NCBI GenBank assembly: GCA_964383765.1
Contig: CAYLHT010000001.1
Location: 100,998 to 164,997 of the forward strand
Length of the DNA stretch: 64,000 nucleotides
Direction: 5' to 3'
DNA from: an uncultured Gammaproteobacteria bacterium
Lineage (GTDB): Bacteria > Patescibacteriota > Patescibacteriia > SBBC01 > CAIJZX01
In this document: positions 1-64,000 of the stretch, piece after piece
How positions within the stretch are numbered: the first letter of the stretch is position 1
Layout of the letters: every line of letters begins with the position of its first letter
Program-made: the position numbers and the translations under genes
The notes under the pieces: generated by a model
Database searches by the model: none
Told to the model about the DNA's origin: nothing
The model's input: the letters and a program-made list of their open reading frames with translations, nothing else

Positions 1-1190
1 TGGTGACCAATCGCTTGGTAGGCAACCTCTTCCGGTAGGTTGTACTTCCGCATGATTTCGTACCCAAGCTGTGGGTGACCCCCTTGGACTTCGTGGTCGA
101 TAGCCTTACCAATGTCGTGGAGTAGTCCGCCTTTTTTGCAGACCGCGACGTTCGCGCCGACCTCTTCTGCGATCAATCCAGCCAGCAAGCCGACTTCTAT
201 GCTGTGCCGCAGTACATTTTGTCCATAACTCGTTCGGTATTTGAGGCGACCGAGGAGTTGCAGTAATTTCGGATCAAGCCCGGCTACGCCGACTTCGTAC
301 GCCGCCTCTTCGCCGGCCTTCTTCATGTCGCTCGCCATTTCTTTCTTGACCTGCTCAACCGTGTCTTCAATTCGACCGGGGTGAATTCGACCGTCGGAAA
401 TCAGTTTTTCCAAGACGCGCTTGGCTAAGTGTCGACGGACTGGGTTGAAACCAGAGATGACAATTGATTCCGGCGTTTCATCGACGATAATTTCAATCCC
501 AGTCAGCGCTTCGAGCGCCTTAATGTTCCGGCCTTCTTTCCCAATAATCCGACCTTTCATTTCTTCGTTCGGTAAATCGACGACCGTGGTTGAACTTTCG
601 GTGGATTGACTCGAGGCAATGCGTTGCATGGCGGTCGCGATCATCTTGCGCGCCTCTTTTTCGACTTCTTCTTGGGCTTGGCCCTGGACTTTCCGGATCC
701 GTGCGAGCAATTCTTCCTTCATGCGTAGTTCCGTATTCTCGACCAACACGCGCTTGGCATCGTCTTGAGACAAACCGGCGATCGTTTCCAACTTTTTCAT
801 CTGATCTTCGCGAATTTTAGCGACTTCGCTCTTGAGTTGGTCAATCTGAGCTGATTTCTCTTCGACAGTTTTTCGTTCGCGTTCAAAATCCATCAACTTT
901 TGATCGAACATGGATTCACGCTTCTCCAACCGTTCTTGCAAACGCCCCAACTCAGCGTGACGGTTCGTTTCCTCGCGCTTGGCGTCGTCGATAATCTTCA
1001 AAGCCTGGTCCTTGGCTTTGATCAGGACCTCACGTTCTTCCGACTTAGCTTTTTCGAGCAGGACTTGCGCCTTGGCTTCAGCTGACTGCGCTTCGCGAAC
1101 GGCCCACGCGCGACGCAAAAAATAACCCGATAAGATGCCGGCCGGAATCCCGACCAGCGCGATCAGCGCCCAGAGTGCTGCGGTTGACAT
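1..1190 (-). CDS. rny: Ribonuclease Y (HD + KH domains, N-terminal TM/coiled coil); C-terminus lies beyond window start
   Basis: The reverse translation has an N-terminal TM segment (MSTAALWALIALVGIPAGILSGYFLRRAWAV), a long coiled coil, a KH region and the HD motif LHDIGKAIDHEVQGGHPQLGYEIMRKYNLPEE. The start codon is at 1188-1190; the gene is missing from the ORF track because it runs off the window. Confidence 0.85.
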   Translation of the reverse strand, partial: MSTAALWALIALVGIPAGILSGYFLRRAWAVREAQSAEAKAQVLLEKAKSEEREVLIKAKDQALKIIDDAKREETNRHAELGRLQERLEKRESMFDQKLMDFERERKTVEEKSAQIDQLKSEVAKIREDQMKKLETIAGLSQDDAKRVLVENTELRMKEELLARIRKVQGQAQEEVEKEARKMIATAMQRIASSQSTESSTTVVDLPNEEMKGRIIGKEGRNIKALEALTGIEIIVDETPESIVISGFNPVRRHLAKRVLEKLISDGRIHPGRIEDTVEQVKKEMASDMKKAGEEAAYEVGVAGLDPKLLQLLGRLKYRTSYGQNVLRHSIEVGLLAGLIAEEVGANVAVCKKGGLLHDIGKAIDHEVQGGHPQLGYEIMRKYNLPEEVAYQAIGH

Positions 1191-1422
1191 GGAAATGTAT
1201 TGAAGTAAATGAAGGAACAACGCCGCCAACAGCCGCACTGTGTCGTGAAGCGGAAAGGAGACTGGCGTGGTTCAACATGAGAGTCATGCTGGCGCCACGA
1301 TACCATGAGAGATTGTTTTGTGCAAGGTCAGCTAAATATTGGGAAAGAAAAGGCGCCGCCAGTCAGGGACTGTGCGGCGCGGGTTGATTGGACGATCGTG
1401 AGATCGCTGGGAACGGGAGCGG

Positions 1423-1734
1423 CTAAGCCGCGTAATGCTTGTACGTCAGCTGCAGCTCGTTGATCACCACTTGGTGCCCGCTGGCGACTCTCGTCACTGT
1501 GTCCCGCACGCCGTGAAGGAGGTCGCGGAACTGCCGTCGCTGGTCGACCTTGAGCTGATCGCGTTGAGCCCTGAGGCGTTCACCTTCCTTGCGGAGGGCG
1601 TGCTCGGCGACTCGACGCTCATCTGCGCTCGCAGCCCGCAAGCAACGGCAGGCGGCCGACTGCAGAATGGACACCGGGTGGGTGGGAATGGATGGCTCCT
1701 TCTTCGGCCGTGTGACTTCGCTGGTTAGCGTCAT
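1423..1734 (-). CDS. Hypothetical protein (GC-rich, coiled-coil-like), uncertain
   Basis: A 103-aa ORF in an 870-bp GC-rich gap between rny and clpP. The RBS is weak and a plus-strand ORF of similar length overlaps it. Confidence 0.2.
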   Translation of the reverse strand: MTLTSEVTRPKKEPSIPTHPVSILQSAACRCLRAASADERRVAEHALRKEGERLRAQRDQLKVDQRRQFRDLLHGVRDTVTRVASGHQVVINELQLTYKHYAA

Positions 1735-2063
1735 GCTAGTCCAGACCTTTCAGACTCCCGACGCAACGGGAGGGGTTGCGGCGAACAGCGTGAACGAAGG
1801 AAAAGCAGCTTAAGCTGCGATGTGTGGATCCATCAAGGGGATTCCTTTCGGATCAGAGGTTGGCAAGGGGCATCGGGAAGAACAGGGAGTGGGCGCACGT
1901 ACAGCGCGCTGGAGATGCGCTGCAGCGCCCGCGGACCAACGGAGGAGTACTCCGTTTGCGTGTGGTCCCGTGGCCCACTCCGAATCGTGATTGAGACGAG
2001 TGTGCCATGGGCACCATCTCGGTGTACTCTAAAGCTCCGCGCCTGTCAAGGCACGGAATTTTG

Positions 2064-2663
2064 TTACTTCTTAGCGATAATCTGGTCGACCAAGCCGTAC
2101 TTCTTGGCTTCGTCGGCGTTCATGAAGAAGTCGCGGTCAGAGTCCTTTTCGATCGTCTTGAGTGGTTGGCCAGTATGTTTAGCGAGAATGGCGTTTAGTC
2201 GGTCCTTGATTTTCAAGATGTGTTCAGCTCGAATTTTGATATCGGTTGCCTGACCTTCCGCCCCGCCCATAATTTGGTGAATCATGATCTCCGCGTTCGG
2301 TAAGGCTAAGCGTTTGCCTTTAGCCCCAGCCGCGAGCAAAACCGCTCCCATGGAGGCGGCCATACCGACACAAATCGTGGAGACATCGGGTTTCACAAAT
2401 TGCATGGTGTCGTAAATCGCCATGCCGGCGCTGACCGACCCACCAGGCGAGTTGATGTACAATTTAATGTCCTTACTCTTATCTTCGCTGTCCAAGAACA
2501 ACAATTGGGCGATAATCAGATTCGCTAAGTGGTCGTCGATCGCGTCACCGACGAAAATGATGCGCTCTTTTAATAATCGCGAGTAAATATCAAAGGCGCG
2601 CTCGCCGTAGGTCGTTTTCTCGATAACGGTCGGGATCAAAAATTGGTCAATCGGTTGTTTCAT
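2064..2663 (-). CDS. clpP: ATP-dependent Clp protease proteolytic subunit
   Basis: 199 aa with the ClpP signature [14 protein letters not shown]...[19 protein letters not shown] and the HQIMGG region. Confidence 0.95.
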
Positions 2664-2711
2664 ACGGCCAGCCTAGCAAACCCTCGAACATTTGACTAGG
2701 CCCAAGCCCCA

Positions 2712-2745
2712 AAAGAAAAACCGCACGCGGGGTGCGGGGTTGGCA
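2712..2745 (-). terminator. Rho-independent terminator of the 2749-3186 gene
   Basis: On the minus strand a hairpin CCGCACCCCGCGTGCGG is followed by TTTTTCTTTTGGGG. Confidence 0.5.
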
Positions 2746-2748
2746 ACG

Positions 2749-3186
2749 CTACTCTTCAGGACGCGATCGCGTGCTTTCGCGGTTCGGCTTATGCATGGCC
2801 TGACGCGGGTCGATCCAGCCCACGAATTGGATCAGATCAATCGCCAGGTCAAGACGACCGAGGCAGAAACAGCTGGTGGCCAGCTGTTGCCACAGCCGCG
2901 TGTCATAGATGGCGTACGTGACGCCATCCATCGCGGTCAACAGTGCATGCCGGTGCTTTCCGCGTTGCGAGAAGTCGAGCGATCGCTGGAGCCGGTCATC
3001 AGCCATGGTCTGGTTCGAGGCGGGATACAGACCCGGAATCTCACGCTTGAGATTCTGAACTATGGCTCGAACCTCAGGGGTGATGTACGCCGGTAGCGGC
3101 CGGCTTTGGTCTGCCCGGAGACGCGTGGCTAAACACTCAAGGCTGATCGCAGCGATCTGCAGAACCTCCGGAAGATCGTTCGACAC
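2749..3186 (-). CDS. Hypothetical protein, GC-rich
   Basis: 145 aa with a GTG start preceded by GGAGG 5 nt upstream and an intrinsic terminator downstream. No recognisable motif. Confidence 0.5.
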   Translation of the reverse strand: MSNDLPEVLQIAAISLECLATRLRADQSRPLPAYITPEVRAIVQNLKREIPGLYPASNQTMADDRLQRSLDFSQRGKHRHALLTAMDGVTYAIYDTRLWQQLATSCFCLGRLDLAIDLIQFVGWIDPRQAMHKPNRESTRSRPEE

Positions 3187-3233
3187 GATAACCTCCGCAG
3201 TGAATGGTGATGAGGTGAAGAGCTGGAGTGACC

Positions 3234-4238
3234 CTACGTGCTTGCCGAAAGACTGTCAACCACTTTCCAACCGCCGCCAGATTTGATTATTTTCCCACGC
3301 ATCCGAAATCCAGCGGCTTTGGTGTGCCCGCCGCCCCCGAATTGTTTGGCAATCGCGGCGACGTCAATCTCGCTGGTCGTGCGCAGGCTTCCCTTAATGA
3401 ATCCCCCGCGTTCCTCCTTTACTACCAAAGCGACTTTCCCATCACTCAAACTGTTGAGGAAATTAGAAATTCCGGTTGCCGCTCGATCATCCACGCCGCA
3501 CTCATGAAAATCTTGCAGGGTCAGCACCGTGGAGACGACGCCGGTCGCTGTGTTTAAGTTGAGACGCGATAGCGCCCGGCCCCATAACTGAAGTGTGCCA
3601 ATTGATTTATTGCGCATGGTGGCGGCGGTGATCGTCCGGTGATCCGCACCATAGCGCATCAGCTCCGCCGCGATTTCCATTGACTCTTGATTCGTATTCA
3701 AATGGGCAAAATGTCCGGTGTCCGTCAGAATTCCGGTCAGCAACGCCGTGGCCACGTGGGGCGTGAGCGGAACACCAAGGTGTCGTAGCAAACGGAACAT
3801 AATAATTGTGTTGGAACTAGCGCTAGCATCAATAAAATTATGATCAACCGCGGATTGGCCTTTGTGCTCGATCACGGTTGGATGATGATCGATGTTGACG
3901 ACGCTGGTTTTTGTTTGGTCACGTTGAATAAGCTCGTCAGCCAATGGACTGCGTTTAATGTCGCCGGTGTCGAAAATAATTACGAGTGGAAAGGCGTGAA
4001 CGCTGTCCGGCAACTCCGACATAATCCGATGGGGTTTCGTGAGGTACCCAAACATAGCCGGAATCGGGTCAGGCGAATACAGAATTGATTCCTGGCCGTA
4101 GTGCCGGACAACGTGATCCATGGCCAGCATTGAACCGAGGCTATCCCCGTCCGGCTGGGTGGTCATGGTCAGCAGCACACGTGGACTGGCTTTCAACAGT
4201 CGGTCGAGGGTTTGGGCGAAATGTTGGTCGGGGGGCAT
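3234..4238 (-). CDS. nrnA: DHH/DHHA1 phosphoesterase, NrnA-like oligoribonuclease/pAp phosphatase
   Basis: 334 aa with a DHH motif region (NIDHHPT), DHHA1 and the C-terminal GGGGH motif (FGGGGHTKAAGF). Confidence 0.75.
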   Translation of the reverse strand: MPPDQHFAQTLDRLLKASPRVLLTMTTQPDGDSLGSMLAMDHVVRHYGQESILYSPDPIPAMFGYLTKPHRIMSELPDSVHAFPLVIIFDTGDIKRSPLADELIQRDQTKTSVVNIDHHPTVIEHKGQSAVDHNFIDASASSNTIIMFRLLRHLGVPLTPHVATALLTGILTDTGHFAHLNTNQESMEIAAELMRYGADHRTITAATMRNKSIGTLQLWGRALSRLNLNTATGVVSTVLTLQDFHECGVDDRAATGISNFLNSLSDGKVALVVKEERGGFIKGSLRTTSEIDVAAIAKQFGGGGHTKAAGFRMRGKIIKSGGGWKVVDSLSAST

Positions 4239-4402
4239 TGGGGAAATAAAAGCCTGGGACTGTACCTGAAACAGGACTAATCGTCAAGGATTGCTTGACC
4301 GTGGGTCCCTCCGGGCGTATCGTGCCGATAACGCGAGGAGGGGCGACGTTCCTTCCATTCCGAATATCGAAACCGCAAGTGGGCCGCACGGAAAGCGAGG
4401 CT

Positions 4403-4696
4403 ATGATGGAGGCTCATCGAGTTGAGATAACACGCGTTGTCCGACCGCAGCAGAAAATCGTCACCGATCCCCGCCAGATCAAGACAATTCTGTCGGCAAT
4501 CCAAGCCGGCGACCCGATCGAACGCTTCATTCCCTCACCGTGGGCAATCCGAGACACCTTTCATCTGAACGATGACCAGGGGAACATCATAAGGACGGTC
4601 CACGTCATCGGGTGCAACGTTGTCTGCGATGGCAGAAGGCATTATACCCTCGATGCATCAGCCTACCGGGCGATCATCGAACCCCTCATCGGCTAA
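4403..4696 (+). CDS. Hypothetical small protein, gene 1 of a small-ORF operon
   Basis: The ATG is preceded by the conserved leader GGAAAGCGAGG. It is 98 aa (MMEAHRVEITRVV...) and the region is GC-rich. Confidence 0.35.
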   Translation: MMEAHRVEITRVVRPQQKIVTDPRQIKTILSAIQAGDPIERFIPSPWAIRDTFHLNDDQGNIIRTVHVIGCNVVCDGRRHYTLDASAYRAIIEPLIG

Positions 4697-4727
4697 TTCA
4701 AGCCGAACCATGAAAGCGAGGTTGAAG

Positions 4728-4955
4728 ATGGCAGTGTCTAGAGTCACTCGGGTTCACCGCGAATCTGAACGAATGGAAGCCCGACGGGTTCGGCTGCTTG
4801 AACGGCACAGGATTCCGCACCAACTCTTGGGTGACTGGCTGGCCGAATCGACCCACCATTGGCATCGGATTTCACCCTCGGCTCGCCGAGCGGTGCGGAC
4901 ACTCCTGACGCATCTCGAACAGACGCGACGACCAACGTACCCCGCTGAGGATTGA
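4728..4955 (+). CDS. Hypothetical small Arg-rich protein, gene 2
   Basis: The ATG is preceded by the same leader, GAAAGCGAGGTTGAAG. 75 aa. Confidence 0.35.
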   Translation: MAVSRVTRVHRESERMEARRVRLLERHRIPHQLLGDWLAESTHHWHRISPSARRAVRTLLTHLEQTRRPTYPAED

Positions 4956-4987
4956 TCAGGACGATCCGCCGAAAGTGAGGTGAATGA

Positions 4988-5191
4988 ATGCCCAGGCGTA
5001 ATCGACGACGTCCGGGCATCTACCGGACTGCGTTGCGGTGCAACCGCTGTAGTTTGGTACAGACCATCTTCCGCAAGTCGAACCGCCGCCAACAGCCGGG
5101 GCATATCAAGACCATGTGGTGCTTCCGGTGTAAGTGTTCAACCCAGCACACCGAGCTGCGGTCGCTCAGATCGAAACCAAGCCGAAAGTGA
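4988..5191 (+). CDS. Hypothetical small basic Cys4 zinc-ribbon-like protein, gene 3
   Basis: The leader is CCGAAAGTGAGGTGA. It is 67 aa with CNRCS...CFRCKC (two CxxC pairs) and is very Arg/Lys-rich. Confidence 0.4.
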   Translation: MPRRNRRRPGIYRTALRCNRCSLVQTIFRKSNRRQQPGHIKTMWCFRCKCSTQHTELRSLRSKPSRK

Positions 5192-5200
5192 GGTGAGAGC

Positions 5201-5470
5201 GTGTTCACAAGGTACTTCACCGGCATTTTCCTCGTTGGATGTGCCATCTTGTTTCCCACCATCTTCCGCAGCCAGCCATACACAACGCGCTGGAGATTGG
5301 GAGGGGCCCTGATGCTGCTAGTGGCGGGCAGCATTGTTCTCTTCAACCCACCGCCGGAAGTTTTCATCTGGCTGATCTTTGTGGGCGCCGCAGCAGGGCT
5401 AGTTGCGGTCTGGCCGGTTCACAAGACGCTTCCCTTGTTCCTGCGGGACACTTTCAGATGGCGGTCGTGA
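5201..5470 (+). CDS. Hypothetical small 2-TM membrane protein, gene 4
   Basis: The leader CCGAAAGTGAGGTGA precedes a GTG start. It is 89 aa with two hydrophobic helices. Confidence 0.4.
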   Translation: MFTRYFTGIFLVGCAILFPTIFRSQPYTTRWRLGGALMLLVAGSIVLFNPPPEVFIWLIFVGAAAGLVAVWPVHKTLPLFLRDTFRWRS

Positions 5471-5786
5471 CTGTGATCTTTGGACAGGGAACGACATTCG
5501 TCAAAACCGGGGTGGGTACCGGTGCGATGGATGCTCGTCTCCCTGTCTTTTTCTTTTCTGCATAAAAGTCGTTTGCAAAAACGTAGCTCGCCCATTCATG
5601 GGCGATCGTTTTTGCCGATGAATCGGCAAGCTACCTGAACCGGAAAAGGGCCGCTTATTTTTTTGTCATTTCGAGCCAGCCAGCGAGAAATCTGCTTTGA
5701 TAATTTATCCGGCCAGATCTCTCCCTTCGCCAAGCTTCGGTCGAGGTGACAAAGAGTAGGCGGTCGGGGTTCGAAATGACAATTGA

Positions 5787-6245
5787 TTACCGCCGCGGCT
5801 TCCGTGGATTTAAGGCTTGGCCGGGTTGCTTGCCGAGTGCTTCTTTTTGCTTGTCGCGCTCAAGCCGCTCGTCTTCAACCGTTTTGGCGTCGAGGCTTAG
5901 GCCTAAATCCTGCGAGGTCATGGCGTCGAGCACTTGGGTGATATGCTGGGCGCGTTCCTGTGATCGATCCAGCACGAACGTCAGCTTCGGCACGAATTTC
6001 ATGACCAACCGCTTGTTCAGAATGCTTTGAATGTCAGTTATCCGGTCGGTTACAATTTTCAATGCCTCATCTTCGTGGGTGGCCGGTAACACCGACAACC
6101 ACACCTTCGCGCTTTCCGCGTCGACCGCCACTTCAGCCTTACTGACTGTCACAAACATTCCCGACGGAAACTCAACTTCTCGCGACAAAATCGTGGCGAC
6201 TTCTTGTTGGACTAAAGAGTTGAGTTTTGCGATCCGTTCGCTCAC
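5787..6245 (-). CDS. rbfA: Ribosome-binding factor A
   Basis: 152 aa with the RbfA N-terminal pattern RIAKLNSLVQQEVATIL. It sits immediately downstream of infB. Confidence 0.85.
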   Translation of the reverse strand: MSERIAKLNSLVQQEVATILSREVEFPSGMFVTVSKAEVAVDAESAKVWLSVLPATHEDEALKIVTDRITDIQSILNKRLVMKFVPKLTFVLDRSQERAQHITQVLDAMTSQDLGLSLDAKTVEDERLERDKQKEALGKQPGQALNPRKPRR

Positions 6246-8065
6246 TTGGCCTCCTGAAGTGTCCGTTTCTTCGTGGTTACGACCGAGGCGATCACGGTAT
6301 CACCCACGGCCGCGCCAGTCACGCCCTCAACCTTCATGCCGCACTCGTTCCCACTCGCCACAGCTTTGATATTCTGCTTGTTCTGTTGCAATTGGGTAAT
6401 GGTACCTTTGGCCACGGATTGATTATTCCGCAGCACCTCAACTGCCGCGCCCATCGTCATCTCGCCATCGCTGACCTTTCCGCCAAACACTTGGAAAGTG
6501 TTTTCATTGCGGAAAATCGCTAATATTTTCAAACGGCCGATTTCCTTAGTCTCTGCCAGCGGCGCTAGCATGTCTTCCAAGCGCTGGGTGACGTTATCAA
6601 TCAAATCGTAAATGACTTTTGAGGTGACAATGTCAATCCCTTTGGTGCGGCCGAGTTGCTCGGCCTTGGGCGAAACCTGGACATTGAATCCGTACACGAC
6701 CGCTTTAGCCGCTTCGGCACGGAGGATGTCCGCTTCCGACACAATTCCCAATCCGCGCTGCACGATTTCCACCGCGACTTCTTGACTGGGAAGTTTTTTG
6801 AGTGACTCGAGAATAGCTTCAGCTGAACCAAGCGTGTCGGATTTTAAAATTACGAATAACTTCTGGATTTTCTTTTTTTTCTCTTCTTCAGCTTGACGCT
6901 CCTCCTCGGTCGCGGCAATCGTGACGGGTGTCGACCGACCGGCCACTGTGTAGACGTGTCGGGTGAGTTGATGTGATTTCACTTTCTTCTTCAAATCTTT
7001 CACTTCATCCGGCGCCACACGCAAAATATCGCCAACTTGCGGCGCAGCCTTCAACCCGAGAATTTGCATCGGAGCTGACGGCGACGCCTGTTTGACCGTT
7101 TCGCCGCGATCGTTCTTCATCGACCGTATTTTTCCGAAGACTTGTCCGACGACGACGTCATCCCCCACTTTGAGCGTACCCGTGTGAATCAGCACCGAAG
7201 CCATCGGCCCTTGCTTCGGGTCAACGTGTGATTCAATAATCGTGCCAATCGCCGGACGGTGTGGATTGACGTTCAGTCGCGCAGCATCAACGTCCGCCAG
7301 TAAAATAATTTGTTCAAGTAAATCATTGATGCCGTCTTTGGTTTTGGCTGAGACGGCGACAATCGGTACTTTTCCGCCGTACTCCTCAGCCAACACTCCG
7401 GCCTCCGCCAACTCTTTTTTCACGCGTTCAACATTCGCTTCAGGTTTATCGGCCTTGGTGATGGCGACGCCGTACGGTAACTTGGCCGCTTCAATCATTG
7501 ACCGCGCTTCGGTAGTTTGGGGTTTGATGCCATCGTCCGCCGCCACAACCAAAATTGCGACGTCGGCGATTTTTGCACCGCGCGCCCGCATTTGCCCAAA
7601 GGCCTCATGGCCGGGCGTGTCGATGAATGTCACCGGCCGGTCATGGGTGTTAATCTGGTAGGCGCCGATTTTCTGGGTAATACCGCCGGCTTCTCCAGCC
7701 GTTACATTGGTAGATCGAATCGCATCGAGCAACGAAGTTTTTCCATGGTCAACGTGACCCATGACCACGACGACCGGCGGGCGGGCTTCAAGTTTGGCGG
7801 CCGGATCTTCTTTGAGATATTCTTCAATCGGACTGCCGGTTGTTGAATCGCTCGTGGTTTCGATGTCTTCAGTTTGCGGCGCGACCGACTTTCCGAGATC
7901 CTCAGCAATGATCACCGCCGTGGCGAAATCAATTTCTTGATTCATGGAGGCCATCACGCCGTTTTTGATCAGCTCCGAGGTGACGGTCGTGATCGGTAAG
8001 CCAAGCTTGTCCGCAAAATCGCGGACGATGATAGTGGGTGGGATTTTGACCGGCGCGTCAGGCAT
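6242..8065 (-). CDS. infB: Translation initiation factor IF-2
   Basis: 607 aa with the GTP-binding motifs VVVVMGHVDHGKTSLLD, DTPGHEAF and NKADK. Confidence 0.95.
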   Translation of the reverse strand: MPDAPVKIPPTIIVRDFADKLGLPITTVTSELIKNGVMASMNQEIDFATAVIIAEDLGKSVAPQTEDIETTSDSTTGSPIEEYLKEDPAAKLEARPPVVVVMGHVDHGKTSLLDAIRSTNVTAGEAGGITQKIGAYQINTHDRPVTFIDTPGHEAFGQMRARGAKIADVAILVVAADDGIKPQTTEARSMIEAAKLPYGVAITKADKPEANVERVKKELAEAGVLAEEYGGKVPIVAVSAKTKDGINDLLEQIILLADVDAARLNVNPHRPAIGTIIESHVDPKQGPMASVLIHTGTLKVGDDVVVGQVFGKIRSMKNDRGETVKQASPSAPMQILGLKAAPQVGDILRVAPDEVKDLKKKVKSHQLTRHVYTVAGRSTPVTIAATEEERQAEEEKKKKIQKLFVILKSDTLGSAEAILESLKKLPSQEVAVEIVQRGLGIVSEADILRAEAAKAVVYGFNVQVSPKAEQLGRTKGIDIVTSKVIYDLIDNVTQRLEDMLAPLAETKEIGRLKILAIFRNENTFQVFGGKVSDGEMTMGAAVEVLRNNQSVAKGTITQLQQNKQNIKAVASGNECGMKVEGVTGAAVGDTVIASVVTTKKRTLQEAK

Positions 8066-8124
8066 AGAATTGCTTGGCGATTTTACAAAAAAACAACTGG
8101 CGTGTCAATCGGCAGCCGAGTTTG

Positions 8125-8754
8125 CTAACTCGTCGCCTGTGTCAAAATCCGGACTTCAATCTCGGCCGGAACCAGGGCTTTGAACTTCTCAGCGTCAGCC
8201 AACGATCCAATAATTGAACCGTAGTGCATCGGAATCACGACGTTGGGGTTGATCCGTTTGACTGCTTCCGCCGCCTCTTCGGCTGTCATCACATATGTGC
8301 CGGACACTGGTAACAAAGCAATATCACAACGAAAGTTTTCCATCTCCGGAATCAGATCCGTGTCACCGGCGTGATAGATGCGTTGGCCGCCGAGGGTCAA
8401 GATGAAACCGACTCGAACATCTCCTGGCGGATGAAATTCTTTGTTGGTGTTATACGCCGGCACGGCCTCAATCTCAATTCCGGCGACGCTCACCTGATCA
8501 CCCGGCTTGACCAGATGAACATTGGGGTTGGAAAATTTGTCTGCACACGAATTGGCCACGACCATCTCGGTACTCGGCTGGGAGATGGCCGCGACATCGT
8601 TTGGTGAACAGTGATCAAAATGCTCGTGACTAATCAAGATTACGTCGGCTGGCGTGACATTCGGTGGGAGTTTCCACGGGTCAATGAAGACCGTCTTTCC
8701 ATCGCCGAAGATTTTGAAAGCGCTGTGACCGTACCAGGTAATGGCTGGGGTCAT
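8125..8754 (-). CDS. Metal-dependent hydrolase, MBL fold (UPF0173-like)
   Basis: 209 aa with HEHFDH (the HxHxDH motif) and a conserved C-terminal PMHYG. Confidence 0.8.
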   Translation of the reverse strand: MTPAITWYGHSAFKIFGDGKTVFIDPWKLPPNVTPADVILISHEHFDHCSPNDVAAISQPSTEMVVANSCADKFSNPNVHLVKPGDQVSVAGIEIEAVPAYNTNKEFHPPGDVRVGFILTLGGQRIYHAGDTDLIPEMENFRCDIALLPVSGTYVMTAEEAAEAVKRINPNVVIPMHYGSIIGSLADAEKFKALVPAEIEVRILTQATS

Positions 8755-8756
8755 GG

Positions 8757-9515
8757 TCAGAAACGTCGGTTCGGGCCAACAATGACCGACAATTTTTTCG
8801 GTAACGTTTCTACGGTCAGCGGGGCCTTCACGACCGTCTGACCGTCTAACAGTAGATTCGTGGTGGCCGCCGCACCCTCAATTTTCGCCCGCCGAATCGG
8901 AAAGACGCTGGTGCGGCTGAAATCGTTACGCCAGCGACTAAACATACCGCTCGGCTGACTGGGGCGGACGACGAGTTCCAAGCGTCCGTCATTCGGTTGA
9001 CCAACGCCCACCTCCGAACCGAGGTTGGTGATTTCAAGCTGACCCTCGGGGTCAAGTGAGGAGACCGTGTATTTCCCGTCGCACGTAACCGAGGTCATAC
9101 CATTGGCGGATAATCGCAGTAAAAAGTAATTGCCGTTGGCTTGGCCAACATCGACGCGTTGGATAATCCGCCGCGACAAACAGTCACAGGCCGCAACACC
9201 GTGGGGTATGCCTAAGGCTTCAGCAATAAATTGGTCTGGGCCAATCGGCAGTAATCCGAGCGTCACACCGCGATCGACGATCAAAGGCAAAATTTTCGTG
9301 ACGGTTTGGTCGTTGCCCACCGCGATTACGGTCGTGGCGCCACGTTTAATCGCATCCGCGGTGGCGTCGCGCAAACTTTTCAGAATTGTCATCTTCTCCC
9401 AACGTCCTGGCAATCCTAAGCCAGCCATCCGGCTTTCAATTCGGATCAGCTCAGTTTGATATTTTGGATCATTGACAAAGGCGTCGACGACGTACACGTA
9501 ACTAGCCGTCGTCAT
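8757..9515 (-). CDS. Lipid kinase, diacylglycerol kinase catalytic domain family (YegS/BmrU-like)
   Basis: 252 aa with the DAGK_cat layout and a variant of the GGDGT motif (AVGNDQT). Confidence 0.65.
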   Translation of the reverse strand: MTTASYVYVVDAFVNDPKYQTELIRIESRMAGLGLPGRWEKMTILKSLRDATADAIKRGATTVIAVGNDQTVTKILPLIVDRGVTLGLLPIGPDQFIAEALGIPHGVAACDCLSRRIIQRVDVGQANGNYFLLRLSANGMTSVTCDGKYTVSSLDPEGQLEITNLGSEVGVGQPNDGRLELVVRPSQPSGMFSRWRNDFSRTSVFPIRRAKIEGAAATTNLLLDGQTVVKAPLTVETLPKKLSVIVGPNRRF

Positions 9516-9524
9516 ACACCGAGG

Positions 9525-9932
9525 CTACTTTTTGTCCGACTTTTCGACCGACGCGGGCTGATCGTGTCCGGCCATGGCCACTTTACCGTGCAAGACTGCC
9601 CCATGGGCCACGCTGATGCTTTGCGTATCGACGTTACCAAATATCTTTCCGGTTGATGCAAGTTCGACTTTACCCTTGCACACGACGTGCCCACGGATCT
9701 CGCCGGCTACCAGGACATTCGCTGCTTCAACATCTGCTTTCACGACGGCACTCTGGCCAACCCGTAAATTCTTGCTGGTTTTCAGCGTGCCGGCAACATG
9801 GCCCTCAACTGAAACATCGCCGGAACCAACAAAATTACCGTCGACCTTAACGGTTGATCCGATGACGGTCTCGATGTCGCGATTGTCTGCGTTGCCGTCG
9901 CGTTGAAACATCGCCATAAAAAACGAATTCAA
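9525..9932 (-). CDS. Bactofilin family cytoskeletal protein
   Basis: 135 aa with repetitive beta-helical G/V-rich repeats (VKVDGNFVGSGDVSVEGHVAGTL...). Confidence 0.75.
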   Translation of the reverse strand: MNSFFMAMFQRDGNADNRDIETVIGSTVKVDGNFVGSGDVSVEGHVAGTLKTSKNLRVGQSAVVKADVEAANVLVAGEIRGHVVCKGKVELASTGKIFGNVDTQSISVAHGAVLHGKVAMAGHDQPASVEKSDKK

Positions 9933-10304
9933 AGACTAATAAGCATTGCTATTTTACGCGTCCAATTTCACTTATGTCAACTTAGATTTGGCAAAGAACA
10001 GCAGATTGGGAAAGGACGCTATTTCGTATTAAATTGATGTCATGTTCAAAAGAACATCAATCTCCAAACAAACTTACCTTTGCGTAATCAGGCAAATTTC
10101 CCTAAACTAGTTCGGCGTATGGAAGACCGGCACATAAAAAAGGACCTTCTACACATACTACTACTGGTAGTTTTTGTAAGCGTCTCACTCGCCATTATCA
10201 GATACTTCGACAGCAAAAATCATTTTACGACTCAAATTGTTTCAAAGTTAATAAAATCACTCTAGTTTAGGTTTTACGACACGTGGAACACTGTTCCTCA
10301 ACTC

Positions 10305-10346
10305 GCCCCTGTAGCTCAACGGATAGACCTGCCCGCCATTGCCTGA
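10305..10346 (+). pseudogene. Degenerate tRNA-Arg-like 5' fragment (acceptor 5' strand plus D-arm), 'outer' gene split by an inserted hairpin-tRNA
   Basis: GCCCCTG-TA-GCTCAACGGATAGAC resembles the 5' end of a tRNA-Arg. Its 7-nt acceptor strand is exactly complementary to CAGGGGC at 10479-10485. Confidence 0.4.
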
Positions 10347-10419
10347 GCCCCCATAGTTCAATTGGATAGAACGGCCCCGTCCTAAGGGGCAAAACTTGGT
10401 TCGAATCCAGGTGGGGGCA
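10347..10419 (+). tRNA. tRNA-Arg (anticodon CCT)
   Basis: Manual cloverleaf: acceptor GCCCCCA/TGGGGGC, D-arm GTTC..GAAC, anticodon stem GCCCC/GGGGC with loop GTCCTAA, T-arm CTTGG-TTCGAAT-CCAGG. No encoded CCA. Confidence 0.8.
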
Positions 10420-10433
10420 CTGGCGAAGGCAGG

Positions 10434-10488
10434 CGGGGCAATCCCGTCCTAAGGGAGAGATAGAGGTTCAATTCCTTTCAGGGGCACC
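10434..10488 (+). pseudogene. Degenerate tRNA-Arg-like 3' fragment (anticodon arm CCT, T-arm, acceptor 3' strand, ACC)
   Basis: TCCC-GTCCTAA-GGGA anticodon hairpin, T-arm AGAGG-TTCAATT-CCTTT, then CAGGGGC-A-CC complementary to the 5' fragment at 10305-10311. Confidence 0.4.
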
Positions 10489-10522
10489 GGTATAAGATTT
10501 AAGATTAAAGTTATAAGTATTT

Positions 10523-10598
10523 GGGCCCTTAGCTCACTTGGTAGAGCGCTTCCATGGCATGGAAGAGGTAACCGGTTCGATCCCGGTAGGGTCCACCA
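10523..10598 (+). tRNA. tRNA-Ala (anticodon GGC)
   Basis: Acceptor GGGCCCT/AGGGTCC with a G3:U70 pair, anticodon loop ATGGCAT, T-arm ACCGG-TTCGATC-CCGGT, CCA encoded. Confidence 0.85.
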
Positions 10599-10621
10599 AG
10601 GTTAGCCAAAAAAAGAGGTTA

Positions 10622-10716
10622 ATTGAAATGTTCCACGTGGAACACTTGAAAGTTTTTAAATGTTCCTCGCGGAACAGTGTAAAATTTGTTAATGTTCCTC
10701 GCGGAACACTAGATTT
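10622..10716. promoter_or_regulatory. Array of three 17-nt palindromic units TGTTCC(A/T)CG(T/C)GGAACA(C/G) separated by 15-nt AT-rich spacers; a fourth related copy lies at 10281-10298
   Basis: TGTTCCACGTGGAACAC, TGTTCCTCGCGGAACAG and TGTTCCTCGCGGAACAC recur at about 31-32 bp periodicity between tRNA-Ala(GGC) and tRNA-Ala(CGC). They overlap candidate -35/-10 elements (TTGAAA, TTGTTA...TAGATT). Confidence 0.5.
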
Positions 10717-10745
10717 GGGCCTGTAGCTCATCTGCTAGGCTTGCG
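10717..10745 (+). pseudogene. Degenerate tRNA-Ala-like 5' fragment (acceptor with G3, D-arm remnant), 'outer' gene
   Basis: GGGCCTG-TA-GCTCATCTGCTAGGC is tRNA-like. Its acceptor pairs with CAGGTCA at 10879-10885, including G3:U70. Confidence 0.45.
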
Positions 10746-10853
10746 TCCAGCCCCACTTCTGAAGGGCCATTAGCTCAGTTGGCAGAGCGTCGCATTCGCA
10801 TTGCGAAGGTCAGCGGTTCGAATCCGCTATGGTCCACCAGAAGTGGGGCTGGA
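10746..10853 (+). repeat. Perfect 14-bp inverted repeat (TCCAGCCCCACTTC / GAAGTGGGGCTGGA) enclosing tRNA-Ala(CGC)
   Basis: The left arm 10746-10759 and right arm 10840-10853 are exact reverse complements. The loop is TGAA plus the 76-nt tRNA. Confidence 0.8.
10764..10839 (+). tRNA. tRNA-Ala (anticodon CGC)
   Basis: Acceptor GGGCCAT/ATGGTCC with G3:U70, anticodon stem TCGCA/TGCGA with loop TTCGCAT, T-arm AGCGG-TTCGAAT-CCGCT, CCA encoded. Confidence 0.85.
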
Positions 10854-10888
10854 AGGTAAGGGGTTCGAGTCCCCTCAGGTCAACCAAG
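10854..10888 (+). pseudogene. Degenerate tRNA-Ala-like 3' fragment (variable loop, T-arm, acceptor 3' strand, ACCA)
   Basis: AGGTA-AGGGG-TTCGAGT-CCCCT-CAGGTCA-A-CCA has a perfect T-arm but no anticodon arm. Confidence 0.45.
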
Positions 10889-10898
10889 TAATCTAGAC

Positions 10899-10919
10899 AT
10901 ATACCCCCGGGGGGTATAT
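10899..10919. promoter_or_regulatory. CsoR-type operator-like palindrome ATATACCCCC-G-GGGGGTATAT; may also act as terminator hairpin of the tRNA operon, as a T5 run follows
   Basis: A 10-bp perfect inverted repeat matching the GC-core/AT-flank architecture of CsoR/CstR family operators (ATACCC...GGGTAT). It lies about 180 bp upstream of the CsoR-family gene at 11098. Confidence 0.45.
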
Positions 10920-11097
10920 AATGTTTTTATGCGTCCCGTTAGAGATTTTTCAAAACAATCTGCCTTTGAATCGACAACGACCCTGCATCGACAGAGCCCC
11001 TTGAGATGTATACATACGCAGGTCTTTCAGAAGCATGACTAGCACGTCAATTTTTCCATGACCGGACAACTATTTAGTAACGTCAATCTCTAACGGG

Positions 11098-11349
11098 ATG
11101 CGTCGCGCATCACGAACCATCTCAGCTCGGATCCATAAGCTTTCCGGTCAACTCTTGGCGGTAGAGAAAATGCTGTCTGAGCGACGGGAATGTTCTGATG
11201 TTCTCAATCAACTGAGTGCGGTCCGCGCTGGTTTAGAACATGTCGCGCTCATCGTGTTTCAAAAAGAACTTCAACGCCTAGCCAGTAAAAAGGCTTTAAC
11301 CCTGAATGACGTTCAACGTTTATCCGAAACATTTAGTAAAACGACATAA
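11098..11349 (+). CDS. Metal/thiol-sensing transcriptional repressor, CsoR/RcnR/FrmR family (DUF156)
   Basis: 83 aa with RIHKLSGQLLAVEKMLSERRECSDVLNQLSAVRAGLEHVALIVFQ, aligning to the CsoR helix-bundle core. Only the first conserved Cys (ECSDVL) is present. Confidence 0.7.
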   Translation: MRRASRTISARIHKLSGQLLAVEKMLSERRECSDVLNQLSAVRAGLEHVALIVFQKELQRLASKKALTLNDVQRLSETFSKTT

Positions 11350-11350
11350 C

Positions 11351-11677
11351 ATGGCAAAAATCATTGTCAACGATCAGAATTTTCAGCAAGAAGTCTTGGA
11401 AGAGAAAACGAAACCAGTCCTCGTGGATTTTTGGGCAGTCTGGTGTTATCCATGTCGGACACAGGGTCCGATCGTCGACGAGTTGGCGAACGATCTCGGC
11501 GACAAAGTGAAAGTTGCAAAAATTGAAGTCGATGAAAGCCCGGAAGTGTCGCAGAAATACAACATTCTCTCGATTCCAACACTAGCCATTTTTAAAAACG
11601 GTGAAATGGTGTGGCAAGGAGTCGGCGTTCATCAAAAGCCAGTGCTCCAACAGGAGTTGAGTAAACATTTGGCCTAA
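11351..11677 (+). CDS. trxA: Thioredoxin (atypical WCYPC active site)
   Basis: MAKIIVNDQNFQQEVLEEKTKPVLVDFWAVWCYPCR... has the thioredoxin fold pattern. The ATG lies immediately after the upstream stop. Confidence 0.8.
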   Translation: MAKIIVNDQNFQQEVLEEKTKPVLVDFWAVWCYPCRTQGPIVDELANDLGDKVKVAKIEVDESPEVSQKYNILSIPTLAIFKNGEMVWQGVGVHQKPVLQQELSKHLA

Positions 11678-11678
11678 C

Positions 11679-12668
11679 GTGAAGCCGGTCCAGGATGTGA
11701 TTGTGGTTGGAGCCGGCCCGGCCGGGTTAACGGCCGCGCTGTATGCAGCGCGCCGCGGCTTAAGCGTCGTGGTCTTGTCGCAAGACATTGGCGGCCAAGC
11801 CTCAACCACAGCGGAAATTGAAAACTATCCAGGCGTCGATCCGATCGACGGCTTAGAGCTGATGACGAGGTTCCAGCGCCAAGCCGAGCGGGCCGGCGCG
11901 CAGGTGCGGATTGAAGAAGTCATCCAGATCGAAAAGGATGACAACGGTTTTACGGTTAAAACTCATTTGGGTGACTACCAGTCCCAAACAGTGATTTTAG
12001 CGTATGGCCTGACGCATCGACATTTAGATATTCCAGGAGAAGAAAAATTTTCCGGGCGGGGTGTGTCGTATTGTGCGACGTGTGATGCACCCTTGTTTAA
12101 GGGCAAACCGACCGTGGTGGTTGGCGGCGGCAACTCGGCTATGGACGCGGCGCTACTGCTTTCGAACTTCAGTCCACATGTCACCATCATTACGCACCAC
12201 TCGGAATTTCACGGCGAGCGTGTGTTGATTGACCAATTAGCTGCGACGCCCAACCTGAAGATTTACACCAACGCGAAAGCCTTGCGGATTAATGGCGAGA
12301 AGAGTCTGGAATCAATTGAGATTGAACATGGTGGACAACCGGTCACCATTCCAACCGCCGGTGTGTTTGTAGAAATCGGTTACACCGTCAATCCGAAACT
12401 CGTAAAAGATATTACTGATCTCGACGAGCGGCACCAAATTGTGATCGATCCACAGACGAATGGCACCAGCGTGCCGGGCTTATTCGCGGCCGGAGACGTG
12501 ACGACGATCGCCCAGAAACAAATCGTGATCTCGGCCGGCGAAGGCGCGAAGGCCGCGCTCAGCGCACACCAGTATCTGCAATCACTTGGGCACGTACCAG
12601 TGGCGGGAAAAGTTGACTGGGGACGGAAAACGCCGATGCGCTATCAATCGTCGCATGACAAAAACTGA
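11679..12668 (+). CDS. trxB: Thioredoxin-disulfide reductase
   Basis: 329 aa with the FAD motif VIVVGAGPAGLTAALYAAR, the redox-active CATCDA and the NADPH motif GGGNSA. Confidence 0.9.
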   Translation: MKPVQDVIVVGAGPAGLTAALYAARRGLSVVVLSQDIGGQASTTAEIENYPGVDPIDGLELMTRFQRQAERAGAQVRIEEVIQIEKDDNGFTVKTHLGDYQSQTVILAYGLTHRHLDIPGEEKFSGRGVSYCATCDAPLFKGKPTVVVGGGNSAMDAALLLSNFSPHVTIITHHSEFHGERVLIDQLAATPNLKIYTNAKALRINGEKSLESIEIEHGGQPVTIPTAGVFVEIGYTVNPKLVKDITDLDERHQIVIDPQTNGTSVPGLFAAGDVTTIAQKQIVISAGEGAKAALSAHQYLQSLGHVPVAGKVDWGRKTPMRYQSSHDKN

Positions 12669-13077
12669 AACGATTCAGGTGGCGGTGGCGGTGATTCGTA
12701 ATCAGGCCGGAAAAATTTTTTTGCAACAACGTTGCGATCCCGATTTTGCGGAGGCGGATAGCATTTGGGAATTTCCGGGCGGTGGCATCGACGCTGGTGA
12801 AACGAAAGATCAGGCACTACTTCGCGAGTGCCAAGAAGAAATCGATTGCGAAGTTACTATCAAGCGCTGGTTACCGTTAAGGCAAACGAACCACTGGATC
12901 AAAGCAGATGGAACACCGGTCACGGCCTACGTTGAATGCGCTGAGGTCGAGATTGCCACTGGTTCTCCCCGGGCAGCCAATGCTGAAGTCGGGGAACTGG
13001 GATGGTTCACCAAGGAGCAAATTTCAACCATGCCCGTTTTACCCGGCATCCCAAAATTTATCGACTGTCTAGATTGA
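12655..13077 (+). CDS. NUDIX hydrolase
   Basis: Nudix box GGGIDAGETKDQALLRECQEEIDCEV. The start is chosen at ATG 12655 (MTKTETIQVAV), overlapping the trxB end. Confidence 0.75.
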   Translation: MTKTETIQVAVAVIRNQAGKIFLQQRCDPDFAEADSIWEFPGGGIDAGETKDQALLRECQEEIDCEVTIKRWLPLRQTNHWIKADGTPVTAYVECAEVEIATGSPRAANAEVGELGWFTKEQISTMPVLPGIPKFIDCLD

Positions 13078-13081
13078 AACC

Positions 13082-14308
13082 ATGACGAACCCATTCCATT
13101 CAGCCTTAACCCAACTCGATACCGCCGCAACGACTATCAAACTTGATCAGCGTTTACTTGATATTCTGCGGCAACCGCAGCGGATTTTAGAATTCACGAT
13201 TCCGGTTGAAATGGATAGTGGAAAAACGCGAGTGTTCACTGGCTATCGCGTTCAGTACAACAACGCCCGCGGTCCATACAAAGGCGGCATCCGATTTCAC
13301 CCGGAAACGAATTTGGATGAGGTCAAAGCCTTGGCCTTTTGGATGACGATGAAGTGCGCCATAGTCGGCATTCCATATGGCGGTGGCAAAGGCGGGGTGA
13401 CCGTCAATCCAAAGCAACTGTCCAAAACCGAACTTGAGCAGTTATCGCGAGGCTGGGTGAAAGCCATGTTTCCAAACCTTGGGCCGACCGTTGATGTGCC
13501 AGCGCCCGATGTCTACACCACCCCGGAAATTATGGCGTGGATGACCGATGAATATTCGAAGTTAGTTGGGAAGCCGACACCGGCCGCATTTACCGGTAAG
13601 CCCTTGGAGCACGGCGGTTCAGAAGGCCGGATGACCTCAACCAGCCAAGGCGGCGTGTATGTGTTAGATGAAATCATGAACAAACTGGGAAATGTTCCGC
13701 GTGGAACACGCGTTTCAATTCAAGGATTCGGCAATGTCGGCGCGTTTGCCGCTAAGATTTTACACGCGGAAGACTATACCGTCGTCGCAGTCTCAGATTC
13801 AAAAGGTGGAATCATGAACACTCAGGGACTAGATGTTCCGGCTGTACTCGCGCACAAAGAGAAAACCGGCAGTTTGGCTGGGTTTCCTGGCGTAGAGAGC
13901 ATATCCAACGACGATATTCTGACCATTGATTGCGATGTGCTGATTCCAGCCGCGCTGGAGAATGTCATTACCAAAGAAAACGCAGATGCGATCAAAGCCA
14001 AAATTGTCCTCGAGCTTGCCAACGGTCCAACCGCACCCGATGCGGACGCGATTATGTTCAAGCGCGGCATTCATGTCGTGCCGGATATTCTGGCGAACGC
14101 GGGCGGCGTGACAGGTTCGTATTTCGAATGGTTGCAGAATATGCAGAATGAGCATTGGACCGAAGCGCAGGTTTGGGACAAGCTCAAACCGTTAATGATT
14201 GAAGCGTTGAATGCGACGTGGACCATGGCTCAACACCATCAAGTTAATCTTCGAACCGGCGCCTACATCGTGGCCGTGCAGCGAATTGGGGAAGCGATGC
14301 AAAAATAA
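13082..14308 (+). CDS. gdhA: Glutamate dehydrogenase (Glu/Leu/Phe/Val dehydrogenase family)
   Basis: 408 aa with KGGIRFHP...VGIPYGGGKGG and the dinucleotide motif GFGNVG. Confidence 0.9.
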   Translation: MTNPFHSALTQLDTAATTIKLDQRLLDILRQPQRILEFTIPVEMDSGKTRVFTGYRVQYNNARGPYKGGIRFHPETNLDEVKALAFWMTMKCAIVGIPYGGGKGGVTVNPKQLSKTELEQLSRGWVKAMFPNLGPTVDVPAPDVYTTPEIMAWMTDEYSKLVGKPTPAAFTGKPLEHGGSEGRMTSTSQGGVYVLDEIMNKLGNVPRGTRVSIQGFGNVGAFAAKILHAEDYTVVAVSDSKGGIMNTQGLDVPAVLAHKEKTGSLAGFPGVESISNDDILTIDCDVLIPAALENVITKENADAIKAKIVLELANGPTAPDADAIMFKRGIHVVPDILANAGGVTGSYFEWLQNMQNEHWTEAQVWDKLKPLMIEALNATWTMAQHHQVNLRTGAYIVAVQRIGEAMQK

Positions 14309-14338
14309 AAGGGCGTCCAGATTCGGACGCCAGAGTGG

Positions 14339-15190
14339 CTAGGTTGTGTGCGATGCGTTGAGCGCGGCCGGCAGGGCATCAAGCGCATAGCGGACGAAGG
14401 GGTGAAACTCCTCGAGCGTGTACCAGCGGCCTTCCACGCCATGATGAACATCCAATACTGTTTCAACCAGAGCATCCACCAAGTGCTCAACATCGGGCTG
14501 TTCCCAAGCGGGGAAATGCTTCTGCAACCGTCGAATCAGGAACAGGCGCGTCACGTGTTCAGCTCGATCTGATCGGTAGTACTGTTGCGCCACCTCGCGG
14601 AAGCACCTGGCGACTTCATCGCGGATCATCTCAACTGAGGGATGGCGAATTTCGCCAAATTGTTCGGAGGTCTTGCACTCTCGCAGGCTGCGCCTGAAGT
14701 CATCGAGGGCCTGCTGAGCGGTCGGACGCAGGTCGTAGACCTGGTGAGCATTTTCCCGCAAAACCCGACTGACACCGCCGTGGCCCAGAATGATGATCCG
14801 GCGCCCACGCTGTTTCCACGTCTGCAGGGCTGGGTTGAAATCCCGGTCACCCGACGCGAGCGCGAGGGTGGTCACCTCCGGGCATTCAGCCAGAACCCGG
14901 TGAATCACTTCCACCGCGTTGGGATCGACGGTGTCTTTCTGCTGACCCCGGCTGATGATGCGTGACTTGGGGCTGTGAATCAAGATGAAACCAGACTCAG
15001 TCAGACTCCTGGCCTCGTCCTGGTCGACCAGCGTGACGTCGACGATGACGAAAGCGAAGGCGAGTGACCCAAGGCGTACGAGGTGGCTCATCAGCCACGG
15101 ACCGAGTGCTTCGTGGTCGACCAGATGAACATTGTGTCGCATGTTCTCATAATCGACCACCGCGAAGACTTTCCCATCCTTTTTGGGCAT
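14339..15190 (-). CDS. NYN-domain (LabA-like/PIN-like) protein with C-terminal extension
   Basis: 283 aa with FAVVDYENM...ASGDRDF, the NYN acidic motifs. Confidence 0.65.
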   Translation of the reverse strand: MPKKDGKVFAVVDYENMRHNVHLVDHEALGPWLMSHLVRLGSLAFAFVIVDVTLVDQDEARSLTESGFILIHSPKSRIISRGQQKDTVDPNAVEVIHRVLAECPEVTTLALASGDRDFNPALQTWKQRGRRIIILGHGGVSRVLRENAHQVYDLRPTAQQALDDFRRSLRECKTSEQFGEIRHPSVEMIRDEVARCFREVAQQYYRSDRAEHVTRLFLIRRLQKHFPAWEQPDVEHLVDALVETVLDVHHGVEGRWYTLEEFHPFVRYALDALPAALNASHTT

Positions 15191-15312
15191 ACCCTCCTCC
15201 TCGAACGAATGTCACGACAAACTCAAGAATCAAGGTGCGGCAAGCGTTAGGTGATGTAGCAGTCTATCCGAAAATTGTCAAGGCGGTTGTACACCATGGT
15301 ATACTCGACAGC

Positions 15313-15933
15313 GTGTCACTGCCCCATCAACGCGTCGAGAAAAAATTTCGTGTCCAGGGCTACCATGTCATTGCTGGTGTCGGTGAAGCCGGCAAAGGTT
15401 CATGGGCCGGGCCGATCGTGGCCGGCGCGGTCATCTTGCCTGTTGATTTTGATCCGCAATTCGTCAACGATTCAAAAATCTTGACCGTTCGTAGACGCGA
15501 ACAGATGTTCGTGCACATCGCCCGCCACGCGGTGGCCTGGGCAGTTGGCGTCGTTCCGTCTGACTACATTGATGAGCATGGTATTCAACCGGCGAATGTC
15601 CGTGCTCTTGAACTTGCTTTGAGTCGACTGCATGTTCAACCCGAAGTCGCGTTAATCGACGCCGTCAAATTAAACTTAGAAATCCCAAGCCAATCAATTA
15701 TCGACGGCGACGCCAAGGTTTTGTCGATTGCCGCCGCGTCAATCGTCGCGAAAGTTGTGCGGGATGCGCTAATGACCGATGCCCATCGACTGTACCCAAA
15801 CTATGGATTCCATCAGCACAAAGGGTATGGCACCGCCATCCATCGAACGAGGCTCAAACGACACGGCGTCAGTCCAATCCATCGCCAGAGTTTCCGCCCA
15901 ATGAAAGACCTTAAGGTCAGGACTAATAATTAG
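15313..15933 (+). CDS. rnhB: Ribonuclease HII
   Basis: IAGVGEAGKGSWAGPIVAGAVIL matches the RNase HII DEAGRG-like N-terminal motif and the DSK region. The start is uncertain: the nearest in-frame candidate is GTG at about 15313, and the ORF is open from 15064. Confidence 0.75.
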   Translation: MSLPHQRVEKKFRVQGYHVIAGVGEAGKGSWAGPIVAGAVILPVDFDPQFVNDSKILTVRRREQMFVHIARHAVAWAVGVVPSDYIDEHGIQPANVRALELALSRLHVQPEVALIDAVKLNLEIPSQSIIDGDAKVLSIAAASIVAKVVRDALMTDAHRLYPNYGFHQHKGYGTAIHRTRLKRHGVSPIHRQSFRPMKDLKVRTNN

Positions 15934-16547
15934 CTTGAGCTTGGAACTACTTGTTGCTCGTAGTAGTGAAACGAATGCACAAGTGTACGGTAGGTGTCAT
16001 CTTCAGTGGTTGAGGGCCCAATTCCCGATCCATCTGGACCGTTTTTCTCAATTTGGAATTCACGACCAGATACCTCGATGTAGGTGACAGCATGGGTTGA
16101 CGACTGCAAATAGCAAATTTGTCCCGCGAACTTCCCGGGGCAGATCATTGATTTTCCCTCAGCTGTTTCCCGATCCGACTTACGTTGGGCGGCGTTGGTA
16201 ATGGCAATGACGGAACGAGTGACGCTATAACTAGCGTCGCCAAAATCAAATTGCCATTCATCGTCAAGCCCTTGGGGATTCTCTGTCAGTTGGGCGCTGG
16301 TTGGATGCGCAAACGAATACCCGACACTCGGATCAGTGTCAGGGATAGTGAAGACCGTCCAGGTACTTGGAATCGAAGCGGCGACTGTGTTCGTGACCGT
16401 CGCCTGTTCGGCTGCCGCGTTCGCATTGGCTTGCGATTGTAAATTCGTAGGAGGCTTGAGATTCGGCACAATTAACGCCCAGATGACCAGGCCGGCAATG
16501 ATAATAATGACGATGATGACACCGATGACGAGCGTTCTTTTGTTCAT
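15930..16547 (-). CDS. Hypothetical membrane-anchored protein
   Basis: 205 aa with an N-terminal TM helix (LVIGVIIVIIIIAGLVIWALIV) and no recognisable domain. Confidence 0.5.
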   Translation of the reverse strand: MNKRTLVIGVIIVIIIIAGLVIWALIVPNLKPPTNLQSQANANAAAEQATVTNTVAASIPSTWTVFTIPDTDPSVGYSFAHPTSAQLTENPQGLDDEWQFDFGDASYSVTRSVIAITNAAQRKSDRETAEGKSMICPGKFAGQICYLQSSTHAVTYIEVSGREFQIEKNGPDGSGIGPSTTEDDTYRTLVHSFHYYEQQVVPSSS

Positions 16548-16668
16548 AGCATTTTTTTTGCAATTGTTGTCAAACGTAACCCCATGGTTAGGTTATCAAG
16601 TTTAGGATAATTAAACAATCTCGATACTTGGTCTATGAAAAATCCAAAAAAAGCGATAAACTGCAGGT

Positions 16669-17217
16669 ATGGCTGAATCTGGATATCTTGACCCGTCAGC
16701 ATTGATCTCGCGGCTCGGTTTAGTTCCGGGCCAAGCGGTTGGTGACTTTGGAGTTGGCGGTGCCGCCGCGTTCGTCGGCGAACTCTCAACCCGGGTTGGG
16801 GCCGAGGGAAAAGTTCTGATGTTCGACGTGCTCAAGACAGCTTTGTCGGGCGCCCTGTCCCAAGCGAAATTGAAAGGTTGGCAGAATTGTCAGGCCGTCT
16901 GGTCGAACCTGGAACTTTACGGTGCCGCCACGGGCGTCAACGATGGCAGTCTTGACGCGGGAATTCTCGTCAACGTTCTCGACCAAAGCACCAAAACGAA
17001 AGATATTATGGCTGAGGTTGGTCGGATGCTAAAGTCGAGCGCAAAATTATTGGTGGTCGATTGGAAACCGGATGTCGAACTTCCAATCGCGCCCGACACT
17101 AAGCGTCGGCTCTCTGATGCCCAGGTTGCACAAATGGGAAAGTCCCTTGGTTTTGCCATGGCTGAAACGTTTGAGGCTGGGCCGTATCACTGGGGAGTCG
17201 TGCTCGTCAAAACCTAA
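16669..17217 (+). CDS. Class I SAM-dependent methyltransferase
   Basis: 182 aa with the motif I-like VGDFGVGGAAAF and an acidic post-I region. Confidence 0.6.
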   Translation: MAESGYLDPSALISRLGLVPGQAVGDFGVGGAAAFVGELSTRVGAEGKVLMFDVLKTALSGALSQAKLKGWQNCQAVWSNLELYGAATGVNDGSLDAGILVNVLDQSTKTKDIMAEVGRMLKSSAKLLVVDWKPDVELPIAPDTKRRLSDAQVAQMGKSLGFAMAETFEAGPYHWGVVLVKT

Positions 17218-17576
17218 TGCCATCGGAGCGGCAGATATTCGGAACCGAGGCCGAACACCGCGCGGCAGATTTTTTGCAACGCAAGGGTTTTGTGATTCTC
17301 GATCGCCATGTCACCTCGCGCTACGGTGAAATTGATATTCTCGCTCAAGATGGTGATACGATAGTCGCCGTCGAAGTCAAAAGCCGTCGCAACAAATCAA
17401 AATTCGGATCGGCCGTCGAATCCGTGACCGACCTGAAACTGGAGAAACTTGAAGCGGCGCTGCACGATGTGCTCGAGAAACGAGGATGGCAAGATCGGCC
17501 GATCAGAATTGACGTCGTGACGATTGAGCCGCAGGGGATTAAGCACCTCGTCGGCGTTGGGTCGCAGGCTGAGTGA
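17217..17576 (+). CDS. yraN: YraN family endonuclease (UPF0102)
   Basis: 119 aa with AEHRAADFLQRKGFVILDRHVTSRYGEIDILAQDGDTIVAVEVKSRR, the YraN signature. Confidence 0.75.
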   Translation: MPSERQIFGTEAEHRAADFLQRKGFVILDRHVTSRYGEIDILAQDGDTIVAVEVKSRRNKSKFGSAVESVTDLKLEKLEAALHDVLEKRGWQDRPIRIDVVTIEPQGIKHLVGVGSQAE

Positions 17577-18312
17577 GTTCGTTCGGCTTTTTCGAAACCA
17601 TCCAGGTTGCTTCAAACATTGTCCGAAACCCGTCGGCAATCGCTTTATCGGTAATCACCAGCATGTACCGTTTAGGATTTGAGAACAGTGCCACCGAATC
17701 ATTCCAGAGGGAGATGTCGATGTCGAAGTTCATGTTTTTTGGCAGAATCCGTATTTCTCGATGCGGGGATTTCGTGACTTGAGCGAACTGAATACTCTCC
17801 GGCGTGGCTGGGTGGATTTCCCGTTGCCGTTGAACCACCCCTTTTTCGAGTTGACGTACTGATTTGGTTTCTAGGTCGGGAAAAAGCTTTAAGGTATCCA
17901 GGTAATGCGAAATGTACAAGTTCTCTTCAGCTTGAAAGGTTTCTTCGACCCAGACTCGCTCGATATCTTTGAGTTGGTCAAAGTATCGGATCAAGGGTTT
18001 TTTGCCATCGCGGTTTTCTAAAGCGCGCAAATGTGGCAAGAGCTCTCTAACGGCTTGCTCTTGTTGCTGGGCGCGTTGCAAAAGACGAGAGGGTGGATCC
18101 GGTGCGTACACCTGCTTCTTCCCTCGCGGCACGAGTCCGACGAGTTGTTTCCGTCGCAACGACTCCAGGTCAAGATAGATGGTTGGTCGTTTGAATCCCG
18201 TCCTTTTGGCGAGCGACAACGGTGTCCCTTCACCCAATTCCAGCAGAGAAGTGTAGATTTGGGCCTCGCGTGGCGTCAGGTTGAGTTCGGTTAGCGCTTC
18301 TTGAAGTTGCAT
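17539..18312 (-). CDS. TrmB-family transcriptional regulator
   Basis: 257 aa with an N-terminal wHTH (LTPREAQIYTSLLELGEGTPLSLAKRTG) plus a C-terminal TrmB-like domain. A paralogue lies at 24725-25492. Confidence 0.65.
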   Translation of the reverse strand: MQLQEALTELNLTPREAQIYTSLLELGEGTPLSLAKRTGFKRPTIYLDLESLRRKQLVGLVPRGKKQVYAPDPPSRLLQRAQQQEQAVRELLPHLRALENRDGKKPLIRYFDQLKDIERVWVEETFQAEENLYISHYLDTLKLFPDLETKSVRQLEKGVVQRQREIHPATPESIQFAQVTKSPHREIRILPKNMNFDIDISLWNDSVALFSNPKRYMLVITDKAIADGFRTMFEATWMVSKKPNELTQPATQRRRGA

Positions 18313-18501
18313 AAGAATAGTTTATCAGGAAATTAAATATATGTCAATAGTTGTGACAAAAAAATAAACTACTCTGAATATTGGCTAAGAATAGATAACA
18401 AAAAATTATTTTATAGTCAATAATCTTGACTAAATACTCATTTTAGGATATTATTGCTGGCTCTTGAAGTTAATCACGGACCTTACAACTGGAGAAAGAA
18501 T

Positions 18502-18687
18502 ATGTTCCACCTCATTGGACTTGGGCTTATTGCCTACTGGGCGGTGACGTTGCTCTATTTTGTCTACAACCAGCCCAAGATTGAGTGGCAGCGACTTTGT
18601 GCCACGAGTTTCTTTGGGTGTTTTGGGCTTCTCGTGCTGATCGTTGGAATCGGGCTATCCATCACCGGAAATTTTCCACCACACTAA
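18502..18687 (+). CDS. Small 2-TM membrane protein
   Basis: RBS GGAGAAAG precedes an ATG; 61 aa with two hydrophobic helices. Confidence 0.45.
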   Translation: MFHLIGLGLIAYWAVTLLYFVYNQPKIEWQRLCATSFFGCFGLLVLIVGIGLSITGNFPPH

Positions 18688-18697
18688 CGGAGGAAAT

Positions 18698-19111
18698 ATG
18701 ATCAGAGTCCTCGCTGTTTTGATCGGGCTTGCACTGTTGGGGCTCGAAGTGAGAGTGTTCATACAGATGGACCAAGGGAACAGACAGCTGATTCGTGAAT
18801 ACCGAACTTGGGAGGCGAGCATCCAAGATGTCACAGTTCAGCAAAAGACCGAGATCGTGACTGGTCCTCAACGCGGCTGGGATCAATTCCGCATAACGCT
18901 TGAGTACGACCGTCTTCCAAGCCCAGGCGCGCAAGAATGGCAACACTACTATCCGCCCGGACCGGTCAAAGCCTTCGACATCGCCGACCGCCATGCATGG
19001 GATGAGTTGAGGATCGGCGGACGATATCGGATGCGCTATTCTGAACTGGTTAGCGACCTGTGGGCTGAGGGCTCGAAGGACACAATTCCTCTACTTCCAG
19101 TCAGAGAGTAG
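18698..19111 (+). CDS. Hypothetical exported/membrane-anchored protein
   Basis: RBS GGAGGAAAT precedes an ATG; 137 aa with an N-terminal hydrophobic helix. Confidence 0.45.
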   Translation: MIRVLAVLIGLALLGLEVRVFIQMDQGNRQLIREYRTWEASIQDVTVQQKTEIVTGPQRGWDQFRITLEYDRLPSPGAQEWQHYYPPGPVKAFDIADRHAWDELRIGGRYRMRYSELVSDLWAEGSKDTIPLLPVRE

Positions 19112-19168
19112 AACCTTGACCATGCCGCTGGGCTGAAGAATCCAGATCGAGACACAAGAGGTTGACCA

Positions 19169-19336
19169 TGAACATCCAACACGCCCTTCGTCATATCTTT
19201 GTTGATACATTGGTAGGGCAAGTGACGTTTAACTTCTTGTACTTTGCCGCCTTGTGGTGGCTTGGTCGAGGCAATAAGGAGTTCGACCGGATTCGTCTGT
19301 TACACGAAGGCCGTGTCCGGCATGATGAAGATTAAG
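19169..19336 (+). CDS. Small hypothetical protein (55 aa)
   Basis: AAGAGG RBS before the ATG. A hairpin CCAGTTGT..CAACTGG plus TTTTTCTTTTT follows about 40 nt after the stop. Not in the ORF track because it is under 60 aa. Confidence 0.3.
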
Positions 19337-19349
19337 AAATGGGTTTGCC

Positions 19350-19385
19350 AGTTGTCCCTCAACAACTGGTTTTTCTTTTTGAAAA
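19350..19385 (+). terminator. Rho-independent terminator
   Basis: A 7-bp stem CCAGTTG/CAACTGG is followed by a T-rich tract. Confidence 0.45.
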
Positions 19386-19407
19386 AGACCACCCAGGCTA
19401 AGGATGG

Positions 19408-19682
19408 TCAGGACTGCGGACCACGGACGCTGGTATACCAGTCAACGAACTTCTGGAAAGCCCGGGCTGCGTACGAATCCAGAACCGTGTCTGGCGTGGT
19501 CGTGAGCGCTGACAGTAGATGGTCGTGGGCGAGCGCATTGTAGAGCGTAGTCGTACGCCGCTGGAGTGATTCTCTGAAGTACGCTTGATCAGGAATGGAC
19601 GTTGAGTCCTGTTTGATGTATTCCTGAAACCTCAGGATATCCCTAAAGGTCACGCTTTTCGGGGGAGGCATCGTTTGGGTCT
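19408..19682 (-). CDS. Hypothetical protein (91 aa), second gene of a two-gene GC-rich operon
   Basis: An ATG at 19680-19682 is preceded by AGGAGA, with a 12-nt gap from the upstream gene. Confidence 0.45.
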
Positions 19683-19693
19683 CCTGTGAAGAG

Positions 19694-20128
19694 CTAACTC
19701 CACGGCCAGATATTCGTAGACTCGGCTGAGAGACGTTCCGCGCCCCGCACACGCCCTTGTTTGAGCATGAGTTCGGGTCGAACGAACGCGTCGAGTTGCA
19801 GCAAGCTGCGGAGCAAAACGACCAGCTGTGCTTTCGTTACTCCGAAGTCACAACCCGCGCATATCAAGCGCCGGTCCAACGGGTAACTCCCGGTGGCGGA
19901 AATCAGATGTCCTTGCCAGCGCGACCGAACCCAATGCGCAAAGTGGGTGGCCTCGACCGGACAATCCACATGTCCGATGACGATGGCACCGTTGGTTCGA
20001 TCTAGCGGGAGAATCGACTCTGATACAGCCAGCACAGGCTGCCACATGAAGTGAGCCAGGGGCTCGACCTTGGGCCGGAGGAATCCAGCCCGTTCAGCGA
20101 AGCGGTCAAGATAGACCACGTTGGGCAT
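19694..20128 (-). CDS. Hypothetical protein (144 aa), first gene of a two-gene GC-rich operon
   Basis: An internal ATG at 20126-20128 is preceded by AAGGAGGA 4 nt upstream. MPNVVYLDRF...IGHVDCPVEATHFAHW has possible metal-binding His/Cys residues but no recognised family. Confidence 0.5.
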   Translation of the reverse strand: MPNVVYLDRFAERAGFLRPKVEPLAHFMWQPVLAVSESILPLDRTNGAIVIGHVDCPVEATHFAHWVRSRWQGHLISATGSYPLDRRLICAGCDFGVTKAQLVVLLRSLLQLDAFVRPELMLKQGRVRGAERLSAESTNIWPWS

Positions 20129-20297
20129 AGGTCCTCCTTGGAAAAGGGGCGACGGACTGACCATCTGTATCAAGTCCGTGTTCACCCGTCAAGTTCAGCC
20201 AAGATTTTTCTTGACACCCACCGCAGGGTTTGGTAGTCTGGTTCTACGACCAATACTTGACTGTATTGGTGATTTGACTATTCACCTTTCGCCGTCC

Positions 20298-21692
20298 ATG
20301 GCCCAATCCGACCTCAAACAAGCGATTCAGGAAATCTGCCAAGAGAAAAATATCCCGTACGACTCGGTGATTGAAACGATCGCGGCCGCTTTAGCCGTCG
20401 CCTATCGGAAAGACTTTGGTGAGAAGAATCAAAATATCGTGGTTGATTTTCATCCAGAAGACGGGACCAATCGGGTCTGGGATGTGAAGACGGTCGTTGA
20501 CGACAAACTTTACGATGAGTTTTTGGCTGAACAGAAAGACCGTGAGCAAGCTGAAGCCGATGGCAAACTGGAAGAATACTTGGAGAAGAAACGACAAGAA
20601 GAAGAGGCGAAGCGCACTGCGATGATGGCCCCCTCGGCGTCGCCGAGTGGCGCCGCCACTCCCCCTGGGTCCCCCCCGGTGCCCCCCCTTGTTCAAGGGG
20701 GGGAGACAGGGGGGGTAGAAGAGCGCTTTGATCCGAAAAAGCATATTGCTTTGACGGAAGCGAAAAAGCTCGACAAAAAACATGAACTCGGCGATGAAAT
20801 TAAGACCGAATTATTTCCGCCAGCGGCGTATGGCCGGATGGCTGCTCAAACCGCCAAACAAGTCATCATCCAGCGCATCCGCGAAGCCGAACGCGACACC
20901 GTCTACAAAGAATTCAAGGGTCGTGAAGGTGAAATGCTGACAGCTATGATCCAACGAGTCGAAGGTCGGATGGTGTTGATTGATTTGGGTCACGCGACGG
21001 CCATCATGCCGCCGCCGGAGCAGATTGAACGTGAACACTACCGACCGGGCGATCGCGTGAAAGTCTACATTTCGACGGTCAACATGACGCCCAAAGGCCC
21101 GGAAATTGTGGTGTCGCGCACCCATCCGGAAGTTGTCCGACAACTCTTTACGGTGGAAGTGCCAGAACTGCAAAACGGTTCAGTCCAGATTAAAGGTATT
21201 GCCCGTGAAGCTGGACTGCGCACCAAAATTGCCGTCTGGTCAGAAACCAAGAACATCGATCCGGTTGGCTCACTGGTCGGTCAACGTGGCACGCGCGTCC
21301 AAACCGTGATTTCAGAGCTCGGCGGCGAAAAAATCGATATTATTGAATGGTCTGATGACCCGGTGAAATTTATCACCAATGCCTTGTCACCGGCCAAAGT
21401 CATCTCGATTAAACTCGATCAAACCAACCATGCCTGCACGGTCGAAGTTAAAGACGACCAACTCTCACTCGCCATCGGAAAAGCCGGACAGAATGTCCGC
21501 CTCGCGGCAAAGCTGACCGGCTGGAAAATCGACTTAGTCGGTGAATCCGGCGCCACGCCGGAGTCGGTGACGACTGAGGGCGGCGAGACCGGTGAAGCTG
21601 CCAAAACTGAAACTCCCGCGGCCGAGTCGACTGAAGCTCCTCCTGAAACTCCAGCCGAGGAAACAAAGCCAGAAGCAGAAACAACTGCCTAA
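20298..21692 (+). CDS. nusA: Transcription termination/antitermination factor NusA (with Pro/Gly-rich insertion and acidic C-terminal tail)
   Basis: An N-terminal NusA domain (MAQSDLKQAIQEICQEKNIPYD...), an S1 domain and two KH domains (GQRGTRVQTVISELGGEKIDII; IGKAGQNVRLAAKLTGWKIDLV). Confidence 0.9.
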   Translation: MAQSDLKQAIQEICQEKNIPYDSVIETIAAALAVAYRKDFGEKNQNIVVDFHPEDGTNRVWDVKTVVDDKLYDEFLAEQKDREQAEADGKLEEYLEKKRQEEEAKRTAMMAPSASPSGAATPPGSPPVPPLVQGGETGGVEERFDPKKHIALTEAKKLDKKHELGDEIKTELFPPAAYGRMAAQTAKQVIIQRIREAERDTVYKEFKGREGEMLTAMIQRVEGRMVLIDLGHATAIMPPPEQIEREHYRPGDRVKVYISTVNMTPKGPEIVVSRTHPEVVRQLFTVEVPELQNGSVQIKGIAREAGLRTKIAVWSETKNIDPVGSLVGQRGTRVQTVISELGGEKIDIIEWSDDPVKFITNALSPAKVISIKLDQTNHACTVEVKDDQLSLAIGKAGQNVRLAAKLTGWKIDLVGESGATPESVTTEGGETGEAAKTETPAAESTEAPPETPAEETKPEAETTA

Positions 21693-21725
21693 TACTTTTA
21701 CACGAATTACTGATTACACGATCGT

Positions 21726-23795
21726 ATGTCATTTCTCTACTTCAGTCTCGTCGTCAGTTTACTCGGTTTAGCCGCTACCTGGGTGCTGGTGCGACTCGTG
21801 AACAAACACCCGGACGGTAATGAGCAAATGCAAAAAGTCGCCAGTGCGATTCGTTCAGGCGCGAATGCGTTTTTGAAGCGTCAGTACACCACCATCGGTT
21901 GGATCGCAGCCGGCGTCGCGGCCTTGATAGCAATTGTCTACACGGCCACTGGTAAACCGACGGAAGCCTGGCACACTGCTTCAGCGTTTTTGCTCGGTGC
22001 GATTGCTTCGGGCATCGCCGGATATATGGGCATGTACGTCTCGGTTCGCGCCAACGGTAAAGTCGCGGCTGCGGCTGATCGTCAGAGCTTAAATGGTGCG
22101 ATGTCCATAGCCTTACGCGCCGGCGCAGTTGAAGGCGTGCTCGTGTCTTCGCTATCACTGCTTGGTTTATCTGCATTATTCTTGTTCTACCGCCAAGTTT
22201 TGCACGTCGATCCGCGCGAAATTCCGGGCGCGATTATTGGTTTCGGTTTCGGCGCATCACTTGTAGCCTTGTTTGCCCAACTCGGCGGCGGTATTTATAC
22301 CAAGGCCGCTGACGTCGGTGCTGACTTGGTTGGAAAAGTTGAAGCTGGAATTCCGGAAGATGACCCACGTAACCCGGCCGTGATCGCTGACTTGGTCGGT
22401 GATAACGTGGGTGACTGCGCTGGTCGCGGAGCCGACTTGTTTGAATCGACGGCAGCGGAAAATATCGGCGCCATGATTCTCGGGGTGGCTTTGTTCTTCC
22501 CATTTGGATTAAACGGCATGCTGTTCCCGTTGGTAGTGCAAGCAGCAGGCATGATTGCCTCATTCATCGGCGTGTTCTCGGTCAAGGCTAAAGAAAACGA
22601 AGATCCGATGTCCGCTTTGAATCGCGGCTACTACATCACGGCCGCGCTCGGCGTGGTGGCGCTGTATCTCGTCACAAAGTTTATGCTGGGCGATCATGCC
22701 ATGTGGTTTTTCGCGGCTGGCGTGGTCGGGGTGTTGATGGGCGTGGCCTTTCTGCTCTTGACCCAGTACTACACAGATCATAAATTCCGACCAGTCATGT
22801 CGATCGCCCGCGCCAGTGAAACCGGTCCGGCTACGAATATCATCGCCGGGCTCGCCGTTGGTTTCGAAAACGTGGCCTTGCCGGTGCTCGTCATTGGTCT
22901 GGCTCTATTTGGTTCGTTCTGGTTCGGTGAAAAATCCGGATTAGCGCATGGCGGATTGTATGGCACGGCCGTGGCGACGATCGGCATGCTCGTGACCTCG
23001 ATGTACGTCTTAGCCATGGACACCTTTGGTCCAATCACAGATAACGCAGGCGGGATTGTAGAAATGTCGAACGGTTCGGAAGCAACGCGAAAAATTACTG
23101 ACCGCTTGGACAGCGTTGGCAACACCACCAAGGCATTAACCAAAGGTTACGCTGTCGGTTCTGCCGCGCTGGCCGCATTCCTCTTATTCTCAGCGTATCT
23201 TGAACAGGTCCACATTACTGTTGTTGACCTGGCGAACATCAAAGTCTTCATCGGCGCGTTTATCGGCGCCATGTTGGTGTTCTTGTTCTCGTCGCTGGCG
23301 ATGCGCGCGGTTGGAAAATCCGCTGGCTATATTATTGAAGAAGTCCGCCGGCAATTCCGCGAGAAACCGGGCATTATGCAAGGTACCGACCAACCTGATT
23401 ACGGCCGGGCAGTCGATATCACGACCCGCGGTGCCTTGAAGAACATGGTGTTACCCGGCGCGATTGCGATCGCAGTGCCGATTCTGGTTGGTGTCATTCT
23501 TCGAGCAGAAGCTGCAGCCGGGATGTTGATGGTCGGCACGATCGCAGGTGTGATTATGGCTCTGGTCATGAATAACGCCGGCGGCGCCTGGGATAACGCC
23601 AAGAAGTTTATTGAATCTGGTGACTTCAAAGACTCGCAGGGCAACGTGCAAGCTAAGAAAACTCCGGTCCATGCGGCCGCCGTCGTCGGCGACACCGTTG
23701 GTGATCCCTTTAAAGATACTGCTGGGCCGAGCTTACATGTGTTAATTAAGTTACTGGCGACCCTGACACTGGTGTTGGCAGCGCTGTTTGTCTAG
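21726..23795 (+). CDS. hppA: Membrane-bound proton-translocating pyrophosphatase
   Basis: 689 aa and polytopic, with GGGIYTKAADVGADLVGKVE and DNVGDCAGRGADLFES, hallmark V-PPase motifs. Confidence 0.9.
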   Translation: MSFLYFSLVVSLLGLAATWVLVRLVNKHPDGNEQMQKVASAIRSGANAFLKRQYTTIGWIAAGVAALIAIVYTATGKPTEAWHTASAFLLGAIASGIAGYMGMYVSVRANGKVAAAADRQSLNGAMSIALRAGAVEGVLVSSLSLLGLSALFLFYRQVLHVDPREIPGAIIGFGFGASLVALFAQLGGGIYTKAADVGADLVGKVEAGIPEDDPRNPAVIADLVGDNVGDCAGRGADLFESTAAENIGAMILGVALFFPFGLNGMLFPLVVQAAGMIASFIGVFSVKAKENEDPMSALNRGYYITAALGVVALYLVTKFMLGDHAMWFFAAGVVGVLMGVAFLLLTQYYTDHKFRPVMSIARASETGPATNIIAGLAVGFENVALPVLVIGLALFGSFWFGEKSGLAHGGLYGTAVATIGMLVTSMYVLAMDTFGPITDNAGGIVEMSNGSEATRKITDRLDSVGNTTKALTKGYAVGSAALAAFLLFSAYLEQVHITVVDLANIKVFIGAFIGAMLVFLFSSLAMRAVGKSAGYIIEEVRRQFREKPGIMQGTDQPDYGRAVDITTRGALKNMVLPGAIAIAVPILVGVILRAEAAAGMLMVGTIAGVIMALVMNNAGGAWDNAKKFIESGDFKDSQGNVQAKKTPVHAAAVVGDTVGDPFKDTAGPSLHVLIKLLATLTLVLAALFV

Positions 23796-23808
23796 ACTTA
23801 TAAAAATG

Positions 23809-23845
23809 CGAGGCCGACCCATCGGGGCGTCGGCCTCTTGTTCAT
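23809..23845 (+). terminator. Rho-independent terminator of hppA
   Basis: Stem GAGGCCGAC/GTCGGCCTC followed by TTGTTCATTTT. Confidence 0.55.
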
Positions 23846-23854
23846 TTTCTCAAG

Positions 23855-24167
23855 CTACTCAGGTTGGTCTCGGACGGTCATCGTGCCCTGTCGGGACGTG
23901 ACATAGAACACTCCGCTAACCTCCTGCGCTTTAGGCCGATATCTCGCCATGCTCATGATACCGCGAGAGTGGCCAGTGAATTTGAACGACTTCCCATGTC
24001 GGTCAAGCCGCTCCAAAGAGCTCAAGGCGACGAAGAATTGTTCGCCATACTTGGTCAAGAAGACGACGAAGTGTCGGTGGTTCGGCTCTCCATCGAAGAG
24101 AGAAACTGCAAGGTCCCACTTCGACGGTCCGCTAACTAACTCGTACGTCGTTTCATCGAGTGCCATT
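23855..24167 (-). CDS. Hypothetical protein (105 aa)
   Basis: An ATG at 24165-24167 is preceded by GGAGGTG. The upstream part of the longer ORF is antisense-like junk. Confidence 0.45.
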
Positions 24168-24329
24168 CGGCACCTCCAAATCCACAACTTCGCACTTCTA
24201 CGGCGGCGACATGCCCTGCTCGGTTTCCCAAGGGTCCGATCATACGATCGGACAAGACAAGCTAGCACAATTTTAAGGTTTTTGTCAATGGATTGGAGGG
24301 AAGACTGTTGGCGGCGTTGTTTGTGTAAA

Positions 24330-24373
24330 TCTAAAAAGAAAAGCCGCGGTCGAGCCGAGCTCGACCGCGGCTG
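24330..24373 (-). terminator. Rho-independent terminator of the 24382-24582 gene
   Basis: On the minus strand a 13-bp stem GCCGCGGTCGAGC/GCTCGACCGCGGC is followed by TTTTCTTTTT. Confidence 0.6.
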
Positions 24374-24381
24374 TGTCATGA

Positions 24382-24582
24382 TCAGAAACCATAGAACGGC
24401 TGGTCTGAGGTGAAGAACTTCACCCGCGTTCTTCCCTGCCACAAGAAGTGAAGCAGGGTGAAGGACACAGCGAACAAAGTCATGGCCACCTTTGAGAAGC
24501 TCCACCCCATAAGGTGGGAGAGGGCCAGGGAGAGAAGAAGAACCACTCCGCTACAGATCAAGCTTATCGCCAGTCTTCTCAT
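24382..24582 (-). CDS. Small membrane protein (66 aa)
   Basis: A perfect SD AAAGGAGGTGA precedes the ATG; 2 TM helices; a terminator follows. Confidence 0.5.
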   Translation of the reverse strand: MRRLAISLICSGVVLLLSLALSHLMGWSFSKVAMTLFAVSFTLLHFLWQGRTRVKFFTSDQPFYGF

Positions 24583-24724
24583 GTCTATCTCACCTCCTTT
24601 TATAGAGTAAACAAGATTGTCAATTTACAATGACAGGTAATAATACTGTTCTTCATGCATAAGTCAACGACTTTTTATTAAGGTGTTGTAAAAAAATAAC
24701 AACTAATATATTCTAAGACTGATT

Positions 24725-25492
24725 ATGAAAGACCTAAGAAAAACGCTTTCCGGCATAGGCCTTGATCCCAAAGAGGCCGAAGTCCTGAGTATCTTGTTCA
24801 AAAGTGAAAGCGTCCGCGCCTCGGAAATCGCTCGCAAATCGCACCTGAATCGCTCGACAGCGTACGTCGTTATCAAATCGCTGCTCCACAAGGGGTTAGT
24901 CACGTCGAGTCAGAAATATGGTGTGACAGAGTTTAGCGCCATTGAACCTCGATTGCTGGTCAGTTATCTTGATCGTCAACAGCAAGCGCTGGAAGAGGAA
25001 AAAAATTCTGTGCAGCGTATTTTGCCGGAGCTGGAACAGCTCCGCGCTAATTTAGACGTGCTCCCCAAAGTAAGTTTTTTTGAAGGCCTCGAAGGCGTGA
25101 AACAAGCTTACGAAGACACGCTAGATAATAACCGGGGGAAGGTCATCTACGTTTTCAGTGGCCCCGACATTGTCTTTCAAGAAATGGGCGAAGACTATGT
25201 AAGTTACTACATAACTAAACGCACACGGCTCGGCATCCGCTCATTCCAAATTGCTCCTCGCACACCCGGTGGTGAAATCATACAATCTAAAGACAAAAAT
25301 GTTTTGCGGATAACAAAATTAATCCCCAAAGAATTTTCTTTTGATTCCGAGATGATCATCTATGATAACAAACTAGGGATATTCTCATTCGCCAAAGATA
25401 AACTCATGGCCGTGATTATTGAAGACCAATTGATTGTCAATACGATGATGGCGCTCTTTCGATACATCGACCAAACAATGAAGCCTAAATAG
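24725..25492 (+). CDS. TrmB-family transcriptional regulator (paralogue)
   Basis: 255 aa with the N-terminal wHTH LDPKEAEVLSILFKSESVRASEIARKSHLNRSTAYVVIKSL. Confidence 0.65.
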   Translation: MKDLRKTLSGIGLDPKEAEVLSILFKSESVRASEIARKSHLNRSTAYVVIKSLLHKGLVTSSQKYGVTEFSAIEPRLLVSYLDRQQQALEEEKNSVQRILPELEQLRANLDVLPKVSFFEGLEGVKQAYEDTLDNNRGKVIYVFSGPDIVFQEMGEDYVSYYITKRTRLGIRSFQIAPRTPGGEIIQSKDKNVLRITKLIPKEFSFDSEMIIYDNKLGIFSFAKDKLMAVIIEDQLIVNTMMALFRYIDQTMKPK

Positions 25493-25553
25493 TTTTGGTT
25501 CTCTTTGCTCAAGAATATCTCAAATGAGGTTGACATAATTAATGATTTGAATC

Positions 25554-25892
25554 ATGCGCCTCTTCCCCCGCAAATCGAAACAGACTCCCGGTGCATTTTA
25601 CTTCGGCGAATTCGACGACAAACCACTAGCACCATTCAGCATTAGCCTAGCCGAGTTCGGCGCGGACTTTTCCGGTGAGCCAGTACATTACCACGCTAAG
25701 AATCAGAAAGTATTTGTGACCCTTGAGGGTGAGGGCGTGTTGGAAGTGAACGGCCAGGAGGTGCCGATGACTCCCGAAAACATGATTCACATTGAACCGG
25801 GAGAACGGCACAGAATTGTTCGTGTGACCAAAGCACCGCTGAAGTTCATCGTGGTCCTTTCGGCCAAGGAGAACGATAAAGTTGTAGAATAG
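25554..25892 (+). CDS. Cupin domain protein
   Basis: 112 aa with the cupin motifs PVHYHAKNQKVFVTLEGEG and IHIEPGERHRI. Confidence 0.65.
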   Translation: MRLFPRKSKQTPGAFYFGEFDDKPLAPFSISLAEFGADFSGEPVHYHAKNQKVFVTLEGEGVLEVNGQEVPMTPENMIHIEPGERHRIVRVTKAPLKFIVVLSAKENDKVVE

Positions 25893-25960
25893 GTCGACCT
25901 GATTGCGCCGCAGCTAATCTCGACCTATACTACACACACTCAATCGAAGACTACTTTTCT

Positions 25961-26341
25961 ATGATGAAAGACTTTAAAACCTTTATCGCTCGCGGAAATG
26001 TGATTGATCTGGCCGTTGGCGTGATCATCGGCGGTGCTTTTGGAAAAATCGTGACCTCACTCGTGACCGACATCATCACCCCGGTGATTGGACTGATCAC
26101 CGGCGGCGTAGACCTGAGCGGACGACAAACCCGAATAGGGGGAACTGACGCGGCGCCGGTCTATATGCACTGGGGGTCGTTTATTCAATCGGCTGTTGAT
26201 TTTTTTATCATCGCCGTCGTGATTTTCTTGTTCGTCAAAGTCATCAATGCTATGCGTCAACCCACACCGGAGCCACCGCCGTCCATGACCAAGGACCAAG
26301 CGTTATTGACCGAAATCCGCGATGAGCTGAAACGGCGCTAG
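25961..26341 (+). CDS. mscL: Large-conductance mechanosensitive channel
   Basis: 126 aa with FKTFIARGNVIDLAVGVIIGGAFGKIVTSLVTDIITP, the canonical MscL N-terminus. Confidence 0.9.
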   Translation: MMKDFKTFIARGNVIDLAVGVIIGGAFGKIVTSLVTDIITPVIGLITGGVDLSGRQTRIGGTDAAPVYMHWGSFIQSAVDFFIIAVVIFLFVKVINAMRQPTPEPPPSMTKDQALLTEIRDELKRR

Positions 26342-26409
26342 GGCTGTTTGTTGACGTTTGACACCACACAAAAAAATCCAGTACACTCACCGACATCAAC
26401 CCACTCTCT

Positions 26410-27468
26410 ATGGCCGCCTCAACGACGAACTACATCGATAAGATCTTCACGACAGCTGTTGAGAAGGGTGCGTCTGATATCCATATTGTCGAGGGTTTAC
26501 CCCCGATTTTGCGTATCGACGGTGAGTTGCAAAAAGTTTCCGGTGAGCAACCGCTGACGCCAAAAGATACACTCGAGATCTGCTACAGTTTATTAGTCGA
26601 TTCTCAAAAGGAGGTCTTCGACGCCGAACGCGAACTTGATCTTGGGTACGAAATCAAGAACCTATCACGGTTCCGGGTCAACTTGCACTGGGAAAAGGGG
26701 AGCGCCGGCTTGGTGGCTCGGGTCATCTCCAATAAAATTCCGACCATGGAGGACCTCGGCATGCCGCCGATTACCTATGACCTGGTGCGCTTGAAACAGG
26801 GCTTGATTCTTGTCACCGGTCCAACCGGCATGGGCAAATCCACCACCTTGGCTGGCATGATTAACCTGATTAACTCCGAACGCTCAGCCCATATTGTGAC
26901 CTTGGAAGACCCGATTGAGTTCGTCTACAGTCCCAAGAAGTCGGTCATCAAGCAACGCCAGCTCGGAACGGACATGATGTCGTTCGCGCAAGGCTTGAAA
27001 CACGTTTTGCGCCAAGACCCGAACGTGATCATGGTCGGCGAAATGCGCGACTTGGAAACGATTGCTTCGACGATCACCTTAGCTGAAACTGGTCACTTAG
27101 TGTTAGCCACCTTGCATACCCTGAACGCCGCTCAAACGATTGACCGGATTATCGACGTCTTCCCACCGTACCAACAAGCCCAGGTGCGGTTACAGATTTC
27201 ATTGTTCTTGAAAGGCATTATTTCCCAACAGCTCCTACCCGGCGCCAATGGCGGACGGGTGGCTGCCCGGGAGGTTCTGATCAACTCCCCGGCCATTGCC
27301 AACTTGATCCGCGAGAACAAAGTCGCTCAGATTAAAACCGCGATTCAGACTAGCGCCGAGGACGGGATGTTCACCATGGATCAAAATATCAAAAAACTCT
27401 TCGGCGACAACATCATCTCGGAAGAGACGGCGTTGGCCTATATGGTCAATCCGTCTGAATTGAAGTAG
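26410..27468 (+). CDS. pilT: Type IV pilus retraction ATPase PilT
   Basis: 352 aa with Walker A GPTGMGKSTT, the Asp box, Walker B and His box typical of PilT. Confidence 0.85.
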   Translation: MAASTTNYIDKIFTTAVEKGASDIHIVEGLPPILRIDGELQKVSGEQPLTPKDTLEICYSLLVDSQKEVFDAERELDLGYEIKNLSRFRVNLHWEKGSAGLVARVISNKIPTMEDLGMPPITYDLVRLKQGLILVTGPTGMGKSTTLAGMINLINSERSAHIVTLEDPIEFVYSPKKSVIKQRQLGTDMMSFAQGLKHVLRQDPNVIMVGEMRDLETIASTITLAETGHLVLATLHTLNAAQTIDRIIDVFPPYQQAQVRLQISLFLKGIISQQLLPGANGGRVAAREVLINSPAIANLIRENKVAQIKTAIQTSAEDGMFTMDQNIKKLFGDNIISEETALAYMVNPSELK

Positions 27469-27550
27469 TCAGTACTTCCCTTTCAGAGATGACAGGGTGA
27501 TTTTGGATTGACATTTTTTTGAGTACCTGGTAGCGTCTCCTCTCGTTCAT

Positions 27551-28240
27551 TTGTTCATCGAAAAAACTGTCCTTCCGGAGGTCCGGATGCCGAAAAACGG
27601 TTGGCGTTGGCTGGTGAAGTGTTTGATGTGCTGCATCTATGCCTGGTTGGCATGGCGCGGAGGTTTCTTCAAAGTTCTTCCTGAGTTGGGTGCCTTCCTT
27701 TCAGTTCAGCCATGGGTCGCCAGTCGCGGTTCAACCTTTTCAAGGTCTACGATAAGCGTTCTGCTTGGGCTGGCCGTGATTGACTTCATGGTCACGGTGG
27801 GGATTGCCAGGGCCATGTACTTCATCACCCAACTTCGGCGCGAGAAGTTCCCCACAGGCCGCGTCTTGCCCGAACAGTTTCCGAAACGGATGCTGCCGGT
27901 GATCGCGGTTGTGTGTGTGGTGTGCGAGGAGCTGATCTTTCGCGGGTTGTTGCTCGGTGTCGTATGGGGTATCCCTAGACTTCACACCCTGTCGATGTTT
28001 TGGATCTTGATGGTCATCGGAAATCTCTGCTGGGGGTTACTCCACCTCCCGAACTTCGAATTCAGCGCCGGTTGGCAGAAAGTTCCGACGGTGTTGATTC
28101 ACTGGGTCGCTGGATTCTGGTACAGCTTCGCATTTGTGAAGTATGGCTTACTGTCGGCCATCATCCTGCACCTGGCATACGATGGCATGTTGTCCGTCAG
28201 CCGGATCATACCGGCTGATAACGCCCCTACGAAAAGCTGA
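27551..28240 (+). CDS. CPBP family intramembrane glutamic endopeptidase (CAAX protease/Abi family)
   Basis: Motifs EELIFRG, LLHLPN and ILHLAYD across multiple TM helices. Confidence 0.7.
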   Translation: MFIEKTVLPEVRMPKNGWRWLVKCLMCCIYAWLAWRGGFFKVLPELGAFLSVQPWVASRGSTFSRSTISVLLGLAVIDFMVTVGIARAMYFITQLRREKFPTGRVLPEQFPKRMLPVIAVVCVVCEELIFRGLLLGVVWGIPRLHTLSMFWILMVIGNLCWGLLHLPNFEFSAGWQKVPTVLIHWVAGFWYSFAFVKYGLLSAIILHLAYDGMLSVSRIIPADNAPTKS

Positions 28241-28294
28241 AGGGGCGTTTTTATAAAAACCATCGGCTGTCGCCGATGGATACTTGTGTTCTGC

Positions 28295-28852
28295 CTAGTG
28301 CCCCCGTAGCTCCGGCGGGCGTTTGGGTAGGTCACGCGCGGCCAAGAACTTGGCGTCTTCGTAGTCTTGCCAGTCGGCCCAGTCACCCGGCGCTTGCAGG
28401 TGCTGTAACGGTTCTCGAATCAGCCGACGGCCCGAGAGCGGATAATGAGCTACGATTCGGTCGATCGTGACCTTCATACGTGAGGGGTCGATGGTGGAAG
28501 GCATCTCAGACACCAACCGGTCATGGATCGGCCCACGCGCGTCACGCTGATACTCGCCGTGGTTATCGAACGCGGTGAAACGCCCAATGTCGAGATACCA
28601 GACGTCCTCGGTCTGACTGGTGCCAATCGGTTGACCGGCGTAGATGAGGGTGTCGCTCAGCTCGGCGGTGACGATGGCGCTACTGTGCCGCTTCGGCTTG
28701 ACCACGCTCGAGGTGACCGACTCCGTCACGGGTCGACGCAATTCCGCTTGCGGAGCGAGCAAGTGGCTAACCGGTCGACCGGCCAGCAACCCAAACCCGA
28801 TCACCAGCGTGGTCAACATCGCAACTCTGATATTCGTGTTATGATCACGCAT
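28295..28852 (-). CDS. Hypothetical membrane-anchored protein
   Basis: 185 aa with an N-terminal TM helix and no recognisable domain. Confidence 0.45.
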   Translation of the reverse strand: MRDHNTNIRVAMLTTLVIGFGLLAGRPVSHLLAPQAELRRPVTESVTSSVVKPKRHSSAIVTAELSDTLIYAGQPIGTSQTEDVWYLDIGRFTAFDNHGEYQRDARGPIHDRLVSEMPSTIDPSRMKVTIDRIVAHYPLSGRRLIREPLQHLQAPGDWADWQDYEDAKFLAARDLPKRPPELRGH

Positions 28853-28984
28853 GGCGACCCCTTTCTGAGTGTCAGAGGAGATTCAAGGTGCTGCAAATTA
28901 CCCTAGTCCTACACCCGGGACCGAGGCATGTCAAGAATTTTCAAACTGGTCCCGAGAGCTGGGACCTATTCACCAACTCGACAG

Positions 28985-30433
28985 TTAAAGTCCCGATAAA
29001 TCAGTCACCGCTGCGGGCGGGGTTTGATCGAGACCGTTATATCCGAAATTAGCGTCGGTCACTTTCGTATCCCCGGTATTAACGAATTTGATGACGGTGG
29101 GCGTAGTGGGGCTAAACCCAGTCAGGGGCGGCGTGCCATAGTCGAGCGTGTCTGGCTCAACTTGCACCCACATGGTTGTCGAGGGGAGTTCCCCAAAGAA
29201 GAAGGATATCGGAATCCGGTAAGTACCGTACACGGGGTGAGCCCGGGTGCCCGTCATTCCGGTTTGGGTGGACATGAAGACGGTGTCGGTATTCGGGTCG
29301 AATTGTCCATCACCATTATCGACGAACAGGTTCACCACCAGATCACTCGACCCATTCTCCCAGGAATCAATTTTGCCATTTGAGTTTTCATCAATCCAGA
29401 CTCGACCCGAGACCTGAGCGGTTGATGTCGGTGAAAGAGTAAAAACATTATTCGGCCATGTCAGTCGTTCGAAGTCTAACCACCCACCACCCGAGCCGAC
29501 TCGGCCAAAATATTCAGTCCCAGCTTCATCGGTAAAGTATTCGGATGCATATTCATCGCCGCCGACAGCCGGTAAGTCGGTGTAGCCGGTGTACGGGCCA
29601 GTGATTGATGGTGCGGTGGCGTACTTCAAGCATTTAGAACTACGCCAAGCACAATTACCGGTCCAGACGAGCCACCAGGTTCCGTTGTGCTGAAAAACAT
29701 GAGGGGATTCAGCGGTGTACCCGCCAGTCGTGAAAATATATCCAGCATCAGACCAGGTGGTCAGGTCGGGCGAAGTCAGCAAACCCACGATGGCGGGGTT
29801 GGCGATCCCGGTCAGCGGATCCTGGTTGATCGTCTTCGCCCGAGTGGTGTAGAACATTAGCCACTGATTGTGTTCCGCGTCCCAGGTGACGTACGGATCA
29901 CGACATTCCGTGTTGTACCCGTTGGTATTCGGGTCCCAGTACACCCAGCTGACGGTTGAGCAATCGACCACCGGATTACCACTATCTTTTGTCCAGGTGG
30001 TGCCGTCTGGTGACGTGGCGTGACCGATTTGCTGGATTAAATGATTATTGCTGAGCTTCACCCCGGCGTACCACAAGTGATACACCCCCTGCGTCTGTAC
30101 CGTCGCGGGTGCCCAAACGTCATACGAATCCCAAGCACCGGTTGGACCGACCGGAATGGCTGGCCCAATATCGTTCCAGAGGATTAAGTCTTTGGAGGTC
30201 GAATGAATCAACCCTGGGCTACCCGGCCCGGCTGGATCGGGGTTGTAGTAGGCGTGAATGCCAATCAGATGCCAGGTATCACCGACCTTGAAGATCGTAA
30301 AGTCTTTAGTGCGGGTTCCATCCGATGCATAGTACGATCCGGCGTTGGCTGATCGGTCTCCGCCGAAGATGACAACCGAACAGACGAAGGCGAGGATCGT
30401 CAAAGTGATTCCAGTTCGTCGGGAGCTTTGCAT
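28985..30433 (-). CDS. Secreted glycoside hydrolase, 5-bladed beta-propeller furanosidase-like (GH32/43/68 superfamily) with C-terminal SdrD-B-like domain
   Basis: 482 aa with a signal peptide, repeated SPD/W-rich blade motifs, ECRDP, and VWIDENSNGKIDSWENG, a Ca-binding B-type repeat. Confidence 0.55.
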   Translation of the reverse strand: MQSSRRTGITLTILAFVCSVVIFGGDRSANAGSYYASDGTRTKDFTIFKVGDTWHLIGIHAYYNPDPAGPGSPGLIHSTSKDLILWNDIGPAIPVGPTGAWDSYDVWAPATVQTQGVYHLWYAGVKLSNNHLIQQIGHATSPDGTTWTKDSGNPVVDCSTVSWVYWDPNTNGYNTECRDPYVTWDAEHNQWLMFYTTRAKTINQDPLTGIANPAIVGLLTSPDLTTWSDAGYIFTTGGYTAESPHVFQHNGTWWLVWTGNCAWRSSKCLKYATAPSITGPYTGYTDLPAVGGDEYASEYFTDEAGTEYFGRVGSGGGWLDFERLTWPNNVFTLSPTSTAQVSGRVWIDENSNGKIDSWENGSSDLVVNLFVDNGDGQFDPNTDTVFMSTQTGMTGTRAHPVYGTYRIPISFFFGELPSTTMWVQVEPDTLDYGTPPLTGFSPTTPTVIKFVNTGDTKVTDANFGYNGLDQTPPAAVTDLSGL

Positions 30434-30582
30434 ATAATTATTTTACAGCATTTGCCACACTTCCCGAAATTGTCAGGATGAGATGAGTGCACGGTGCCCC
30501 CATCCTAATTGCAAAAACTCAAAAATCACAAGTTTTTGCGTTTCCTGTTCTCGGATTAAAAATTTCGAAGGATTTTCTCTGT

Positions 30583-30650
30583 TGGTCGGGGTACCGAGAC
30601 TCGAACTCGGGACCTCCTGCTCCCAAAGCAGGCGCGCTTCCAGGGCTTCA
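30583..30650 (-). pseudogene. Truncated tRNA-Pro(TGG)-like 3' fragment (D-stem 3' side through CCA)
   Basis: The reverse complement reads GCGC-G-CCTGC-TTTGGGA-GCAGG-AGGTC-CCGAG-TTCGAGT-CTCGG-TACCCCG-A-CCA. No complementary 5' acceptor strand is present; hairpins (GTCCCG-ATTA-CGGGAC etc.) lie upstream. Confidence 0.45.
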
Positions 30651-30759
30651 CCGTCCCGATTACGGGACAGGGCTCAGCCCGTCTCGGCGGTCGCGAGTGA
30701 AGCAGTTCACTCGCTGTTTCCGCCTCGACCCAACTTCGCTACTCGACATATGCCCGCAG

Positions 30760-30832
30760 TCGGGGCGGCGAGACTCGAACTCGCGGCCTCCTGCTCCCAA
30801 AGCAGGCGCGCTACCAACTGCGCCACGCCCCG
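30760..30832 (-). tRNA. tRNA-Pro (anticodon TGG)
   Basis: The reverse complement has acceptor CGGGGCG/CGCCCCG, D-arm GCGC-AGTTGGTA-GCGC, anticodon stem CCTGC/GCAGG with loop TTTGGGA, and T-arm GCGAG-TTCGAGT-CTCGC. Confidence 0.85.
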
Positions 30833-30855
30833 ACAGCGGGCACTTACACGTGCGG

Positions 30856-30929
30856 TGCGCCCTGAGGGATTCGAACCCCCGGCCTTCTGGTCCGAAGCCA
30901 GACGCTCTGATCCGCTGAGCTAAGGGCGC
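30856..30929 (-). tRNA. tRNA-Arg (anticodon TCG)
   Basis: The reverse complement has acceptor GCGCCCT/AGGGCGC, D-arm GCTC-AGCGGATCA-GAGC, anticodon stem TCTGG/CCAGA with loop CTTCGGA, and T-loop TTCGAAT. Confidence 0.75.
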
Positions 30930-31023
30930 AAGCGTGGCGTACCGTACCATGAATTATTTCTTTTTTCAAGACGAGGGCCGCCGCGTAACACGCGGCGGCC
31001 CAATTTCGAAGTATGATCTTATG

Positions 31024-31563
31024 TTATTTCCACGCCCCCAAGATCAACCCCATCACAATCAAGGTCACGAGTTGATTAAAGTAATTGATCCACAATAACT
31101 TCCACGGCCGGCCCTCGAAGACGTAAGCAACTTTCATGACTGGCAAAATAATGCCAATCCCGATCGCGAGCGCCAGCATCACGCCGTCCATGGCCGTCGC
31201 GTCCGTATAAATCTTGTGAATGAACCACGACAGTGTCAGAGCCTCGACAAAAGCGCCAATGATGGCAACTGCATAGCCCTTGGATGCGCCCTTTTTTAAG
31301 TCAGCTTCTTGCTTGCCAATCAACGCCATCCAGGCTTTGGCAAACCCAACCTTTGAATACCAGGCTGCGCCGATGACCATAGCGCTGATCATCGCCACCA
31401 GCACCGCCAAATAATTTATGGAAACGCCGTACAACATATGTGCTAATGAGTAAATAAGCGCCTTCAGCATATCGTGTTTGCCGGGGAACCACAAACCTCG
31501 TAGAATGTCAGCATGGAGGCTGACAAAAACCAAGCTGAATACAAGCGCTACGTTGAAGAACAT
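31024..31563 (-). CDS. Hypothetical polytopic membrane protein
   Basis: 179 aa with 4-5 predicted TM helices. Confidence 0.45.
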   Translation of the reverse strand: MFFNVALVFSLVFVSLHADILRGLWFPGKHDMLKALIYSLAHMLYGVSINYLAVLVAMISAMVIGAAWYSKVGFAKAWMALIGKQEADLKKGASKGYAVAIIGAFVEALTLSWFIHKIYTDATAMDGVMLALAIGIGIILPVMKVAYVFEGRPWKLLWINYFNQLVTLIVMGLILGAWK

Positions 31564-31866
31564 TTGGCTGACTTAATGCCGGTTTTTGCCAACGCCTCGG
31601 TTGGAGATTTTTCGAAAGACGTGAAACTTCCGGCGACGGATGACGCCTTCGCCGAGATGTACGCCGGGGTCCAGATGATGTTGGACGTGATTCGAGAAAA
31701 AATCAGTGATCTGGAAAGGGCCAATGCCGATTTAGCGAACAAAATTCATGATTTGGAACGCCTGAATAAGTTCATGATTGGCCGGGAGTTACGCATGCGA
31801 GAGCTCAAACAGGCTTTGGCCCTCGCGCAGCAAGAACTGCAACGTTTCAAGTCTCCATCGGCATGA
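31513..31866 (+). CDS. Hypothetical coiled-coil protein translationally coupled (ATGA overlap) to the sensor kinase
   Basis: 117 aa; its stop overlaps the kinase ATG. It also overlaps the end of the convergent membrane gene, so it is uncertain. Confidence 0.3.
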   Translation: MEADKNQAEYKRYVEEHLADLMPVFANASVGDFSKDVKLPATDDAFAEMYAGVQMMLDVIREKISDLERANADLANKIHDLERLNKFMIGRELRMRELKQALALAQQELQRFKSPSA

Positions 31867-34058
31867 CGCGCCCTAAATACATCGCCGCAGTGCTCGGATT
31901 GGCCGCGGTCTACATCGTGGCAGCGAAGTTAGGTTTGTCGTTAGCATACACCACCAAACAAGTCACGACCGTTTGGCCCCCGACAGGAATTGCATTAGCG
32001 GTACTGTTACTTGGTGGACGTCGTCTGTGGCCCGGGGTGTTTATTGGCGCACTCGTCAGCAACTATCTCACCCATGAACCGCTCTGGGTCGCGATCGGGA
32101 TTGCCATCGGGAACACACTCGAGGCGTATCTCGGCGCAACCTGGTTGCGGCAATTCCGTGGTTGGCGCGATCAACTTGACCGGATCCGCGACGTCTTCGC
32201 TCTGCTCATTTACGCTGGGTTATTTGCCACCGCGGTCAGCGCCACCTTCGGCATTTCCAGTTTGATGTTGGGCGGACTGCTGAGCAGTCAGGCGGCGTTT
32301 AGCGCCTGGATCACGTGGTGGTTTGGGGACATGGCTGGGGCTTTGATCATCGCTCCACTCATCTTGATCTGGTCAAACTCGACCGCCCGGAAACGTTTAG
32401 GCAAGTCCACCATCGAAACCGTGATTTTATTCGTGATGCTCAGCCGCTTAACCTTCGTGATCTTTACTCGTAACGTCCACCAACAAGTCTTACTGGTCCC
32501 GGCCTACCTGATTCCGTACGTGATCTGGGCGGCGTTGCGACTACGACAAATTGGCTCGGTCACGGCGACGATGTTGATCGCGGTGGTAGCGGTCATCGGT
32601 ACGACGCACGGGCTGGGCCCGTTTTCGGTCCAGTCGCAAGTTGAAGTTAATTTACTTTTGTTGCAAGTCTTTATGCTGGTGATCAGCATGACCGGCCTGG
32701 TGCTTTCGGCGGCGGTGTCGGAACGTGACCAAGCAGAAGCGGACTTGCGGGAAGACCGGACGGAACTTCGGTTAGTCAACGAACGTTTGCAACAAGCCCT
32801 CTCGAGCGGAAAACACAACGAGCAGCACCTGTCCCAAACGGTCAAAGAACTGGAACGCACCAAAAAAGCCATGATGAATATCATGGAAGATCTTGAGCAC
32901 GACCGCGCCAGTACGGCCAAGGAACAATCCCAAGATGAAGCCATGCTGATGGCCATCGGAGATGGATTGGTGGTGATTGATGAAGACGCCAAGGTGGTGC
33001 TCGTGAATGAAGCCTTTGAACACTTGACCGGCTGGAGCGGTCAGGAGGCGCTCGGCAAGCCGATTTTTGAAGTTCTGCCAGCCCAAAATGAACACGGCGA
33101 CGCGGTCGCGAATGATCGTCGGCCATACACCAAGGTGCTCGAGACCGGGAAAACCGTCACGACCCGACTCGACGCCGCACCGTACTACTACGTGCGCAAA
33201 AACGGAGAGCGTTTCCCGGTGGCCATCACCGTCACGCCAATGATGCTCGGCGGAAAAATCGCGGGGACGGTCAACGTCTTTCGAGATATTACCCACGAGC
33301 TTGACATGAACCGCGCCAAAAGCGAATTCGTTTCGCTCGCTTCCCATGAGTTGCGGACCCCCCTAACGATCGTGCGCTGGTCAATCGATATGCTCAAGAG
33401 GTACACCGGAAAACTCAACCCGGCCCAACTGAAATATGTGAATGCGATAGAACAGACTGGATTGGATATGGTTAATCTGGTCGATGCGCTGCTCAACGTC
33501 TCAAGGATTGAGATGGGTACCCTGATGATCGAGCCCGAACCAACAAAACTCGATGAGCTTCTCTCCAAGGTCCTGACCGAATTCCAGCCCTTGATCGCAT
33601 CCAAGCGATTACGGATCCGCCAATCTGTTCCCCCATCTCTGCCGTCGATCCGACTTGATCGTCAACTGGTCCGGATGGCGATAACAAATTTGTTGACGAA
33701 CGCCATCAAATACACACCCGCCGGCGGGCAGATTACGATTGAAATTGAGATCGAGTCCGACCGGGTGGTGGTGACCGTGACGGACACTGGGTATGGGATT
33801 CCGACGAAAGAGCAGCCCAGGATTTTCGAAAAATTATTCCGGGCCGACAACATCAAGGAGTTTGAACCCCACGGGACTGGGCTGGGGTTGTACATCGCCC
33901 GGGCCGTGGTCGAACAGTCCGGCGGAAAAATGTGGTTTGAATCGGAAGAAAATCGAGGCTCCTCGTTTCACTTTTGGCTGCCACGCACTGGGGTAGCTGC
34001 CCGAGCCGGTTCCAAAACCTTACAGACGAGCTCACCCTCACCGAAATTACCGACCTGA
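31863..34058 (+). CDS. Sensor histidine kinase (MASE1 membrane sensor, coiled coil, PAS, HisKA, HATPase_c)
   Basis: 731 aa with an N-terminal MASE1-like polytopic region, the PAS region GDGLVVIDEDAKVVLVNEAFEHLTGW, the H-box SHELRTPLT, and N, G1 and G2 boxes. Confidence 0.85.
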   Translation: MTRPKYIAAVLGLAAVYIVAAKLGLSLAYTTKQVTTVWPPTGIALAVLLLGGRRLWPGVFIGALVSNYLTHEPLWVAIGIAIGNTLEAYLGATWLRQFRGWRDQLDRIRDVFALLIYAGLFATAVSATFGISSLMLGGLLSSQAAFSAWITWWFGDMAGALIIAPLILIWSNSTARKRLGKSTIETVILFVMLSRLTFVIFTRNVHQQVLLVPAYLIPYVIWAALRLRQIGSVTATMLIAVVAVIGTTHGLGPFSVQSQVEVNLLLLQVFMLVISMTGLVLSAAVSERDQAEADLREDRTELRLVNERLQQALSSGKHNEQHLSQTVKELERTKKAMMNIMEDLEHDRASTAKEQSQDEAMLMAIGDGLVVIDEDAKVVLVNEAFEHLTGWSGQEALGKPIFEVLPAQNEHGDAVANDRRPYTKVLETGKTVTTRLDAAPYYYVRKNGERFPVAITVTPMMLGGKIAGTVNVFRDITHELDMNRAKSEFVSLASHELRTPLTIVRWSIDMLKRYTGKLNPAQLKYVNAIEQTGLDMVNLVDALLNVSRIEMGTLMIEPEPTKLDELLSKVLTEFQPLIASKRLRIRQSVPPSLPSIRLDRQLVRMAITNLLTNAIKYTPAGGQITIEIEIESDRVVVTVTDTGYGIPTKEQPRIFEKLFRADNIKEFEPHGTGLGLYIARAVVEQSGGKMWFESEENRGSSFHFWLPRTGVAARAGSKTLQTSSPSPKLPT

Positions 34059-34197
34059 GTTGCCCAGCCCCACTTTTCGAAAAAATGGCTATTGATCAAA
34101 TCGAAATATGTTGAAGTGACCTTCCAAAATGTACTTATCAGTTCATCAGAAAGTCGAGCTGGGTTGACCCTGATACATTGTATGCTACACTCGTGAT

Positions 34198-34584
34198 ATG
34201 ACAACGACCAACGGAAAAACCGTCTTAATTGTTGAGGACGAATCCCTGCTCTTGCAGGCGCTGGTCGATGCGTTTTCAGCCGAAGGTTTTTCCACGCTCG
34301 GTGCCGGAGATGGGCAAGAAGGATTATCCGTCGCGCGGCAAAAGCATCCCGACATTATTCTGCTGGATGTGATTATGCCGAAGATGGATGGAATGGCGAT
34401 GTTGAAAGAGTTGCGAACGGACGCGTGGGGTAAGGCCGTGCCGGTCATTATCTTGACGAACTTGAGTGATTACCGAACAGTCGCGGATGCGCTTGGTCAC
34501 GGGGTCCACGATTTCCTGGTCAAAAGTGATTGGGAAATCAACGATGTCGTTACGGCGGTAAAGCAAAAATTAGACATTAAATAG
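34198..34584 (+). CDS. Response regulator, stand-alone receiver domain
   Basis: 128 aa with KTVLIVEDESLL...DIILLDVIMPKMDG...K, a CheY-like fold. Confidence 0.85.
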   Translation: MTTTNGKTVLIVEDESLLLQALVDAFSAEGFSTLGAGDGQEGLSVARQKHPDIILLDVIMPKMDGMAMLKELRTDAWGKAVPVIILTNLSDYRTVADALGHGVHDFLVKSDWEINDVVTAVKQKLDIK

Positions 34585-34692
34585 ACCGGCGCGTGACAGC
34601 TGCTCTACCCCCGGTTCGCCAGGGCGCTTTGTGGTCAGCTATGCTATTGTCTACCAACTTGTAAGAGTTATCCACTCCCTGCGTCTTCTACT

Positions 34693-35196
34693 ATGTCCGA
34701 CTCGGCTAATCAACACTTTCGCCGGCTGTACGAGTCGTACAGCGATGCTATTTTCCGCCATTGTTACTACCGGTTGAACGACCGGGAACGGGCCCTCGAT
34801 TTGGTCCAAGATACTTTTTTGCGGACCTGGCAGTACCTCGGCGCCGGCCATACCATCGACAATATGCGTGCCTTCCTCTACCGGGTAGCCAACAACCTCA
34901 TCATTGACGACCGTCGCAAGAAACAGTTGCTGTCGCTTGACCAACTGAAAGAAGACGGATTCGAACCGGCCAGCAACGCCGACCAGCGATTAAAAAATAC
35001 CATCGAAGCTGGCGATGTTTTGTCGACGCTCAATCGGCTTGAGCCGAACGAGCGGGAGGTTGTCCTCATGCGCTACGTCAACGATTTGAAGCCCAAAGAA
35101 ATCGCCGAGATTCTCGACGAATCGCCCAACGTCATTTCCGTGCGCCTCCATCGCGCCGTTAAACATTTACGTGAAATCCTCCGAACCCATGAATAA
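34693..35196 (+). CDS. RNA polymerase ECF-type sigma factor (sigma-70 regions 2 and 4)
   Basis: 167 aa with LVQDTFLRTWQYL (region 2) and region 4 EREVVLMRYVNDLKPKEIAEIL. Confidence 0.85.
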   Translation: MSDSANQHFRRLYESYSDAIFRHCYYRLNDRERALDLVQDTFLRTWQYLGAGHTIDNMRAFLYRVANNLIIDDRRKKQLLSLDQLKEDGFEPASNADQRLKNTIEAGDVLSTLNRLEPNEREVVLMRYVNDLKPKEIAEILDESPNVISVRLHRAVKHLREILRTHE

Positions 35197-36169
35197 TCTC
35201 AACCGCTGGTTTTCCCCGCTGCGGGCTGCGAAGCTCACGTCTGATGAACGTCAAAAGCACTGGGCGGTACTTCGTGCGGCCATGCACACCACGCCGCTTG
35301 ACCGTTGGCCAAGTTCACCAATTTGGTTGCGGTGGTCACTCTGGCGAGTTGCGGCCGTGACTGCCGCCGTAGCGATGGTGTTTGATGTTGGCGCTGGCTT
35401 TGCGATTGCGGCTAGTCGGAGTTTACCCGGCGATCGACTGTATGGGGTTAAAGTCAACGTCCTGGAACCGGTCGAATCAACCCTAGCCGTGACTCCGGCC
35501 GCCCAAGCTCGTGTAGCGTTGCATCAAGTTCAACGTCGCTTAGATGAGGCCGAACAATTGCAGCGGCAAGATAAGTTAACCGAGCAACACGATCATGACT
35601 TATCGGTTCACATCACCCAACGCAGCCAAGCCCTGGAGCGGGCCGCGGCTGAGTTAGAGGTGAAAGACAAGACCGACGTGGCCGATGACGTGACGCAACA
35701 GCTCCAGGTGACCCTCGAGAAACATGCCAAGGATTTGAAGGGTGATGAGCATCCTTCGGTCAACCCACCGGTGACCGTCAATGATTTGTCTAACGCCATT
35801 CAACATCAACAACAAGCTTCGGTGGATGGCAAGTGCCAAGCCGCGAAGAATAAACTCAGCGAGGTCCAACGGTTGCTTGATCGCCAATCGAGCGATCTCA
35901 AAGTTGAGACCGTGGCAAACCTGACTGCCCAAATCACAACACTGACGTCGAACATTGCTGATATTACGCAAACGATCCAGTCCCAAGGTTTGGCCGCCAC
36001 CTTCCGGCAGTGCCAGCAAACCCTGCGTTCCCTCCAAATGATTCAGAAAACGATTCAGCATAGCAAACAGCCGGCGACCACGGTCAATCAGAGCATCGAC
36101 AGCCACGCCAATGAAAATGCTTCGGTCAGTCTTAATCTGAACGTCGAAACCAAGCGGCAGAACGACTGA
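35189..36169 (+). CDS. Putative anti-sigma factor (single TM, DUF5667-like extracytoplasmic domain)
   Basis: It overlaps the sigma gene stop. It has a TM helix, an LPGDRLYGVK motif and a long Q-rich coiled coil. The start could alternatively be GTG 35171. Confidence 0.5.
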   Translation: MNNLNRWFSPLRAAKLTSDERQKHWAVLRAAMHTTPLDRWPSSPIWLRWSLWRVAAVTAAVAMVFDVGAGFAIAASRSLPGDRLYGVKVNVLEPVESTLAVTPAAQARVALHQVQRRLDEAEQLQRQDKLTEQHDHDLSVHITQRSQALERAAAELEVKDKTDVADDVTQQLQVTLEKHAKDLKGDEHPSVNPPVTVNDLSNAIQHQQQASVDGKCQAAKNKLSEVQRLLDRQSSDLKVETVANLTAQITTLTSNIADITQTIQSQGLAATFRQCQQTLRSLQMIQKTIQHSKQPATTVNQSIDSHANENASVSLNLNVETKRQND

Positions 36170-36188
36170 GGTGTGCTAGACTTCGGGA

Positions 36189-36521
36189 ATGCCCCGGGGT
36201 CAAAATCTATATTTCAAAATCTACACCCAGGTTCGCCGAATTCCCAAGGGTAAAGTCGCGACCTATGGCCAGATCGCCGCGCTCTGCGGTTCACCGCGGG
36301 CCGCGCAAGTCGTGGGTTGGGCTTTGCGTGCTCTCAAACCCAATTCGAAAATCCCATGGCAGCGCGTGATTAACCAGGCGGGCATGATTTCGATTGAGAA
36401 CATGGATGCGCCGAAGGAGCTGCAAGTGAAATTACTACAACAAGAAGGCGTCGATGTAACCCGGCGCGAAGGAAATTTTTGGGTTGACTTGAAAAAATTC
36501 GGCTGGCAACCTACAGTGTAA
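36189..36521 (+). CDS. Alkyltransferase-like protein (ATL; MGMT-fold DNA-binding domain lacking the active-site Cys)
   Basis: 110 aa with IPKGKVATYGQIAALCGSPRAAQVVGWAL and PWQRV in place of the MGMT PCHRV. Confidence 0.7.
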   Translation: MPRGQNLYFKIYTQVRRIPKGKVATYGQIAALCGSPRAAQVVGWALRALKPNSKIPWQRVINQAGMISIENMDAPKELQVKLLQQEGVDVTRREGNFWVDLKKFGWQPTV

Positions 36522-36714
36522 TTCCGCGGGTATCGTATATCGGTATTACCTCAGCTTTCCAAGCTGATGAGAGGAGTTCGACTCTCCTTACCCGCTCCGC
36601 GCGTCATCGCGCCCATCGGCCTACGCAAACTCGTGTTGCGAATTTGCTCCGCCCTCCGAGCGCGTGCTGCTCTTCCCCGCCAAGCAAATCCTTGGCGGGG
36701 ACCCCAAGAAAAAC

Positions 36715-37441
36715 TATGGCTGAATACCTTTTCCCACTTAAGGATCGAAAGGACGTCTGCGAAGGAACGATGGCGTTTTGGTTTGACACCTCCAGCGCAC
36801 CAGATTTTACCTTTGAACCGGGTCAGAATGCTGATTACACATTGGTTGACCCACCGGAAACCGATCAAGAAGGCAATATGCGTACGTTTTCGTTCGCTGC
36901 CTCGCCGAGCCACAAAGGAACGATCATGATCACCACCCGGATGCGTGATACAGCTTTTAAGCGGTCGCTGAAAACTATGCCACTCGGTACGAAGGTCAAA
37001 GTTGTGGCGCCGCTCGGAAACATGATTCTGCACAGCGACACAAATATCCCGGCGGTGATGTTGGCCGGGGGAATTGGCATTACCCCGTTTCGGAGTATGA
37101 TCGAATGGGCGGCCGAAACCAAAGATCAAAACCAGATTCACTTGCTCTACTCTAACCGCACGCTGCCGCTAACCGCTTTTCACGAAGATTTATTGGCCTG
37201 GTCAACCTCCAACCAGAATTTTCACTACCACCCAATTCTGTCTGATGAACAACCCCCAAATTGGACTGGTGAATCCGGCCGAATCGATATGTCGATGATC
37301 AAGAAATTTATTCCGGACGTGAATGCGGTGATATTCTATTTGGCTGGACCAGACCCGATGGTCTTAGCGATGCGGAAAATGCTGATTGAAGGCGGAATCG
37401 TTAAAGACCATATCAAACTCGAAGCCTTTACCGGGTATTGA
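36715..37441 (+). CDS. FAD/NAD(P)-binding oxidoreductase, ferredoxin-NADP reductase-like
   Basis: The FAD-binding RTFSFAS motif and the NAD-binding GGIGITP motif. The start is chosen at MAEYLFPLK. Confidence 0.7.
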
Positions 37442-37443
37442 GA

Positions 37444-37784
37444 TGGACGAATCCTTACTGCAGAAGCATTGTCGACCGTGCCAGGGCCAAGAGCCAACGT
37501 TGACGTCAGAAGAAATAGCGCGGCTCAAACCGCAAGTCCCAGGTTGGTACGTCACCACGGTCGATGGGCACCCGCTGCTTAGTCGAGCCTTCAGGTTCAA
37601 GGACTTTGTCGGTTCGATTGACTTTGTGAATCAGGTTAAAGCCGTGGCTGAGCAGGAAGGGCATCACCCGGACGTGCATATCCACTGGAACATTGTGCGC
37701 TTGGAGAATTGGACGCATGCGATTGGCGGGTTACACCAAAACGATTTTATTTTGGCTGCGAAAATCAACCAGCTGGTGACATAG
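37444..37784 (+). CDS. Pterin-4a-carbinolamine dehydratase
   Basis: EGHHPDVHIHWNIVRLENWTH matches the PCD signature. The start MDESLLQKH lies immediately after the upstream stop. Confidence 0.8.
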
Positions 37785-37981
37785 CACCCACGCGAAAGTA
37801 GAAATCCCAAATTTTTTGGGAGCGGCGAACATGGATGTTTTGAGAAAATTCAATTTTTTTGGTCCCCGGCCTCAGTATTGACTTTCTTGCGAAAATCTGA
37901 TATCCTTTTCCGTTTGGCAGAGTAAAGCTCAACGGTAGCACATTCCACAACCCGAAGACTCGAAAGGAGTCTAGACTGGTC

Positions 37982-38875
37982 ATGATCGACCAACTGATGA
38001 GAGTCGGTGATGGAGTCGAGATCACGATCCCGCAGGAGAGTCGGGAATGGGGTTACAATCCCTGCCCCGATGGCACTCAGGCGACGATCCTTGGCTTTTC
38101 CGAGATCCACTACGGTCGGCTCGGCAACTTCGGCTTTAAGCCGGGAGTCTACGTCAACCGCGCGTGGGTTACGGTCCGGCTTCCGAACGGCCAGGAGTAC
38201 TCGGAGTTCAGCGATCGTCTCGAGCTGACCGACAAGGACGAACACGCGCGTCGTCTCGCGGCCTTTCGCAAGCTCCAGCAGGAGCAGCCGGACAACTGGT
38301 ACAGCAAGGAATTCCTTCGGGATCTCCCCGAGACGCCTTTTTGGGAGGGCGACTTCGTTCGCGTCCGTGGCCATGCCGGAGTCATGAGCGTGTACAGCGA
38401 GATGCCGCCCGATCGCGACCCCGAGGTCTTCCAGATCATCGGGATCGACTACCACTACCTCACCGAACGGACGCAGATCGGGACTATGTACCCCGCGTAC
38501 AAGATCTCGAGCAAGCTCGGCGCAGGGTGGCACACGTCGGCGAGTGAGGTCGACATGGTGCTCGTCGAGCGCGGCCCCGTCTGGAAGTTCTACCATGACG
38601 AGCGGCTCGAGTTCGGCGACCTTAAGGAGGAAGCACAGTTCTTCGAATCACTCGGTCACACGGAGGAAGTTCGCAATCCCGCGAACAACCTCTACAGTTG
38701 GACAAAGGACGAAGTGCTCGAGGCTATCAAGAGCGGCCTCGTCCATGGTTTCTCGGTGTCGAGCGGCTTCTTCGGTGGCGAACCCTCGATCAGCGCCAGG
38801 CGCTTCAAGAATGAAGATCTTGGCCGGCGCGTCGCGCGGGCCACGCTGGAGGGGTTCGGACTGACTCCGGCCTGA
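37982..38875 (+). CDS. Hypothetical protein, strongly GC-rich relative to neighbours
   Basis: 297 aa with an AAAGGAG RBS. The antisense ORF 37850-38596 has the L/R/V/A/D-rich composition typical of a shadow frame. Confidence 0.55.
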   Translation: MIDQLMRVGDGVEITIPQESREWGYNPCPDGTQATILGFSEIHYGRLGNFGFKPGVYVNRAWVTVRLPNGQEYSEFSDRLELTDKDEHARRLAAFRKLQQEQPDNWYSKEFLRDLPETPFWEGDFVRVRGHAGVMSVYSEMPPDRDPEVFQIIGIDYHYLTERTQIGTMYPAYKISSKLGAGWHTSASEVDMVLVERGPVWKFYHDERLEFGDLKEEAQFFESLGHTEEVRNPANNLYSWTKDEVLEAIKSGLVHGFSVSSGFFGGEPSISARRFKNEDLGRRVARATLEGFGLTPA

Positions 38876-39099
38876 GGCGCAATTCTTGGGTGTTGATGGT
38901 TTAGGCGCACGACCTTCGGGTACGGCGCCTTTTTCTATGTGTTTGCTCGAATGTGAACGACTAGAATCTTCGTGCATTTGTTACGCTATTGCTAAAAAAG
39001 CTGACAACACAGCAATCAAAATAGGGAAGACATAAGCGTTCGCGCCCAGCCCGGGGCGGTGCTATACTATCTACAGTAATTTTTAATACACGCAAGCAT

Positions 39100-39534
39100 A
39101 TGACAACCGCAGAAAAACGGGCGCGACTGGATCAAAACCAGACTGCCAAAATTATTTGGGTGGTGTTGATTGTTTTGCAAGCGATCGGCGCGTTACTCGT
39201 CGTGATCGCGCTTTTGGCGCTGACCGTGCTCGCCGGAGTGCTGGGCGGGGCGCATGGCGGGATCTTGGCCGGCATTGCAGTGACGGTTGCCATCTTAGGG
39301 CTTGGCCTGACGGCGCTGATCTTTATTGGGTTACTGCGCTTAGAAAAATGGGTGGTCTGGTTGATGTGGGTCAACGTCGCGTTATCGTTGCCAGCCATCT
39401 TCAGTAGCAGTCGAAGCTTTTTCCAAAGCTTGTTACCAATTTTGGTTGCTGTTGGCTATACGTACGTTCTGCGCCAGGTCTACCCGAAAACTCCGGCTGC
39501 CCCGATGCCGACACCAACGACGCCAACTGTGTAA
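39100..39534 (+). CDS. Hypothetical membrane protein
   Basis: 144 aa with 3-4 TM helices and a Pro/Thr-rich C-terminus. Confidence 0.5.
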   Translation: MTTAEKRARLDQNQTAKIIWVVLIVLQAIGALLVVIALLALTVLAGVLGGAHGGILAGIAVTVAILGLGLTALIFIGLLRLEKWVVWLMWVNVALSLPAIFSSSRSFFQSLLPILVAVGYTYVLRQVYPKTPAAPMPTPTTPTV

Positions 39535-39588
39535 GCTGAAATCCGGACAAAAAACACCGCCGGAGCAAATCGGTGGTGTTTTTTACTT

Positions 39589-40125
39589 TTAGATATGGCC
39601 GTCCATTTTGACGTCGCCTTCTTTGGGACGCCGAATTTCAATATCGTGAGTAAAAATTTCAGCTAAGCGATTATTCCAGTCTGCGTTTTGCTCATATTCA
39701 TCTACAACCAGGCCAGCCTTACGAAGGTAATCGACACAGTCAGCATTTCGATAGACCTTACCGTAAACGACTCGCACAATCCCAGCGGCCACAATATATT
39801 TTGCGCAGTGAATGCAAAACGTGTATTTGGTGTACATCGTCGCACCTTCAGTTGAAGCGCCAGGCATAGTGGCGGCTTGTAGAATCGCATTGTGTTCGCC
39901 ATGAATTGTGCGGACGCAGTGCCCTTCTTCCATTAAGTGTCCAACTTCATCGCAATGTGGTAATCCGGGCGGCGATCCGTTGTACCCAGTGGAGATAATC
40001 CGCTTGTTTTTGACCAGCACCGCTCCAGCTTCAAGCCGGTCACACGTACTGCGCGTGGCCACAATTCGGGCGATGGCCATGAAATAATCGTCCCAAGATG
40101 GTCGGGTGTGGCGGGTCTCAGGCAT
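39589..40125 (-). CDS. dCMP deaminase (cytidine/deoxycytidylate deaminase zinc-binding family, ComEB-like)
   Basis: 178 aa with HGEHNAILQAA and the PC..C motif (TFCIHCAKYI). Confidence 0.85.
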   Translation of the reverse strand: MPETRHTRPSWDDYFMAIARIVATRSTCDRLEAGAVLVKNKRIISTGYNGSPPGLPHCDEVGHLMEEGHCVRTIHGEHNAILQAATMPGASTEGATMYTKYTFCIHCAKYIVAAGIVRVVYGKVYRNADCVDYLRKAGLVVDEYEQNADWNNRLAEIFTHDIEIRRPKEGDVKMDGHI

Positions 40126-40210
40126 AGGTAGGTTGTTTCAAATGTGGAAATTCGTTATACTCAGCGCTCGCAGCATAGCATGCCAGAATTCGATTCTCAA
40201 TCCTGTCTTC

Positions 40211-40879
40211 ATGTCTGTCACTGATATTTTGCTTCACCCAGCTTCCAGCCTCGGTTCGCTCGGTCAGCTGACCGCCTACATTGTCGTCACGGCAATCATT
40301 TTCGCCGAGTGCGGATTGCTCATCGGCTTTTTCTTACCCGGTGATAGTTTGCTGTTTGCGGCCGGAGTCTTAGCCGCCGAAGGAACGTTCAGTCTGGGCC
40401 TGATTATGATCCTACTGCTGGTGGCCGCGATCGCCGGTGTCAGCGTCGGTTACGCGTTTGGTCGGCGCTGGGGTCGAAAACTCTTCAACCGACCGGACTC
40501 ACGGTTTTTCAAGCATGAAAATTTGCAGCGGGCCGAAGAGTTTTATCACCGCCACGGCGGGAAAACCATCATCCTGGCTCGGTTCATTCCAATCATCCGG
40601 ACCTTTGCACCGATCGTGGCTGGAATTGGACAGATGTCGTACTCGAAATTGGTGCTTTATAATGTGATCGGCGGAGTCATCTGGGTCGGCGGGTTGGTTG
40701 GCGGCGGATATTGGCTGGGGCACCGCATTAAAAACATCGATCATTACCTCTTGCCCTTGATCGCGGTGATTATTGTGTTGTCAATCCTACCAGGCATCAT
40801 TCACATGCTGCGCGCGCCGGAACGTCGGCGTTCGGTGTGGAGTGTGATGATAGGAATGTTCCGCCGCCGCGTCGACTAA
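40211..40879 (+). CDS. DedA family membrane protein
   Basis: FLPGDSLLFAAGVLAA and ILARFIPIIRTFAPIVAGIGQMSY are DedA signatures. The start is chosen to avoid overlap with the divergent gene. Confidence 0.75.
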   Translation: MSVTDILLHPASSLGSLGQLTAYIVVTAIIFAECGLLIGFFLPGDSLLFAAGVLAAEGTFSLGLIMILLLVAAIAGVSVGYAFGRRWGRKLFNRPDSRFFKHENLQRAEEFYHRHGGKTIILARFIPIIRTFAPIVAGIGQMSYSKLVLYNVIGGVIWVGGLVGGGYWLGHRIKNIDHYLLPLIAVIIVLSILPGIIHMLRAPERRRSVWSVMIGMFRRRVD

Positions 40880-40890
40880 CTGGCATTGAC

Positions 40891-40932
40891 CCAGTCCCAG
40901 TTTTTGTTATAACAAAAACTGGGACTGGGTTG
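40891..40932. repeat. Perfect 20-bp-stem hairpin ACCCAGTCCCAGTTTTTGTT-AT-AACAAAAACTGGGACTGGGT
   Basis: An exact inverted repeat immediately downstream of dedA; a likely transcription terminator. Confidence 0.5.
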
Positions 40933-41018
40933 ACACAACTCTCAATCCATGTTAAGTCTGGGCCGGAAGTTACGTTTCTCGCTCTTCACATCCTGGCCTC
41001 GACCTGGAGGATTGACGA

Positions 41019-41621
41019 ATGCGTCGACTGATGATGGCGGTCCTGCTCGTGGTCGGGGGTTGCGCACCCCATTCGGTGGCCTGGCCGCCGCAGTCTATTC
41101 AGCTAGTAACCCCAACTGACACAAGCCAAGTAGTCTGGGACGTGAGTATCGACTCGACTCGGACTGAGGCTGAGTCACCGGAATCGATGGATTCAGATCA
41201 GCCCCAAACGGGAGTCTGGACCACGCCGGCGCCGAGTACACTGGAGTTACGGATGATGTCGCCGAACGACATTCCCTACCGGGTGGTCGAACGGCGTTGG
41301 GTCTGGTTGACCGTTTACAATTCCGATCCGAAGCAGACGGATGACACGCCCTGGACCGGAGCGTCGGGTCGACTGATGATTCCAAACGACGCGGCGAGTA
41401 ATGGTTTGCCGATCGGTACCCGTTTCCGAATCCCGGCCATCTTCGGCCAGCAACCCATCACCGTCGAAGACCGGATGAAGCAGGACAAGGGCCCGAACGC
41501 GCTCGACTACTGGACATACCATATCCGCGACGCCTATGAGTTGAGTCGCAAGTATGATCTGAAGCATAAGCCAGTCTTGATCGAGATTCTGGGCGCACCG
41601 AGTACAACCGCTCCACGCTAG
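41019..41621 (+). CDS. 3D-domain (MltA/YuiC-like double-psi beta-barrel) lipoprotein
   Basis: A lipobox (VVGGC) and the 3D-domain pattern YNSDPKQTDDTPWTGASG...VEDRM...DYW. Confidence 0.65.
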   Translation: MRRLMMAVLLVVGGCAPHSVAWPPQSIQLVTPTDTSQVVWDVSIDSTRTEAESPESMDSDQPQTGVWTTPAPSTLELRMMSPNDIPYRVVERRWVWLTVYNSDPKQTDDTPWTGASGRLMIPNDAASNGLPIGTRFRIPAIFGQQPITVEDRMKQDKGPNALDYWTYHIRDAYELSRKYDLKHKPVLIEILGAPSTTAPR

Positions 41622-41622
41622 T

Positions 41623-41650
41623 CCCGGCAGCTTGCTGACCGGGATTTTTC
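41623..41650 (+). terminator. Rho-independent terminator
   Basis: Stem CCCGGCAG/CTGACCGGG followed by ATTTTTCTT. Confidence 0.5.
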
Positions 41651-41856
41651 TTGGGCTTAAAATGCCAGTAAATAAGGGCCTTTTTCGTCATTTTGAGGCC
41701 ACGGGACTTGACAAAATCCTATAATCTGTTACCCTGTCTCGTTCCCAGCCGCCCTACGTCGTCAGTAGGGTGTTTCGTTTTCGGCTGACCGGCTGGGCGG
41801 TCACCCCGTAGCCCTTCGACAATTCCGCGCTACGTTTCACCATTCACCTTTGGTGC

Positions 41857-42348
41857 ATGATTCGTCGGAAACACCGCGAGCAACTTCGCCATGTCCTCGG
41901 ACTGGCCGCGCTTGCTCTGCTCGTCAATCTGACCCTTCCCAACACCAAACCAGTCAACGCGCAACCAACTCCAGTTGATCAACCGGCCGTGACGTCAGTG
42001 GCCACCCAGGTCTTACCGTCACTACCATCGGTTGGAGATAAGCCGGTCAAAGTCACCAAGACCTTGACGGTCCGGGCAAGTGCCTACACCTCGTCTCGAG
42101 CCGAAACGGACAGTGATCCGTTTACTACGGCCTCGGGCACGAAGGTCCGCGACGGCATTATCGCCGCTAACGGACTACCGTTCGGCACCAAAGTCCGGAT
42201 TCCCCAAATTGACCATGACAAGATTTTCGTGGTCCAGGATCGGATGAACGCCCGCTGGGGTAATCGCAAAATCGATATTTGGATGACTCATCGCGCCGAT
42301 GCCCTCAATTGGGGCGTTCGGACGGTCACTCTGGAAATCGTTTCGTAA
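41857..42348 (+). CDS. 3D-domain protein (paralogue)
   Basis: 163 aa with AYTSSRAETDSDPFTTASG...VQDRM...DIWM. A 150-nt leader with a -10 TATAAT lies upstream. Confidence 0.65.
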   Translation: MIRRKHREQLRHVLGLAALALLVNLTLPNTKPVNAQPTPVDQPAVTSVATQVLPSLPSVGDKPVKVTKTLTVRASAYTSSRAETDSDPFTTASGTKVRDGIIAANGLPFGTKVRIPQIDHDKIFVVQDRMNARWGNRKIDIWMTHRADALNWGVRTVTLEIVS

Positions 42349-42361
42349 CAAACAAGCATGG

Positions 42362-42391
42362 TCCAGCCCCAGTCACCTGACTGGGGCTGGA
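42362..42391. repeat. Perfect 14-bp inverted repeat TCCAGCCCCAGTCA-CC-TGACTGGGGCTGGA; terminator-like hairpin sharing 10-bp outer arms with the tRNA-Ala(CGC)-enclosing repeat
   Basis: Exact reverse-complement arms. The outer 10 bp (TCCAGCCCCA/TGGGGCTGGA) are identical to those at 10746-10755/10844-10853. Confidence 0.6.
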
Positions 42392-42442
42392 TTCATATTG
42401 AAAAAAAATATCATTCGTGCTACAGTTCCGTCCGCCTTGCGC

Positions 42443-42517
42443 GGCCACGTAGCCAAGTGGTAAGGCACGGGTCTGCAAAACCTGTATTCGGCGGTTCGAT
42501 TCCGCCCGTGGCCTCCA
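42443..42517 (+). tRNA. tRNA-Cys (anticodon GCA)
   Basis: Acceptor GGCCACG/CGTGGCC, discriminator U, anticodon loop CTGCAAA, T-arm GGCGG-TTCGATT-CCGCC, CCA encoded. A promoter TTGAAA-16-TACAGT lies upstream. Confidence 0.8.
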
Positions 42518-42533
42518 GAAGAAAATAACACAT

Positions 42534-42608
42534 GCGGGTGTAGTTCAGTGGTAGAACGCTTCCTTGCCAAGGAAGAGGTCGCCGGTTCGATCCCGGTCGC
42601 CCGCTCCA
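42534..42608 (+). tRNA. tRNA-Gly (anticodon GCC)
   Basis: Acceptor GCGGGTG/CGCCCGC, anticodon stem CTTCC/GGAAG with loop TTGCCAA, T-loop TTCGATC, discriminator U, CCA encoded. Confidence 0.85.
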
Positions 42609-42615
42609 ATCAGAA

Positions 42616-43167
42616 TTGAAAATAATGCTGAAACGCGAAAGTAATAAAAAATCATCACGCACAGCCCCATCAGACCAAAGCCGAGTTGCGTTTTTGGGTG
42701 ATGTTTTGGGTGGAGCGAGAACGAACGCCCACCAGATGGACCAGCAAATAAATATCCTGATTGGCGTGAACACGGCAATATTTCTCTATGCTGCTGGGCA
42801 ACTGTTGGTCAGACAAAGTTTAGCATTTCTTATTCTGGCGCTATCTTCCGCTATTTCCATTCTCATTGGATTGCTTGGCGTTCATCCTCCACGGCGATGG
42901 AGAAAGCAGGGACAACAAGAAAGTTTGTTGTATGCTTCAAGAATTTTTAATGCCAAGAACAGTTTACAGTATGCAAAAGAGTTAACCGCAGTCACCAAAC
43001 GTCTTGACTCAATTGAACAACAGTATGCAATTGAAACCTACAACATCAATCGATTTTACTATCGTCCAAAAAAAGAATTGTTCCACTTGGCTCGGCAGAT
43101 ACTTATCATCGGTGTGGTAGCATCAACTTTAGTCGTCATCGCGGAAACGTTTATACATTTAGTGTGA
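42616..43167 (+). CDS. Hypothetical 3-TM membrane protein in a low-GC islet between tRNA genes
   Basis: 183 aa with a soluble 35-aa N-terminus, two adjacent TM helices, a helical region and a C-terminal TM helix. It is markedly AT-richer than the flanks. Confidence 0.5.
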   Translation: MKIMLKRESNKKSSRTAPSDQSRVAFLGDVLGGARTNAHQMDQQINILIGVNTAIFLYAAGQLLVRQSLAFLILALSSAISILIGLLGVHPPRRWRKQGQQESLLYASRIFNAKNSLQYAKELTAVTKRLDSIEQQYAIETYNINRFYYRPKKELFHLARQILIIGVVASTLVVIAETFIHLV

Positions 43168-43220
43168 TCAAAGGATTGCCGGAATCACAACTTTTGTTTA
43201 TACTGCAGCCGTAAAAACTT

Positions 43221-43306
43221 GCCGGAGTGGCGGAATGGTATACGCAAGGGACTTAAAATCCCTCGCCCGCAAGGGATTGAGAGTTCGATTCTCTCCTCCG
43301 GCACCA
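43221..43306 (+). tRNA. tRNA-Leu (anticodon TAA)
   Basis: Acceptor GCCGGAG/CTCCGGC, anticodon stem AGGGA/TCCCT with loop CTTAAAA, a long variable arm, T-loop TTCGATT, CCA encoded. Confidence 0.85.
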
Positions 43307-43323
43307 CAACTAACCCTTGAGAT

Positions 43324-43722
43324 TCAACGCTTAGGCGCGAATCCCTGGAGCTCGGCCGTGATCATACTGACGACCTTTTCAAGTTTGGTCAGGGCTTTGG
43401 TGTAGTACTGATTGATCCCAAGCTTAATGTACTTATTCACGACCTCGGGGTTAATTGAGTTGGTGACGAGGTAGACCGGAATGGATTTCAAGTTCTCCTC
43501 TTTACGCATGGCGGTGACCAGCTCATCCCCGGTCTTGCCGGGTAAGTAATGGTCGAGCCAGACGGCGTCAACCGGACCAATGTCGTGGAGGTAATCCCAA
43601 GCTTGGTCGACGGTCCGAGCCGTCAAGACTTTAAACCCAACATTGGTCAGTTTGATTTTGATGGCTTCAGCCAGCAATTCCTCATCTTCAACCACGAGGA
43701 TGGAGTGAGTAGTAGGACTCAT
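43324..43722 (-). CDS. Response regulator, stand-alone receiver domain
   Basis: 132 aa with ILVVEDEELL...VWLDHYLPGKTG...K. Confidence 0.85.
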   Translation of the reverse strand: MSPTTHSILVVEDEELLAEAIKIKLTNVGFKVLTARTVDQAWDYLHDIGPVDAVWLDHYLPGKTGDELVTAMRKEENLKSIPVYLVTNSINPEVVNKYIKLGINQYYTKALTKLEKVVSMITAELQGFAPKR

Positions 43723-43740
43723 ATGGAAAGTATAGCGAGT

Positions 43741-45426
43741 TTAGGCGGCTGAAGCCAGTTGCCGGGTACCGGCTTTTGGTCGCATGCCTGATAGCGGGAA
43801 CCGCATAGTAAAGGTTGTACCACGTTTTTCAATTGAACTGAATTGAATCGATCCGCCGGTGGCGTCGGCAATGGCTTTCACAATAAATAAGCCTAATCCG
43901 TTCCCATTTGGTACCTCAAGCTGGGCGTTTGTCGCCCGAAAGAATTTTCCGAATATTTTTTCCCGATCAGCCGCTGGAATACCAATCCCGGTATCCGTGA
44001 CGTCGAGTTTCAACCAACGGCCATCGCGCTGGAGCGCTATCTTGATCCGGCCGGTTGGTGGTGTATAGCGCAGGGCGTTGGTCAGGAGGTTTTGGAGCAC
44101 GATTCGAAAGAGGTTGGGATCGAGTTTGACCGACGGCAAGCCGGACTCCATCGTCACCGTCATCTTTGCTCGCCCTGGGTGAGCGGCGCCGACTTCCTGC
44201 ATCAACTGTTTCGTGAGTTGACCGACTTGGGTGGGGACTGGCAGGATCGCGAAGGTTCCTAAGTCGATCCGTGAAACATCCAGCAATGCGTTGACGAGCG
44301 AGACCATCTCTTGGTTGGCTTGTTCGATCCGGCTGAGTAAATGTTGTTGTTTGAGCGGGAGCTTGCCGCTGGCCGGATCATGCATCAACTCACCAAACCA
44401 GCCGATCGCCGAAAGCGGGGTCGTTAATTGGTGCGAAGCCAGAGATACGAATTCGGTCTTGGCGCGGTCGATCGAGACGCGTTCGGTGATATCTTGTTGT
44501 AGTTGTACAAAGAACAGATTTCGGTCGGCCGACCGAATGGCAAAAAAATGGACTTGGGCGTTATACTCCCGGCCGTCTTTGCGGCGATTGATAAATGCTT
44601 CGGAAGAAAATGGTCGGCCGGCATTTAAGGCTTTCCACATTTTCTGATATTCCGACGTCGGCGTCTTTCCGCTCTTGATTATTCGAGGGTTCTTCCCCAC
44701 CACGTCCTCGGATCGGTACCCCGTCAGTTTTTCCCAGGCCCGGTTGACGTACACAATGTTGGCATGGTGATCAGTCATGACCACGCCATCGGTCGCTTGG
44801 TCAGCTACCAATTTAAACTTTTCTAACTCATGCTCTTGGCGCTGCAACTCACTTTCGTACCGTTCCGTAATTAGTTCAAACAGTAGAATCATTACGCCCA
44901 CCGTGATCACCCCCACCAAAATTTGATTGAGTTCTTGGCTGGTGTAGGCGGTGTGAACGAGATTCGCACCTTGAAGAATATTGAGAAAACCAATTTCGAA
45001 CACGACCGCCACCATCCAAACCGCACCCCGGCTAGCACCATCGAGAAAAAAGGCCAAGATGGGAATGGTAAAGACCCACAAAAACCCTGTGCCCACGAGT
45101 CCGCCGGAGGTGAAGAGATACCCGGTCAGGACCAACATCGCGATCAGCACGATGCCAGTCGCGACCGACAATCGACCATGTCGTCGCAGGGCTAAAACAT
45201 TACTCAGCGCCAAGAGGCCGAAGAGAAAATCGACAGCGGCGTGTTGAAAGACGCCCTGGATAAGGTAGAACCAGCCATAGGCAATCACGATCGACGATCC
45301 GATCAACGAAAAACCATAGGTAAACGCCAGTTGACGGGTGCGCCGATCAGTGAAATTCAAATCCGGGCCGACGCCTAAGCGTTTAGCGATCAGTTGGCGA
45401 ATCGATAACTTCAGAAATGGTTGCAT
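43741..45426 (-). CDS. Sensor histidine kinase (polytopic N-terminus, PAS, HisKA, HATPase_c)
   Basis: 561 aa with the H-box SHQLTTPLS and ATPase G-boxes. A paralogue of the 31863 kinase. Confidence 0.85.
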   Translation of the reverse strand: MQPFLKLSIRQLIAKRLGVGPDLNFTDRRTRQLAFTYGFSLIGSSIVIAYGWFYLIQGVFQHAAVDFLFGLLALSNVLALRRHGRLSVATGIVLIAMLVLTGYLFTSGGLVGTGFLWVFTIPILAFFLDGASRGAVWMVAVVFEIGFLNILQGANLVHTAYTSQELNQILVGVITVGVMILLFELITERYESELQRQEHELEKFKLVADQATDGVVMTDHHANIVYVNRAWEKLTGYRSEDVVGKNPRIIKSGKTPTSEYQKMWKALNAGRPFSSEAFINRRKDGREYNAQVHFFAIRSADRNLFFVQLQQDITERVSIDRAKTEFVSLASHQLTTPLSAIGWFGELMHDPASGKLPLKQQHLLSRIEQANQEMVSLVNALLDVSRIDLGTFAILPVPTQVGQLTKQLMQEVGAAHPGRAKMTVTMESGLPSVKLDPNLFRIVLQNLLTNALRYTPPTGRIKIALQRDGRWLKLDVTDTGIGIPAADREKIFGKFFRATNAQLEVPNGNGLGLFIVKAIADATGGSIQFSSIEKRGTTFTMRFPLSGMRPKAGTRQLASAA

Positions 45427-45539
45427 GTTAGAACTTGGTGTTGGATGTTTCGAAATCGTACTGGCGTGTCAACTGTACACGATTAGTATACACTGCCGCG
45501 GTTGGAAGAAACAACTATGTTGACTCAGGTTCAAGCCTC

Positions 45540-47318
45540 TTACGGCAATCGGTACACCCGAATCGTCGTACCAATTATTATTTGCGCTTGATAGGCTTTG
45601 AGCCAATCAAATCGACCGCTGCCATCTTCCGCATCAACAATGCTGACGGCCACGTAGCCATGCGGCAGTCCTCGCGTTGCAAGTTGCTGGGTAGTTGGCA
45701 AAGTAGTTGGTTGGGGGAGGTACTTCGTGATATCACCACGGCCATAGTAATCAACCGCCACGGTGGTGGCCTCTTGTTGACGCAAATATTGACCCAATTG
45801 GTAAAGACTTTGACCCCAGTCAAAATTCGAATCGTTCAGAATCTTGTACCCATGCTGACTTCCTCCAGAGAAACCATTGAAATACGCCAGCTCGTTTGGA
45901 AAAGTTCGTAGTTGTGTACCAATCGCCAGAATCACCCATGCCACCAAGAAAATATTTCCCCACCTTTTCGATGTCCGGAGCAACCACGGTGCAAACCCCC
46001 CAGCGAGGATGAACATGAATGGATAAATCGCTAAAATATACCGCCAACCGAGATTCAGGTGCGAACCAAGACTAATCAAGAAAAAAACCAAGGGCGGAAC
46101 TCCATACATCAGCCACCTAACATCGATGTTTTGAAGCCACGCCGTGAATGTTCTCGAGGCTCGTCGAGCACGAGTGATGACAACCATGCCAGCGCTCACC
46201 ACGACCAGCCATCCAAGCAACGTCGCCGGAGGGGATTTGGTTGCGATGGCCACCGGGAAGTAATACCACCAGCCCAAATCACTGCGCTTGCCAAGCAAGA
46301 AGCTGGCTTGTCCGGCATCGGAATGTCCAATCACCGTCATCACCCCCCGAAAAAATTCATACCCGGGATATCGATGTAAGGTTAACTGAAAAACAAAATG
46401 ACCGAGCGGTTTTGACCGATTGCCGAGGTCACCGACGACCCAGCGTTCCAAGGGGCCGTAATTATTCAGCACACCTCGATCGAGCACGTTTTGACGTTGC
46501 TGGTACAACAACGTAATCCGTGGGTCATCAATCGGTCGATGGACATCAAAATTGTACAACGCCCAGGTCATGATTGCTCCCAGGCCAATGAACCATAGGG
46601 CGAACCTGCGGAGCGCGCGCCACTGTACGACAGGGTGACTTGGATCGCGCCATTTGAGCAGCAGCCACAGCCCACCCAGACCGACGGCCCACGGAAAAAA
46701 AGAAAATTTTGTCAGCATCGATACCCACAGCACGATACCAAACACGATGGCTCGGTCTCTTGATGGTTGTCGCCACCAGCGTTCGAAGCACAGCACCATC
46801 ACCAGTGCCATCAACCCAAACGCTAAATCAGTCGTGACGTACCGGCTGTGCGCGATGATGTTTGGATCAAAAGCGTATAACCCAAGTGCCACCAAGCCGC
46901 CAGCGGATCCGAAAAATCGTGTGGCGGTTCGCCAGATCAACCATCCGAGCACAAGGCTCAGGATCATGATCGGCAAGCGACCAAGGAACAAGAGTGTCTG
47001 CGGCGACAGCGTGTTCGAGTATAAAAATCTGTCGCCAAATACCCACTCATCGACCTGTTGCCAACTTGGGTCATTGATGGGAACAGTGGCCCGTGTGAAG
47101 AGCAGTGGCACGGCCGCCAACATTTTTACCAGCGGCGGATGTTCGGGATTAATCCGAAAATCACCAGTCCGCCAGTAACTCAGCCCGGCCGCGAGGTGAA
47201 TACCCTCGTCGTTGGTTTGTGACTCTTGCCGACTTGAAAGAATTTCCAGCGTGAACATGCTGGCCAACATTAGCCCGCCTATGATGAAAACCACTCGAGA
47301 TGATCGCTGAACAGTCAT
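45540..47318 (-). CDS. GT-C glycosyltransferase, family 39/83 (ArnT/PMT-like)
   Basis: 592 aa with more than 10 TM helices and the N-terminal loop motif DEG..L typical of PMT/ArnT enzymes. Confidence 0.7.
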   Translation of the reverse strand: MTVQRSSRVVFIIGGLMLASMFTLEILSSRQESQTNDEGIHLAAGLSYWRTGDFRINPEHPPLVKMLAAVPLLFTRATVPINDPSWQQVDEWVFGDRFLYSNTLSPQTLLFLGRLPIMILSLVLGWLIWRTATRFFGSAGGLVALGLYAFDPNIIAHSRYVTTDLAFGLMALVMVLCFERWWRQPSRDRAIVFGIVLWVSMLTKFSFFPWAVGLGGLWLLLKWRDPSHPVVQWRALRRFALWFIGLGAIMTWALYNFDVHRPIDDPRITLLYQQRQNVLDRGVLNNYGPLERWVVGDLGNRSKPLGHFVFQLTLHRYPGYEFFRGVMTVIGHSDAGQASFLLGKRSDLGWWYYFPVAIATKSPPATLLGWLVVVSAGMVVITRARRASRTFTAWLQNIDVRWLMYGVPPLVFFLISLGSHLNLGWRYILAIYPFMFILAGGFAPWLLRTSKRWGNIFLVAWVILAIGTQLRTFPNELAYFNGFSGGSQHGYKILNDSNFDWGQSLYQLGQYLRQQEATTVAVDYYGRGDITKYLPQPTTLPTTQQLATRGLPHGYVAVSIVDAEDGSGRFDWLKAYQAQIIIGTTIRVYRLP

Positions 47319-47906
47319 TTACACAGCCGCAAGTTTCTTGAGCACGAGTGGAATCTTCTTGAAATCGTACAACAGCGTCTGCCGCATGGATCCGTTGTAG
47401 AGCGCCGCTGCCGGATGATAGAGCGGTAAGACCACTCGGCCTTTGACTCGTTTCGGTTGTCCGTGGATCTGACTGATCCGAAAGTCAGGCGGAAAGAAAA
47501 TGCCCATCGAATGTCGACCGAGTGTGCAAATGAGCTTTGGATTGATCAGCTCAATTTGCTTCCACAAATACAGATCGGTGCAGGTGGTGATTTCTTCTGG
47601 TTCGGGATCGCGGTTTTGGGGCGGCCGGCACTTGACGACATTGGTGACGAAGACATCTGACCGCTGTTTGTGAATCGCCGCTAAGAGTTCGTCCAAAAAC
47701 TTGCCGGCCGCCCCCACAAACGGGTGCCCGGTCTGATCTTCTTTTTGCCCCGGTCCTTCGCCGATAAACAAAACTTCGGAGTGTGGGTCACCGTCGCCAG
47801 GTACAGCCGTCAAGCGGCCTTTCGCCAGAGGACAAGCAGTGCAATCATGAACCGCGGTTTCAATTTCGGCCAGCGAGGTTAGCGCTTCCGCCCGTGGGAC
47901 GGTCAT
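47319..47906 (-). CDS. Uracil-DNA glycosylase, family 4
   Basis: CTACPLAKGRLTAVPGDGDPHSEVLFIGEGPGQKED...GHPFVGAAGKFL. Confidence 0.85.
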   Translation of the reverse strand: MTVPRAEALTSLAEIETAVHDCTACPLAKGRLTAVPGDGDPHSEVLFIGEGPGQKEDQTGHPFVGAAGKFLDELLAAIHKQRSDVFVTNVVKCRPPQNRDPEPEEITTCTDLYLWKQIELINPKLICTLGRHSMGIFFPPDFRISQIHGQPKRVKGRVVLPLYHPAAALYNGSMRQTLLYDFKKIPLVLKKLAAV

Positions 47907-48799
47907 GGTCTGACGACGAAGAACAAACCAATCAGCATGATGACTGAAGCTGCCATCTTTTGACGCAGGCCGCGCTCATGAAACAGCCGCCCACTCAAGA
48001 CGACATCAATCAAGGTCGACAATCGTTTGACGGCTAAGACTAAACCAATCGCCATCAGTCCGGTGGCCCGGGTTTGGGTGACGTTCGACAATAAGTGTAC
48101 GCCCGCGGTCAAAGCAATTGCCCACATCAAGGTCCGGCTGCCGGGCCGTAAAATCTGAAGCGCGCTTGGTTTTCGAACAAAGATGATGATGGACAGGACA
48201 GCAATGGTCGGGAGTACATAGGCTAAATAGGTGGTCGAGCTGACCGTGGTGAGCACCGAACGGTCAACCACGCCGGACAACGCAAAAAAAATCATGGCCA
48301 AGAGCGCGTAGATTCCACCAGGCGTCCGCCATAAATTCTGAAACGGTTCAATTAGGCGTCCCAGGCGACTGTCGCGGGAGCCGGAGGCGGCGTGTCGATG
48401 AAACTCCAGGGTGTACGTTCCGATCACCATCAATCCCAACCCGAAGGCTTGGCCGCCGGACAACCGTTCTCCCAAGACCAGGAACGCGATGACTGATCCC
48501 AGGGCTGAATCTAAGGTCAGCACCGGCGAGACAATTGACAGGTCGAGCCGGCGCAAGGCCTTCGTCACAAAGAAAAAAGCAAATCCGGCCAGGCACCCGG
48601 TCAGCAGGAGCAGCCCGAGTTGTTGAGTCGTAACATTCCAATCGATGGCGTGTACGAAGAGTAGGAAGAGTCCGGTCTTGATCACGCTAAAGACCATAAA
48701 GTACTCGGTCGAATGTTCATTTTGCAAAGTTTTTTTCTGCAAAATGCCGACCAAAGCGATGGTCAAGGCGGTCAAGAGTGCGTATCCGTACCAGGGCAT
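47903..48799 (-). CDS. EamA/DMT family transporter
   Basis: 298 aa with 10 TM helices and duplicated EamA halves. Confidence 0.7.
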   Translation of the reverse strand: MPWYGYALLTALTIALVGILQKKTLQNEHSTEYFMVFSVIKTGLFLLFVHAIDWNVTTQQLGLLLLTGCLAGFAFFFVTKALRRLDLSIVSPVLTLDSALGSVIAFLVLGERLSGGQAFGLGLMVIGTYTLEFHRHAASGSRDSRLGRLIEPFQNLWRTPGGIYALLAMIFFALSGVVDRSVLTTVSSTTYLAYVLPTIAVLSIIIFVRKPSALQILRPGSRTLMWAIALTAGVHLLSNVTQTRATGLMAIGLVLAVKRLSTLIDVVLSGRLFHERGLRQKMAASVIMLIGLFFVVRP

Positions 48800-48802
48800 G
48801 GG

Positions 48803-49297
48803 TTAGAGTTTCAGATCAACGAATTCATGTCGAAGTTCAAGCACCTCGACCAGGGCAAAGCTCGGGTAGCCAAACATTCCCCCCGCCGTGCCGGGATTCA
48901 AGAGCCGGCAGGCACCTTTCATTTCCCAGCGTTTGAGGTGGCTGTGTCCATGGCAGACCAGATCAAATTCGCCGGTCGCGGCCATAGCCTCAGCCACCTC
49001 AGGGTAGTGAACGAAGCCAATCCGTGTGTCGGCCAGGTCGACGCCACCCCGATCTCCATGATGGGTGACATTCGTGAGCGTCTGCGCCACCTGTGTTTCT
49101 AAATCGCGATCGGCATTGTTGCCAAAGACAGTGTGTATTTGACCGGCGAATGTCTGCGAGATGCGTTGCAGCATGGACGGTGCCACCGTGTCTCCACAAT
49201 TGATGAGCACACGAATATTTCGGTCAGACAAAATCTTCACCATCAGGTCCCAGTCGGCGACATTGTCATGGAGGTCGGACATGACGGCGATAAACAT
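48803..49297 (-). CDS. Metallophosphoesterase, YfcE/MJ0936 family
   Basis: MSDLHDN...GDTV...GNND/GNNADRD...HGHSH motifs. Confidence 0.8.
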   Translation of the reverse strand: MFIAVMSDLHDNVADWDLMVKILSDRNIRVLINCGDTVAPSMLQRISQTFAGQIHTVFGNNADRDLETQVAQTLTNVTHHGDRGGVDLADTRIGFVHYPEVAEAMAATGEFDLVCHGHSHLKRWEMKGACRLLNPGTAGGMFGYPSFALVEVLELRHEFVDLKL

Positions 49298-49984
49298 TTA
49301 CAGCTGTCCTTTCGCCCAATTGTAGATAATCGCACCGTATTCGCGAATAACCGAACGGGTGTCCCAGAAATGTTCGGCGAAGGAGTTGGCTGGTACGAGG
49401 TTAAATGGCGCGGCGATACACCGGACATTCGCATGTTGCAATCGGAAAATCCGACACGCCCGCCAGGTGTGGTAGGGGCTGGTCACCACTAAGGCCGTAT
49501 GCCAGTCATGCTGGTCCATAATCGCCAGCGAGTTCTTGGCGTTTTCAAAGGTGTCCTTTGAGTAGCCTTCGGGCGTAATTTTGGTGACCGGGAACCCCAA
49601 GGTTTGGGCGTAGGCCAACATTTCCGTAGCCTCAACCTCGTTGGTCTTTTGATCAAGTCCACCGGACATAATGATGTCCGGAGCCCAGACCTGATCGTAG
49701 AGTTGGATACCTTTGACGACGCGTTGCTGAGCTTGGGGCGGTAAGTGCGGTACGGTCTTGCGTGTTCCAGAACCAAGCACGATAATCACGTCCGATTTGA
49801 CCGGCGCTTCATCATGCGTCAACGGCCAGGCTAGCGCGTCACGGATCCAGGTGGTGGCGCCGGCTAGGACCACCAGTCCAGCCAGCAAGCCGATTACCAC
49901 CAGCCACCGGCCCAAGCGCCAGCGCCGGACTAACCGCGTAGTTTCTTCAGAATTTTGATATCCTGGCTGTACGTCTGGTCCCAT
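49298..49984 (-). CDS. DUF218 (YdcF/SanA/ElyC-like) domain protein
   Basis: An N-terminal TM helix and the DUF218 pattern DVIIVLGSG...IIMSGG. Confidence 0.65.
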   Translation of the reverse strand: MGPDVQPGYQNSEETTRLVRRWRLGRWLVVIGLLAGLVVLAGATTWIRDALAWPLTHDEAPVKSDVIIVLGSGTRKTVPHLPPQAQQRVVKGIQLYDQVWAPDIIMSGGLDQKTNEVEATEMLAYAQTLGFPVTKITPEGYSKDTFENAKNSLAIMDQHDWHTALVVTSPYHTWRACRIFRLQHANVRCIAAPFNLVPANSFAEHFWDTRSVIREYGAIIYNWAKGQL

Positions 49985-50775
49985 GGAGTTTCGATAATAA
50001 CATCAATTGATGTGAGTTTTGGGTGGCGCATCAGGGTGGTAAATCCAGCTAGGCCGATTTCGCCTTGGCCGATATGTTCATGCCGATCGCGGTGATCGCC
50101 GAGGCCGAACTTCGAATCATTGCCGTGTAGCAATTTCAGGCGCTTTAGTCCGACCACCTGATCGAACTTTTTCAGGGTGGCATTCACCTCGGCCGGTGTT
50201 CGCAAATCATAACCGGCGGCAAATACATGACAAGCATCTAAACAAATATTAACTTTATTTTTATACTTGGCGGCGCCTTCAATTTTTTTCAGCAATTCTC
50301 CCAATTGCTCAAACGTCCCGCCGACTTGATCGCCCGCGCCGGCCGAACCTTCTAACAACAACTGCGTCGTACCCTTGTAGCCATCCAACACGCGCTGAAT
50401 TCCGCGCCAGGTTTTATGGAAACCGAGTTTTGGTCCGGCGTCTTTCGTTGAACCGAGGTGCGTCACGACGTAAGAAGCGCCCAGTAAGGTTCCGCGCTCA
50501 AGTTCATCTCGTATGACTGAAATTGATCCGTAGCGAATCCGCGGCGTGGTTGAAGCATAGTTAATGTAATATGGCGCATGAATTACAAATTCCGAAAACT
50601 TTAACCGCTTCATCTCGGATTTGAATTGTGCGACAACCTCAGTCGTTAATTTAGGCGCCGGGCCGCCTTGGGGGGATCGTGAAAAAACTTGGAACGTTTC
50701 ACAGCCAAGCTTCGCCGCATTCGCCGGGGCATTGAAGATCCCGCCGGCCGCGGAAACATGGGCGCCGATTTTCAT
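49930..50775 (-). CDS. nfo: Endonuclease IV (AP endonuclease family 2)
   Basis: 281 aa with MKIGAHVSAAGG...FQVF...HAPYYIN...HLG and the metal ligand pattern. Confidence 0.9.
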   Translation of the reverse strand: MKIGAHVSAAGGIFNAPANAAKLGCETFQVFSRSPQGGPAPKLTTEVVAQFKSEMKRLKFSEFVIHAPYYINYASTTPRIRYGSISVIRDELERGTLLGASYVVTHLGSTKDAGPKLGFHKTWRGIQRVLDGYKGTTQLLLEGSAGAGDQVGGTFEQLGELLKKIEGAAKYKNKVNICLDACHVFAAGYDLRTPAEVNATLKKFDQVVGLKRLKLLHGNDSKFGLGDHRDRHEHIGQGEIGLAGFTTLMRHPKLTSIDVIIETPWDQTYSQDIKILKKLRG

Positions 50776-50809
50776 TCGGCTATTTTAGCACACTTAACAA
50801 CCCCCGTCT

Positions 50810-52099
50810 TTAGCTCCGCGATGCAAAATCTTTCAACTTCTGCACCACTTTCCGATTGATAATCAAACTCCGGACATAGTCGCGGTAGTCGTCGCTGTCA
50901 ATCCGTTTCAGAATATCGGGCTGTCCTTGGTAGAGTTTCAGGGTCTGCTTCACTTCTGTTTCAATTTCACCCGGCTCAGCCTCAATCTTCTCTTGTTTGG
51001 CAACTTGCCGAATCAGTAACGCCGCTTTAACCCGCTGCTCGGCCTTGGGCCGGAAATCTTTCTTTAATTCATCGACAGTTTTTTTCAAACCCTTGAGGTA
51101 ATCCTCAAACTTAACGCCGCCTTGTTGCGTGACCTGATCTTCAAGCTCGTGCAGCATTTTTTCTACCTCATTGGTGACGAGTACCTCAGGCAGTTCTCCA
51201 AATTTCGATTTGGCAATCAAAGCATCAACGACTTCACGTTCATACGTGGCGTCGAGTTTTTCGGTAGCTTCGTCAAGCAGGTTTTTCTCGAGCTGGGCTC
51301 GCAATTCAGCCACGTTTTGAAATTTTCCCGCCCGCTGAGCGAATTCATCGTTCATGTCCGGAGTGGTGACGTTGAATACCGATTTCATCGTGACGGAAAA
51401 CTCGCCGTTTTTTCCGGCCACCTGTTGATTGTGGTAGTCTTTTGGAAATGGCAGTGAAAATGTCTTGCGCTCGTCTTTTTTCATCCCCACCAATTGATCT
51501 TCAAACCCCGGGATAAAGTTTTTTGAACCGAGTTTGATGGGGTGTTGTTTGCTTGATCCGCCCTCAACCAGTACCTGATCGATGTGCAGGTCAAAATCAA
51601 CCTCAACCTTGTCTCCCATCTGAGCCGCGCGATCAACTTGAGCCTCGGTCGCGAACATCTCGCGCAAGTCAGCAAGCGCTTTATCGGTTTCAGCTGGCGT
51701 CACCTTGGCGGTTGGTTTTTTTACCCGCAACTGCTGATACGCGCCAAGCGTAATCTCAGGCAAGACTGCGATTTCGGCCGTGAACACGAACGGGTTATCG
51801 GCCGCTAACTTTTGAATATGGACGTGCGGCGTGCCTATGGTTTGCAATTTGTGGTCCATTACTGCCTGGACAAAGCTTTTCCGAACGGCGAATTCAGCGG
51901 CGGCTTCCCAAACGACCGCGGCGCCGAGTTTTTGAATCACGATGCCGAGACTGGCCTTGCCCGGTCGGAAACCTTGGATTTTATATTCGGAGGACAACGA
52001 CTCTGCCGCTTTCTGCAGGTGTGGTTGCATCTCCTCGACTGACAATTCGATCGTCAGTTTTAGTTCTGATTTCGGCTGTGATTCAACAGTAACGTTCAT
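50810..52099 (-). CDS. tig: Trigger factor
   Basis: 429 aa with a ribosome-binding N-domain (GFRPGKAS), an FKBP-type PPIase and a C-terminal chaperone domain. Confidence 0.9.
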   Translation of the reverse strand: MNVTVESQPKSELKLTIELSVEEMQPHLQKAAESLSSEYKIQGFRPGKASLGIVIQKLGAAVVWEAAAEFAVRKSFVQAVMDHKLQTIGTPHVHIQKLAADNPFVFTAEIAVLPEITLGAYQQLRVKKPTAKVTPAETDKALADLREMFATEAQVDRAAQMGDKVEVDFDLHIDQVLVEGGSSKQHPIKLGSKNFIPGFEDQLVGMKKDERKTFSLPFPKDYHNQQVAGKNGEFSVTMKSVFNVTTPDMNDEFAQRAGKFQNVAELRAQLEKNLLDEATEKLDATYEREVVDALIAKSKFGELPEVLVTNEVEKMLHELEDQVTQQGGVKFEDYLKGLKKTVDELKKDFRPKAEQRVKAALLIRQVAKQEKIEAEPGEIETEVKQTLKLYQGQPDILKRIDSDDYRDYVRSLIINRKVVQKLKDFASRS

Positions 52100-52177
52100 A
52101 GTACGTAAGATAACAAGACCGCCATGCTAACCTAGTCAACCGGGAATGTCAATTCAAGAAAAAGCCCTCACCTACCT

Positions 52178-52492
52178 TCAGTGAGGGTATCCATCATTGA
52201 CACATCGCACCCGACACCGCCAGCCGGTTGAGAGGCTCCCGTTCTTAGGGCGAAGCGTTCTCCAGCGTCCGGCAGTGTCAGCCCGTTGACCCAGCCATTC
52301 GATGGCTGGCTCAGCACCGGGAGGTTGAAGCACTACGTTCAGGGCCCGGTGACCACTCGCGACAAGTATGTCGTACTGTCGGCGACTATGCTCGAGCGCG
52401 AAGGTGACGTCGTCATAGGTGTGGAGAACCAGGTTCAGATGTTGGAGCCTGATGTTTCTGCTCTCGAGGAGTAGTTCGAGATCAATGATCAT
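52178..52492 (-). CDS. Hypothetical small protein B (tandem paralogue pair, downstream copy)
   Basis: GAAGGAG RBS 7 nt before the ATG. The N-terminus MIIDLELLLES is similar to the upstream copy MLIDVELHGAT. Confidence 0.4.
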   Translation of the reverse strand: MIIDLELLLESRNIRLQHLNLVLHTYDDVTFALEHSRRQYDILVASGHRALNVVLQPPGAEPAIEWLGQRADTAGRWRTLRPKNGSLSTGWRCRVRCVNDGYPH

Positions 52493-52502
52493 CCAATCTC
52501 CT

Positions 52503-52799
52503 TCAGGCCGAACGCAGTCGTAGTCGGCAGTTCCAGCGTCTCCGCGTGCGGCTCCAGGGCGATTCTAACCATCGCCACTCTGAACTGAGCTGCACGAGGA
52601 GTTGGTACCAGCGAGTCGTCCGCTCAGCATCGTCGATCTCGGCTGCGGTCAAGACGAGCAATGGCGCCACCTTATTCATGCGCAGATCCAACTGATGGGG
52701 TGGGTCGCCGATGCGGTGGCTACGTTCCCCAGTGTCATCAACAACGACACTGTACAGGCGCAAGATCGTCGCGCCATGCAACTCTACGTCAATGAGCAT
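52503..52799 (-). CDS. Hypothetical small protein A (tandem paralogue pair, upstream copy)
   Basis: GAAGGAG RBS before the ATG, with a 10-nt gap to copy B. Confidence 0.4.
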   Translation of the reverse strand: MLIDVELHGATILRLYSVVVDDTGERSHRIGDPPHQLDLRMNKVAPLLVLTAAEIDDAERTTRWYQLLVQLSSEWRWLESPWSRTRRRWNCRLRLRSA

Positions 52800-52950
52800 T
52801 CAAACTCCTTCACGACCTCAGGGTGAACAACGGGGATGTCGATGCGGTCGATCGTAGAGAAAACCTAGGCCGTTTATCGCGCTATGTCAATACAAAGAAT
52901 CAAGCACGGTGGGCGGGCTGTGGAACTGACCTACCTCAGATACTCTGGAC

Positions 52951-53145
52951 TTAGGTTGACGATCGTCGCCGGAGTGGCGGCACTTTTTTACCCTCGCGCC
53001 GGGCTTGCGATAAGGCAATGGCGATTGCTTGTCGCCGACTGGTCACGATCGTGCCGCTCCGGCCGCTATGGAGCTTGCCGGCTTCGAACTCTTTCAGCAC
53101 CCGGTCAACTTTGCGCTGGGCGGCTGGACTGTAGCGTTGGGCCAT
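52951..53145 (-). CDS. Conserved small basic protein (KxxxxLxEFxxGxLxSG...SRxQAIAIALSxAR pattern)
   Basis: 64 aa with KVDRVLKEFEAGKLHSGRSGTIVTSRRQAIAIALSQARREGKK, resembling a widespread small-protein family of unknown function. Confidence 0.45.
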   Translation of the reverse strand: MAQRYSPAAQRKVDRVLKEFEAGKLHSGRSGTIVTSRRQAIAIALSQARREGKKVPPLRRRSST

Positions 53146-53179
53146 ATGTATACGATGACGCGCCCAACCTGTAACTCTG

Positions 53180-53581
53180 TCAACCGGGGCTGCCTGAAGA
53201 GAACACGGCGTGACCGACGAGCAGGATGACGAGCAGACTGAGCGCGCCGGCTAGCGCAACGAACCGGCGCGGGAAGAGTCGTGGCCACGGTCGGGATTGC
53301 CGAGCCAAGATTAGGAGTTCGATCCCAACGACAGTTAGGTAGACACCCAGGTTACGACAAAACACGAACAGGCTGCCGCTCTGTCCGGTATTGAGCCAGT
53401 GAATTAGTGATAATCCTGATCCAGTCAGTACTTGCCATACCAGCATCAAGGACAAACCCCTTGCCACAGTCGAAAAGCGTTGGAATTTCCGCTGCAGGAT
53501 AGTGACAACACCCAGAATCACAACCGCGCCCGTCAATCCAGCCCCGAGGAGATGGAGAATCAGCAGGAAGTTTGCAAACAT
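53180..53581 (-). CDS. Hypothetical 4-TM membrane protein (tandem paralogue 1)
   Basis: 133 aa with N-terminus MFANFLLILHLLGAGL. Confidence 0.45.
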   Translation of the reverse strand: MFANFLLILHLLGAGLTGAVVILGVVTILQRKFQRFSTVARGLSLMLVWQVLTGSGLSLIHWLNTGQSGSLFVFCRNLGVYLTVVGIELLILARQSRPWPRLFPRRFVALAGALSLLVILLVGHAVFSSGSPG

Positions 53582-54009
53582 TACTTTCCGGTTTCAACCA
53601 CGATAATCCCGAGAGCGGCAATCAGCAGAACCAAGAACGCCTGGATGAGCAACGAGTTGGGAAGACCGCGCGTCGGTGTTTGTCCGTTCGCTAACGCGAC
53701 GCCAGCTTGCTTGGCTTGCCGGCTAATGACGAGCGACGCGAGCGTTCCCTCAATCACCCATAAAATGATTTTCGTCCAGACGAGTGGGTTATGCCCAAGC
53801 TCATCCCACTCGGTTGCCATCATGATCGCGCCAGTAATGAACTGCGCGCCGGATGCGCCCATGCCCAACCGGGCCACGAAACTCAAGCGGTCCATCCCTA
53901 CTTTCGTGATCGGCGGTTTGATGACCGCCAGTACCGCTAAAACACAAATCCCGATTAGTAATCCGGCACCGAATAGATGCAAAATCATTAAAATAAGATG
54001 GATTGTCAT
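53581..54009 (-). CDS. Hypothetical 4-TM membrane protein (tandem paralogue 2)
   Basis: 142 aa with N-terminus [17 protein letters not shown], similar to the neighbour. Confidence 0.45.
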   Translation of the reverse strand: MTIHLILMILHLFGAGLLIGICVLAVLAVIKPPITKVGMDRLSFVARLGMGASGAQFITGAIMMATEWDELGHNPLVWTKIILWVIEGTLASLVISRQAKQAGVALANGQTPTRGLPNSLLIQAFLVLLIAALGIIVVETGK

Positions 54010-54335
54010 GGCGCTGTTTTTTGATTATTGAAATGATGTTCCCATTTACGTTCAATGTACACCCAGCGCCACCACACTCGCCCAACCAGGAATCCTCCGA
54101 TGACACCAACGACTGGCAACAGAATTTGCAACCACAGCGGCAGGGAACATGTGCCAAGAACGGTAGTCCATGTGATCGTGAGCCCATGCTTTTGTGCATA
54201 CGACAACCACCACAATTCAATCAAGACGTGTGCGCCGATGCTCAGCAGCAATCCCAATAGTGCCGACAACGCTAAATACGTCGGTCGCATCCAGGGAGAT
54301 ATTATTTGGGGGACGCGGAAGAACATTATTTCCAA
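54006..54335 (-). CDS. Hypothetical membrane protein
   Basis: 109 aa with 3 TM helices. Confidence 0.4.
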
Positions 54336-54784
54336 CGTTTACTATTCAGATTGATACGTACACCGTCAACAAAATTCTGAAGTGTTTGATGGGCCCGAAT
54401 CTCGATTTCTCCTGCTAGCCACGTCTCAGCTTTTTGCCAGCGGTAGTTCTTCAGCTCACTGGGGTCAAGTGTAACATGTTCGGTTTTCGCTTGACAGAGC
54501 ACATGGAAGAAGATGAGCTGAGCTTTGCGTTCGAAGGACGGGTCAAAAATGAGTTCACCGATGTTGACACTGTGCTGTGGTTCTACCTCAAGCCCGGTTT
54601 CTTCCTTGGCTTCACGCACTACCGCTTCAAAGATTGTTTCGCCGTACTCTACATGTCCGCCTGGCAGTAACCATTGATCACCCCATTTATGAGATTGGAT
54701 CAGTAATACTTCGCCCTGACCATTGACGATCAGGGGTGCGGCCACAACTTCAACCTGCCCGTCGTACTTTGATTTTTTATTCAT
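54326..54784 (-). CDS. NUDIX hydrolase
   Basis: Nudix box [26 protein letters not shown]. Confidence 0.8.
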
Positions 54785-55358
54785 TGCCTTCCTGGCTATT
54801 ATGGGGCTGGCGCAAAGTTCCGAGTAAAGACTTAATCATCTTTCTCAACACAGCCACCTGGCTTGGTTCAAGATTCGGTAGTTCAACCTGTTCTAGACGT
54901 TCATGAATTTCACCAATATTTTCGGCTGTCATACTCTCAAATGGGAGTACCTCGCGAACCGTTTCAAGTAACAATGACTTCACCTCTTCCGGAACTTCAT
55001 CAGCGAATTCCTTAATTTCTTCCTCAGCGATCACCGGAATACCTTTTAACCTTGCGTAAGCCATTTCGGTGGCGACGCTCTGTCCGACTCGCCCGTCGAG
55101 ATCGGCGATGTAATGAAAGCTCGCGTTGCGGATGTCGCGGAGAAAATTCTTCTCATGTTCCACCCGGGCCTGGCTTGGATCATCAGTCAGCAACACAACA
55201 AAGGCAGCTTCGCTATCTCTAGCGAGTGCCGATTTGGGGGCACGTACAGTAATCCCTACTCGTTCGAAATGTTCTCGTATCTGCCCAATATGCTCCAGGT
55301 ATTTTTCTTTGAAACTCCCTGAAATAACCGTTTCGGGATTACTACCCCTTTTAATCAT
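54777..55358 (-). CDS. Nucleoside 2-deoxyribosyltransferase-like (Rossmann) protein, tentative
   Basis: [28 protein letters not shown] resembles the NDT-family ...DsGTafEiGyA..gkPv motif. Confidence 0.35.
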
Positions 55359-56809
55359 ATCTTTGGCCGATTATCGACGATTCGCTTTTCTTTCAGTTCC
55401 GTCTCCATCCCCAACTTCTCAATCAACTGCTCGGTGGTTTGTTCCTCAACCTTCACGCCAACTTGCATATCTGCATGCATGTGCTTTTCGATTTCGGATT
55501 TCACCTTTGAAAAGTCGGCACCGGCTTTTGGAGAAGCGTGAACCACGATTTCATCCAAATCAAATTTGTCATTATTCCGTTTGCGAACTTCCAATTGCCA
55601 CTCATCTAAGCCCTTGATCGAGGACATGATGGGAAACACGTTGTTGAGATTGACTAATTCGCCCTTGATTTTCGTGAGGTTGAACTCTTTCATGTCGCTG
55701 CGGCGCTGGATGTCCGGCAGAATGCGCGGCACGGTGCGGTGACAGTGCGGACACGGGCCGTACTCAATCCCTTGGGCCAGGTCACCGGTGCGATAACGGA
55801 CAACGACCGTGCCGCGCCAGTCGAGCGCGGTGTAGACGACCTCGCCCGGTCCGTCGTTGACGCGTTGGCCATTGTCATCGACTAGCTCAATGAATTCCAA
55901 ATCAGGGTAGAGATGATAGCCAGTGGATTCGGAACACTGGAGCCAAGCGGTTTTGGCTTCGGTGGAAGCGTAGGTCGCGAAGATTTGAACCTCGCGACAA
56001 CCAACTTGAGCCAGCATTTCTTTGACTTTATCGCGGAAGGCCGGTGAAACGCGTTCAGCGCCGAAGACGACGTACTTCAGATTTGAGAAATCGCGAACTT
56101 GTTTCACCGCTTCGCGCAACAAGTGATAGAAGTAACCGGGAATGACGGCGACCAAGGTGACCTTCAGCCGCTCTAATGAATCCATGATTTTCTGTGAACC
56201 CATGACCTTGCCGCCGCCGGTGGCTAAGCTCGTCATGCCGGATTCAACCATGGCGTAGTAGGCGAGCCAGAAGCCGAGGTGCGGTGAGTATGGGAAAGCA
56301 TTGAGTGCGACGTTGTCGCTATTGAAACCACCAACATCAAACAGACGTCGTCCGGTTTCTTTTAAGAGCATCAAATCGTAGCGGGAGTAGGTGAACGGCG
56401 TCGGCAGAGCAGTCCGACCAGTCGTGAAATGGATGTGGGCCGGTTTGTACTCTTTTTCCAGGGTTGGTTTTGGATCTTGCTTACGGATTTTCATACCCAC
56501 CAGATGCAACAATTCTTGTTTGGTGGCATGTTTTTTCAACAGATGTTCGTCCGGTTGCAAGATGAACTGCCGTGGTTTGGCCGGGTCTTCAGACGTCGGC
56601 GCGATATCAGCTTTTGAAATCAGCGGGAGCTTTTGAAGATCATCGGTCGTTTTGAAATCGCTCCAATGCAGGCGTAAACTCTCCAGCTTTTGTCGAAAGA
56701 ACGGCGAGTAGGGAAGCTTATGTCGAAAAAACCAACGCAGTTTCTGGTTTTGTAAATCAGCCAGTTCACTTCTTGAAAAATGTGAAACTTTTTTCCAATC
56801 GAGATACAT
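55355..56809 (-). CDS. Phenylacetate-CoA ligase family adenylate-forming enzyme (PaaK/F390 synthetase-like)
   Basis: 484 aa with MYLDWKKVSHFSRSELADLQNQKLRWF and the PaaK-like order of N-terminal, central adenylation and C-terminal domains. Confidence 0.75.
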   Translation of the reverse strand: MYLDWKKVSHFSRSELADLQNQKLRWFFRHKLPYSPFFRQKLESLRLHWSDFKTTDDLQKLPLISKADIAPTSEDPAKPRQFILQPDEHLLKKHATKQELLHLVGMKIRKQDPKPTLEKEYKPAHIHFTTGRTALPTPFTYSRYDLMLLKETGRRLFDVGGFNSDNVALNAFPYSPHLGFWLAYYAMVESGMTSLATGGGKVMGSQKIMDSLERLKVTLVAVIPGYFYHLLREAVKQVRDFSNLKYVVFGAERVSPAFRDKVKEMLAQVGCREVQIFATYASTEAKTAWLQCSESTGYHLYPDLEFIELVDDNGQRVNDGPGEVVYTALDWRGTVVVRYRTGDLAQGIEYGPCPHCHRTVPRILPDIQRRSDMKEFNLTKIKGELVNLNNVFPIMSSIKGLDEWQLEVRKRNNDKFDLDEIVVHASPKAGADFSKVKSEIEKHMHADMQVGVKVEEQTTEQLIEKLGMETELKEKRIVDNRPKI

Positions 56810-56853
56810 AGTCTCAGTATAGCGCCTGTACGAAAAAAATCTATGATGCTTAT

Positions 56854-58266
56854 TTATTCTTGAGGTGGTTTAGAAACGGACGGAGACAAGATTGCTTGCA
56901 CTTGTTCGGCACCGTATCGATGTTCTAATAAAGAACGAAGGTGATGGTATTGTGTCGGTCGTAGGATATGAAGTGCACCGTCAACGACATCTGAGGCTTC
57001 GCCTCCAATTTTTTCGGCTACCCGCAGCCCCACGGCGATCTGTTCAATCATGGCGGTGAATTTTTCTTGGACTTCCTTTTGGACTGTGAACAATTTTTTT
57101 TGGGCCGCAGGGAACTTCACCTCTTGCGCTAAGTCGTCTAGTTCTATAAAAACTTCCCCAACGTTGTTGCCAGCTGTGGCAAACAGCTTGGCATATTCTT
57201 TAAACAAGGTCAGTTTCCAGCTACTCATTTTTGCCCTACCCCCACCCGCCATATAGTGAACGTATGACTTTGCGTAAATACCATCAAGTCGTTGAAGAAG
57301 CTGATGATGATCAACCGAACCAAGAAATGCCAGTACCTCCCCTTGGAGCGCATTGACCATAGAATCAGCATTCAGACGTTCAACCCTTTCAAAAAAACGT
57401 TCTTTCTGTTCGGCAAAAGCTTCATTTGTTGAATACTGTTCAATCAGCCTGTACTGAGACCTGAGTCCAGCCAGGGGTAGCTGAGGAGAATAATCAATCA
57501 CGCCAGGAGCCCCTTCGAGCAGGCTATGAACTTGTTCGTGGCGAAGAGTAATATCCTGCTCTTTCTGGTTCCGCTGTTTGATCAGGATAACACCGCCGGG
57601 CGTGTACCGTCCGTAGGAATCTTTTTCATCAGTTGTTTGTTCATACCCAGCAGCTGTCATAGTCACCGTTAGGTCGAATGGATGGCGTTCGATTGAAAGA
57701 ACTCCTTGGGGATCCGATAATCCACTCTCTTCATCGATGACCCGCCGAACGTAGGCGAGGCGGTCTTCTGTGGTGATTAGTTGTGATAGTCGTTCGTGAC
57801 GTTGGGTTAAATTATCAGCTATTTTATGCAAATTTTGCGCAAAAAATGCGGGTTCATCTTTTGCCAGCTGCCAGTATTCTCCCAAGAGAAGAGATAACTG
57901 TTCATCCGTGGCTTCCCATTTTTTTAAGTCTTCACTCGTCGGAGAATAGTCCTCTGTGTCCTCTTCTGGTGTGTGCCATAATTCCCGAAGTTTCTGCGCC
58001 TCAGAATCCAGGTCACGCATCTGTTGAAGTTTTTTCTGTGACGATTCGGAGAGTTCGTCAGTTACTCGATGAGTGAAAGTTTCAAAACTGCTTTTGATTT
58101 GTTCAGTTGTGACGTCATTTGGAAAAGCTTCAATAAGCTTTCGAGCTTCGAGTAGGGTGTCCACACGACCGTTCAATCCCTCGATGAGGGTTTCCTTTCG
58201 ACTCTCCCAATCCTGACCTAATTCCTGAAAGTGCTGGCTCCAGTTGGCTTCTGAACGAATACTCAT
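56854..58266 (-). CDS. Hypothetical protein with HExxH motif
   Basis: 470 aa with an acidic coiled N-terminal half and LRHEQVHSLLEG in the C-terminal half. Confidence 0.45.
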   Translation of the reverse strand: MSIRSEANWSQHFQELGQDWESRKETLIEGLNGRVDTLLEARKLIEAFPNDVTTEQIKSSFETFTHRVTDELSESSQKKLQQMRDLDSEAQKLRELWHTPEEDTEDYSPTSEDLKKWEATDEQLSLLLGEYWQLAKDEPAFFAQNLHKIADNLTQRHERLSQLITTEDRLAYVRRVIDEESGLSDPQGVLSIERHPFDLTVTMTAAGYEQTTDEKDSYGRYTPGGVILIKQRNQKEQDITLRHEQVHSLLEGAPGVIDYSPQLPLAGLRSQYRLIEQYSTNEAFAEQKERFFERVERLNADSMVNALQGEVLAFLGSVDHHQLLQRLDGIYAKSYVHYMAGGGRAKMSSWKLTLFKEYAKLFATAGNNVGEVFIELDDLAQEVKFPAAQKKLFTVQKEVQEKFTAMIEQIAVGLRVAEKIGGEASDVVDGALHILRPTQYHHLRSLLEHRYGAEQVQAILSPSVSKPPQE

Positions 58267-58273
58267 ACAATCC

Positions 58274-58891
58274 TTATTGTGTAGCTATTTGCTTACCACA
58301 CAGCGGCGCGATCGCGGCCATGAGACGCTGTGTTTCTTGGTGCAACCACTCATTCGTGATTTCCCCGCTCGGTTTGGTGAACATCAGTGGGGCCCCGATC
58401 TTCAAGCGGACGGAATAGTCCTTCGACAAAACTTTTTGAATTGCGTACCACATACTCTTCGTAGGTTCACAGTCCAAGCCGAGCGGTATGACCGGTACTC
58501 CGGCCATGATCGCCATCCTGACCGTTCCAGTTTTGCCGGGCAGAAGTGTTTGCGTGTGGTTGCGTTGGCCTTCAACAAAGTTGCAAATGATGCCGCCGTG
58601 CTTCAAGTGCTCAACCGCGGGGGCAATCGCTTCGCCGGGTTTGTCCGGCAGTGGAATCGTCACGCCGCTCCACCAGTAGTTGCTCGAAGAGGTGATGAAG
58701 TTGATTGGACGTTTGAGACCTTCGGCTACTCCGGAGCTTATGTAAAATCCATCCAGCCAGTCGACATGGTTGGCCGCTAGAATGAAACCGCCAGTCTGCG
58801 GCAGGTGTTCAAGACCATTCACGTCACGGAGCCTGGCTCGGAATTTCGAAAACACCCAAGCTGAACACCAGCGGTAGATGGCTGACGGCAT
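58274..58891 (-). CDS. plsC: 1-acyl-sn-glycerol-3-phosphate acyltransferase
   Basis: 205 aa with the HX4D motif AANHVDWLDG and an FVEGQRN block. Confidence 0.8.
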   Translation of the reverse strand: MPSAIYRWCSAWVFSKFRARLRDVNGLEHLPQTGGFILAANHVDWLDGFYISSGVAEGLKRPINFITSSSNYWWSGVTIPLPDKPGEAIAPAVEHLKHGGIICNFVEGQRNHTQTLLPGKTGTVRMAIMAGVPVIPLGLDCEPTKSMWYAIQKVLSKDYSVRLKIGAPLMFTKPSGEITNEWLHQETQRLMAAIAPLCGKQIATQ

Positions 58892-58893
58892 AG

Positions 58894-60204
58894 TTAATAC
58901 GGATACTGGTAATCAGCCAAATCGGCCACCGGTCGCATGATCTGCCTCATCATCTCGTCCAAATCAGCTTTCGAAGCCTGCTCAAGTGAGGGTGGAATCT
59001 GGTGGAATTGAATTGGTGGTCCGAAGCGGACGCGGAAGAAATTCCAGGGCAGAATTCCCTTGATGACCGATTCGAGAACCCCTAAACCTTTCGGGGCGCG
59101 GATCGCGGCCGGGACGACGGTCGCCTTGGTCATGATTGCGAGTCGAGCCGCTCCAGTTTTTGCCCGCAGCATCTGGGTCTGCCAGTTTGGATTCAGGCTT
59201 GGTTTATTGCGTGTGCCCTCCGGAAAAATCCCAATCACCCCGCCCCGTTGAAGATGTTGAGCCGCGGTTGTCAAAACATTTGCGCGGTTGGTTTCATCGA
59301 GCGGTAGGTAGCCGAGTCCGTTGACCATCGCCTGACCAAACCAGCGCCGGAAGGCGGCCGCGACGGTGGCCTTCGTCAAGAACATAGGCTGAAGGCCAGT
59401 CGCATGGAAGACGGCCATGGCTAAGGTCGGGGCATCGAAATAGCTGTTATGATTGGCCGCCACAATGAACGGGCCGGCTTGCGGTAAGTTTTCAATTCCG
59501 CTCATCCGCACCCGCCACTGCACCAGCGGTCGAAACAAGCGCCAGAGAAAAAACCAGACAAAACCGCGTCGGCCCAACACCGGACCTTCGCCGGGCATCG
59601 GTTTTCCGGAAAGTTCACTAATCTGTCGCAAGATGTCATCAGTGGTTGTGCGCAACAAATCTGATTCTCCCGGCTCAATCTCTGTTTTCGGGAAACGCAG
59701 TGGCTGACCAATTTCGATATGGCACGGCGCGAGGAGCGTAAAAAACCACATCGCTGACTGCCAGGCAATCGTCCCGCGCGTGCCGCGGATGCCGACCGGA
59801 ATGACGGGTAATCCGGTGCGCAGGGCCAGTCGCGCTACCCCGGTTTTCCCGACTCGCAACTCGGGATTGTGGTTGCTGTTGCCTTCTGGAAAAATCACGA
59901 TCGGGTATCCCGCCGAGAGCGCCATCACGGCTTGGTCGACCACCCCGCTACGATTATTGGGATCAATCGTCAGTCCGCCGAGCCAGCCATACCGATGCGA
60001 TTGGGCGATGAACTTGAGTGGTTTCGGTAAGCGTCGGTACACCGCGGCAGCCACGATCGCCGAGTCAATCCAACTCTGGTGGTTTGGCGCAAGAATAAAA
60101 CCGCCACTGGCCGGGATATTCTCGAGACCGCGCACAGTCCAAATTCGCGAGCGGATGAACGGTAGCAGCCACCAGCGCAACGAGGGATACGGGGAGGGCG
60201 TCAC
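58894..60204 (-). CDS. Tandem double-domain lysophospholipid acyltransferase (two PlsC domains)
   Basis: 436 aa with two HX4D motifs (APNHQSWIDS, AANHNSYFDA) and two FPEG blocks. Confidence 0.8.
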   Translation of the reverse strand: MTPSPYPSLRWWLLPFIRSRIWTVRGLENIPASGGFILAPNHQSWIDSAIVAAAVYRRLPKPLKFIAQSHRYGWLGGLTIDPNNRSGVVDQAVMALSAGYPIVIFPEGNSNHNPELRVGKTGVARLALRTGLPVIPVGIRGTRGTIAWQSAMWFFTLLAPCHIEIGQPLRFPKTEIEPGESDLLRTTTDDILRQISELSGKPMPGEGPVLGRRGFVWFFLWRLFRPLVQWRVRMSGIENLPQAGPFIVAANHNSYFDAPTLAMAVFHATGLQPMFLTKATVAAAFRRWFGQAMVNGLGYLPLDETNRANVLTTAAQHLQRGGVIGIFPEGTRNKPSLNPNWQTQMLRAKTGAARLAIMTKATVVPAAIRAPKGLGVLESVIKGILPWNFFRVRFGPPIQFHQIPPSLEQASKADLDEMMRQIMRPVADLADYQYPY

Positions 60205-60292
60205 TTGCGCAGTATAACGTACAACTCGACCCTAGCGCCACACAGCGCGGATATGATCCGCGCTGTGGGTTGATTGGTTGAAGTGTCGTCTG

Positions 60293-61087
60293 TTAGGATG
60301 CCTGACTGAGCGCCTGGTCGATGAAGGTTTTGACCTGGCTATACGGATAGGCGCCGGGGATCGAAGTAATGTAGTTCCCTTTATTGTCAATCACGATCGT
60401 GGTCGGCGTACCACTGACCCCAGCGGCCGTGCCGTCAGCAATCTCCGCCTGGACCGCCGCTTGCATGTCGTTGCCATCCAAACAGTTCTTAAACTTTGTT
60501 TCGTTAACGCCGACCTCTTTGGCTAAGCCGGGGAGCGCATCCAAGGCAAACCCTAAACCATTTGATGTCGTCCGTTCAAAAATCTTGTCACTGAATTCCC
60601 AGAACTTATCATTCCCACCCAGTTTCCCGACACACAGACCAGCTTCGGCTTCCTTTTCGGCGTTCTGGTGAAACGAGAGTGGGAATTGCCGGTAGACCCA
60701 GCGCACCTTGTCCCCGTAATCTTTCAAGACATTATCTTTCATGGTTGGATGAAACTGTTTGCAGTAGGGGCACTCGTAGTCAGAGAACTCAACCAGGACA
60801 ACTTTGGCATTCTTGTTACCGCGGCTATAGTCGGCGTCGGTCACGGCTTTCGGAGCAGTGTAGGTTGGAGCGGCGGCAGTGTTTGTAGTCGTTGGGGTTG
60901 TAGTCGTCGTAGTAGCGGTTTTATTTTTACCGGCACCGTACGCTCGGGGCAGAATGATCGCCAGACCAATGATGGCGGTGGCGGCCACGCCGGCGATCAG
61001 ACCGAAAATGAAAGTCAACTTTGGCGAAGCGCCTTGGAACATGCCGGAGGGCATCATTGGGGATGGGGGCGGAGTGGGATTGTCCAT
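60293..61087 (-). CDS. DsbA-like thiol-disulfide oxidoreductase (membrane-anchored, Thr-rich linker)
   Basis: An N-terminal TM helix, a TTTTTPTTTNT linker and CPYC in the context FSDYECPYCKQFHP. Confidence 0.8.
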   Translation of the reverse strand: MDNPTPPPSPMMPSGMFQGASPKLTFIFGLIAGVAATAIIGLAIILPRAYGAGKNKTATTTTTTPTTTNTAAAPTYTAPKAVTDADYSRGNKNAKVVLVEFSDYECPYCKQFHPTMKDNVLKDYGDKVRWVYRQFPLSFHQNAEKEAEAGLCVGKLGGNDKFWEFSDKIFERTTSNGLGFALDALPGLAKEVGVNETKFKNCLDGNDMQAAVQAEIADGTAAGVSGTPTTIVIDNKGNYITSIPGAYPYSQVKTFIDQALSQAS

Positions 61088-61242
61088 GTGGTGGGGATAA
61101 TGTCAGTTAGCTACTACAGCGTGTAGTATACAGTAGCGTAGATGTGGGTCAAGCGCTGCTCCCTCGTGACTGCAGGAGGGGCGAAGGGGTGGCTGCTCTA
61201 GCCCTCTTACACCTCCCCTCCTTCGAGGGGAGGGCAGCATTG

Positions 61243-61485
61243 TTATTCTGGGTAAATGCGTTTTCCATCCTGGCCATACAGGTAAATTGCTAAGACCGGG
61301 CAGGATTTCGCAGCATTCAAGAGTTGTTCGTCGGTCAGTTCACTCCACTTTGGCTTAAGGGAGGCTTTGTTTTCCCCATCCAGCTCGAAAGCGTCCGGCG
61401 CCAACGTCACGCAGGTAGCCGCGCCGATACAGAGCTCGCGGTCAATCTCAATCCGGGCAATCTGCCCGGCGGGCGTGTCAGCCAT
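61243..61485 (-). CDS. Ferredoxin (single 4Fe-4S cluster type)
   Basis: 80 aa with CIGAATC...C...CP, a CxxAxxC...CP ligand pattern. Confidence 0.75.
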   Translation of the reverse strand: MADTPAGQIARIEIDRELCIGAATCVTLAPDAFELDGENKASLKPKWSELTDEQLLNAAKSCPVLAIYLYGQDGKRIYPE

Positions 61486-61739
61486 TACTCGTCTTCGAGT
61501 ACGTCAGTTTCGTGCCCGGTCGTCAGCATGGCTTCCGCCTCCGGCCAGCGCGTGCGCAACTGTTCCTTGATTTCCTCGGTGTCCTCATCGACGTCGAGTT
61601 CACCCCGCTCGATCTTGTGTTCGATAATTTCATCGATTAAATCAGCGTAGGCTTCCCGCGAAAAAGCACCGTCGTCTTCCATCCGGGTGACGGCTTCGCG
61701 CATAACTTCGTTGGGGTTGAAAGTCAGGTTTTGTTCCAT
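61485..61739 (-). CDS. Small acidic hypothetical protein, translationally coupled to ferredoxin
   Basis: A TAATG overlap with the ferredoxin start. The start codon is uncertain, the RBS is weak, and the longer ORF to 62027 looks spurious. Confidence 0.3.
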   Translation of the reverse strand: MEQNLTFNPNEVMREAVTRMEDDGAFSREAYADLIDEIIEHKIERGELDVDEDTEEIKEQLRTRWPEAEAMLTTGHETDVLEDE

Positions 61740-61881
61740 GCCGGGAAGTATACCGATGTTTTGAAAAAAGCCAAGTCTGGCCGGTTGACAGTGGTCTCTT
61801 AGAATGTTAAGACGTTCGAATCGAACCTTGCAAACTGAATATCCAACCGTGGTTAGTGTACTGACCTGAAGGAGGAACGTT

Positions 61882-62451
61882 ATGCCGCATGTCCTGTTGT
61901 TGATCATGGGTCTGATGTGGGGTGACGGCACGTCGGCCGAATTGGGCCATGTCAACTGCCACTTCCCGATCTCTGGATATGCAAATCTGGAGGTTAACGA
62001 TTTCGCCACGATGCAGATCAAGTTCACGTACGTCGGCCCGCAGGACTACATGACACCTAGTCGATTCGTGCTGTGCGACAGCAACGCGTACTTGTCCATC
62101 TTACATTCCTGCCGCGGTCCGGCCAACTACATCAACGATGCGATCACGGATCAGTCCGGCCATCTCATCCGATTGGTGATCGCCTCCCCGGAATCGCTCG
62201 GACAGGCAGTCCGAACGATCATTCGAGACTTACCGAACGGTAGTCTCGATTACGGCTCGGACCCCATGCAGGTGGTCTCGATGACGATCGCCCACCGCCA
62301 TGGGAAAGACGTGAGAGTCACCGAATTGTTCCTGCGTCGGAAGACGATGCAGCACGTCTACCTGATCTTGGCGCGATACCTGAGCGCCGGCGACCGTGAC
62401 GAATTGTGTGATTTTCTTCGTCACATCCACGCCCGGTGTCCAAATCGGTGA
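61882..62451 (+). CDS. Hypothetical protein
   Basis: 189 aa with a strong RBS AAGGAGG; no recognisable domain. Confidence 0.5.
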   Translation: MPHVLLLIMGLMWGDGTSAELGHVNCHFPISGYANLEVNDFATMQIKFTYVGPQDYMTPSRFVLCDSNAYLSILHSCRGPANYINDAITDQSGHLIRLVIASPESLGQAVRTIIRDLPNGSLDYGSDPMQVVSMTIAHRHGKDVRVTELFLRRKTMQHVYLILARYLSAGDRDELCDFLRHIHARCPNR

Positions 62452-62479
62452 CGGTGTGCGTCAGAATGCGGAGGCAAGG

Positions 62480-62827
62480 ATGCGCCAGATAATAGCAGTA
62501 GTCTTGATCCTCGTGAGCTCCATTCTTCCGGCTACGCTCGGAGCGCCAGAGACCGTCGCGTGGCGGATTGAGGCCACCGAAAACACCGCCCGACTCACGT
62601 TGATGGTCGGCGATGACAGTTCGGGTGTGATCATCCTGCAGTCCGGTCCGACCCACGCCTACAGTGGGGTCTTCACTGGGTTAGCGTTGACACCCAGCCA
62701 GCTGACCGCCTGCTCCCGGGCAACCCAAAAAGGGTTGTCGGGTCCACAACTTTTCGGTGCTATCGCTGAAAGCCTGGCCCTAGCCCGCCCACTGCCGGCT
62801 GACGGCACTCGAGAATATAGGTTCTGA
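62480..62827 (+). CDS. Hypothetical secreted protein
   Basis: A signal-peptide-like N-terminus MRQIIAVVLILVSSILPATLGAPE with a GGAGG-like RBS. Confidence 0.4.
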   Translation: MRQIIAVVLILVSSILPATLGAPETVAWRIEATENTARLTLMVGDDSSGVIILQSGPTHAYSGVFTGLALTPSQLTACSRATQKGLSGPQLFGAIAESLALARPLPADGTREYRF

Positions 62828-62878
62828 CACGAACTCTCCCGCGGAGTGATCTAGCGAGAAAGCATTAAGGAGGACACA

Positions 62879-63097
62879 ATGAATCAAAAAAAGCGCAAAC
62901 GCCGGACCGCCATCCAATTCTCCATTCCTAATCATGTGAGCCTCAATCGGTGGGCGGTGCAACTGCAACGCGAAGGTTTCCGATCCTATAACATCAAGAC
63001 AGGTAATGATGCCATTCGTCGGGCGAAGCGGCTGCCGCGCCCGACCCTGATCTGTTACCGGTTTATTAGTACGGAAGTCAACCTTGCAACAGCATGA
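62879..63097 (+). CDS. Small basic hypothetical protein
   Basis: 72 aa with a strong RBS TAAGGAGG and N-terminus MNQKKRKRRT. Confidence 0.45.
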   Translation: MNQKKRKRRTAIQFSIPNHVSLNRWAVQLQREGFRSYNIKTGNDAIRRAKRLPRPTLICYRFISTEVNLATA

Positions 63098-63227
63098 CAG
63101 ACATCAAGTAGTCCAAGGCTGTTCCCGACATCACCAACATTCTTGTCGTCCTAAAGGAGTGGGGGGGGCAGGATAAGGAATATCAACCAACTCGCGCCCG
63201 GATGAATTCTAGGCGAGTGGAGGCACC

Positions 63228-63377
63228 ATGGGATCGTACGCCTTTTTTCCTCTCGTGCTCCTCTGTATGTTCGCAATCTTCATCGTGATTGAACGGGAAG
63301 AACGTAAGAAGCGCCAACCCCAGGATCCGAATCCTGATGGCGGAGAGCAATCACCGGACGATCAACCTGCAGCCTGA
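63228..63377 (+). CDS. Small membrane protein (49 aa)
   Basis: RBS GGAGG; MGSYAFFPLVLLCMFAIFIVIEREERKKRQ...; under 60 aa so absent from the ORF track. Confidence 0.3.
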   Translation: MGSYAFFPLVLLCMFAIFIVIEREERKKRQPQDPNPDGGEQSPDDQPAA

Positions 63378-63512
63378 ACGTTGAGACAACGACAAGTCAC
63401 CCGCCAGCCCAGCGCCGGCGGGATTTTTATTTAGATCAGAGGTGGCCGAGCGGTTTGGTTTACCACCCCTAACCCCTCCTCATATGAGGAGGGGAACTCA
63501 TTGGCTCGACCA

Positions 63513-63995
63513 CTAGTAAATTTCCTCCCGCTTCTCTTTCAAAAACCCGAAAAATCCTTCTGTTGCTTCCAAAAAAGCTTTGAATGGCGCTTCGATGATG
63601 ACGTCGAGGAAGAAAATCAGGACGTTGATTTTCGGCGCACGTAAGCTAATCCAGCGGCCGACTTGGACGATCGGAACGGTGATGAAGTCGAACAAAACCG
63701 TGAAGACATTTTCGCGGTGATCAACGACCAAGAGCTCCCGCGCCAAATTGCGAATGCGAATTCCGAAGAAACTCACCAGGGTTAAGAACAGTAAGAAAAT
63801 CAACTGGTCGAAAACGGTAAAGTGGAGCCGTGTCAGAATGGAAATCAAACCCCCAAAGACGACAATGAAGAGGAGGGCATAGATCACGCGGTACACGTAG
63901 GTGAAGACCGCGTTGCGGCGGATGGGCTTCCGAGGCTTGACCAGGGCGTGCCGTTCATCACCGCGGTAGATTAAATCCTTGATTTTTTCAATCAC
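63513..63995 (-). CDS. Hypothetical membrane protein
   Basis: 160 aa with 3-4 TM helices. A 10-bp-stem hairpin CCCCTCCTCA-TAT-GAGGAGGGG lies just downstream. Confidence 0.45.
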   Translation of the reverse strand: MIEKIKDLIYRGDERHALVKPRKPIRRNAVFTYVYRVIYALLFIVVFGGLISILTRLHFTVFDQLIFLLFLTLVSFFGIRIRNLARELLVVDHRENVFTVLFDFITVPIVQVGRWISLRAPKINVLIFFLDVIIEAPFKAFLEATEGFFGFLKEKREEIY

Positions 63996-64000
63996 TCCAG

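What the first reader, a model, noticed from the sequence alone, without database searches (positions are those of the whole stretch)
4380..5470. Four tandem small ORFs each preceded by the same about-15-nt leader (GCCGAAAG[C/T]GAGG), including a Cys4 zinc-ribbon-like protein and a 2-TM protein
The motifs GGAAAGCGAGGcu-ATG (4391), GAAAGCGAGGuugaag-ATG (4712), CCGAAAGUGAGGUGAaug-ATG (4971) and CCGAAAGUGAGGUGAgagc-GUG (5184) each sit immediately upstream of consecutive plus-strand ORFs of 98, 75, 67 and 89 aa. A repeated SD-containing leader on four adjacent genes argues that these are real, co-regulated small proteins despite the noisy six-frame picture in this GC-rich stretch. Gene 3 is highly basic with two CxxC pairs (a nucleic-acid-binding zinc ribbon?). 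Gene 4 has two TM helices. The block lies divergent from nrnA and is compositionally distinct. No homology to known toxin-antitoxin, phage or defence modules is recognisable by eye, so it is a candidate uncharacterised small-protein system.
Basis: partly seen in the sequence, partly recalled or inferred. Interest (0 to 1): 0.6.

Follow-up and report, generated by a model that had tools for sequence, protein, structure and literature searches.

The report
Phage-derived four-gene insertion cassette
A 1.5-kb piece of foreign, phage-like DNA carrying four small genes, each behind an unusually strong ribosome-binding site, sits between two conserved housekeeping genes of an uncultured Kerfeldbacteria-like bacterium; one gene encodes a phage zinc-ribbon protein that resembles ribosomal protein bL33, and the other three have no detectable relatives.

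Summary
GAAAGYGAGG occurs four times in 64 kb, always in this block and always 2-7 nt upstream of four tiled plus-strand ORFs (0.35 hits expected by chance).

The repeat is an extended Shine-Dalgarno sequence. It can form 9-12 bp, with one bulged base, with a canonical 16S rRNA tail.

The block is not a native operon. In the closest relatives (Kerfeldbacteria-like CPR genomes), infB-rbfA-nrnA-clpP are contiguous. Window ~4293-5786 is therefore a lineage-specific insertion. It has its own promoter-like site, raised GC3, atypical codon usage and a strong terminator hairpin.

ORF3 belongs to phage family phrog_1257. Its relatives lie in phage early or replication modules. The same leader precedes genes there, including ORF3 homologues. 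A family profile and an AlphaFold model both match bL33 best, but below Pfam's threshold.

ORF1 has no homologue among 1.84 billion representative proteins. ORF2 and ORF4 matched nothing in the narrower searches I could run. ORF4 has three hydrophobic segments, not two, and competes with an overlapping ORF that public annotation called.

Verdict: a moron-like phage cassette of unknown function, and a new member of a known kind. No toxin-antitoxin or defence signature was found. Interest is modest.

The parts
4293..5786 (.). Lineage-specific insertion of about 1.49 kb between the rbfA stop codon and the nrnA promoter
   Evidence: In relatives L005, L006 and L008, rbfA is followed by nrnA after 50-250 nt with no ORFs. 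tblastn with O1-O4 finds nothing in the relatives. Boundaries were read from the alignment of promoter and stop context and are approximate to about 10 nt.
4295..4323 (+). Sigma-70-like promoter candidate for the cassette (TTGACC-17-TATCGT)
   Evidence: It lies back to back with the nrnA promoter-like site. This is a consensus match only, not shown to be functional.
4259..4287 (-). nrnA promoter-like site (TTGACG-17-TACAGT), part of the host and not of the insert
   Evidence: An equivalent TTGACA-17-TAGAGT in L005 and TTGACC-17-TAAAGT in L006 sit at the same distance from the nrnA ATG.
4391..4400 (+). Leader 1, GAAAGCGAGG (extended Shine-Dalgarno of O1)
   Evidence: Predicted duplex with a generic 16S tail is -14.0 kcal/mol.
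4406..4696 (+). O1, 96 aa (97 aa from ATG 4403), a soluble protein with no detectable relatives
   Evidence: Best of six frames by codon log-likelihood, GC3 0.67. Only itself plus two artefactual matches to repetitive proteins among 1.84e9 representatives. Public call P0003 is a 131-aa version starting at GTG 4301. The AlphaFold model has pLDDT 49.5 and is unusable.
4712..4721 (+). Leader 2, GAAAGCGAGG (Shine-Dalgarno of O2)
   Evidence: -13.9 kcal/mol.
4728..4955 (+). O2, 75 aa, basic (pI 11.6); no family match
   Evidence: Best of six frames, but weakly. No hit in Pfam, PHROGs, NCBIfam, PADLOC, PDB, phage, plasmid or viral searches. No start variant is on record in the public protein collection.
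4968..4983 (+). Leader 3, GCCGAAAGTGAGGTGA (Shine-Dalgarno of O3)
   Evidence: Predicted 12 bp with a one-base bulge, -17.9 kcal/mol, among the five strongest sites in the window.
4988..5191 (+). O3, 67 aa, Cys4 zinc ribbon; member of phrog_1257 with a bL33-like fold
   Evidence: phrog_1257 E = 2.6e-14. tblastn matches in 135 phage records. Homologues L003, P0004-P0008 and 145 metagenome stretches. Family profile against PDB: the top 22 hits are all bL33, best E = 1.5e-4. AlphaFold pLDDT 73; Foldseek top hits are bL33 (TM-score 0.72 normalised to the target) and phage family members.
5181..5196 (+). Leader 4, GCCGAAAGTGAGGTGA (Shine-Dalgarno of O4); contains O3's stop codon
5201..5470 (+). O4, 89 aa, small membrane protein with three hydrophobic segments; the frame is contested
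   Evidence: Hydropathy. Favoured over the overlapping ORF 5239-5565 (P0011, the public call) for four reasons: it has a Shine-Dalgarno sequence; its GC3 is 0.72 against 0.50; its codon log-likelihood is 0.009 against -0.28 per codon; and the rival ORF runs through the terminator hairpin. No homologues found.
5482..5560 (+). Intrinsic-terminator-like element: 66-nt hairpin (5482-5547) followed by CUUUUUCUUUUCU
   Evidence: -42.3 kcal/mol, z = -4.2. It starts 12 nt after O4's stop.
5588..5605 (.). Short GC hairpin with T-runs on both strands; a candidate terminator for rbfA, which converges from the minus strand
5649..5782 (.). Imperfect hairpin of about 130 nt abutting the rbfA stop (arms TTGTCATTTCGAGCC / GGTTCGAAATGACAA); role unknown, possibly the end of the inserted DNA
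   Evidence: (I2). Not repeated elsewhere in the window or in the fetched loci.

Best explanation
Window ~4293-5786 is a horizontally acquired, phage-derived, moron-like cassette. It was inserted into the short rbfA-nrnA spacer of a Kerfeldbacteria-like (CPR) genome.

It is a self-contained transcription unit. A sigma-70-like promoter faces away from nrnA. An untranslated leader of about 70-80 nt follows. Then come four tightly packed small ORFs and a long hairpin with a U-run as terminator.

The repeated 'leader' is an extended Shine-Dalgarno sequence. GAAAG-Y-GAGG(UGA) can pair with a canonical 16S 3' tail (UCACCUC-CUUUC) over 9-12 bp with one bulged pyrimidine. This form of the sequence comes from the donor gene pool. 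It recurs in front of genes, including O3 homologues, in phage contigs that carry the O3 family. It is absent from Kerfeldbacteria relatives, and most genes of the host itself lack any Shine-Dalgarno sequence.

Inferred, not shown: the leaders give strong and partly coupled translation of all four products from one mRNA (O3's stop codon lies inside O4's leader).

Products:
- O1: soluble, no relatives.
- O2: basic and probably helical, no relatives found.
- O3: a Cys4 zinc ribbon of phage family phrog_1257 whose nearest structural and sequence relative is ribosomal protein bL33.
- O4: probably a small three-helix membrane protein.

The most likely role is a phage accessory or host-modulating module retained in the host. 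O3 probably acts as an RNA- or ribosome-binding factor, or as a DNA-binding factor. That functional step is a guess.
For: Insertion: nrnA's best relatives are Kerfeldbacteria/Patescibacteria MAGs. In L005, L006 and L008, infB-rbfA-nrnA-clpP are contiguous with spacers of 50-250 nt. None of O1-O4 is present there.

Foreign signature: GC3 is 0.67-0.73. Codon log-likelihood is near 0, against a host mean of 0.29 +/- 0.11.

Unit anatomy.

Motif: significance. Predicted duplexes are -14 to -17.9 kcal/mol. The O3 and O4 leaders are among the five strongest anti-Shine-Dalgarno binding sites in 64 kb. Only 7-8 of 54 long host ORFs have a Shine-Dalgarno sequence.

Donor pool: O3 matches phrog_1257 at 2.6e-14 and 135 phage records. 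Homologues lie beside SSB, RecT, HTH, DnaC-like, RusA, VRR_NUC and Rha genes, and beside HNH and a putative terminase, in phage contigs. GAAAGYGAGG occurs 16 times in 482 kb of those loci, 13 of them next to a start codon. It lies directly before O3 homologues in L259, L272 and L254. It occurs 0 times in 89 kb of Kerfeldbacteria relatives.

bL33 likeness.
Against: - No integrase, transposase, att site, target duplication or terminal inverted repeats were found. The insertion mechanism is therefore unknown.
- The relatives share only 57-71% nrnA identity. Loss in several lineages, although less parsimonious, is not excluded.
- Only O3 links the block to phages. O1 has no homologue anywhere. O2 and O4 could not be searched in the deepest libraries.
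- O2 and O3 have no record in public gene calls. O4 conflicts with a called ORF.
- The 16S 3' tail of this organism is not in the window, so the pairing model assumes a canonical tail.
- Promoter and terminator are pattern and energy predictions.
- The phage contigs that share the leader are mostly low-GC (30-45%), unlike this 57% GC block. The actual donor is therefore unidentified.
Confidence: 0.65

Rival explanations
1. A native, vertically inherited small-protein operon of this lineage. On this view the common leader is a dedicated co-regulatory element, for example the binding site of a translational regulator or an RNA-processing site.
For: The four copies share 10 nt, and two of them 16 nt, which is more than a minimal Shine-Dalgarno sequence needs. 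The block has its own promoter and terminator. Other lineage-specific small ORFs sit between core genes in this genome, so such insertions could be a normal feature of these genomes.
Against: The block is absent from all nearest relatives. Its codon usage is atypical. The same 10-mer is used as an ordinary Shine-Dalgarno sequence in unrelated phage genes, so no special regulator needs to be invoked. No conserved gene order was found anywhere.
Confidence: 0.12
2. O3 is a working ribosomal protein: an extra Cys4 (zinc-binding) bL33 paralogue that the host ribosome uses. The neighbouring ORFs would then be incidental.
For: bL33 is the best PDB match both by family profile (top 22 hits, best E = 1.5e-4, nearly full-length) and by predicted fold (TM-score 0.72 normalised to the target, rmsd 2.2-2.4 A). 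O3 carries an RKSNRRQQP stretch like bL33's KKNRRNNP. Phage-borne bL33 genes are documented (PMC6375957, read). The block lies next to infB and rbfA.
Against: O3 gives no Pfam Ribosomal_L33 hit at E <= 1. The best hit among seven family members is 0.043, far below the gathering threshold. The family's hallmark motif PGHIK(T/H)M(W/Y)C replaces bL33's conserved PD(R/K)LE(L/M)KK(F/Y)C. O3 has long basic N- and C-terminal extensions. Its relatives sit in phage early and replication modules, not with translation genes.
Confidence: 0.08
3. A toxin-antitoxin, abortive-infection or other defence module built from small proteins, for example a membrane effector (O4) with regulators (O1-O3).
For: It is a small, foreign, self-contained cassette with a membrane protein and basic putative nucleic-acid binders. 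It lies in a variable spot between core genes, as defence islands often do.
Against: No hit in PADLOC, Pfam or NCBIfam for any of the four proteins. O1 has no homologue among 1.84e9 representative proteins, whereas known toxin-antitoxin and defence families are widespread. O3 relatives are encoded by phages themselves.
Confidence: 0.07
4. Largely non-coding or decaying DNA. Only O3 would be a gene or gene relic, and O1, O2 and O4 would be chance ORFs in GC-rich sequence.
For: Antisense and overlapping ORFs of 90-116 aa exist across the block. O1, O2 and O4 have no homologues. Their codon scores are far below the host norm. Gene callers did not call O2, O3 or O4, and picked another frame at 5239-5565.
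Against: The four ORFs tile 4403-5470 on one strand with gaps of 31, 32 and 9 nt. Each sits at a proper distance behind the rare 10-mer. The proposed frame is the best of six for O1, O2 and O4. O4 shows three clean hydrophobic segments with basic residues in the first loop and the C-terminal tail. The terminator follows O4's stop directly. The gene callers also missed O3, which is demonstrably a conserved gene.
Confidence: 0.08

Closest known systems
Phage morons: autonomous promoter-gene(s)-terminator units inserted between conserved genes (concept from lambdoid phage genomics; cited from my own knowledge)
   Same: It is a compact unit with its own promoter-like site and terminator. Its composition differs from the flanks. 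It sits exactly between two genes that are adjacent in relatives. It encodes small accessory proteins.
   Different: Classical morons sit inside prophage genomes. This unit sits in a bacterial core-gene cluster (infB-rbfA | nrnA-clpP), with no prophage around it within the regions compared to relatives. It carries four genes rather than one or two.
PHROG family phrog_1257 (labelled 'ribosome associated inhibitor A; zinc finger domain'; Bacillus phage Bastille gp010, Listeria phage A511 gp58, Bacillus phage Bobb)
   Same: O3 matches the family profile at E = 2.6e-14 over residues 11-64. It shares the four Cys and the K...H-K-M-C core. Predicted structures superpose at TM-score 0.68-0.77.
   Different: O3 is encoded in a CPR bacterial chromosome, not in a phage. 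It shares only 32-41% identity with the members aligned here. It has a more bL33-like central stretch and a basic tail. The family label is an annotation string. I found no paper that tests it.
Ribosomal protein bL33 (Pfam PF00471), zinc-binding C+ form, including phage-encoded bL33 (Mizuno et al. 2019, PMC6375957)
   Same: It is a four-stranded zinc ribbon with two CxxC knuckles and the same spacing, and a basic K-x-N-R-R-x-x-P segment. bL33 is the best PDB hit by both profile and fold.
   Different: It falls below Pfam thresholds. It has a different conserved motif before the second knuckle, and extra termini. There is no evidence of ribosome binding.
Extended Shine-Dalgarno sequences of Gram-positive bacteria and their phages (GAAAGGAGGTGA, the complement of the 16S 3' tail; from my own knowledge)
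   Same: It has the same purine-rich complement to the 16S tail at 5-7 nt from the start codon. It is used serially on adjacent genes.
   Different: A pyrimidine is inserted after GAAAG in all four copies, which gives a bulged duplex. In the O3-family phage loci this variant is at least as common as the canonical 9-mer (16 against 10). Here it occurs in a host whose own genes mostly lack Shine-Dalgarno sequences.

Membership tests
phrog_1257 (phage small zinc-ribbon family) | Significant match to the family profile over most of the protein | tested here: met
   E = 2.6e-14, 54.2 bits, residues 11-64 against profile positions 27-80 of 97.
phrog_1257 (phage small zinc-ribbon family) | Two CxxC knuckles plus the conserved K / H-x-K-x-M-x-C core | tested here: met
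   C18, C21, K30, H39, K41, M43, C45 and C48 are invariant in a 7-sequence alignment.
phrog_1257 (phage small zinc-ribbon family) | Encoded in a phage genome | tested here: not met
   O3 lies in a bacterial core-gene cluster. No phage structural or integration genes lie in the flanks compared with relatives.
Ribosomal protein bL33 (PF00471) | Score above Pfam's gathering threshold for Ribosomal_L33 | tested here: not met
   No hit for O3 at E <= 1. Best among 7 family members is E = 0.043.
Ribosomal protein bL33 (PF00471) | bL33 zinc-ribbon fold | tested here: met
   AlphaFold model (pLDDT 73) has bL33 chains as top Foldseek hits: TM-score 0.66-0.73 normalised to the target, rmsd 2.1-3.2 A over 46-52 columns. 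E-values are weak (>= 0.056) because the domain is tiny. A profile search of the PDB puts bL33 first.
Ribosomal protein bL33 (PF00471) | Incorporation into the 50S subunit near the E site | not testable with these tools
   This needs ribosome purification with mass spectrometry, or cryo-EM.
Moron-like autonomous cassette | Present between two genes that are adjacent in related genomes | tested here: met
   rbfA-nrnA spacers are 50-250 nt in L005, L006 and L008, against 1548 nt here.
Moron-like autonomous cassette | Own promoter and terminator | tested here: inconclusive
   There is a promoter-like hexamer pair (9 of 12 matches) and a strong hairpin with a U-run. No transcript data are available.
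Moron-like autonomous cassette | Composition different from the flanks | tested here: met
   GC3 is 0.67-0.73. Codon log-likelihood is about 0 against the host's 0.29 +/- 0.11.
Toxin-antitoxin / anti-phage defence systems | Match of at least one component to a known toxin-antitoxin or defence protein family | tested here: not met
   PADLOC, Pfam and NCBIfam gave no hits for O1-O4.
Integron cassette / IS / MITE | Integrase or transposase, attC or terminal inverted repeats, target-site duplication | tested here: not met
   There is no such gene. No inverted repeats pair the two ends of the insert. The only strong inverted repeat (5663-5677 / 5768-5782) is internal to one end. No other copies exist in the window.

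The most novel reading that the evidence does not exclude
The phrog_1257 family, including O3, could be a set of bL33 mimics that phages use to occupy or remodel the bL33/E-site region of host ribosomes. On this reading the CPR host has captured such a gene, with three partner genes that have no relatives, in a cassette. The cassette's bulged, extended Shine-Dalgarno leaders would give it privileged translation in a cell where most mRNAs lack a Shine-Dalgarno sequence. That would make it a small, self-contained translation-modulating module.
Probability: 0.1. Interest if true: 0.65.

Novelty: new member of a known kind. Interest (0 to 1): 0.3.

Why it matters
Three practical points follow.

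First, automatic annotation missed a real gene. O3 is conserved across hundreds of phages. Yet no start variant of O2, O3 or O4 is on record in a collection of 15 billion proteins, and a probably wrong frame was called over O4. CPR genomes may therefore hide many small, horizontally acquired genes.

Second, the cassette is a clean example of phage-type DNA landing inside a core translation-gene cluster of a CPR bacterium. Very little is known about phage-host gene flow in this group.

Third, the widespread phage family labelled 'ribosome associated inhibitor A' is shown here to be closest to ribosomal protein bL33, by both profile and predicted fold. That turns an empty annotation string into a testable idea: ribosome or rRNA binding.

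None of this overturns current understanding.

Tried and rejected
- Word-indexed homology search with O3 alone found nothing.
- O1 against 5.8e9 clusters and against 1.84e9 representatives gave only itself plus two repeat-protein artefacts (P0009, P0010).
- O1, O2 and O4 gave nothing against phages by tblastn or IMG/VR. O2 and O4 gave nothing against plasmids. None of the three hit Pfam, PHROGs, PADLOC or NCBIfam. O1 and O2 gave nothing against PDB sequences.
- I looked for O1-, O2- or O4-like genes next to O3 homologues in 83 phage or metagenome loci. Nothing was significant. The best case, an O1-like 29% match upstream of the O3 homologue in L235/L236 (E = 0.12-0.5), is a different protein with a TM helix and was rejected.
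- The exact leader was scanned against IMG/VR. More than 120 single hits is roughly the number I estimate by chance for a 15-mer in a collection of that size. The one contig with two copies (L134) has them inside a 306-nt coding tandem repeat, so it is unrelated.
- The single-sequence AlphaFold model of O1 was too poor to search with.
- Rfam found nothing in the block.
- I looked for a 16S gene to check the anti-Shine-Dalgarno tail. None is present in the window or in the genome-contig loci L005-L084.
- The hairpin arm motif GTCATTTCGARCC is not a repeated element here.
- Contig look-up for the NCBI record returned only short Logan contigs identical to the window.
- A literature search found no experimental work on the 'ribosome associated inhibitor A' phage family.
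Full report
**1. The observation**

The 10-mer GAAAGYGAGG occurs exactly four times in the 64-kb window, at 4391, 4712, 4971 and 5184. All four copies are on the + strand and inside the block. Dinucleotide shuffles give 0.35 expected hits, and none of 100 shuffles reached four. The last two copies are identical over 16 nt, GCCGAAAGTGAGGTGA.

Each copy precedes the start of one of four tiled + strand ORFs:
- O1: 4403 or 4406 to 4696.
- O2: 4728-4955.
- O3: 4988-5191.
- O4: GTG 5201-5470.

The distances from GAGG to the start codon are 2 nt (5 nt to the second ATG at 4406), 6, 7 and 7 nt. The gaps between ORFs are 31, 32 and 9 nt. O3's TGA stop lies inside O4's leader.

The block is flanked by an nrnA-like DHH/DHHA1 gene (3234-4238, minus strand) and by rbfA (5787-6245, minus strand) followed by infB. 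O1 most likely starts at 4406. O4 has three hydrophobic segments, not two. O3 has five cysteines, four of them in CxxC pairs.

**2. What the leader is**

Paired with a generic bacterial 16S 3' tail, the O3 and O4 leaders form GAAAG / bulged U / GAGGUGA. That is 12 bp at -17.9 kcal/mol. The O1 and O2 leaders reach about -14 kcal/mol. The O3 and O4 leaders are among the five strongest such sites on either strand of the window.

This is therefore an extended Shine-Dalgarno (SD) sequence. The host's own genes are SD-poor. Only 7-8 of 54 non-overlapping ORFs of at least 150 aa have even a 4-5-nt SD core at the right distance. Where host SDs exist they read AAGGAGG.

The pairing model assumes a canonical 16S tail. 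No 16S gene is in the window or in the loci I scanned for one (L005-L084).

**3. The block is an insertion**

nrnA's closest relatives in the GTDB species set are Kerfeldbacteria/Patescibacteria MAGs, at 71, 71, 69, 67 and 57% identity. In L005, L006 and L008 the order infB-rbfA-nrnA-clpP is contiguous. The rbfA stop and nrnA start are 50 nt apart in L005 and roughly 200-250 nt apart in L006 and L008, with no ORFs between them. Here the spacer is 1548 nt.

An nrnA promoter-like TTGAC(A/G/C)-17-TA(G/C/A)AGT site is conserved at the same place in L005, L006 and the window. The inserted DNA therefore runs from just after the rbfA stop (5786) to about 4293. None of O1-O4, and no minus-strand ORF of the block, has a tblastn match in the relatives.

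The block has raised GC3 (0.67, 0.57, 0.73 and 0.72 for O1-O4). Its codon log-likelihoods under host usage are near zero, against 0.29 +/- 0.11 for host gene segments. I found no integrase, transposase, att-like repeat or second copy. The insertion mechanism is therefore unknown.

The window also differs from L005 by other small inserts, at 1272-2063, 2664-3233 and 8066-8756. L008 has its own 2.3-kb insert between nrnA and clpP. Spacers between core genes in this clade evidently turn over.

**4. Anatomy of the unit**

A promoter-like TTGACC-17-TATCGT site (4295-4323, + strand) lies back to back with the nrnA promoter-like site. Twelve nt after O4's stop, a 66-nt hairpin (5482-5547, -42 kcal/mol, z = -4.2) is followed by CUUUUUCUUUUCU, which is a terminator-like element. 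The whole non-coding tail 5471-5790 is unusually structured (z = -7.6). It includes a bidirectional terminator-like hairpin at 5588-5605 and a hairpin of about 130 nt next to the rbfA stop. These are predictions, not transcript data.

**5. The four products**

O3 is a real, conserved gene.
- It matches phrog_1257 at E = 2.6e-14.
- It matches 135 phage records, mainly Bacillus and Staphylococcus phages.
- It matches one IMG/VR contig, Logan proteins P0006-P0008 and 145 metagenome stretches.

These relatives share the motif PGHIK(T/H)M(W/Y)C and four Cys. They sit in phage early or replication modules:
- next to SSB and a RecT-like gene in L003;
- next to HTH regulators, RecT, a DnaC-like gene and RusA in L086;
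- next to VRR_NUC in L087;
- next to a protein I read as Rha-like in L235;
- next to a putative HNH endonuclease and a putative terminase in L210.

A profile of seven family members searched against all PDB sequences returns bL33 as its top 22 hits. The best E-value is 1.5e-4 and the match covers almost the whole of bL33. An AlphaFold model (pLDDT 73) has bL33 chains as its best Foldseek matches in the PDB, with TM-score 0.72 normalised to the target and rmsd about 2.3 A. Its best matches in BFVD are phage family members.

O3 does not reach Pfam's Ribosomal_L33 threshold. Its hallmark motif also differs from bL33's. I therefore file it as a phrog_1257 member with a bL33-like fold and probable remote homology, not as a bL33. 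The family's name, 'ribosome associated inhibitor A', is an annotation string for which I found no experimental paper. True phage-encoded bL33 genes are documented (PMC6375957).

O1 has no homologue among 1.84 billion representative proteins. The only matches are its own public call and two artefactual matches to repetitive proteins.

O2 and O4 matched nothing in any library I could still use. Their proposed frames are the best of six. O4's basic residues sit in the first loop and the C-terminal tail. I read this as consistent with the positive-inside rule for a three-helix protein (sequence).

**6. The leader is typical of the donor pool**

In 482 kb of metagenome loci carrying O3 homologues, GAAAGYGAGG occurs 16 times. 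Thirteen copies lie next to a start codon, and all copies lie on the strand that carries the O3 homologue. This outnumbers the canonical GAAAGGAGG, which occurs 10 times. The motif sits directly in front of the O3 homologues of L259, L272 and L254, and five times in the 4.2-kb viral contig L266. It occurs 0 times in 89 kb of Kerfeldbacteria relatives.

The leader is therefore an SD variant carried in from the phage gene pool. No cassette-specific regulatory element needs to be invoked. Those phage contigs are mostly low-GC, so the actual donor is not identified.

**7. Annotation status**

Exact-sequence look-ups show that the public protein collection holds only two products from this block. 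One is O1, as a 131-aa call from GTG 4301 (P0003). The other is an overlapping ORF at 5239-5565 (P0011). No start variant of O2, O3 or O4 is on record.

O3 was thus missed by the gene callers. For the O4 region I favour O4 over 5239-5565 for four reasons:
- O4 has an SD at 7 nt from its start.
- Its GC3 is 0.72, against 0.50 for the rival.
- Its codon log-likelihood is 0.009 per codon, against -0.28.
- The rival ORF runs through the terminator hairpin.

This conflict remains open.

**8. Explanation and rivals**

Best explanation (confidence about 0.65): a phage-derived, moron-like four-gene cassette with donor-type extended SD leaders. Its anatomy and foreign origin are well supported. Expression is inferred. 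Function is unknown. My working guess is a phage accessory or host-modulating module built around an RNA/ribosome-binding or DNA-binding zinc ribbon and a small membrane protein.

Rivals:
- A native co-regulated operon (0.12). This is contradicted by the block's absence from relatives.
- A working bL33 paralogue (0.08). O3 fails Pfam and has a different hallmark motif.
- A toxin-antitoxin or defence module (0.07). No family hits were found.
- Mostly non-coding DNA with chance ORFs (0.08). This is contradicted by the tiling, the SD spacing, the frame scores and the terminator position.

**9. Verdict**

The block is not a conserved new system. It is a lineage-specific foreign cassette in which one gene belongs to a known phage family. 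Novelty: a new member of a known kind. Interest: 0.3. The one lead worth following is the link between phrog_1257 and bL33.

Noticed in passing
window 5239-5565 (+) versus 5201-5470 (+): The public record (NCBI contig of 177,174 nt) holds a 108-aa product from 5239-5565 (P0011), which overlaps O4 in another frame. No start variant of O2, O3 or O4 is on record. O3, which has phage homologues, therefore appears unannotated, and the O4 region may be mis-called.
   Followed up: partly
window 5471-5790: The non-coding tail of the insert is very structured (MFE -133.5 kcal/mol, z = -7.6). Beyond the terminator hairpin it holds nested hairpins at 5583-5634. It also holds an imperfect hairpin of about 130 nt (5649-5782) whose arms, TTGTCATTTCGAGCC and GGTTCGAAATGACAA, abut the rbfA stop. 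There is no Rfam match and no repeat elsewhere.
   Followed up: partly
window 1272-2063, 2664-3233 and 8066-8756: Three further segments are absent from the closest relative, L005. They lie between RNase Y and clpP (ORF 1423-1734, minus strand, 103 aa), between clpP and nrnA (ORF 2749-3186, minus strand, 145 aa, behind a GGAGG Shine-Dalgarno sequence), and between infB and the next conserved gene (a metallo-beta-lactamase-fold protein of 209 aa). Core-gene spacers in this clade seem to be hot spots for lineage-specific inserts.
   Followed up: partly
L008 10990-13260: A Kerfeldbacteria relative carries a different insert of about 2.3 kb between nrnA and clpP. By eye its ORFs look like a DUF559/Vsr-like endonuclease (11089-11451, minus strand), small ORFs, and a TrmB-like regulator (12327-13199). 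I did not run a family search on them.
   Followed up: no
window 24382-24604 (-): A 66-aa hydrophobic ORF (24382-24582) sits 6 nt behind a perfect canonical extended Shine-Dalgarno sequence, AAAGGAGGTGA. This is one of the strongest such sites in the window, and another candidate small gene led by a Shine-Dalgarno sequence.
   Followed up: no
window 5189-5203: O3 and O4 are in the same reading frame, separated only by TGA and three sense codons. O3's stop codon is the 'TGA' of O4's GAAAGTGAGG leader. This arrangement suits translational coupling. A readthrough fusion is conceivable but has no support, because long host ORFs are intact under code 11.
   Followed up: no
loci L208-L287 (482 kb of contigs carrying O3 homologues): The bulged variant GAAAG[C/T]GAGG (16 copies) is more frequent than the canonical GAAAGGAGG (10), GAAAGAGAGG (5) or GAAAGGGAGG (0). 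This hints at a preference for a pyrimidine bulge in strong phage Shine-Dalgarno sequences. I did not test it against a wider phage background.
   Followed up: partly
window 30590-30652 (-): There is a borderline tRNA-like Rfam match (29.1 bits against a gathering score of 29) next to the tRNA-Pro/tRNA-Arg pair. ARAGORN did not call it.
   Followed up: no

Follow-up and report, generated by a model that had tools for sequence, protein, structure and literature searches.

A probable hairpin-armed tRNA cassette within the D-arm of a resident tRNA-Arg(CCT) gene in a Patescibacteria chromosome

The window analysed here is a stretch of 64,000 nucleotides from a CPR/Patescibacteria chromosome. Positions 10305-10488 of its forward strand hold an intact tRNA-Arg(CCT) enclosed in a GC-rich hairpin, the whole lying within the D-arm of a disrupted tRNA-Arg(CCT) copy. 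The inner gene was located at 10347-10419 by Rfam (RF00005, 57.7 bits where the gathering threshold is 29, E = 2.3e-11, model positions 1-71) and at 10347-10420 by ARAGORN. It does not encode CCA and is presumed to be the working gene, in the absence of expression data. The 5' part of the outer, resident copy (10305-10327) comprises the acceptor strand GCCCCTG, TA, the D stem strand GCTC, the D loop AACGGATA, and G22 and A23. The 3' part (10438-10488) starts with G24, C25 and A26, followed by the anticodon arm ATCCC-GTCCTAA-GGGAG (TCCCGTCCTAAGGGA at 10442-10456) and AGAT, and ends with the T arm AGAGG-TTCAATT-CCTTT (AGAGGTTCAATTCCTTT, 10462-10478), the acceptor strand CAGGGGC, the discriminator A and CC (CAGGGGCACC, 10479-10488). 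Both parts were identified from the sequence, from the cloverleaf that 10305-10327 forms with 10438-10486 and by ARAGORN on the spliced product. Every piece listed in a preliminary description of the locus was found, with coordinates agreeing to within 1 nt.

The two outer parts are separated by an insert of 110 nt (10328-10437) that begins with CCTGCCCGCC and ends with GGCAGGCGGG; it contains no ORF, and no promoter was predicted inside it. The left arm, CCTGCC-CGCC-ATT-GCCT-GA (10328-10346), was delimited by sequence, inverted repeat and arm comparison and consists of the terminal motif of what we call family A (CCTGCCCGCC, 10328-10337), an inner helix strand and a leader of 2-3 nt. The right arm, CT-GGCG-AA-GGCAGG-CGGG (10420-10437), was delimited by folding and inverted repeat, includes GGCGAAGGCAGG at 10422-10433, and can pair with the left arm in two alternative registers, 4 nt apart. 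Around the inner gene the inverted repeat extends over 33 nt (10321-10353 with 10412-10444, 76% complementary). The full 184 nt folds as outer acceptor plus T arm, arm helix and inner cloverleaf, far better than shuffled sequences do (z = -4.15).

With 10328-10437 excised, 10305-10327 abuts 10438-10486 and the D stem GCTC/GAGC is complete again. The spliced molecule has a canonical cloverleaf as its minimum-free-energy fold (-28.1 kcal/mol), matched by none of 500 shuffles, and ARAGORN calls it tRNA-Arg(cct), the tRNA signal whose absence would have refuted the preliminary description. No outer half occurred as an independent piece elsewhere in the window. These results demonstrate that the outer halves once made up an intact tRNA, now interrupted exactly between nucleotides 23 and 24 (..GGATAGA/GC.., the slash marking the junction). 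The outer D-arm, unlike in the earlier view of a degenerate tRNA-Arg(CCT)-like gene, is not degenerate: the supposedly degenerate 'GAC' arises because the junction follows GA (10327), the next C being the first base of the inserted arm. Damage to the outer copy is light (mismatch A27.G43, a variable loop of 4 nt and a T stem with one G.U pair), and no base is duplicated at the junction. The boundaries were set by comparison with a sister genome (L034) and metagenome copies, a brute-force splice scan being too permissive to fix them. ARAGORN in intron mode reported only inner tRNAs from the raw region, as it models introns of the anticodon loop alone.

A second nest lies on the same strand at 10717-10886 (sequence, ARAGORN, Rfam and repeats). 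Here an outer tRNA-Ala(CGC), whose 5' part starts at 10717 and whose 3' part spans 10854-10886, retains the G3:U70 pair and surrounds an inner tRNA-Ala(CGC) (10764-10839) flanked by arms of another family, B (TCCAGCCCCACTTC, 10746-10759, and GAAGTGGGGCTGGA, 10840-10853). A third, partial nest was recognized on the reverse strand (30583-30841) by ARAGORN and direct reading of the sequence. It consists of a tRNA-Pro(TGG) at 30832-30759 clamped by GCCCGC / GCGGGC, a spacer of ~115 nt and what remains of an older tRNA-Pro(TGG), its 3' two-thirds (30637-30583), and it lacks an outer 5' half. The proposal that the Arg architecture is not due to chance is borne out by its recurrence at the Ala locus, in part at the Pro locus, and in dozens of independent assemblies.

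We compared the syntenic Arg/Ala/Ala tRNA cluster of sister genomes, identified by the downstream CsoR-Trx-TrxB genes (TrxB 64-66% identical), and found it in un-nested, singly nested and triple-nested states. A plain cluster is present in L030, L032 and L175, with an uninterrupted tRNA-Ala whose ends match the outer Ala halves of the window. In genome L034, found by synteny and not by arm pattern, an Arg nest has outer layers that have decayed, Ala(GGC) is triple-nested, and the arms of the window's Arg nest recur in a nest of Ala(CGC) (the left 10-nt end is identical); removal of the insert from this last nest leaves a flawless tRNA-Ala(CGC). A further family B nest, in L034, differs from that of the window by three compensatory pair changes in the stem. 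Arms of a third kind interrupt the same Ala(CGC) gene in L173, here within the anticodon loop. Homologues of the outer Arg halves of the window exist in L061, L099, L129 and L076, and a direct reading of the sequences shows that the spliced outer Arg has a 47-nt core in common, but for one position, with the L129 inner tRNA. Outer copies of both types are therefore known in uninterrupted form, Arg through this inner core and Ala through the three orthologues. Contigs of relatives often end near the tRNA cluster (L029, L030, L035). No close relative by TrxB was found in the genome collection, the best match being 44% identical.

A metagenome scan by exact arm sequence retrieved at least 120 stretches. 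This sample, having been chosen by arm sequence, cannot measure arm conservation. At least 31 distinct copies bear a tRNA: 29 among the scan matches listed, the window and L034. Among the matches listed, 30 of these 31 copies lie inside a tRNA gene, no case of amino acid conflict between cargo and host was seen in the 31, and the cargo always has the orientation of the host gene. The insertion falls at nucleotides 23/24 (..TAGA/GC..) in nearly all the copies listed. Ten of the 31 outer copies listed can be called as a tRNA with the anticodon of the cargo, two have the same amino acid with another anticodon (L159 by ARAGORN, L160 by eye), and 18 are uncallable, with deletions or extra mini-hairpins. 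That so many are too decayed to call indicates that the outer copies are pseudogenes and not exons. It is also shown that outer copies decay and that layers can stack up to three deep.

The arms of the window belong to a large element family carrying different tRNAs or other cargo. The 10-nt left end of the CCTGCCCGCC type is present in at least 91 distinct metagenome copies, and the same arms bear Thr, Arg, Val, Ala and Pro tRNAs as well as non-tRNA cargo. Copies with other cargo lie in intergenic repeats, also in Desulfobacterota, without ORF or target-site duplication. Elements measure 42-125 nt, and CCTGCCCGCC and the reverse complement of CCCGCCTGCC agree at 8 of 10 positions. The left flank, not forced by the search pattern, has G at -2 in 75 and A at -1 in 71 of the 91 copies listed, ..GA/ preceding ~80% of them; GTAG before the element occurs only in tRNA hosts (GGTAGA/). 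Contig L128 has both an empty and a filled site, without target-site duplication; likewise without duplication, a copy that has no cargo and measures 42 nt, with room for one hairpin only, lies precisely inside a (CCGAATT)n array. The inner helix of family A varies (GCCU/AGGC versus GUACU/AGUAC); together with the compensatory pairs of family B this variation indicates, at the level of sequence comparison, that arm pairing is maintained. Arm segments not forced by the search were no more conserved than cargo (0.62-0.70 versus 0.67-0.74). Neither the window region nor eight element-bearing loci gave an Rfam family for the arms at permissive E-values. In viral contigs the family A pattern had 15 matches, none with a tRNA, and family B had none; 11 of the 15 lie in contigs of GC >= 0.60 and look like chance, as is the match in L050, within a coding region. 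The others noted were a copy with non-tRNA cargo (L039) and mini-hairpins (L040, L047). Phage BLAST detected generic tRNA similarity only.

The origin of the cargo was addressed by aligning inner and outer copies. In the window the two Arg genes are 68% identical and differ in the acceptor, D and T stems. Over 30 nests, similarity between an inner copy and its own outer copy was 0.71 and 0.64 (5' and 3' halves), compared with 0.69 and 0.58 for tRNAs of the same amino acid from unrelated contigs. An inner copy is thus as unlike its own outer copy as are the tRNAs of unrelated contigs, which argues against local duplication; the inner copy is of foreign origin. Of the two routes offered in the preliminary description, cassette insertion is supported by the uninterrupted Ala orthologues and by the membership of the arms in an element family, and hairpin-mediated duplication is contradicted by the dissimilarity of the two copies.

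Taken together, our results make it probable that 10328-10437 is a promoter-less, hairpin-armed tRNA replacement cassette whose mover is unknown. The cassette would be co-transcribed from the promoter of the resident gene, an inference from the lack of space for a promoter of its own and from the invariable orientation of the cargo. The arm helix is inferred to stack on the acceptor stem, so that the cargo would form a separate folding domain from which RNase P and 3' processing enzymes might free the inner tRNA, while the split outer halves would be non-functional and drift. A cassette that destroys a usually single-copy tRNA gene must replace its function, which would explain why cargo and host share the anticodon. 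The match may reflect survival of cognate insertions only; alternatively, the nested allele might spread through homologous pairing of the outer halves with the cognate gene of a new genome, in which case the hairpin could serve to keep two short homology arms together. The family A arms themselves would appear to behave like a hairpin transposon, with no target-site duplication and a preferred ..GA/ left flank. The ~1 Mb of related loci and the ~30 window genes scanned yielded no transposase, autonomous partner or excision product, and no autonomous ORF-bearing copies (left and right ends 0.1-4 kb apart) were found in the ~1 Mb of loci.

If the 110 nt were instead an RNA-level intron, its removal and ligation of the outer halves would yield two tRNA-Arg(CCT) from one transcript, through either an endonuclease-ligase pair dedicated to the task or an RNA ligase acting on the 3'-OH and 5'-P ends left by RNase P and RNase Z, and would define a new class of bacterial intron at nt 23/24. 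The perfect cloverleaf obtained upon exact removal, the fixed position, tRNA-Pro included, the two alternative helices of the arms, one next to each junction, and the intact outer copies (10 of 31 among the matches listed, the Ala(CGC) of L034 being flawless) are all compatible with splicing. It is nevertheless improbable: the 18 uncallable outer copies among the 31 listed accumulate hairpins and deletions, same-arm copies in intergenic repeat arrays have nothing to splice, and the cargo always repeats the host identity, which would be needed only if the host copy had been killed. Moreover, no group I or II signal was obtained from Rfam at E up to 10, and bulge-helix-bulge (BHB) geometry is absent. 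Since ten outer copies among the matches listed, that of the window included, are nearly intact, rescue of the outer tRNA at the RNA level is not excluded. A selected role for the outer halves without splicing, in which they and the arms form a functional scaffold and not a dead gene (a processing or stability platform, for instance, or a two-piece tRNA-like molecule left by excision of the inner tRNA), would account for the stable fold of the region, for the G3:U70 alanine identity pair kept by the outer Ala and for the better preservation of 3' than of 5' outer halves in the Arg nests of L099 and L076. This we hold to be very improbable, because outer halves are found at every stage of decay with no conserved pattern, sister genomes do without them, and no compensatory change was seen in the outer stems.

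Local duplication, by which the inner gene would have been copied in place through hairpin-mediated or slippage recombination, could explain the few nests whose copies resemble each other: an inner tRNA of the outer sub-type in L129, an identical 42-nt core in the two Ala(CGC) copies of L034 and a shared acceptor strand in nest 2 of L160. It does not explain the diverged stems of the window pair or the Thr, Arg, Val, Ala, Pro and non-tRNA cargo of the same arms, and the comparison of 30 nests largely refutes it, leaving it highly improbable. Finally, mis-joining of similar tRNA reads from several strains in a metagenome-assembled genome might be suspected from the contig breaks near the tRNA cluster of relatives. 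We give it almost no credence: the architecture recurs with the same exact junctions in independent NCBI, ENA, JGI and Logan assemblies made by different assemblers, and chimeras would yield neither conserved hairpin arms nor a fixed 23/24 junction.

Returning to the replacement cassette, several observations weigh against it. tRNA cargo lies outside tRNA genes in only one of the 31 copies from the matches listed, a restriction not predicted by random transposition followed by selection, and in a tRNA-Pro (L072) the 23/24 position is retained although the flank is GC/ and not GA/. The restriction of tRNA cargo to tRNA genes suggests that homology or structure guides the targeting, though this has not been demonstrated. 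The alike behaviour of three unrelated arm families argues against a single arm-specific enzyme. A new selfish class, in which cassettes actively home to the cognate tRNA gene by homology or tRNA shape, is conceivable; we advance it tentatively and consider it rather less likely than its absence. Such homing might, for instance, rely on uptake of a single strand in which the hairpin holds the two outer half-arms close to each other. If real, it would entail rapid tRNA gene turnover and layering in CPR without any element-encoded enzyme, and would exclude mere survival by selection at cognate genes.

Apparently, this type of cassette is widespread in ultra-small (CPR) bacteria, overwriting tRNA genes, and has not been described. 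In this radiation, one of the largest among bacteria, tRNA genes, usually seen as highly stable, would then suffer repeated invasion and replacement by very small cassettes, which would open a new way for such genes to turn over and to be transferred horizontally. The nests would illustrate, from nature and in bacteria, the way in which tRNA genes come to be split or interrupted, with a bearing on the debates about the origin of tRNA introns and half-tRNAs, and would represent a new type of mobility with no ORF, no target-site duplication and a nucleotide-exact 23/24 junction, possibly of use as a tool. They also matter for annotation: gene finders report the inner gene only, the outer halves stay unannotated and assemblies tend to break at nests.

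No published description of a tRNA-replacing cassette was found in the literature searched, arm sequences included. The closest parallels are small palindromic elements (MITEs, PATEs, REP/REPIN and Rickettsia palindromic elements), which, like the cassette, measure ~40-125 nt, lack an ORF, have ends that pair, and occur in many copies at unrelated loci in several phyla with a fast-evolving centre and kept ends. The cassette shares the absence of target-site duplication with PATE and REP elements, a short, specific motif upstream of the left terminus (..GA/) with IS200/IS605 PATE or REP-like elements, and insertion into genes, RNA genes among them, with Rickettsia palindromic elements. By contrast, DDE-type MITEs leave a target-site duplication, and a strict MITE was rejected on this ground despite the short non-coding sequence, terminal inverted repeats and at least 91 copies. 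IS200/IS605 elements have a separate hairpin at each end, whereas the two ends of the cassette pair together, and the cassette lacks the combination of GTAG and REP palindrome typical of REP/REPIN. RAYT HUH transposases mobilise REP/REPIN elements; for the cassette, no partner enzyme came to light in the loci and genes scanned. To our knowledge, no small palindromic element carries a complete functional tRNA that replaces the gene it splits.

Phages, ICEs and islands that integrate into tRNA genes follow the same logic, supplying sequence that keeps the tRNA functional. They are, however, kilobases long with an integrase, compared with 110 nt; they enter at the anticodon loop, the T loop or the 3' end and not in the D arm; and only the 3' part is replaced, with a direct repeat left behind, whereas the cassette brings a whole tRNA and leaves two dead halves and no repeat. 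A tRNA-targeting integrative element was rejected because the 110-nt element has no ORF and its junctions share no repeat, as was a serine or tyrosine recombinase, the junctions, as read from the sequence, having no common dinucleotide or core.

The group I intron of Patescibacteria also interrupts a tRNA in the same phylum, and there too exact removal restores the tRNA and annotation misses the outer gene. It exceeds 200 nt, lies in the anticodon loop and follows a 5' exon ending in U, in contrast to 110 nt, the D arm and A; unlike it, the insert here is a tRNA, its outer copies decay and it has no group I fold. A group I intron, whose P3-P8 core a covariance model should detect, was rejected for want of an Intron_gpI match (E up to 10; up to 1 on eight loci) and for the 5' exon ending in A. 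The paper on this intron and a Thiomargarita paper, considered as possible matches, each describe a different thing. Archaeal disrupted tRNAs (non-canonical BHB introns, split and permuted genes) likewise have short, helix-bounded interruptions outside the anticodon that recur in many tRNAs. Some non-canonical BHB introns lie in the D arm, and those of Thermoproteales have been proposed to transpose. A BHB intron, which requires a 4-bp helix between two 3-nt bulges that hold the cut sites, was rejected here, since one junction abuts the base of a 6-bp helix, the other falls 4 nt further out, and symmetric bulges are absent. The archaeal cases are spliced, whereas the cassette has a bacterial host, no BHB and a second tRNA of the same identity, and the evidence points to pseudogenisation. 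Integron cassettes, lastly, resemble it in their promoter-less cargo, external promoter and bulged hairpin site with conserved ends and a variable centre; they depend on attI, an integrase and R'/R'' motifs, whereas the cassette, without these, has its hairpin on both sides of the cargo and a tRNA gene as its target.

The tRNA-Arg(CCT) locus at 10305-10488 is what we term a nest, an intact inner tRNA gene lying between GC-rich arms and splitting a resident, outer tRNA gene. On the forward strand it comprises the 5' part of the outer tRNA-Arg(CCT) (10305-10327, GCCCCTG TA GCTC AACGGATA GA), a left arm (10328-10346, CCTGCC CGCC ATT GCCT GA), the inner tRNA-Arg(CCT) gene (10347-10419, identified by ARAGORN and Rfam), a right arm (10420-10437, CT GGCG AA GGCAGG CGGG) and the 3' part of the outer gene (10438-10488, GC A ATCCC GTCCTAA GGGAG AGAT AGAGG TTCAATT CCTTT CAGGGGC A CC). 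All strings quoted in the preliminary description of this locus were found in place or at most 1 nt off. In the unspliced sequence the inner gene was the only tRNA called by ARAGORN and Rfam (Rfam score 57.7 bits, gathering score 29), and a repeat search placed an inverted repeat around it (10321-10353 / 10412-10444). The insertion point follows A23 of the outer tRNA-Arg; with 10327 linked directly to 10438, the D stem GCTC/GAGC is complete again. The 72-nt spliced product has a textbook cloverleaf as its MFE fold (-28.1 kcal/mol; 0 of 500 shuffles as good) and was called tRNA-Arg(cct) by ARAGORN, bearing out the proposal that the outer halves form a tRNA-Arg(CCT) gene; the D arm previously considered degenerate was a boundary effect, the exact junction leaving it intact. 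Inner and outer copies are 68% identical, with differing acceptor, D and T stems. The full 184 nt folds into the outer acceptor and T arm, the inner cloverleaf and, as had been suggested, a bulged arm helix enclosing the inner tRNA (z = -4.15).

The nest is adjoined by housekeeping genes of an ordinary bacterial kind, encoding a short IF-2, bactofilin, CsoR, thioredoxin, TrxB and GDH. Because the TrxB homologues bearing a name belong to Candidatus Kerfeldbacteria or Patescibacteria, the window is, judged by sequence, a CPR chromosome. The relatives compared were contigs encoding a TrxB 64-66% identical to that of the window (contigs of relatives and metagenomes carry L-numbers). The tRNA cluster upstream of CsoR-Trx-TrxB is common to them, in several states. 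Arg(CCT), Ala(GGC) and Ala(CGC) are all un-nested in L032 and L175, while L030 has both Ala genes plain and no tRNA-Arg. Both ends of the uninterrupted Ala(CGC) in these three contigs match the outer pieces of the window's Ala nest, and therefore the outer pieces represent the resident gene. In L034, Arg(CCT) is surrounded by decayed older halves, Ala(GGC) is nested three deep, and Ala(CGC) bears arms identical to those of the window's Arg nest (GGTAGA/CCTGCCCGCC...GGCAGGCGGG/GCG, slashes marking junctions); taking this insertion out leaves a flawless tRNA-Ala(CGC). In L173 an insertion with arms of a third type, CCCGAACC/GGTTCGGG, interrupts this Ala(CGC) gene in its anticodon loop.

The arms accordingly comprise family A (CCTGCCCGCC...GGCAGGCGGG), family B (TCCAGCnCCAnTTn...), found around the window's Ala(CGC), and family C, that of L173. 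Across sister lineages, each of the three has thus carried a tRNA-Ala(CGC) into one and the same gene. Family B is represented by two examples and family C by one; the two family B stems differ at three positions, all compensatory. The companion tRNA-Ala(CGC) nest (10717-10886, forward strand) has as its arms a perfect 14-bp stem, TCCAGCCCCACTTC / GAAGTGGGGCTGGA, different from the Arg nest arms; host nt 24-43 are mostly gone, and the outer copy keeps the G3:U70 pair. A partial tRNA-Pro(TGG) nest occupies 30583-30841 on the reverse strand. Its tRNA, clamped by GCCCGC and GCGGGC, is followed by a structured spacer of ~115 nt and then by an older tRNA-Pro(TGG) of which the 3' two-thirds remain, with a terminal CCA, and the 5' half is missing; a tRNA-Arg(TCG) lies 20 nt upstream.

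Several other features of this region were observed. Tandem 32-nt repeats, each centred on the palindrome GTTCCACGTGGAAC or GTTCCTCGCGGAAC, occur at 10623-10718 and ~10283-10300; they stand directly upstream of tRNA-Ala(CGC) and are kept in all relatives (L030 430-515, L032 3940-4015, L034 3975-4025, L173 1945-2025, L175 1913-1995). The array looks like putative binding sites of a dimeric regulator before the tRNA gene. At 10894-10922 a palindrome, ATATACCCCC-G-GGGGGTATAT, overlaps an 11/12 sigma-70-like promoter before the CsoR-thioredoxin-TrxB operon and is probably the CsoR operator; its TATACCCCCnGGGGGTATA box also occurs in relatives. The start of L030, the closest NCBI relative, resembles the C-terminal end of a transposase ORF (1-110) at the expected tRNA-Arg site, and several relatives' contigs break at this tRNA cluster. 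Between TrxB and GDH, L175 encodes a member of the bAvd / 23S_rRNA_IVP family (4031-4393), which supplies the accessory protein of diversity-generating retroelements; because of this gene, reverse-transcriptase systems may be present in this lineage. Directly downstream of both its intact Ala genes, L175 also carries orphan 3' ends of older tRNA-Ala genes (1860-1880 and 2100-2145), one of them following a family-B-like right arm (AAAGTGGTGCTGA). They remain from earlier rounds of replacement in which, compared with the window, the two tRNA types had swapped roles.

Metagenomes were scanned for family A with the pattern CCTGCCCGCC-N75-105-GGCAGGCGGGGC, yielding at least 120 stretches and, once GC-rich chance matches were discarded, at least 91 distinct copies. 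Since copies were chosen by exact arm sequence, the sample cannot measure arm conservation; the taxon was determined for few loci only. Among the matches listed plus the window and L034, at least 31 distinct copies contained an ARAGORN-callable tRNA (Thr with CGT, TGT or GGT, Arg with CCT or TCG, Val, Pro and Ala). Thirty of the 31 are located within a tRNA gene; none pairs cargo and host of different amino acids, and two combine different isoacceptors. The junction was ..TAGA/GC.. (between nt 23 and 24) in almost all nested copies among the matches listed. Arg(CCT) nests homologous to that of the window were found in L061, L099, L129 and L076, the L129 nest being adjoined by a short IF-2. The window's outer Arg type is the intact inner gene of L129 (47-nt cores differing at one position, as read from the sequences), and one round's cargo therefore becomes the next round's victim.

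The arms also occur alone. About 60 of the 91 distinct copies had no callable tRNA, nearly all of them outside tRNA genes (among the matches listed), in intergenic repeat arrays, e.g. CTAAAGTGA/.../GCTAAAGT and ATTTGGA/.../GCTTGTAATTT, or in a larger inverted repeat. The former flanks, with arrays of 9-10-nt CCTAAAGTG repeats, recur in L141, L128, L059 and about 20 other loci on Desulfobacterota-like contigs; the PdxJ protein of L141 places this contig in Desulfobacterota, so the arm family occurs in more than one phylum. Among the copies without a callable tRNA, 21 share conserved arms and flanks around a diverged 65-nt centre. Conservation in the unforced arm parts is about equal to that of the cargo, and a left flank ..GA/, not demanded by the search pattern, is present in ~80% of copies among the matches listed. 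One 42-nt copy without cargo splits a (CCGAATT)n array exactly, and L128 has one site empty (CTAAAGTGA/GCTAAAGTG) and another filled, on the same contig. Neither target-site duplication, ORF nor autonomous partner was found for family A at the loci examined, and no Rfam family matched the arms. The arms consist of 4-nt units (5' CC-UGCC-CGCC-au-UGCC and 3' GGCG-aa-GGCA-GGCG-GG) and can pair as either of two bulged 10-bp helices, offset by 4 nt and each abutting one of the junctions. They are nearly symmetric, and flipped copies exist with the cargo still in the host's orientation; one, in a tRNA-Pro, keeps the 23/24 junction despite a GC/ flank. A sub-family (L088, L154, L074, L094) sits inside a larger inverted repeat, ACCCCGTTAGAGGTT...AACCTCTAACGGGGT, ~60 nt either side, and is one palindromic element nested in another.

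In the same sample of 31, ten outer copies, those of the window and L034 among them, were callable with the same anticodon and 18 were not callable, having suffered deletions, extra mini-hairpins (TCCGCCnnnGGCGGA, CCTGCCnnnnGGCAGG) or loss of one half. Neither expression data nor a complete genome is available, and the outer copies are inferred from sequence to be dead. Their decay spectrum, as under relaxed constraint, speaks against an intron, which would need its exons to stay functional. The preliminary description had envisaged cassette insertion or hairpin-mediated duplication. Insertion is upheld by the exact DNA-level boundaries and, for the Ala nest, by the resident gene being intact in sisters. 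Local duplication was rejected: similarity of inner genes to their own outer copies (0.71 / 0.64 for 5' / 3' halves) versus that of same-amino-acid copies on unrelated contigs (0.69 / 0.58) indicates that the inner gene came from elsewhere. Tiny hairpins (TCCGCC-nnn-GGCGGA, CCTGCC-nnnn-GGCAGG) were also seen in the anticodon or T arms of outer tRNAs (L055, L071, L076, L093, L110, L129, L131), in halves already disrupted and adjoining a family A element; they suggest that these genomes harbour very small mobile hairpins as a second layer.

What the sequences show is insertion into the DNA itself with exact boundaries, carrying an entire tRNA that has the identity of its host; the halves of the host gene decay, and invasion recurs and stacks. 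Only 19 nt separate the cassette start from the inner tRNA and no promoter is predicted inside the cassette, so transcription would be from the resident gene's promoter; this would explain why cargo is always in host orientation. Stacking of the GC clamp on the acceptor stem should prevent the cargo from pairing wrongly with outer halves that resemble it, and RNase P and 3' processing enzymes would free it, although no expression data bear on this. The tRNA genes hit are normally single-copy, and the cassette destroys them, hence the shared identity of cargo and host. As routes to the cognate gene we give about equal weight to transposition and homology-guided allele replacement, possibly in sequence. 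Transposition would accord with family A arms that move alone, without target-site duplication and with a preference for ..GA/; by analogy it resembles HUH-type single-strand transposition more than other known chemistry, but family A lacks the defining trait of IS200/IS605 and REP systems, a separate hairpin per end or GTAG plus a REP palindrome. In allele replacement the hairpin would hold the outer halves together so that they serve as short arms of homology. It is favoured by the near confinement of tRNA-cargo copies to cognate tRNA genes, by three unrelated arm families acting alike, and by the 23/24 position being kept whatever the flank sequence. CPR cells are believed to rely on the uptake of DNA; a T2SSE/PilB-type ATPase is among the proteins encoded in the window.

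A literature search, which was incomplete and does not exclude a prior report, found no description of tRNA genes nested in cognate tRNA genes or of these arm sequences. Group I introns have been described in Patescibacteria tRNAs (PMC13011429). These introns, archaeal non-canonical tRNA introns, integron cassettes, integrative elements in tRNA genes carrying a displaced 3' piece, and small palindromic mobile elements (MITEs, PATEs, REPINs, Rickettsia palindromic elements) each have one aspect in common with the nests, but in each case a defining feature is lacking. We classify the nests as akin to small hairpin mobile elements combined with tRNA-targeting elements that mend what they break.

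Follow-up and report, generated by a model that had tools for sequence, protein, structure and literature searches.

Nested tRNA genes in Patescibacteria: an old, decayed tRNA-Ala nest and the family to which it belongs

The tRNA-Ala locus at positions 10717-10888 of the window (the whole 64-kb stretch of DNA that was analysed) belongs to a large family of nested tRNA genes, in which it is an old and decayed case. It consists of a complete tRNA gene held between inverted-repeat arms, with co-oriented parts of a tRNA gene of the same identity on either side. Nested tRNA genes recur widely in Patescibacteria (CPR bacteria), and the architecture is apparently undescribed, since no account of tRNA-in-tRNA nesting was found in the searchable literature. 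This agrees with an earlier, sequence-only reading of the locus, whose author knew of no bacterial tRNA gene with such an organisation and whose coordinates and sequence statements all hold.

The tRNA-Ala nest and its neighbours in the window

The Ala nest and the closest paralogue of its outer gene comprise the following features:

10523..10598, + strand: tRNA-Ala(GGC), an ordinary gene without nesting and the nearest paralogue of the outer Ala remnant
10717..10745, + strand: outer tRNA-Ala remnant, 5' part (GGGCCTG acceptor 5' strand, TA, D-arm remnant, TTGCG)
10746..10761, + strand: stalk 5' arm TCCAGCCCCACTTCTG, followed by an AA spacer (10762-10763)
10764..10839, + strand: inner, intact tRNA-Ala(CGC) with encoded CCA
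10838..10853, + strand: stalk 3' arm CAGAAGTGGGGCTGGA, its first two bases being the CA of the inner CCA
10854..10888, + strand: outer tRNA-Ala remnant, 3' part (AGGTA variable loop, T arm, acceptor 3' strand, A, CCA)

The 14-bp arms TCCAGCCCCACTTC (10746-10759) and GAAGTGGGGCTGGA (10840-10853) are exact reverse complements that enclose TGAA and the 76-nt tRNA-Ala(CGC) alone. Perfect pairing in fact runs to 16 bp (10746-10761 with 10838-10853), the two additional pairs being formed by TG and the CA of the encoded CCA. This stalk is the longest long-loop perfect inverted repeat in the window, where about 0.002 repeats of this type would be expected by chance. The inner tRNA is called by ARAGORN and matches Rfam RF00005 with 68.6 bits (E = 7e-13), and it is presumed to be the working gene. 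The predicted fold of 10717-10888 (-84 kcal/mol, z = -5.9; z = -7.6 for the cassette alone) is dominated by the stalk and contains the outer acceptor stem, the long stalk, the inner cloverleaf and the outer T arm, with stalk and inner acceptor stem predicted to form one long, near-continuous helix.

The outer halves had been described as tRNA-like and devoid of an anticodon arm. Their resemblance to tRNA-Ala is borne out by direct comparison: 10717-10745 matches tRNA-Ala(GGC) at 19 of 24 positions (equalled by 1 of 2000 shuffles), with the shared direct repeat reaching 4 nt further upstream (ATTT), and 10854-10888 matches both Ala genes at 26 of 33 positions (none of 2000 shuffles being as good). 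The 3' part keeps a perfect T arm (AGGGG-TTCGAGT-CCCCT), and its acceptor strand CAGGTCA retains U70. The two acceptor strands do pair, G3:U70 included, but at six positions of seven, G1 standing opposite A72; the D stem is one base short. The outer gene has lost its anticodon arm, one D-stem base and the pair 1:72. No single deletion yields a credible tRNA from the native sequence, and ARAGORN in intron mode returned nothing credible for the region. Because the single-deletion search gave only low-threshold nonsense calls, an anticodon arm was grafted onto the halves before running ARAGORN at default stringency. A full-length tRNA-Ala was then called at six adjacent cut points, compared with none for 1000 pairs of shuffled halves. 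Judged by these sequence comparisons, the outer halves derive from a tRNA-Ala gene.

The insert measures 108 nt, with the 5' part of the old gene directly on one side and the 3' part directly on the other. Its exact deletion does not restore a canonical outer tRNA with the inner anticodon, because the outer anticodon arm is missing, and the locus is therefore filed as a decayed member of the family, like three others (L133, L135 and L122). The stalk itself probably serves as a clamp while the inner tRNA folds and is processed. A processing stalk of the rRNA type had been offered as an alternative to an inserted cassette; its clamp element is retained here as probable, but it leaves the tRNA-derived flanks unaccounted for and so is no true rival.

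The same operon contains, 330 nt upstream of the Ala nest, a second nest in which a tRNA-Arg(CCU) lies inside another tRNA-Arg(CCU), and a tRNA-Pro locus with related features is found on the opposite strand:

10305..10327, + strand: outer tRNA-Arg(CCU) exon 1, from the acceptor through the D loop to the second base of the D-stem 3' strand
10328..10437, + strand: family-A cassette with 5' arm CCTGCCCGCCATTGCCTGA (10328-10346), tRNA-Arg(CCU) (10347-10420) and 3' arm TGGCGAAGGCAGGCGGG (10421-10437)
10438..10488, + strand: outer tRNA-Arg(CCU) exon 2, with the remaining D-stem bases, the anticodon arm ATCCC-GTCCTAA-GGGAG, the T arm and the acceptor 3' strand
30583..30700, - strand: degenerate second tRNA-Pro(UGG), about 60-110 nt downstream of tRNA-Pro
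30749..30843, - strand: tRNA-Pro(UGG) (30759-30832) in a leader-trailer stalk, without outer halves

The outer Arg copy is still intact and has its own anticodon arm. Deleting exactly 10328-10437 restores its D stem (GCTC/GAGC) and gives a default ARAGORN call of tRNA-Arg(cct), with the junction after nt 23. The inner tRNA-Arg(CCU) is also called by ARAGORN (57.7 bits in Rfam), the cassette folds with -58.5 kcal/mol (z = -5.1), and its ends are common to at least 118 other elements. In the Pro stalk, GTGCCCGC (30836-30843) pairs with GCGGGCAT (30750-30757), the leader-trailer duplex reaching -26 kcal/mol, past the 1% control threshold. The degenerate Pro copy (29.1 bits against the Rfam tRNA model) is interrupted by an empty GC-rich hairpin, GTCCCGTAATCGGGAC (30653-30668), and becomes an ARAGORN tRNA-Pro(tgg) only once this hairpin is deleted. 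Altogether, 2-3 of the 9 tRNA genes in the window are affected by nesting.

A simple sigma-70 scan of the + strand upstream of the tRNA cluster revealed no convincing promoter, and the scanned ORFs of the 64-kb window included no transposase, integrase, RNA ligase or endonuclease, and neither RtcB nor EndA. A synteny search for an uninterrupted orthologue of the outer Ala gene found none. In the nearest relative with available DNA (L001; TrxB 70% identical), the CsoR-Trx-TrxB-Gdh block is kept and there is no tRNA cluster at that place.

Recurrence, arms and outer copies

Same-identity nests were found at least nine further times in species-representative genomes, seven of these nine being in named Patescibacteria lineages. 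Searching metagenomes for the ends of Arg-type inserts (CCTGCC...GCAGGCRGG) gave at least 119 unique family-A elements, 116 of those listed having a called inner tRNA. Over 120 independent assemblies, produced by different projects, contain tRNA-in-tRNA nests. The samples were picked by T-loop and arm patterns and are to that extent ascertainment-biased. The inserts are 99-144 nt long, the tRNA accounting for about 75 nt. For 56 of the at least 119 listed elements, exact deletion yields an outer tRNA, which is in the sense orientation relative to the inner one in all 56 cases (0 antisense) and shares its anticodon in 49; shuffled pairings give a mean of 2.6 matches and a maximum of 9. Junctions fall in the D, anticodon or T region of the outer tRNA, position 35/36 in the anticodon loop being the commonest among the listed elements, and in anticodon-loop junctions the matching anticodon is restored by the exact boundaries only. 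The recurrence, the exact boundaries and the almost invariable identity of the two anticodons support the earlier proposal that a hairpin-bounded cassette sits in a tRNA gene of the same identity and has taken over its function.

The arms belong to a class of GC-rich palindromic repeats that are also found empty, both in outer tRNA genes and in intergenic DNA. Ten loci have empty palindromes of 20-22 nt (CCTGCC..GGCAGGCAGG), two of them (L140 and L212) together with half-sites in tandem arrays, and a 20-nt version, CCTGCCTGCCGGCAGGCAGG, lies in intergenic DNA with half-site arrays. These empty copies concern family-A arms; for Ala-type arms, one further hairpin sharing a motif is present in the window (42362-42391, empty, with a 10-nt motif of these arms), and no other copy of the Ala-type arms with a tRNA inside was found. 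The same types of arm and linker surround different tRNA species and junctions, the spacer adjoining the inner tRNA is fairly constant among nests, and one nested tRNA-Arg (L166) has family-A arms in reverse orientation. The arm sequence is conserved more than pairing requires, which suggests a sequence-specific partner. A GIY-YIG motif screen of the ORFs adjoining about 115 loci was positive at 3 loci only.

The outer copies form a continuum. Among the listed elements, 56 are intact, 18 are recoverable only with further deletions or relaxed calling, and about 41 present visible but broken exon remnants, several of which lack exactly the anticodon arm, as in the window Ala locus. Outer tRNAs retain fewer stem pairs than inner ones (20.2 versus 20.8 of 21; p = 6e-4), values of 19 or lower being seen in outer copies only, and further small hairpin inserts pile up in the outer genes. 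In 1.7 Mb of sequence, all recovered hairpin-interrupted tRNA-like sequences have an intact tRNA of the same anticodon within 250 nt, and none of about 157 other tRNA genes is a sole copy carrying a hairpin insert. The notion of replacement fits these observations, as the outer copies erode and the inner ones do not, and extra hairpins occur only beside intact same-anticodon copies. In addition, tRNAs for all 20 amino acids are found by standard tools in 85 of 95 complete Patescibacteria genomes (PMC13011429).

Other features point to persistence. Many outer genes are fully intact, with an exact anticodon, despite 25-35% divergence from the inner copy that consists largely of compensatory stem changes. 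For a given tRNA species the nest junction is constant across genomes whose flanks are saturated; outer exons are about 72% identical between genomes versus about 46% for the flanks, and inner and outer copies often form separate orthologous clusters. At the other extreme, the youngest nests have inner and outer tRNAs that are identical or almost so (71/71 in L138, one mismatch in L142), and L142 and L173 contain extra layers of arm and exon that resemble direct-repeat expansions. A neutral relic should not persist for so long; hence, either nests continually re-form or spread by recombination, or the outer copies are selected, that is, spliced.

Likenesses to known systems

Among the close parallels are the non-canonical tRNA introns of Archaea, with their transposition, and the split and tri-split tRNAs (Fujishima and Kanai; Randau), which likewise involve short, exact inserts in the D, anticodon and T regions. 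As in the nests, a gene may hold several inserts and one family of inserts may occupy different tRNAs, and the halves of split tRNAs are joined by GC-rich complementary sequences. However, archaeal introns are cut by EndA at a bulge-helix-bulge and contain no tRNA, whereas the nests are bacterial and enclose a complete tRNA of the same anticodon. On inspection of the predicted folds, a 10-bp helix has a blunt base where the two insert boundaries meet, or a 4-nt 3' tail there in an alternative register, and no 3-nt bulges separated by 4 bp were seen. A split or permuted tRNA gene does not describe the arrangement either, the halves being collinear, on one strand and 108-110 nt apart.

Group I introns are known in bacterial tRNA genes, some of them, in Patescibacteria, at position 35/36 (Nakagawa et al. 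2026, PMC13011429). They share with the nests the phylum, the tRNA host, the predominance of position 35/36 and the fact of being missed by standard annotation. Group I introns, however, splice themselves as ribozymes, have a core (P3-P9) that can be recognised and measure 184-894 nt, while the nest inserts measure about 100-130 nt, about 75 nt of it tRNA. The group I intron model (RF00028, Intron_gpI) had no match in the window region with a cutoff of E <= 10, nor in the nine nested genome loci with one of E <= 0.1, and no other Rfam ribozyme was hit; inserts of 99-144 nt fall short of the minimum of about 180 nt. The inserts do end in G, as group I introns do; the U expected before the 5' splice site is replaced by A in the window Arg exon 1 and by G in L074, and 115 elements have no conserved base at this position.

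REP/REPIN sequences, Rickettsia palindromic elements, Correia elements and other MITEs are likewise short, non-coding, GC-rich multicopy palindromes with empty copies both intergenic and within genes, and in a REPIN the two-arm hairpin encloses a spacer. Family-A arms can be counted among such elements, being short, multicopy, non-coding palindromes with intergenic sites. We know of none of these elements that encloses a functional tRNA gene, or that is specific to the loops of tRNA genes with a copy of the interrupted gene inside. In the window there is no candidate gene for a RAYT, TnpA or other cognate transposase. Integrative elements targeting tRNA genes also rescue the gene they enter and leave partial tRNA duplicates, but they are kilobase-scale, carry an integrase, duplicate only the 3' part and leave fragments at the element ends, in contrast to an insert of about 110 nt with a whole tRNA and both halves of the old gene directly flanking it. 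Integrase-mediated att duplication was rejected, as both 5' and 3' parts flank the 108-nt Ala insert and there is no integrase in the window.

Ribosomal RNA processing stalks and intervening sequences resemble the nests in that a functional RNA sits in the loop of a leader-trailer helix that is a plausible endonuclease substrate. Outside an rRNA stalk there is spacer, whereas outside a nest stalk there are the halves of a gene of the same kind. A tmRNA or its two-piece form was also rejected: the best matches to Rfam tmRNA models reach 15.9 bits where 47 are required and 9.9 bits where 84 are required, over the T arm only, ARAGORN reports no tmRNA, and there is no tag region. A phage vector received no support from 2.9 million viral contigs, in which each of the two arm patterns has one chance match, neither with a tRNA.

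Origin of the nests and what they mean

The explanation that we favour, with a probability of roughly 0.55, is that the Ala locus is an old, partly decayed nested gene in which the inner tRNA works, the outer one is a redundant, disrupted copy and the arms come from palindromic elements acting at the DNA level. The inner gene, having no recognisable promoter of its own, would be transcribed from the outer promoter within one precursor. The arms would zip into a clamp helix. This helix would stop the inner cloverleaf from pairing wrongly with the outer halves, to which it is homologous, and would present it for processing by RNase P and by the enzymes that mature the 3' end. The redundant outer copy, receiving no repair at the RNA level, would slowly erode. 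The arms themselves would descend from a family of GC-rich palindromes that land preferentially in tRNA-gene loops, an insertion being viable only if it brings a tRNA of the same anticodon in the sense direction. Nests may also form by copying the host gene itself, given that the youngest ones have identical inner and outer copies. Identical anticodons and orientation would then be seen either because only such inserts keep the cell viable or because the host gene was copied. The outer gene is regarded as the dispensable partner because of the continuum of decay, the greater loss of stem pairs, the redundancy and the completeness of tRNA sets in 85 of 95 genomes (PMC13011429). Against this explanation count the outer copies that are intact, diverged, constant in junction and separately clustered, which sit poorly with a neutral relic, as well as the conservation of the arms beyond pairing; moreover, it gives no route by which a tRNA copy would enter the centre of the element.

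Those same outer copies speak for a genuine intron that contains a tRNA, a doubtful reading in which the exons would be ligated and one transcript would give two tRNAs of the same anticodon. The cassette, arms and inner tRNA together, would be excised at the foot of the arm helix, possibly with RNase P and RNase Z acting on the inner tRNA, and a putative bacterial endonuclease and ligase would recognise the conserved arm ends CCUGCCCGCC...GGCAGGCGGG; the window Ala locus would then be a nest whose outer copy later died. Exact boundaries whose deletion restores a canonical tRNA of the same anticodon, outer genes that are 25-35% diverged from the inner copy and yet stay intact through compensatory changes, junctions conserved for each tRNA species despite saturated flanks and the separate clustering of inner and outer copies all speak for it. 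So do the strong conservation of the arm sequence, the strictly sense orientation, a hairpin slightly more stable on the sense strand (p = 7e-4), and outer genes with two or three exact inserts, which recall multi-intron archaeal tRNAs. However, no tRNA gene holding only an empty element was found without an intact same-anticodon neighbour; outer genes are more eroded than inner ones, many being clearly dead; and the empty elements and half-site arrays in intergenic DNA, like the arms in reverse orientation, also count against an intron. There is no ribozyme signature, inspection showed no bulge-helix-bulge geometry at the junctions, and RtcB and EndA genes are absent from the window, though 64 kb says little of a whole genome. 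To our knowledge, no protein-dependent tRNA splicing is known in bacteria. The broader proposal that Patescibacteria splice tRNAs, by a protein-dependent or RNase P/Z-assisted route, with the arms marking a new intron class whose loop can hold a complete tRNA and the nests being kept by selection, is put forward as tentative and somewhat improbable.

An unlikely reading dispenses with a mobile cassette carrying cargo and places the origin of each nest at the locus itself. A palindrome would land in an essential single-copy tRNA gene, the hairpin tip would break, and repair would copy the intact tRNA from the sister chromosome as a templated insertion, giving the same anticodon and orientation; slippage between direct repeats would later expand or resolve the nest. 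The near-identity of L138 (71/71) and L142 (one mismatch), the extra layers of L142 and L173, the same arms and linkers around many tRNA species with a centre that always matches the host, and the existence of short 'emptied' elements made of arms and linkers are as expected from such events. Most inner and outer pairs, on the other hand, are about 75% identical with both members folding, which is hard to reconcile with a neutral outer copy, the constant spacer beside the inner tRNA suits a defined cassette better than ad hoc repair, and the repair route is itself inferred rather than observed. Much more improbable is that the outer Ala halves function as a tRNA-like top half, either an alanine-accepting two-piece RNA, similar to the tRNA-like domain of tmRNA, or a handle recruiting RNase P or the CCA-adding enzyme, with the stalk as an RNase III-type processing stem. 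The retention of G3:U70, a perfect T arm and ACCA in the absence of an anticodon arm would suit such a role, as would the near-continuous helix of stalk and inner acceptor stem and the weak, sub-threshold tmRNA matches over the T arm. The G1/A72 mismatch and the damaged D stem argue otherwise, as do the varied ways in which outer copies decay, the absence of both a pseudoknot region and a tag reading frame, Rfam scores far under the threshold (15.9 versus 47 bits) and the outer genes of other nests, which keep a full anticodon loop with the anticodon of the inner tRNA, needless for a handle. Finally, the window comes from a metagenome-assembled genome, in which repeats are open to misassembly, but chance resemblance or an assembly artefact is effectively refuted by the expectation of about 0.002 such repeats, the failure of all 1000 shuffled pairs of halves in the graft test and the finding of the same architecture in over 120 independent assemblies that stem from different projects.

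Nesting is frequent, counting 2-3 of 9 tRNA genes in the window, at least nine genome nests and at least 119 metagenomic elements, and standard annotation gives the inner gene only, the outer one being invisible. If intact outer copies were spliced, Bacteria would have their first case of tRNA splicing without a ribozyme, and the engineered tRNA-scaffold idea would have a counterpart in nature, a question that the exact boundaries make directly testable. If the architecture is truly of the kind that it seems to be, an insertion that carries a working copy of the gene it interrupts would be an unrecognised way to organise and turn over essential RNA genes. The nests would thereby offer a model for how small palindromic elements colonise single-copy essential genes in extremely reduced genomes, and they bear on the replacement and diversification of tRNA genes in Patescibacteria.

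Nested tRNA-Ala and neighbouring loci in the window

A sequence-only reading had described tRNA-Ala(CGC) (10764-10839) as lying in the loop of an inverted repeat that splits a second tRNA-Ala (10717-10888, plus strand; the Ala nest), and as a whole this observation was confirmed. On re-reading, the arms TCCAGCCCCACTTC (10746-10759) and GAAGTGGGGCTGGA (10840-10853) are exact reverse complements, and TGAA plus the 76-nt tRNA (ARAGORN call, Rfam 68.6 bits) is the sole content between them. The stalk is in fact perfectly paired over 16 bp (10746-10761 with 10838-10853), two of them formed by TG with the CA of the encoded CCA. No other long-loop perfect inverted repeat in the window is as long, and about 0.002 are expected by chance. 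The predicted fold of the 172-nt region (-84 kcal/mol, z = -5.9) comprises an acceptor stem and a T arm from the outer gene, the stalk and the inner cloverleaf; the cassette folded alone gives z = -7.6.

That the flanks are tRNA halves was borne out by two comparisons with shuffled sequence. The 5' and 3' flanks match the neighbouring tRNA-Ala(GGC) at 19/24 and 26/33 positions, respectively, with at most 1 in 2000 shuffles as good in either case. Moreover, grafting the Ala(GGC) anticodon arm between them produced a full-length tRNA-Ala at six adjacent cut points (ARAGORN, default stringency), while 0 of 1000 shuffled flank pairs passed. The outer gene lacks the entire anticodon arm, as first described. 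Pairing of its acceptor strands holds in the general fold and fails at position 1, where G1 stands opposite A72; the D stem is a base short as well. A single-deletion search of the native outer sequence returned no credible tRNA.

The window is a stretch of ordinary Patescibacteria chromosome carrying housekeeping genes only (the closest named relatives of its TrxB are Kerfeldbacteria), and two further tRNA loci in it bear inserts.

Further tRNA loci with inserts in the window
10347-10420, plus strand: inner tRNA-Arg(CCU) between arms CCTGCCCGCCATTGCCTGA and TGGCGAAGGCAGGCGGG, within a second tRNA-Arg(CCU)
30583-30843, minus strand: tRNA-Pro(UGG) locus, with an 8-bp leader-trailer stalk on the Pro gene

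The whole Arg nest spans 10305-10488, 330 nt upstream of the Ala nest, and its arm ends are of the type CCTGCCCGCC... and ...GGCAGGCGGG. Removing exactly 10328-10437 restores the outer D stem GCTC/GAGC, and ARAGORN then calls an intact outer tRNA-Arg(cct) whose junction follows nucleotide 23. In the Pro locus, a degenerate second tRNA-Pro(UGG) downstream of the first carries an empty GC-rich hairpin, GTCCCGTAATCGGGAC, at 30653-30668, and is recognised only once this hairpin is deleted. The 110-nt spacer between the two Pro copies is highly structured, with several perfect hairpins.

Other repeats surround these genes. The Ala nest is immediately preceded by three tandem 32-nt repeats (10623-10718), each containing the palindrome TGTTCCNCGNGGAACA; a half-site related to it precedes the Arg nest (10276-10297), and a further copy falls inside a glutamate dehydrogenase ORF (13693-13708), giving 4 matches in the window vs 0.02 expected. 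This repeat may serve the tRNA operon as an operator or promoter element; a simple sigma-70 scan found no convincing promoter ahead of the tRNA cluster on the plus strand. Just ahead of a CsoR/RcnR-family repressor gene (11098-11349), the palindrome ATATACCCCCGGGGGGTATAT (10894-10922) and a sigma-70-like promoter (11/12) overlap; the palindrome looks like an operator by which that repressor controls its own gene. Between the arms of a 17-bp inverted repeat, GCGTCCCGTTAGAGATT (10931-10947) and AATCTCTAACGGGATGC (11085-11101), lie 137 nt free of any tRNA, and the repeat stops at the start codon of CsoR. Similarity to its arms is seen in the CCCGTTAGA-type arms around tRNAs at two scanned loci (L174 and L031), and in a motif that follows the CsoR gene of L001.

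Recurrence in genomes and metagenomes

Species-representative genomes were scanned for two T-loop motifs 30-60 nt apart, a spacing too short for two separate tRNA genes. Both this and the metagenome scan described below were pattern-selected, and the frequencies reported are lower bounds from biased samples. Among the matches listed, an orphan acceptor strand with a perfect upstream partner was found in 14 of 60 cases of a called tRNA plus an orphan T loop (control, 6), and a canonical D-arm start follows in 9 of those 14, as it does in the window's Arg nest. At least nine genome nests were recognised, and in each the inner and outer identity is the same (Gln, Thr, Glu, Val twice, Ser twice, Met and Pro). 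Named Patescibacteria lineages account for seven of them and unclassified bacteria for two. No group I intron or other Rfam ribozyme was detected in these nine.

Tandem tRNA 3' fragments with a period of 48-70 nt stand behind an intact tRNA in five scanned loci (L106 at 1935-2060, L075, L084, L112 and L114). Such arrays, present in non-CPR and CPR genomes, differ from nesting in being repeated duplications of the 3' part. In a Saccharibacteria contig that also bears a nested tRNA-Val (L105), the bacterial RNase P RNA (4246-4798, minus strand; Rfam, 179 bits) measures 553 nt against a 367-position model, and the extra ~190 nt may be an insertion.

The insert ends of the window's Arg nest are shared with a Nealsonbacteria Pro nest (L100). 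A metagenome scan for this family (CCTGCC, T loop, then GCAGGCRGG) gave at least 124 matches (at least 119 unique), an inner tRNA being called in 121 of the 124 listed; the same pattern in 2.9 million viral contigs gave one chance match, without a tRNA. Exact deletion of the insert yielded an outer tRNA spanning the junction in at least 56 unique cases among the matches listed. Inner and outer anticodons are equal in 49 of these 56 (shuffled pairings: mean 2.6, maximum 9), the seven mismatches looking like register miscalls, and orientation is the same in 56/56. The listed elements cover more than 25 tRNA species, with junctions clustering at nucleotides 20-25, 33-37 (mode 35/36) and 54-58; when the junction is in the anticodon loop, no boundaries but the exact ones give back the matching anticodon. 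Conservation of the ends as CCTGCCCGCC and GGCAGGCGGG extends past the bases fixed by the search pattern.

The arms as a repeat family

Some outer tRNAs carry a second insert, an empty and perfect palindrome of 20 nt, CCTGCCTGCCGGCAGGCAGG; removal of both inserts restores the outer tRNA in three loci (L129, L123 and L227). The palindrome is also present in plain intergenic DNA, at times with tandem half-site arrays. Around one nested tRNA-Arg (L166), arms of the family found in the window's Arg nest are reversed, and other GC-rich arm families surround nested Trp, Gly, Arg and Ala genes. Arm and linker types recur across tRNA species and junctions, with the central tRNA always matching its host. 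Given the empty intergenic copies, the reversed arms and the arm types common to many hosts, the arms behave as a DNA-level repeat family rather than as an RNA motif bound to one gene, the Ala arms being a further variant among these GC-rich repeats.

In non-tRNA DNA, arrays of up to four copies of the half-site CCTGCCTAC run into a palindrome centre (L140, ~7741-7779, minus strand; L212, 12806-12880), continuing with GGCAGGC repeats in L212, which suggests that arm repeats amplify on their own. Outside the Ala nest, the window has one empty hairpin that shares the 10-nt motif of the Ala arms (42362-42391).

Terminator-like perfect hairpins in the window
42362-42391: TCCAGCCCCAGTC-ACCT-GACTGGGGCTGGA, its first 10 arm bases those of the Ala stalk, ~50 nt upstream of tRNA-Cys
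40889-40930: second hairpin, 19-bp arms with the related motif CCCAGTCCCAG

Fate of the outer gene and origin of the nests

Outer copies grade continuously from intact to badly decayed. The anticodon arm is exactly missing in L133, L135 and L122, as in the window's Ala nest, and nested Ala genes with partly deleted outers occur in L136, L215 and L176. The sequence-only proposal of a cassette inserted into, and replacing, a tRNA of the same identity is thus supported by recurrence, equal anticodons and decaying outers.

Were the insert a true intron, the outer gene would be a functional tRNA. In favour of this, inner and outer share 100% to ~60% identity (median 75%) and both still fold through compensatory changes; each tRNA species keeps its junction across genomes with saturated flanks, where outer exons are ~72% identical vs ~46% for flanks; and inners tend to group with inners, outers with outers. 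These features imply either that nests form again and again or are spread by recombination between homologous exons, or that outers are selected, which would entail removal of the insert at the RNA level. Against an intron stand the decay continuum, the lower stem pairing of ARAGORN-recognised outers (20.2/21 vs 20.8/21 for inners, p = 6e-4) and the secondary hairpins that build up in them. In addition, every hairpin-interrupted tRNA-like sequence recovered in the 1.7 Mb surveyed lies no more than 250 nt from an intact tRNA of the same anticodon, and none of the ~157 other tRNA genes there is a sole copy with a hairpin insert. Furthermore, 85 of 95 complete Patescibacteria genomes have tRNAs for all 20 amino acids by standard tools, the remaining gaps being attributed to group I introns (PMC13011429). 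Overall, an intron appears unlikely.

In the youngest nests (L138, L142 and L173) inner and outer are identical or nearly so, and additional layers of arm and exon are present. Such features would fit a host gene copied locally into the element centre, with later expansion or contraction between direct repeats, which a nest necessarily creates. A purely local repair-copy origin is considered quite unlikely. No transposase, integrase, ligase or endonuclease was linked to the loci among window ORFs or in a GIY-YIG screen of ~115 nested loci. Small GIY-YIG-type ORFs (84-91 aa) end 24-146 nt from tRNA loci in L146 (1221-1497), L203 (7540-7795), L227 (4827-5094) and L065 (near 7650); found at only 3 of the ~115 nested loci, they show no systematic link.

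For the observed architecture and its exact boundaries, frequency, anticodon and orientation rules, outer decay series and arm kinship to palindromic repeats, the preferred model (probability roughly 0.55) is that the inner gene, its transcription driven by the outer promoter, would be the working copy and the outer a disrupted, redundant one. The arms would act as a clamp against mispairing of the inner tRNA with the homologous outer halves, presenting it to RNase P and 3' processing. Viability, since only a self-rescuing insert survives, and local copying would together account for the shared anticodon and the sense orientation.

The nearest prior work concerns group I introns in Patescibacteria tRNAs, at 35/36, together with archaeal intron transposition and split tRNAs. 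Full-text literature of incomplete coverage, searched for tRNA genes nested or embedded in others, for disrupted tRNAs of bacteria and for CPR tRNA introns, yielded no matching description, in line with the earlier statement that no described bacterial tRNA gene so organised was known. The Ala nest is one decayed example of a gene architecture that is widespread and, apparently, undescribed.
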